Below, one piece after another: positions 1 through 16,347 of a stretch of DNA of 16,347 nucleotides. This DNA comes from a virus (Duplodnaviria; Heunggongvirae; Uroviricota; Caudoviricetes), in IMG/VR virus record IMGVR_UViG_2529292905_000024; one strand, written 5' to 3'. Made by a program: the position numbers and the translations under genes. The notes under the pieces were generated by a model. The model searched no databases and was not told the origin of the DNA. It saw only the letters and a list, made by a program, of their open reading frames with translations. Positions within the stretch are counted from its first letter, which is position 1, and each line of letters starts with the position of its first letter.

Positions 1-1851
1 TTATGCTGCCGGTGCATTTATCTCCAGCATCAGACTTTCTATCTCAACGCCATACGCTGCATTTTTTGTAACATCCGTCAGCGTCAGCGCATTCAGTCCC
101 AGTGTCAGACTGTCTTTTATAACCTGGAATGCCGGGCCAGCCACTCCATTCAGTTTCGGAGTAACCGTGGCACTGCCGGCGGTGAACACCAGCTCCAGCG
201 TCTGCCAGTCGTTACCGTAATCGCCGAACTCCCCCAGCTTCGTGTTTCCGGCTTTCCTGTGATGCATCAGATTCACTCTGCCGTCAGTGGTCTGAGTGAA
301 GTACGACATCAGGAACGGATTACCGGTACCCGTCATCGCCACACCATCAGGAACGGGAGCATCCGTATACAGATAAATCCCCAGCCCGAACTGATTGTTG
401 GTCAGTGCGCCTGACAGGCGGAACTTACAGGTCAGTCTGCCGCCCTGTGTCAGCAGGGTAATTGCGTCATCCACCGGATGCGTCAGGGACCAGGTTTTAT
501 TGCTCTGCTTGGTGATCTTAAATACACCATCTGACAACTGAATTCCGCCATCCTTAATGCTCCAGCCCTGCGCAGCAGCCTCTCCGGCTGCCGGCAGCAG
601 GGAGATTGTGCGAACGGACGTATCTGCAGACGGACCCGATGGCGTGTTGCCGCCGGGCGAGGGTTTAATTTCCGGTGCCTTACCACTGATGAAGGCTGAG
701 GTGCGCCCGGCTGCGTTCAGAATAGCGGTTGCCAGACGATCCGGAATAATGCTCCTGCGCGCCCATGAACTGAAATGTGTCGGGCGGTTTGATGATACCT
801 GGTTTCCATTCGTTCTCGATGCCGCACCGTAATATCCTGATGCCGGAATATCCGGATCTTCTGCCGGCGCGTTAGTGGCGGTATTGACGCCGTTACCGTC
901 TGTCATGAAGGGCACAAAATAAACGCCCTCACTCTCCCTGTTTTTATACCCGCCGTACACGGTGTCGTACTGGGTAGCGTATGTATTTTTCCAGTAATAC
1001 GTCGTGTCACCACAAACCCACGGCACATCTGCAGCACTGCCACCATGGCACTGCGCGTTAAACACGGAGAGGTCAGCACGAAACTGTGTCAGCATGGCTG
1101 TAAACAGCGCAGGTTGCTGTGCGTGGGTGGCGGCGCTCATGTCAAACTCTCCCTGCATCCAGCACACCGCCAGCAACACATTTTTCGGGTTCTTCTGTAA
1201 TGCAGCTTTAGTGCGCGCAATCAGGTCCTGATATAACGGTTTACCCACACCCCAGCGTGCCGAATCCTGGCTGGCCCCCGTGTCCGCACTGAATGTCCCC
1301 TCAGCGCCCTGGGTGAATGCAGAACCACCACGACAGCATGGTACCAGCAGGATCCCCGCGTTATTCGGGATATACGGAAGCAGTTTTTTGGCAATATGTA
1401 AGCCCTGGCCGACACAGCCGTACTGCCCTTTGCTCAGGTCTGCCTTCGGATGATTCAGCGTACTCATATCCTGCACATCATGCAGGCAGTGGTCAGCCGG
1501 GATGATGTCGTTATACGTACAACTCTCTCCACCCGGAGTTACCGTGCTGCGGCGCGCCAGCTGTTTAATGCGCGGATCCGGAGCATCGTAAGAATCCGGT
1601 AACGGAAGCCCTTCACCGTAGGCCATGCCGTTGGACTGTCCGGCAAGCACAACCACGTAGAACCAGTCCGGCTCAGATGAAGGGCCGTCCTGTGGATCTC
1701 CTTCAATAGCCACCGCCTGCATCAGTGTGTACGGCGTAATGGCAACCGGTCCGCCGTATGGCTGCCAGCCCTCTTTCAGTTTGTGTGTCAGCTTTTCCGC
1801 AAGGTCTGACGGCGACGCCGCCCTGACAACATCATAGTGTTTAAATGCCAT
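1..1851 (-). CDS. Prophage NanS-p-type sialate O-acetylesterase (SASA/SGNH esterase core with N-terminal DUF1737-like segment)
   Basis: Complete 616-aa ORF with stop at position 1. N-terminus MAFKHYDVVRAASPSDLAEKL and the VLAGQSNGMAYGEG (GQSN) esterase motif recalled from esterases encoded downstream of stx in Stx phages. Family call is from memory, not a search. Confidence 0.8.
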   Translation of the reverse strand: MAFKHYDVVRAASPSDLAEKLTHKLKEGWQPYGGPVAITPYTLMQAVAIEGDPQDGPSSEPDWFYVVVLAGQSNGMAYGEGLPLPDSYDAPDPRIKQLARRSTVTPGGESCTYNDIIPADHCLHDVQDMSTLNHPKADLSKGQYGCVGQGLHIAKKLLPYIPNNAGILLVPCCRGGSAFTQGAEGTFSADTGASQDSARWGVGKPLYQDLIARTKAALQKNPKNVLLAVCWMQGEFDMSAATHAQQPALFTAMLTQFRADLSVFNAQCHGGSAADVPWVCGDTTYYWKNTYATQYDTVYGGYKNRESEGVYFVPFMTDGNGVNTATNAPAEDPDIPASGYYGAASRTNGNQVSSNRPTHFSSWARRSIIPDRLATAILNAAGRTSAFISGKAPEIKPSPGGNTPSGPSADTSVRTISLLPAAGEAAAQGWSIKDGGIQLSDGVFKITKQSNKTWSLTHPVDDAITLLTQGGRLTCKFRLSGALTNNQFGLGIYLYTDAPVPDGVAMTGTGNPFLMSYFTQTTDGRVNLMHHRKAGNTKLGEFGDYGNDWQTLELVFTAGSATVTPKLNGVAGPAFQVIKDSLTLGLNALTLTDVTKNAAYGVEIESLMLEINAPAA

Positions 1852-2044
1852 GAATCCTCCCGGCCGGGATAATATTGTGAGTAAAATGAGGAGCGGGCTG
1901 AAGTCCGGAAGTTACAGGACAATGGCAGAAGAGAGACAACAGCCCGCAATACGAAAAAGGCCGCGCTATTGCGCAGAGTGATTACTGTCGGATATTATTC
2001 GCCAGCTGAAATATTACTTCACGTTTTGTTGTTTATTCCTTGCC

Positions 2045-2073
2045 GCCCGCGTCTCCCTGCGCGGGCTTTTTTT
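2045..2073 (+). terminator. Intrinsic terminator-like hairpin (7-bp GC stem gcccgcg/cgcgggc followed by T7) with an adjacent second palindrome cccctccggagagggg at 2087-2102
   Basis: Perfect inverted repeat followed by ttttttt on the plus strand; the second hairpin reads as a weaker minus-strand terminator (followed by cuuucuu). Confidence 0.5.
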
Positions 2074-2300
2074 GTCCATAAGAAAGCCCCTCCGGAGAGG
2101 GGCTGGAGAGTGGCGCTATGTGCCATTGCATGGTGCCGGGTGCCTCCCGGTGAATTCAGTACCAGCACCTGAATCCGCGATTATCCCATATACCTACTCG
2201 CTGATTGCCCCTCCGCACAGGGGGATTCACCATGCCAGTTTCTTTTAACAAACTCCCCGCAAACCAGACAACAGTCAACCGCCTGAATTGTGAGACATTT

Positions 2301-2326
2301 AAAAAAAAGGCCCGCAAAAGCGAGCC
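2301..2326 (-). terminator. Intrinsic terminator downstream of the tRNA cluster
   Basis: Minus-strand hairpin ggcucgc/gcgggcc (one G-U pair) followed by U8 (plus-strand A8 at 2301-2308), immediately 3' of tRNA-Arg(UCU). Confidence 0.55.
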
Positions 2327-2340
2327 AGGGAAAATAAGTG

Positions 2341-2417
2341 TGGCGCGTTGTACTGGATTCGAACCAGTGACCGATTGCTTAGAAGGCAATTGCTCTGTCC
2401 GGCTGAGCTAACAACGC
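2341..2417 (-). tRNA. tRNA-Arg (anticodon UCU)
   Basis: Hand-folded 77-nt cloverleaf: perfect 7-bp acceptor stem gcgttgt/acaacgc, D-stem gctc/gagc, anticodon loop CTTCTAA, T-arm actgg-TTCGAAT-ccagt, encoded CCA. Resembles the argO-type rare-codon tRNA of Stx phages. Confidence 0.85.
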
Positions 2418-2430
2418 AGGATACAGATAA

Positions 2431-2507
2431 TGGACCGCCTTCGGGGACCCGAACTCCGCGCAACCAGCTTCGAAAGCTGGCGCTCTTTCCTGATGAGCTA
2501 ATGGCGG
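2431..2507 (-). tRNA. tRNA-Arg-like (anticodon UCG), possibly degenerate
   Basis: 77-nt cloverleaf with D-stem gctc/gagc and anticodon stem ccagc/gctgg around loop TTTCGAA, encoded CCA; but an A-A mismatch in the acceptor stem, an A-C mismatch in the T-stem and T-loop TTCGGGT (G at position 58). Confidence 0.55.
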
Positions 2508-2514
2508 TATGTGA

Positions 2515-2590
2515 TGGTGGCCCTTGCTGGATTTGAACCAGCGACCTGGCGATTATGAGTCGCTCGCTCTCACCACTGAGCTAAAGGGCC
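2515..2590 (-). tRNA. tRNA with CAU anticodon, ileX-like (tRNA-Ile2 lysidine type; tRNA-Met not excluded)
   Basis: 76-nt cloverleaf GGCCCTTTAGCTCAGTGG...CTCATAA...GGTTCAAATCC...AAGGGCCACCA with perfect acceptor and T stems; near-identical as recalled to E. coli ileX. Confidence 0.85.
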
Positions 2591-2618
2591 GGGTCAAAAA
2601 ATAATAATCAGATGAAAA

Positions 2619-3332
2619 TCAATAATCAAGCCCTTGCCTGGATACATATCTGTCTGGCGGGAAGCCATAATAGCGGTGAAATACAGAAATAAAGTAGGAC
2701 CAGCTTGAATAACCGCATTTTTCTGCTACAGCCTGTCCATATCCATGCCGGGAACATAACATATTGACAGCAACACGCATCCGCTCTTCCAGCAACAAGC
2801 GACTGAACATGTGCCCTTCATTTTTCAGTTTTATCTTTAACAAACTCTCACTCATATGCAGGCGTAACGCAATCGCACCAAGCGTCCAGCTTGCTGATAT
2901 ATCTGTCTGAATTATCGCCCTGACTTTGGCACTTATACTGGATAAACATCCACTTAAAAATAATAATATCCGTTCATCTGATTCAAACAGCGACAGGCAT
3001 ACCATCATAAGAAACATATCCGTGGTATCTCCGGAAAATCTCTGGCTGGTAATTAAAGCCTCAGCCAACGCAGGGTTGTTGGGTTCCAGTGACAGATAAA
3101 GCGGAACGTCAGTCAGATGAGTTCTTGTCAGCTTATGCTGAATTTCCAGATATTGACTTACTATGGAATGGTTTATATCGAAAATTTTAACTTTGCCATA
3201 ATGCATAAGGAAAAGCGCCCTGATGCATTTGGTGGCCAGAACGACTGAGCCGGGCTTAAGTGACAACGTATCCTTTTCAAGAAAAATATTAATTGGGGAG
3301 CAAACCATGATAACTGAACAGACAACAACCAT
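2619..3332 (-). CDS. AraC/XylS-family transcriptional regulator
   Basis: 237-aa ORF in visibly AT-rich DNA; C-terminal double-HTH signature (SESLLKIKLKNEGHMFSRLLLEERMRVAVNML...GYSSWSYFISVFHRYYGFPPDRY). Exact start uncertain. Confidence 0.8.
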   Translation of the reverse strand: MVVVCSVIMVCSPINIFLEKDTLSLKPGSVVLATKCIRALFLMHYGKVKIFDINHSIVSQYLEIQHKLTRTHLTDVPLYLSLEPNNPALAEALITSQRFSGDTTDMFLMMVCLSLFESDERILLFLSGCLSSISAKVRAIIQTDISASWTLGAIALRLHMSESLLKIKLKNEGHMFSRLLLEERMRVAVNMLCSRHGYGQAVAEKCGYSSWSYFISVFHRYYGFPPDRYVSRQGLDY

Positions 3333-3426
3333 TATAATTTTACTTTCATTAGCAATTGGTTAGTTCAATTATAGCCCCAAAAGGTAAATTATCATCAACA
3401 CATAAGCAAAGGACTGACAGGTGCCG

Positions 3427-3666
3427 CTAACACCCACCAGCCGCCCATTTACCACAAATAAAAAAGCCTTCAGGACTGAAGGCGTCTGTAACAACCGAAC
3501 TGATAGTCTGCCAGACCCGCATAACCAGCAGGGTCAGTATTAACTGGCAGCGCTCGCGTGAAAGGTACGTATTCTGCGCAATCTCCCCAACCGTCGCCGG
3601 TTCGGTGACGCTTAATTCATCAAACACAACTCTGGCGGTTTCTGTCATATCCTGCTGTTTCAGCAT
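3427..3666 (-). CDS. Hypothetical small protein (79 aa), possible winged-helix DNA-binding protein
   Basis: ORF with a plausible SD (aaggg) upstream of the ATG at 3666; its last 16 codons are encoded by the terminator hairpin at 3456-3483, so the true 3' end is doubtful. No family recognised. Confidence 0.3.
   Translation of the reverse strand: MLKQQDMTETARVVFDELSVTEPATVGEIAQNTYLSRERCQLILTLLVMRVWQTISSVVTDAFSPEGFFICGKWAAGGC
3456..3483 (-). terminator. Intrinsic terminator
   Basis: Minus-strand hairpin gccuucag-NNN-cugaaggc (8-bp stem, 3-nt loop) followed by a U-run (plus-strand aaataaaaaa at 3456-3465). Confidence 0.6.
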
Positions 3667-3789
3667 GTCTTTTTACCCTTTCCGGTTAACGTGACACACC
3701 AATAACTCTTGTCGAAAAAGCCAGCAAGCTGAAAGACCTGTATTAATAACTACCAGCACATTTAACGCACTGCGCTACTTTGCGGGCAC

Positions 3790-3812
3790 AAAAAACCCGC
3801 TCAGAGGCGGGG
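3790..3812 (-). terminator. Intrinsic terminator-like hairpin downstream of the CPBP gene
   Basis: Plus-strand aaaaaacccgctcagaggcgggg: minus-strand stem cccgc/gcggg followed by U6. Confidence 0.45.
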
Positions 3813-3952
3813 TCAAGCTATGCGGCGAAATAACCACTCTTAACAGCATACCTGATTTTTTACGTACGTAAATGCTTTGCCGTGCATATTTTTCATGCAA
3901 ATGTCACGTCCTGCTATTTTTCAGTCTTATAAATTTAAAACCATAGAAAAAA

Positions 3953-4660
3953 TCAATTATGTTTTAAAAATGGATAGGTAAAGAATAACAAGTGACACAG
4001 ATTCAAACCAAAATGGAAAAGGGTGGCAACCCACAAACGCCCACTCCACATCCATGACAATCCATACACAACACCAGATAACGTGGCAAATAATACAAGT
4101 AAAGCACCACCTGAATAGTGAAAAAAACCAAACAACAAAGCCGCCACAATTAATGCAACCAATGGAGACGTTACTTCTGATAGCCGTGATTGAATATACC
4201 CTCTAAATAATAATTCCTCTGCCAGAGACACAAAAAACAAATTAGCCAATATAAACTCTGGCAACCACTCAGGAAAATGAATCTCTGGCTTTAATCCACC
4301 AAAAAAAACAGCCAAAAACAGGATAAGAGGAACAGAGAGCGACAGAGCCCCCCACTTCCACAAAGACACTTCTGATTTTACTTCTTTTTTAAACAAAGAA
4401 GATGTACACAGGACTAACAAAAATGGCACCAGCGCTTTATCAAAATTAAAATACATTGTATAGGGAGTGCTTTGAGGGCCAACAGTAACAGAATTTAGCA
4501 CTACAGGATTGTGAAACCCTGGCCATAGATGGAAAGATAATGCTATGGCTGATAAAACCATGCCAACTTCATATATAGATTTAGCCCAGGCGTTATATTT
4601 CCAGTTGAACTTCAAAATAATAAAAAAACGATTGTAGCAACAAAAAATAACACCGACCAA
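3953..4660 (-). CDS. CPBP-family (Abi/CAAX-protease-like) intramembrane metalloprotease
   Basis: Multi-TM hydrophobic protein with the three CPBP motifs in order: EELLFRG, FGFFHY, LFHFGLN. Track start is TTG; first in-frame ATG is at 4561; the N-terminus may be supplied by the overlapping frame 4612-4770. Confidence 0.7.
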   Translation of the reverse strand: MVGVIFCCYNRFFIILKFNWKYNAWAKSIYEVGMVLSAIALSFHLWPGFHNPVVLNSVTVGPQSTPYTMYFNFDKALVPFLLVLCTSSLFKKEVKSEVSLWKWGALSLSVPLILFLAVFFGGLKPEIHFPEWLPEFILANLFFVSLAEELLFRGYIQSRLSEVTSPLVALIVAALLFGFFHYSGGALLVLFATLSGVVYGLSWMWSGRLWVATLFHFGLNLCHLLFFTYPFLKHN

Positions 4661-4770
4661 TCAATAATATCATTAAGCACAGCCAGGACAACAGACACCG
4701 TCAACAATGAAAAAGCCACTACCTTATGCCAACTGAGAGTTGACAGTGACAGTACTAACACAATCCACAT
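4612..4770 (-). CDS. Small hydrophobic ORF (52 aa), possibly the displaced N-terminus of the CPBP protease
   Basis: Strong SD aaggag 5 nt upstream of the ATG at 4770; translation MWIVLVLSLSTLSWHKVVAFSLLTVSVVLAVLNDIIDWSVLFFVATIVFLLF ends at a TGA straddling a T7 tract (plus-strand A7 at 4622-4628) and overlaps the CPBP frame. Confidence 0.4.
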   Translation of the reverse strand: MWIVLVLSLSTLSWHKVVAFSLLTVSVVLAVLNDIIDWSVLFFVATIVFLLF

Positions 4771-4801
4771 AAGCACTCCTTTTATTTAATGATGAAGATT
4801 G

Positions 4802-4830
4802 ATTATCAATATTTTCAATTCACCAGGCAA
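4802..4830 (-). promoter_or_regulatory. Candidate sigma70 promoter downstream of Q (possible pR'-equivalent or CPBP promoter)
   Basis: Minus-strand TTGCCT, 17-bp spacer, GATAAT, located between the Q stop and the SD of the 4770 ORF. Pattern match only. Confidence 0.25.
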
Positions 4831-4921
4831 CATTTTATCTACCTTCCACAATACATGACCATCAAAAAATAAACATGTTAATTATAAACGCAGAAAACAT
4901 AACCCTCATCACTATATATCC

Positions 4922-5293
4922 CTACCGCATATCCATATCTAACCGGACATTCAGAGCCATAAGCATTCCTTCAATAATACCTTCCGCTTTATAAAGCCTT
5001 TTACCAATAAGCCCATCAGAACATCTATGCTTACGTGCAAGAGCCATAAATGTCATTCCACCTACGTAATAATCCACCAACAAATCGTGCAAATACTGAT
5101 TATTCTTGTTTAATCGTGCCATACAACCACAAATTATCATGGCGTCATCATCAGAACACTGAGGACGTGATTTCACTTTAGTCGGGATTAATCCTTTAAA
5201 ACCAGCAGCTATCGAGGGCCATGTTACATCTTCATGATTATTTACTGCCCATGCCCCCCATCGCTCAAGAACCATCTGGATATCACGCGCCAT
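4922..5293 (-). CDS. Late-gene antiterminator Q (QuuD-like)
   Basis: 123 aa from the ATG at 5293 (SD gaggtgg upstream); [25 protein letters not shown]...[11 protein letters not shown] resembles E. coli DLP12 QuuD as recalled; sits directly after rusA as in lambdoid Nin regions. Confidence 0.8.
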
Positions 5294-5654
5294 CGTTACC
5301 ACCTCTGATTTCGTAAATCTTCACGCCCAGCCGTCCACCTGGCACAGGCTGACCGCGCACAATATTGATTTCATCAAACTGCTCGTCATCAATGAGCACT
5401 TCCGCATGCGTCAGCGCATCCAGCGGCGCTTTCAGAATATTGTCCAGGTCACGGCGGCGCTTATCCGGTGGTTCTGCAATAATTTTTATTGCCAGCCGTC
5501 CGGACAGGCTTAATTTCAGCCGCTGCTGGCGAACAATAAGCGCCACAGCCCGGCGATAACGCTCACCGGCTTTTGATACAAAATATGTGCTGCCACGACG
5601 TCGCCAGTAGGTGTTCACCGTCGGCGGGTAAGGCAAAACAAACTCTATACGCAT
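5283..5654 (-). CDS. rusA: RusA-family Holliday junction resolvase
   Basis: 123-aa ORF with SD agagg; the [29 protein letters not shown] region matches the RusA catalytic core; canonical position before Q. Confidence 0.85.
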
Positions 5655-5666
5655 CAGTAACCTCTT

Positions 5667-6716
5667 TTACCCGAGCACGCCGGTTGCAAAAGCGTGATCA
5701 AGAAAACGAAAAATTAAATCAACCTGGGAACCATGCTTTTCTTCGAACGCCAGCGGATCCGCATGAAGCTCGTTGTGATGCTCCCGACACAGCGGTAGCG
5801 TGAAAATATCGTGGGATTTTGTTCCCATTCCACCCTGACCATGACCAATCAGATGATGAGGATCGTCCGCTGGCTTACCACAACACGCACACGGCTGTGT
5901 CTTTACCCAGCGTGTGTATTTCTCATTTACCCAGCGGCGACGTTTAGGTCGTTTCATGAAAGATTCCGGAGACTCAGGATCAACGGCAATGCTGACCACC
6001 GTCTTTTCCTGTGGTGGGTTCTGTTGCTGGTGGGCGTGAGGCAGCGGCGCAAGATTTTTTGTGCGCTGTTTCAGTATGCTGGTGGCGGTCTGCTCTCCCG
6101 GTACGATGTCGCTTTCGCGGTACACCGAGCAGATTTTTTCCGCTGGTAATCCCAGCGAGCGACGTAATACCGCTTCCGGTAGCGCGTCCGCCAGCTGATT
6201 GCGGACCGCCCACCAGGATAATTCAGCCAGAGATAATTCACGCTCCTGCGTACCGCTTATTGCGTGACCGATGACGTCAATCATCCATGCTGACAGGTTT
6301 TGATGAGCAAGTTGCTCGAGTGATTCGGATGTCTGGTCACGCAGCTGGTTGTCGCAGTGCCAGCACAACACCATTGCGCCGGTACCATAACGGTGAATAA
6401 CGGTTTCACTGTGATGATAGTCACCATGAGGCCACTGGCAGGATTTGACATGACGCAACAGCCAGTCAGACAGTGCACCAGCGCCACCAACAGCACGAAT
6501 CACACGCTCATTGCTGAAAAACGGCAGTAATGATTTATCCTCCACCAGCGGCTGGCGAACAGTGGGAACCGCTCCGGATGGCAGCGCCCGCATGTTTTTC
6601 GGTTCCGGCTCAACCAGCACCCTGCTGTGATGAAAAACCGGCAGTGATTCGCGCCCGGGCTTAAGGACCACCAGCCCGAGTTCCGGTACCGGAACAGGTC
6701 GAAGTAATACCCGCAC
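5667..6716 (-). CDS. DUF968-family prophage protein (YdfU-like, HNH-like C-terminal motif)
   Basis: 349-aa ORF with GTG start 1 nt after the upstream stop and SD ggagg 5 nt upstream; C-terminal PCACCGKPADDPHHLIGHGQGG...CREHHNELH Cys/His cluster typical of DUF968 proteins in Nin regions. Confidence 0.7.
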   Translation of the reverse strand: MRVLLRPVPVPELGLVVLKPGRESLPVFHHSRVLVEPEPKNMRALPSGAVPTVRQPLVEDKSLLPFFSNERVIRAVGGAGALSDWLLRHVKSCQWPHGDYHHSETVIHRYGTGAMVLCWHCDNQLRDQTSESLEQLAHQNLSAWMIDVIGHAISGTQERELSLAELSWWAVRNQLADALPEAVLRRSLGLPAEKICSVYRESDIVPGEQTATSILKQRTKNLAPLPHAHQQQNPPQEKTVVSIAVDPESPESFMKRPKRRRWVNEKYTRWVKTQPCACCGKPADDPHHLIGHGQGGMGTKSHDIFTLPLCREHHNELHADPLAFEEKHGSQVDLIFRFLDHAFATGVLG

Positions 6717-6717
6717 G

Positions 6718-6996
6718 TTACCTCCAGATGCGTTGCTGGAATGTGCGGGACGGACGCGGTGGGCGCTCGGAGTACGGCAGCCTGACGTAGATTATCCAGT
6801 GACGATAATCGAGGCTGAGGGCTTTCCTAAACTCATACCCACGTCTGCGGTAGTTCTGAATCAGCCATTCGGCCTGTTCTTCAGTGCATGGGGCGTGCCG
6901 GAACCAGTCAGATTTGAATGCATGAGAACGCCGCCCGTGCCTGCTGGCAAAGACGGCTGAATTATCAGAATTGTGTAGTCTGGAATTTTGCGCCAT
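6718..6996 (-). CDS. Hypothetical Nin-region protein (92 aa)
   Basis: ORF with ATG at 6996 and SD ggaga; translationally coupled to the downstream DUF968 gene. No family recognised. Confidence 0.45.
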   Translation of the reverse strand: MAQNSRLHNSDNSAVFASRHGRRSHAFKSDWFRHAPCTEEQAEWLIQNYRRRGYEFRKALSLDYRHWIIYVRLPYSERPPRPSRTFQQRIWR

Positions 6997-7065
6997 CGGC
7001 TTTCTCCGGTGGCACAGTGTTACTCAACAGGGGTTCAGCCCTGCGCTGAATTGTAGATGAATTCA

Positions 7066-7371
7066 CTAATCTTCAAAAGCAGAAAAACCAGCCTTAATCC
7101 CAGCTTCTTTCAGAGACGGCAACGATGTGACAAATTCATTTGCACGCAAAATAAAACCATCCGTCACAAGCCCATCCACAAAGTAAATTAACGCAGCTCC
7201 ACTCTTCCTATGTAGAGACTGTAAACATTTAATACGGCAGTGGCTGACAATAGCGCCATTCTCAACGCGCACAGTATAGAGGCCATCTTCACTAAAAATT
7301 TCACGTAATTCTTCGATTTTCATCAACAGAATCCTTCCAGATAAATAGCACTCCCCCTGTTCGGGGTCCAT
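7066..7371 (-). CDS. Hypothetical prophage protein (101 aa; alternative start at 7323 gives 85 aa)
   Basis: ORF with ATG at 7371 (SD ggag) and a second ATG at 7323 (SD ggaagg). No family recognised. Confidence 0.45.
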   Translation of the reverse strand: MDPEQGECYLSGRILLMKIEELREIFSEDGLYTVRVENGAIVSHCRIKCLQSLHRKSGAALIYFVDGLVTDGFILRANEFVTSLPSLKEAGIKAGFSAFED

Positions 7372-7454
7372 CCCTCTTCTCCCTGCGCGCTACTTAAGTA
7401 TTTTTGATTCTATTCTGGCACCGTCCAAAACTTCAAACACGTTGAAAATAAAAA

Positions 7455-7478
7455 CAAAAAACCCGCCGAAGCGGGTAT
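7455..7478 (-). terminator. Intrinsic terminator ending the two-gene moron
   Basis: Minus-strand hairpin acccgc-uucg-gcgggu followed by U6, starting 3 nt after the stop of the 7481-8584 gene; core is a 20-nt exact copy of the 9293-9313 terminator. Confidence 0.65.
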
Positions 7479-7480
7479 AC

Positions 7481-16347: not shown

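Follow-up and report, generated by a model that had tools for sequence, protein, structure and literature searches.

Three prophage-encoded AraC-like regulators, PsrA, PsrB and PatE, have been described in EHEC O157:H7 (Tree 2011, Bender 2012 and Yang 2015, as cited in the reviews PMC10877973 and PMC8565820). PsrA activates gadE and yhiF and in this way represses LEE type III secretion (PMC10877973, PMC8565820), and PsrB, which is 90% identical to it, binds the gadE and hdeA promoters (PMC10877973). Activation of gadE is likewise reported for YdeO, GadX and AppY, AraC-type acid-resistance regulators that are encoded on the chromosome or in cryptic prophages. According to the reviews, psrA is z1789 of EDL933, in OI-50 (PMC10877973, PMC8565820), and a 2026 paper from the Tree laboratory gives this name to ECs_1087 of the Sakai strain, as 'psrA (ecs1087, Sp4)' (PMC13502914). 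The late control region of such prophages is also well described. In most lambdoid phages the late promoter pR' directly follows the antiterminator gene Q (bioRxiv 10.1101/651190), and in phage 933W and the Sakai prophage Sp5 the cassette runs Q933W, pR', StxS RNA, tR', ileZ-argN-argO and stx2AB (PMC7547250). The pR' transcript of Sp5 is predicted to be 258 nt long, an RNase E cut is reported at +173, and the start is a prediction consistent with the detected full-length StxS RNA (PMC7547250).

The window analyzed here, a stretch of 16,347 nucleotides from a Caudoviricetes record, carries a locus that combines elements of both systems; all features discussed lie on the minus strand. Over positions 2300-5400 its DNA is 99.6-99.9% identical to O55:H7, O157:H7, O111, O26, O103 and O145 genomes, and at least 80% of this segment is present in 534 of 5426 complete E. 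coli genomes. The closest described counterpart, Sakai Sp4 from ECs_1084 to ECs_1088 (99.6% DNA identity), has the same gene order: Q, CAAX/CPBP protease, a 240-bp ORF, an AraC gene, ileZ-argN-argO, and a 616-aa SASA esterase. This order is also found in CB9615 and in the EDL933 prophage at 1.26 Mb. The AT-rich stretch is a known accessory region of the lambdoid prophages of EHEC and O55:H7-type strains (O157/O55), and thus real cargo, not new cargo. We hold with good confidence that the whole is best explained as the known psrA segment, a mosaic in which three cassettes surround a late regulatory site of the 933W type. Three minus-strand genes had been proposed here by the first-pass annotation, and three ORFs do lie between Q and the tRNA genes (CPBP, small ORF and AraC, counted from Q, then the tRNAs at 2590-2341), corresponding to ECs_1085 to ECs_1087; only the AraC gene is intact. 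The frameshift in the small ORF is shared with Sakai Sp4, whereas the CPBP gene of the window has an additional 1-nt deletion. Since two of the three genes are broken in the window, partial decay of the module may be under way. Regulators of the Psr/PatE kind are encoded in lambdoid prophages in association with effector or Pch loci; the window has the prophage context, and pchA is found 4 kb downstream in Sakai and EDL933, a point that the window stops short of. The host background of the window is O55:H7-like rather than O157:H7-like.

An AT-rich tract of about 2.3 kb had been described at this position, and the composition analysis bears out its AT-richness: the GC content of 2619-4830 is 40.7%, against 54-55% in the flanks (54.6% at 1-2340 and 54.1% at 5303-7000) and 47.0% in the whole window, which makes it the 13th lowest among 283 sliding windows of equal length. 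The border drawn at 4830 does not stand, because Q itself is AT-rich (42.0% GC, GC3 36%) and the tract extends to about 5250. Nor is GC uniform within it, with 40.4% in the psrA cassette (computed over 2591-3420), 48.7% in the middle block (3421-3870) and 36.2% in the CPBP cassette (3871-4921). Two further AT-rich blocks, 7001-9300 and 9901-11400, lie elsewhere in the window. Related genomes do not all carry these genes: among the 5426 complete E. coli genomes the psrA cassette occurs in 725 and the CPBP gene in 567. Their slots hold other genes in relatives; in the related phage Stx2a_1447 a DNA methylase occupies the AraC slot, in strain SCU-125 an ORF6N gene occupies the CPBP slot after a related Q, and Sakai Sp5 has no insert of any kind between Q and the tRNAs. 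Because the composition deviates from the backbone and the genes are not universal, this is accessory rather than core late-region DNA, as had been suggested.

It is not one insert of 2.3 kb, as had been assumed, but three cassettes with separate borders and GC contents of 36%, 49% and 40%: CPBP, a conserved middle block, and psrA. The CPBP cassette (3873-4921, 36% GC) extends from the stop codon of Q to the pR' homologue described below, and CPBP and ORF6N are swapped downstream of related Q genes. The psrA cassette (2594-3398, 805 bp, 40% GC) was delimited by comparison with Stx2a_1447 in an alignment of four loci (A1), on which the comparison with a Stx2k phage is also based; AraC and DNA methylase genes are swapped between identical flanks, and divergence begins at the AraC promoter. 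Compared with a moron, an autonomous cargo cassette with its own promoter and terminator, both give a mixed picture: GC is deviant and presence/absence is polymorphic, but neither has a terminator of its own; the psrA cassette has a conserved promoter-like site, and the CPBP cassette only a 9/12 match.

The gene at 2619-3332 encodes an intact AraC/XylS-family regulator of 237 aa with C-terminal HTH_18 (5.8e-9) and HTH_AraC (1.2e-8) domains, both above the Pfam cutoffs. The protein is identical to Sakai ECs_1087, that is PsrA (PMC13502914), at 236 of 237 residues (one differs), and its prophage position and neighbours are those of ECs_1087, so that we see no material difference from the described PsrA/PsrB/PatE system. 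The guess of the first-pass annotation that a prophage AraC regulator may reprogramme acid-resistance or virulence genes was right in kind. Its view that the target is unknown is wrong, because the protein is PsrA, a known activator of gadE and yhiF (PMC10877973). Carrying over what the reviews report for its near-identical homologue, PsrA of this locus would activate gadE and yhiF (and hdeAB) and repress the LEE (PMC10877973, PMC8565820). Among NCBIfam models it matches YdeO (1.7e-29, aligned over the full length) and GadX best; the scores fall far short of the equivalog cutoffs (for YdeO, 103 bits against 348), and the protein is a paralogue, not an orthologue, of YdeO, GadX and AppY. Sakai Sp6, which by its effector content is the counterpart of OI-50, has no annotated AraC gene; this favours the placement of psrA in Sp4 and, together with PMC13502914, the equivalence of z1789 and ECs1087. 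PGAP labels psrA only as 'helix-turn-helix domain-containing protein', which is why recognising the locus matters for annotation.

A promoter-like site precedes psrA (10/12 in the scan), with a -10 TATAAT at 3373-3368 and a -35 that is either ATGATA at 3395-3390 or TTGATG at 3398-3393, and it is kept in the three AraC-bearing loci of alignment A1. Expression of psrA had been thought to be coupled to prophage induction. Its own conserved promoter-like site argues against this, as does the literature, where psrA deletion phenotypes and psrA transcripts are reported with no mention of induction (PMC10877973, PMC13502914). No terminator was found directly after the gene (folding z = +0.2). The tRNA genes ileZ (CAT), argN (TCG) and argO (TCT) follow at 2341-2590, with a promoter-like site TTGATT-17-TATTAT at 2629-2601, and the first canonical terminator downstream of psrA is the one after argO (2301-2326, stem 2326-2309; -13.8 kcal/mol, z = -3.95). 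The CAT anticodon of ileZ is read as Met by ARAGORN and as Ile by PGAP.

The Q gene (4922-5293) encodes a 123-aa antiterminator, counted from the ATG, of the Q933W type (PF06530, E = 1e-51), with 80% amino acid identity to Q933W of Sakai Sp5 (ECs_1203) and a remote resemblance (E = 5e-8) to the solved Q21 structures. The ORF list starts this gene at a GTG at 5302. The Sp5 sequence directly after Q933W aligns not with the sequence that follows Q in the window but with 3872-3790, and shares with it the same -35, a 16-nt spacer, a TATNNT -10 and an identical initial transcribed motif, TAAGAGTGGTTA, which occurs once in the window. The start of the Sp5 transcript, computed from the 258-nt length and the +173 cut, falls at this homologous promoter. 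We therefore infer that 3872-3845 is the late promoter pR' (-35 TTTACG at 3872-3867, -10 TATGCT at 3850-3845), from which transcription would start near 3838 with the conserved motif at 3842-3831, and we assume that the 80%-identical Q recognises it as its cognate site. An early reading, in which Q was merely 'Q21-like' and the promoter-like site after it was pR', was dropped in view of the 80% identity to Q933W and of this alignment.

Upstream of this point the window and Sp5 differ in arrangement. The -35 of Sp5 falls within the 3' end of Q; in the window pR' neither adjoins nor overlaps Q, and 1.05 kb with CPBP separates the two. The Q type, promoter, spacer, initial motif and first hairpin are homologous in both, and the tRNAs and the esterase downstream are the same, whereas Sp5 homology stops after the first hairpin, the 3' part of StxS is replaced in the window by the small winged-helix ORF, and psrA is inserted before the tRNAs. 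The window has no stx, and its slot holds only an STnc100-family RNA. Because the 933W/Sp5-type pR' homologue lies downstream of CPBP, the latter is most likely upstream of the late promoter, and Q-modified polymerase would probably read only the small ORF, psrA and the tRNAs. The earlier claim that all three genes are read by such polymerase is thus not sustained for CPBP.

Terminator-like sites are enriched in this region, with 13 in 1800-5700 against 4.2 +/- 1.7 expected. Three intrinsic terminators had been claimed in the AT-rich stretch; two canonical ones were found there, together with a third hairpin that lacks a good U-tract. The first (3790-3811, stem 3811-3796) has the sequence CCCGCCTCTGAGCGGG-UUUUUU and would span roughly +28 to +48 of a transcript begun at the inferred pR'. 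It is kept in Sp5, SCU-125, Stx2a_1447 and the Stx2k phage, and transcripts coming out of CPBP are predicted to meet it before any other terminator; the 258-nt transcript predicted for Sp5 runs beyond its equivalent. The second (3460-3483, stem 3483-3466) consists of GCCUUCAG-UCCU-CUGAAGGC followed by U6, folds with -10.5 kcal/mol (z = -3.8; none of 200 shuffles folds equally well) and is kept in all four loci of A1. Some 380 nt separate it from the start inferred for pR', and it is likely the equivalent of tR'. The third (3412-3442) is a long imperfect hairpin that closes the conserved block shortly before the psrA cassette begins; it is also kept in A1, and its folding is not significant (z = -1.4).

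The small ORF (3427-3666, 79 aa) is a pseudogene in the window, a frameshifted remnant of a winged-helix-like protein of 65-73 aa. One G has been lost at 3521/3520 (column 479 of A1), and the original TGA stop, 3472-3470, falls inside the second terminator. In both CB9615 and EDL933 the PGAP label of the ORF is 'TrmB family transcriptional regulator, frameshifted'. The match of its intact homologues to Pfam TrmB stays below the cutoff (18.3 vs 25.6 bits; E = 0.002-0.003), and they match PHROG 331, a family of unknown function.

Could the segment 3872-3790 be a relic left stranded by recombination, or a small-RNA gene in its own right, with late transcription arising elsewhere or lost in a defective prophage? 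The block accompanies PF06530 Q proteins down to 45% identity, with unrelated inserts between Q and the block, and its -10 is one match weaker than the TATCAT of Sp5; the promoter scan scored the site under its threshold. The block ends some 50 nt after the start in a terminator-like hairpin, which would also suit a small RNA gene, and the broken genes of the module suggest decay. Nevertheless, the promoter hexamers, the spacer length and the initial transcribed motif are kept across the four aligned loci. In a phage with a lambda-type Q (PF03589), moreover, the hairpin and everything downstream are shared and the promoter part is absent, a co-variation expected of a cognate Q site. An Rfam scan of 2550-4950 (E <= 5) gave nothing credible for the block, its hits being a cut tRNA and a chance P9 at E = 1.9, and the block thus matches no Rfam family. 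We therefore regard the relic or small-RNA reading as unlikely. The block was also considered as a copy of the multicopy prophage small RNA HnrS, a candidate that we dropped since the paper on HnrS places it in Sp9, Sp10 and Sp12, and not in Sp4.

The CPBP cassette, upstream of the inferred pR', contains a CPBP/Rce1-like intramembrane protease gene running from an ATG at 4770 to a stop at 3953 (PF02517, E = 3e-20). Intact alleles encode 272 aa with several hydrophobic segments and the three catalytic motifs EExxxR at 185 (EESLFR, or EELLFR in the window), FxxxH at 214 (FGFFH) and HxxxN at 253 (HFGLN), so that the phage-borne member shares domain, motifs and hydrophobic segments with other PF02517 proteases. 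In the window a T7 run at 4628-4622, T8 elsewhere, shifts the frame at codon 50 and leads to a premature stop at 4614-4612, after codon 52. This T7 allele is found in only one of the 567 CPBP-bearing genomes; it may reflect a genuine mutation or a sequencing error in the homopolymer, and the protein is probably inactive in the window. A Shine-Dalgarno sequence AGGAG lies upstream of the gene at 4780-4776, and a promoter-like site TTGCCT-17-GATAAT (9/12) lies at 4830-4802, between Q and CPBP. We found no terminator before the gene or directly after it. Given the Shine-Dalgarno sequence and promoter-like site, and no terminator after Q, CPBP would be a delayed-early gene cotranscribed with Q, would be expressed from a promoter of its own, or would use both routes.

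The promoter-like site at 4830-4802 is also the anchor of the first-pass model, in which a single module lies wholly downstream of a pR' at this site and its three genes are silent in the lysogen and expressed on induction by a Q-modified polymerase that resists terminators. This agrees with the usual position of pR' directly after Q (bioRxiv 10.1101/651190), with the AT-richness of the entire tract, and with the tight linkage of the window's Q allele to CPBP (571 of 612 genomes). A 9/12 match has little weight, however, in AT-rich DNA where the scan gave 15 promoter-like sites and 8.1 were expected. The spacer between Q and CPBP has no similarity to the pR' region of 933W/Sp5 despite the 80% identity of Q, there is no terminator from 4830 to the CPBP start, and the homologous promoter with its initial motif occurs once, after CPBP. 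The cassette borders reveal three independent units, and psrA has its own conserved promoter as well as published phenotypes that make no mention of induction. We consider this model improbable, while the site at 4830-4802 could act as a second late promoter.

Members of PF02517 include bacteriocin immunity proteins, and it may be asked whether the protease has such a role here. In Enterobacter, Dickeya and Providencia, homologues of about 50% identity each stand as a single gene on the chromosome and have neither toxin nor bacteriocin nor phage genes beside them, and a reading as bacteriocin immunity or toxin partner is unsupported, with no conserved partner in these three neighbourhoods. The nearest relatives of the phage-borne protein are thus orphan chromosomal genes. 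That CPBP is the functional core of the locus, in bacteriocin immunity, abortive infection or superinfection exclusion, and the AraC gene incidental, is likewise improbable: the motifs are intact in the common allele, the gene is maintained at 99% identity across 567 genomes, its family has immunity members and a position beside Q would give early expression on infection or induction, but no PADLOC defence model matches CPBP (or AraC), its PHROG family is of unknown function, its homologues stand alone, and it is frameshifted in the window.

Under the preferred three-cassette reading, expression of the locus would proceed as follows. CPBP would be delayed-early with Q, transcribed from its own promoter, or both, and not from pR', a placement for which the homology is established and the function deduced. 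By analogy with Sp5 and 933W, pR' would be constitutive, and in the lysogen its transcripts would end at the first or second terminator. PsrA would be produced in the lysogen from its own sigma-70-type promoter, on a transcript that may continue through ileZ-argN-argO to the terminator at 2326-2301. On induction, Q-modified polymerase starting at pR' would pass both terminators, so that psrA, the tRNAs and the lysis genes are additionally transcribed late.

A CPBP gene between Q and a late promoter of the cognate type was not found described in the literature examined on this locus. It would not be the only insert upstream of pR': ORF6N in SCU-125 and two reverse ORFs in Stx2a_1447 would hold the equivalent position. 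One may speculate, with considerable doubt, that the junction of Q933W-type Q and pR' is a cargo slot whose inserts are delayed-early with Q, that the widely conserved CPBP has a role for the phage, and that a small winged-helix protein, instead of the StxS RNA, is encoded in the pR' leader. If so, the protease could act, for example, in superinfection exclusion or in envelope remodelling before lysis.

If the placement of CPBP upstream of pR' is true, its expression class would differ from that of psrA and the tRNAs, as homology suggests, and the sequence after Q would not always be pR' in Stx-like prophages. By the same homology, this would bear on attempts to predict the toxin expression of Stx phages from the Q allele and the sequence that follows it. 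As for psrA, in EHEC and EPEC regulators of this type tie prophage carriage to acid resistance and to type III secretion control.

The phage genes of the window's left half are all on the minus strand, in the order DUF968 protein (6716-5667), RusA (5654-5283), antiterminator Q (5293-4922; PF06530), a CPBP/Rce1-like gene (CPBP; 4770-3953), a 79-aa ORF (3666-3427), an AraC-family gene (psrA; 3332-2619), three tRNA genes (2590-2341) and a 616-aa DUF1737/SASA esterase (1851-1). The order in prophage Sp4 of E. coli O157:H7 Sakai matches: ECs_1084 (Q), ECs_1085 (CAAX protease), ECs_1086, ECs_1087 (AraC family), ileZ1-argN1-argO1 and ECs_1088. Positions 2300-5400 (3.1 kb) match prophages of O55:H7, O157:H7, O111, O26, O103 and O145 strains at 99.6-99.9% identity, and among 5426 complete E. 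coli genomes 534 contain at least 80% of this stretch. Closest to the whole window is the O55:H7 prophage of CB9615, USDA5905 and 2013C-4465. The CB9615 prophage covers 92% of the window in two pieces, and the difference falls at an IS3-family element (14343-15556, minus strand; with orfA, orfB and, at 15159-15275, an ALIL frameshift pseudoknot) near a tRNA-Ser(CGA) gene (16221-16310, minus strand), which suggests an IS-associated rearrangement at the early end of the prophage.

The first-pass annotation had read 2619-4830 as acquired, AT-rich cargo, and was largely right. GC content is 40.7% in this interval versus ~54-55% on either side, within the lowest 5% of equal-length windows; it is 40.4% in the AraC segment, 48.7% in a middle block (3421-3870) and 36.2% in the CPBP segment. 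Q itself has 42.0% GC (GC3 36%), so the AT-rich tract runs into Q, past the right border first proposed. Of three intrinsic terminators described there, two canonical ones were found inside the interval (hairpin 1, 3811-3790, and terminator 2, 3483-3460); a further, long hairpin (3442-3412) lacks a proper U-tract.

Comparison with related phages fixed the borders of three cassettes, not of one single insert. Stx2a_1447, phiP27 and many other Stx2 phages are homologous to the window across the tRNAs (to 2593) and again across the block 3421-3868, with a DNA methylase gene replacing the AraC gene in between. When the window block was aligned with related phage loci (four aligned loci), divergence started just upstream of the AraC promoter, at about 3398, giving a psrA cassette of ~805 bp (2594-3398) made up of the promoter, the gene and 25 nt. 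The promoter -10 element TATAAT (3373-3368) is kept in all three AraC-bearing loci compared. This cassette, with an 88-89% identical protein, lies upstream of stx2k in phage phiSTEC1575 and is also found in the commensal strain SCU-125; 725 of the 5426 genomes have it, and the median copy number is two. In SCU-125, an ORF6N gene replaces the CPBP segment behind a Q gene 82% identical in DNA, and Sakai prophage Sp5 has only ~440 bp between Q and the tRNAs. These exchanges and absences indicate that the genes are variable cargo and not core late-region genes.

This locus has been annotated before, and psrA, the key gene in it, has been characterised. The window AraC protein is identical at 236 of 237 positions to the full-length reading frame of ECs_1087, named 'psrA (ecs1087, Sp4)' in a 2026 paper from the laboratory that coined the Psr names (PMC13502914). 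PsrA and PsrB, a paralogue 90% identical to it, increase GadE and YhiF and thereby repress LEE type III secretion; acid resistance is raised by PsrB and PatE, which bind the promoters of hdeA and gadE, and PsrA contributes to persistence in sheep (PMC10877973, PMC8565820). The best family models for the protein, YdeO (full length) and GadX, both scoring well under orthologue cutoffs, agree with this published function. In the reviews, psrA corresponds to z1789, within OI-50 of EDL933 (PMC10877973, PMC8565820), which is discrepant with the Sp4 naming. Judged by its effectors (espK, espN, espX7), Sakai Sp6 corresponds to OI-50; no AraC gene is annotated in it, and the corrected EDL933 assembly has psrA in a prophage at 1.266 Mb, beside a PerC-family (pch) gene.

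We infer from sequence comparison that CPBP was inserted between Q and the late promoter pR', because the pR' homologue lies after CPBP. The window Q shares 80% identity with Q933W (ECs_1203), the Q protein of Sakai Stx2 phage Sp5; PF06530 includes both, as well as Q21, whose structure has been solved. In Sp5, TTTACG-16 nt-TATCAT-GATAAGAGTGGTTAC...AACCCGCCGATGCGCGGGTTTTTTT overlaps and follows the Q stop codon; Sy et al. predicted a 258-nt pR' transcript ending at the terminator tR', with an RNase E cut reported at +173 (PMC7547250), and our own count back from the terminator and the GUAUU site places the start 7-9 nt after TATCAT. The window homologue (3872-3790, after the CPBP gene) reads TTTACG-16 nt-TATGCT-GTTAAGAGTGGTTAT...CCCCGCCTCTGAGCGGGTTTTTT, and the motif TAAGAGTGGTTA has its single site in the window within this block. 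A 933W-type pR' block also follows the inserts in SCU-125 and Stx2a_1447. The Stx2k phage, which has a lambda-type Q (PF03589), shares the hairpin and all downstream sequence, and the promoter part is absent, as would be the behaviour of a Q-specific site. In the 151-bp Q-CPBP spacer, the best promoter-like match is only 9/12 and no terminator was found. On this map the small ORF, psrA and the tRNAs would come after pR' and after two terminators.

In Sp5, the pR' -35 hexamer TTTACG falls within the last codons of Q933W (6313-6324 of that locus), and the Q stop codon in the promoter spacer. Q933W has a 24-aa C-terminal tail that the window Q lacks, placing the CPBP insertion or a recombination junction at about codon 124 of Q. 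Directly 3' of the Q stop, SCU-125 carries a good promoter (TTGACC-18-TATATT), ~100 nt and an intrinsic terminator (~4850-4975 of its locus) before ORF6N, another small transcription unit between Q and the 933W-type pR' block.

In its common allele, CPBP is a 272-aa protein that has several hydrophobic segments and carries the motifs EExxxR, FxxxH and HxxxN. Its PHROG family is of unknown function, no defence-system match was found for it, and homologues ~50% identical are widespread as single chromosomal genes with unrelated neighbours in Enterobacterales. In the window, a T7 run (4628-4622; T8 in CB9615 and Sakai) stops translation after codon 52, and CPBP is probably inactive. The T7 allele occurs in only one of 567 genomes carrying that stretch, which makes it either strain-specific or a sequencing error in a homopolymer. 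At 4863, in the Q-CPBP spacer, the window differs from CB9615 by another single homopolymer base (A6 versus A7, plus strand), and together the two hint at homopolymer sequencing errors in the source assembly. Compared with intact homologues of 65-73 aa, the small ORF is missing a G at 3521/3520, and it is a frameshifted 'TrmB family' pseudogene in the PGAP annotation, a lesion common to Sakai and EDL933.

CPBP may be transcribed with Q (delayed early), from its own promoter, or both. In the lysogen, pR' transcripts would end at hairpin 1 or terminator 2; the predicted Sp5 transcript extends past the hairpin 1 equivalent, which favours terminator 2 as tR'. psrA would be made from its own promoter in the lysogen, and PsrA would act on the acid fitness island, as published. 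No terminator-like site was found 3' of the AraC gene, the next terminator coming after argO (2326-2301), so psrA transcripts are likely to continue into ileZ-argN-argO. Once the prophage is induced, psrA and the tRNAs would in addition be transcribed late by Q-modified polymerase, which would carry on into the esterase and lysis genes. The proposed coupling of expression to induction is therefore plausible as an extra layer for psrA, but is not its only mode, and for CPBP it is unlikely to hold.

A strong match to Rfam STnc100 (2074-2264, minus strand; 138 bits) sits between argO and the esterase gene and occupies the slot of stxAB in Stx phages, and the prophage looks like a stx-less relative of these. 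A 2026 preprint links STnc100 with PasD, an sRNA that lies upstream of esterase genes. Upstream of DUF968, RusA and Q, a gene pair at 7481-9215 (minus strand, 42% GC) matches PADLOC RmrT (216 aa, 4.6e-25) and RmrA (368 aa, 6.2e-105), the latter with HTH_3 and Peptidase_M78 domains; labelled by PGAP just as one HTH protein and one hypothetical protein, it looks like an anti-phage or toxin-antitoxin-like system. A 343-aa SIR2_2-domain protein (9908-10939, minus strand, 39% GC) with weak PADLOC SIR2 and PDC-S21 matches is possibly a further defence gene of the early region. A hokD-type toxin ORF (51 aa, 9381-9536) and a sok antitoxin RNA (RF01794, 9534-9705) lie at 9381-9705 on the minus strand.

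The sole additions made here to this locus are the cassette map and the putative position of pR' downstream of CPBP.

Follow-up and report, generated by a model that had tools for sequence, protein, structure and literature searches.

An apparently split CPBP protease gene in a prophage of Escherichia coli O55:H7 DEC5E very probably reflects a homopolymer undercall in a draft genome

A prophage-borne gene for a CPBP membrane protease appears as two overlapping reading frames in the 2012 draft genome of Escherichia coli O55:H7 strain DEC5E, and this split is very probably a sequencing artefact. The run of seven T residues at which the two frames part (positions 4622-4628, minus strand) is best read as a homopolymer undercall in that draft, the strain itself having eight T residues (T8) and one uninterrupted gene of 819 bp. 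The original prediction, made from the stretch of DNA analyzed here (16,347 nucleotides, hereafter the window), had offered four explanations for the split: a sequencing error in the homopolymer, a recent inactivating frameshift, slipped-strand phase variation, or a genuine arrangement of two ORFs. The first of these is borne out by an Illumina assembly of the same strain, in which the tract is T8 and the 819-bp gene is intact.

The gene in the 2012 draft and in later sequence of the strain

The window derives from contig AIFU01000013.1 of the 2012 DEC5E draft. This contig encodes EHV47978.1 (annotated "[Escherichia coli DEC5E]"), which is the window-specific 167-aa product with its unique S187L substitution, and across the 4.15 kb compared, the AIFU01000013.1 locus and the window do not differ. 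The gene, which encodes a CPBP (Rce1-like) intramembrane glutamic endopeptidase, occupies positions 3953-4770 on the minus strand and measures 818 nt in the window, as against 819 nt and 272 aa for the true gene (WP_171879524.1). A Shine-Dalgarno sequence (AGGAG, 4776-4780, minus strand) can be read five nt 5' of the true start codon (ATG, 4770-4768) and, as had been noted originally, the two open a hydrophobic ORF of 52 codons. This upstream ORF (4612-4770, minus strand), an artefact if the T7 run is an undercall, consists of the first 49 codons of the gene, followed by three codons that are out of frame and by a TGA. It had been described as ending inside the T7 run, whereas the stop (TGA, 4614-4612) actually lies eight nt past it.

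The downstream frame (3953-4660, minus strand) is open from a TTG at 4660, through the T7 run, as far as the stop (3955-3953), in agreement with the original prediction. This frame contains all three catalytic motifs, EExxxR (4219-4202), FxxxH (4132-4118), and HxxxN (4015-4001), each of which is 3' of the shift. The two frames become one when a T is added to the run, again as predicted, although the resulting protein has 272 aa and not the roughly 267 aa that had been estimated. The run corresponds to codons 48-50, in the middle of a helix (residues 40-56) predicted by an AlphaFold model. Other homopolymers in the gene include a second T8 (4300-4307), a G6 (4347-4352), an A6 (4384-4389), and a T6 (4231-4236), and apparent frameshifts in this gene are frequent in databases, with one-base contractions at several of its runs in other assemblies.

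The DEC5E genome was later closed with PacBio and Illumina reads and polished with Pilon (CP038383; 5,571,128 bp), and SRR15415543 is the Illumina run of the strain (PMC9413875, Table S1). When the missing T is restored, the 272-aa protein with the strain-specific L187 is that of QKB22561.1/WP_171879524.1 ("Escherichia coli O55:H7"), which sits on one contig of 5,571,128 bp, the same figure as for the polished DEC5E chromosome. The same repaired protein with L187 is also encoded in the Logan assembly of SRR15415543. In a direct alignment of window positions 3707-5320 with the SRR15415543 contig, all 1,614 of the 1,614 aligned bases are identical, and the strain-specific SNPs 5244T and 4212T are common to both. 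The sole differences are single-T contractions in the window at two sites, T7 vs T8 at 4622-4628 and T6 vs T7 at 4864-4869. The tract length in DEC5E is thus that of an assembled Illumina contig, and at this level the frameshift was not reproduced by independent sequencing of the strain.

The second contraction falls in an intergenic T run between the antiterminator gene Q and the CPBP gene (4864-4869, minus strand), ∼240 nt from the first, and the two are accompanied by no substitutions relative to the Illumina assembly. Because this run is T7 in the same-strain Illumina assembly and in other O55:H7 genomes (T8 in DEC5A), the T6 of the window is taken as a second homopolymer undercall. A real mutation in the 2012 stock is unlikely, since it would need two independent slippages within 250 nt and no substitutions; the 2012 and 2021 runs of DEC5E may represent different sub-cultures. 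The pattern of differences is also what points to this error mode for the platform of the draft. Over 12.7 kb aligned with the complete genome of strain DEC5D, all three indels are one-base T-run contractions in the window. DEC5D also differs from the window by 14 SNPs and in an IS. At window positions 14012-14018, one contraction relative to DEC5D is found together with an adjacent T-to-C change (TTTTTC vs TTTTTTT).

One of the strain-specific SNPs alters the protein: a C-to-T change at window position 4212 produces S187L at the first x of EExxxR (AEESLFR to AEELLFR), a position that is occupied by Ala in most distant homologues. This substitution is real, as it is present in both the Illumina assembly and WP_171879524.1.

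Tract length in other genomes and alternative explanations

The original prediction proposed a comparison of tract length across homologues, and this comparison places T8 as the near-universal state. The 951-bp region occurs once per genome in 571 of 5,426 complete E. coli genomes. An exact T8 88-mer is present in 529 of the 567 complete genomes that have the gene, and the sampled matches that are not exact have the same span of 88 bases, which makes them SNP variants with an unchanged tract length. The exact T7 87-mer occurs in a single one of the 567 (2013C-4465), and T9, T6, or other tract lengths were absent from the sampled matches of this set. With T8 in 529 and T7 in one, the tract is not polymorphic at appreciable frequency among close relatives. 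The six complete O55:H7 genomes that were fetched (DEC5A, DEC5D, CB9615, RM12579, TB182A, and USDA5905) have T8 and an intact 819-bp CDS, and the exact T7 87-mer is likewise absent from two more O55:H7 genomes, DEC5B and FDAARGOS_946.

A real, recent frameshift would mean that the 2012 DEC5E stock and 2013C-4465 truly carry T7, with the protease truncated after helix 2 and the gene a pseudogene. We consider this very unlikely. Slippage does occur at T8 runs, the 2013C-4465 copy is a RefSeq pseudogene (NZ_CP015241.1, locus 5081-5898) that PGAP already labels "frameshifted," and the exact 52-aa product is found in 161 index blocks (∼100 contigs, from several lineages, as against at least 1,000 contigs for the commonest intact allele). 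However, the T8 of the DEC5E Illumina data contradicts an inactivating frameshift in that strain, as does the second, unique T-run contraction 240 nt away in the window with its lack of substitutions, and the one complete genome with T7 among the 567 is an unpolished PacBio assembly. The 2013C-4465 genome was assembled with HGAP3 from PacBio RSII reads, with no short-read polishing described (PMC4929515). It is the same as CB9615 over 6 kb except at the T run, and its T7 is probably also a sequencing error.

The other T7-bearing sequences also argue against a real frameshift. Ten T7 loci that were fetched represent at least three haplotypes (O55-type, O157-type, and O26/O111/O145-type), and over 4 kb each differs from a T8 reference by 0-3 SNPs. 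Because T7 appears on several haplotypes and its carriers have no exclusive SNP, it is homoplastic. An inherited T7 lineage within the O55-type haplotype was considered and rejected, as eight complete O55:H7 genomes have extra bases against the window query and as the three T7 carriers of the O55:H7 haplotype have no exclusive SNP in common. Multiple homopolymer contractions occur in the same gene of other T7-bearing assemblies: the two T8 runs of the gene are each T7 in the drafts AIFI01 and AIGH01 (accessions of the same series), and two further assemblies have three to five homopolymer contractions within the CPBP gene alone. In RM8385, the frameshift is at the G6 run instead, and the gene is annotated as a pseudogene by PGAP. 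Among the T7 calls that give the 52-aa product (∼100 contigs), some could be genuine slippage mutants. A broader version of this, in which both T8 runs (including that at 4300-4307) are real slippage hot spots of low frequency and some T7 contigs are genuine OFF variants, is very unlikely; if true, it would imply population-level heterogeneity of a prophage membrane protease function in STEC lysogens.

Slipped-strand phase variation, in which the tract would act as a contingency switch for the prophage protease (T8 on, T7 off), is highly improbable. It would account for the homoplastic occurrence of T7 on at least three haplotype backgrounds, and the tract is near the start of the coding region, where known contingency genes also have theirs. 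The near-fixation of T8 among complete genomes nevertheless contradicts it: the tract length is essentially constant (substitutions, at an unchanged 88 bases, account for the sampled remainder), T9 and T6 alleles do not appear in the sampled matches, and T7 calls coincide with error-prone assemblies. In E. coli with proficient mismatch repair, eight bases is also a short tract for switching at a high rate, and the distant homologues have no homopolymer-dependent layout.

Two genuine ORFs, or programmed -1 frameshifting or transcriptional slippage on U UUU UUA, can be given practically no credence: the T7 zero frame (GUU UUU UUA) does form a classic X XXY YYZ slippery site, in phase for a -1 shift to the frame of the protease that would yield a near-identical product with F50L, but neither the Illumina assembly of the strain, nor 566 of 567 complete genomes, nor any of the 23 aligned homologues has the out-of-frame layout. 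Since T7 is not the real sequence, the heptamer is a by-product of the error and frameshifting on it is moot. The internal ATG at 4561, proposed originally as an independent start for the protease, is likewise confined to the O55:H7-type allele and is ATA (Ile71) in the O157, O26, O111, O145, and O121 alleles. Among the homologues, which are single ORFs of 270-276 aa, an arrangement of two ORFs in which the protease has its own conserved start was not found.

An undercall of T8 in the DEC5E draft thus leaves nothing biologically unusual at this locus, which holds an ordinary prophage-borne CPBP/Rce1-like protease of uncharacterised role. It does carry a caution, as early drafts and unpolished long-read assemblies undercall T8 runs, and such undercalls lead to apparent split genes and to RefSeq "frameshifted" pseudogenes, probably including that of 2013C-4465. 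In scans for phase variation or programmed frameshifting, homopolymer shifts that are known from a single assembly should be discounted.

Prophage context

The window is a lambdoid, Stx-phage-like prophage that is read on the minus strand, in the order repressor/cro region, SIR2-family gene, DUF968, and RusA (5283-5654, minus strand). The antiterminator Q (4922-5302, minus strand) is immediately upstream of the CPBP gene, and a small winged-helix gene (3427-3666, minus strand) is next after it, along with an AraC-type regulator (2619-3332, minus strand) and three tRNA genes (2341-2590). The nanS-p esterase (1-1851) and the lysis genes are also downstream of the CPBP gene. The position of the CPBP gene directly after Q suggests that it is expressed along with the late operon or at its head. 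A terminator-like GC hairpin, CCCGCCTCTGAGCGGG, followed by T6 (3796-3811, minus strand; located by consensus scan only), lies ∼140 nt 3' of the CPBP stop and is the first strong terminator-like hairpin after Q. More speculatively, a late promoter, if situated between Q and the CPBP gene, could transcribe the protease without Q-mediated read-through.

The winged-helix ("TrmB family") gene has a frameshift of its own. Relative to the O26/O111/O145/O121 version (198 bp, 65 aa), one G is missing near position 3520 (GTTATGGCGGG to GTTATGCGGG), and the window consequently has a 79-aa ORF with an altered C-terminus. PGAP marks this gene as "frameshifted" in the fetched O55:H7, O157:H7 SS52, and O103 RM8385 genomes, some of which are polished. 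As the site is outside any long homopolymer, the loss of the G is probably a real, ancestral frameshift.

Elsewhere in the prophage, an IS3-family transposase pair (window 14343-15556 and 16221-16310) adjoins a tRNA-Ser (cga) gene. In other O55:H7 genomes, just 92% of the window is matched, by two pieces that span ∼19.8 kb; a replacement or deletion associated with the IS thus appears to have occurred in DEC5E at the integrase/exonuclease end. The early region (minus strand) includes a SIR2-family protein (9908-10939) and an HTH + Peptidase_M78 (ImmA/IrrE-like) protein (7481-8587), which are possible defence or regulatory accessory genes.

The repaired protein and its relatives

The product of the intact gene would be a 272-aa polytopic membrane protein of the CPBP/Rce1-like intramembrane glutamic endopeptidase family, with an active site that would comprise E185 and E186 (EExxxR), H218 (FxxxH), and H253 (HxxxN). 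Residues 169-258 match PF02517 (Rce1-like; 72.2 bits, with a cut-off of 22.4) in Pfam, and glutamate-dependent protease activity is predicted on the basis of this family membership. A database search returned hundreds of homologues across Enterobacterales, nearly all of 270-276 aa and at 98-100% query coverage, from Escherichia, Salmonella, Enterobacter, Dickeya, Providencia, Pantoea, Photorhabdus, and other genera. In a 24-sequence alignment that spans many of these genera, E185, E186, R190, F214, H218, H253, and N257 are invariant. The N-terminal segment that is split off in the window is conserved as well (W2, L5, L9, L12, L23, and E68, of which the first five do not vary among full-length homologues of other genera), and all 23 aligned homologues are continuous across the T7 site, with no out-of-frame layout in any of them. 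The AlphaFold model, built from the same 24-sequence alignment, is one compact, all-helical bundle (pLDDT 94.1, pTM 0.90).

A search of PDB sequence profiles with the repaired protein, a search of the literature for this prophage CPBP gene, and a comparison with the PADLOC anti-phage defence models (E ≤ 0.001) each returned no match. Megablast of the gene against a phage collection likewise gave zero matches, and the gene was seen only in prophages within genomes. A putative role in the lysogen might be the processing of, or immunity toward, a membrane-active peptide. The gene, which encodes a widespread prophage CPBP protease and lies beside antiterminator Q, is a reasonable target for functional study, without in itself pointing to new biology.

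Among known sequences, the closest is WP_171879524.1/QKB22561.1, which is the window gene with the missing T restored (L187 included), such that the undercall is the sole difference. PGAP annotates an intact 819-bp CDS in O157, O26, O111, O145, O121, and O55:H7 genomes, and near-identical alleles (WP_000265268.1, WP_000265265.1, and WP_000265267.1) are encoded by O55, O157, O26, O111, O145, and O121 prophages in the same position, between Q and the tRNA cluster. At the level of phage protein families, the protein matches PHROG 13291, a family of unknown function, over its full length (positions 1-272 of 272, E 2e-180).

In a comparison of the model with solved structures, the three highest-ranking PDB fold matches (4CAD chains L and F, and 6U0O chain A) comprise all CPBP structures that have been solved, but their scores are weak (E 0.02-0.04, TM 0.36-0.49). 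The top match, the type II CAAX prenyl endopeptidase Rce1 of Methanococcus maripaludis (4CAD; E 0.02, TM 0.36), has PF02517 and the three motifs in common with the E. coli protein at ∼18% identity. Unlike Rce1, the enterobacterial family has four N-terminal helices specific to it, and no prenylated CAAX substrates are known in E. coli. The third match is SpdC (LyrA, lysostaphin resistance A) of Staphylococcus aureus (6U0O chain A; probability 0.99, TM 0.46-0.49), which belongs to the same superfamily and is 15% identical to the E. coli protein; "lysostaphin resistance A-like" is a name that PGAP sometimes gives to the gene. SpdC has lost catalytic residues and serves as a scaffold for the glucosaminidase SagB, whereas EExxxR, FxxxH, and HxxxN are all still present in the E. 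coli protein.
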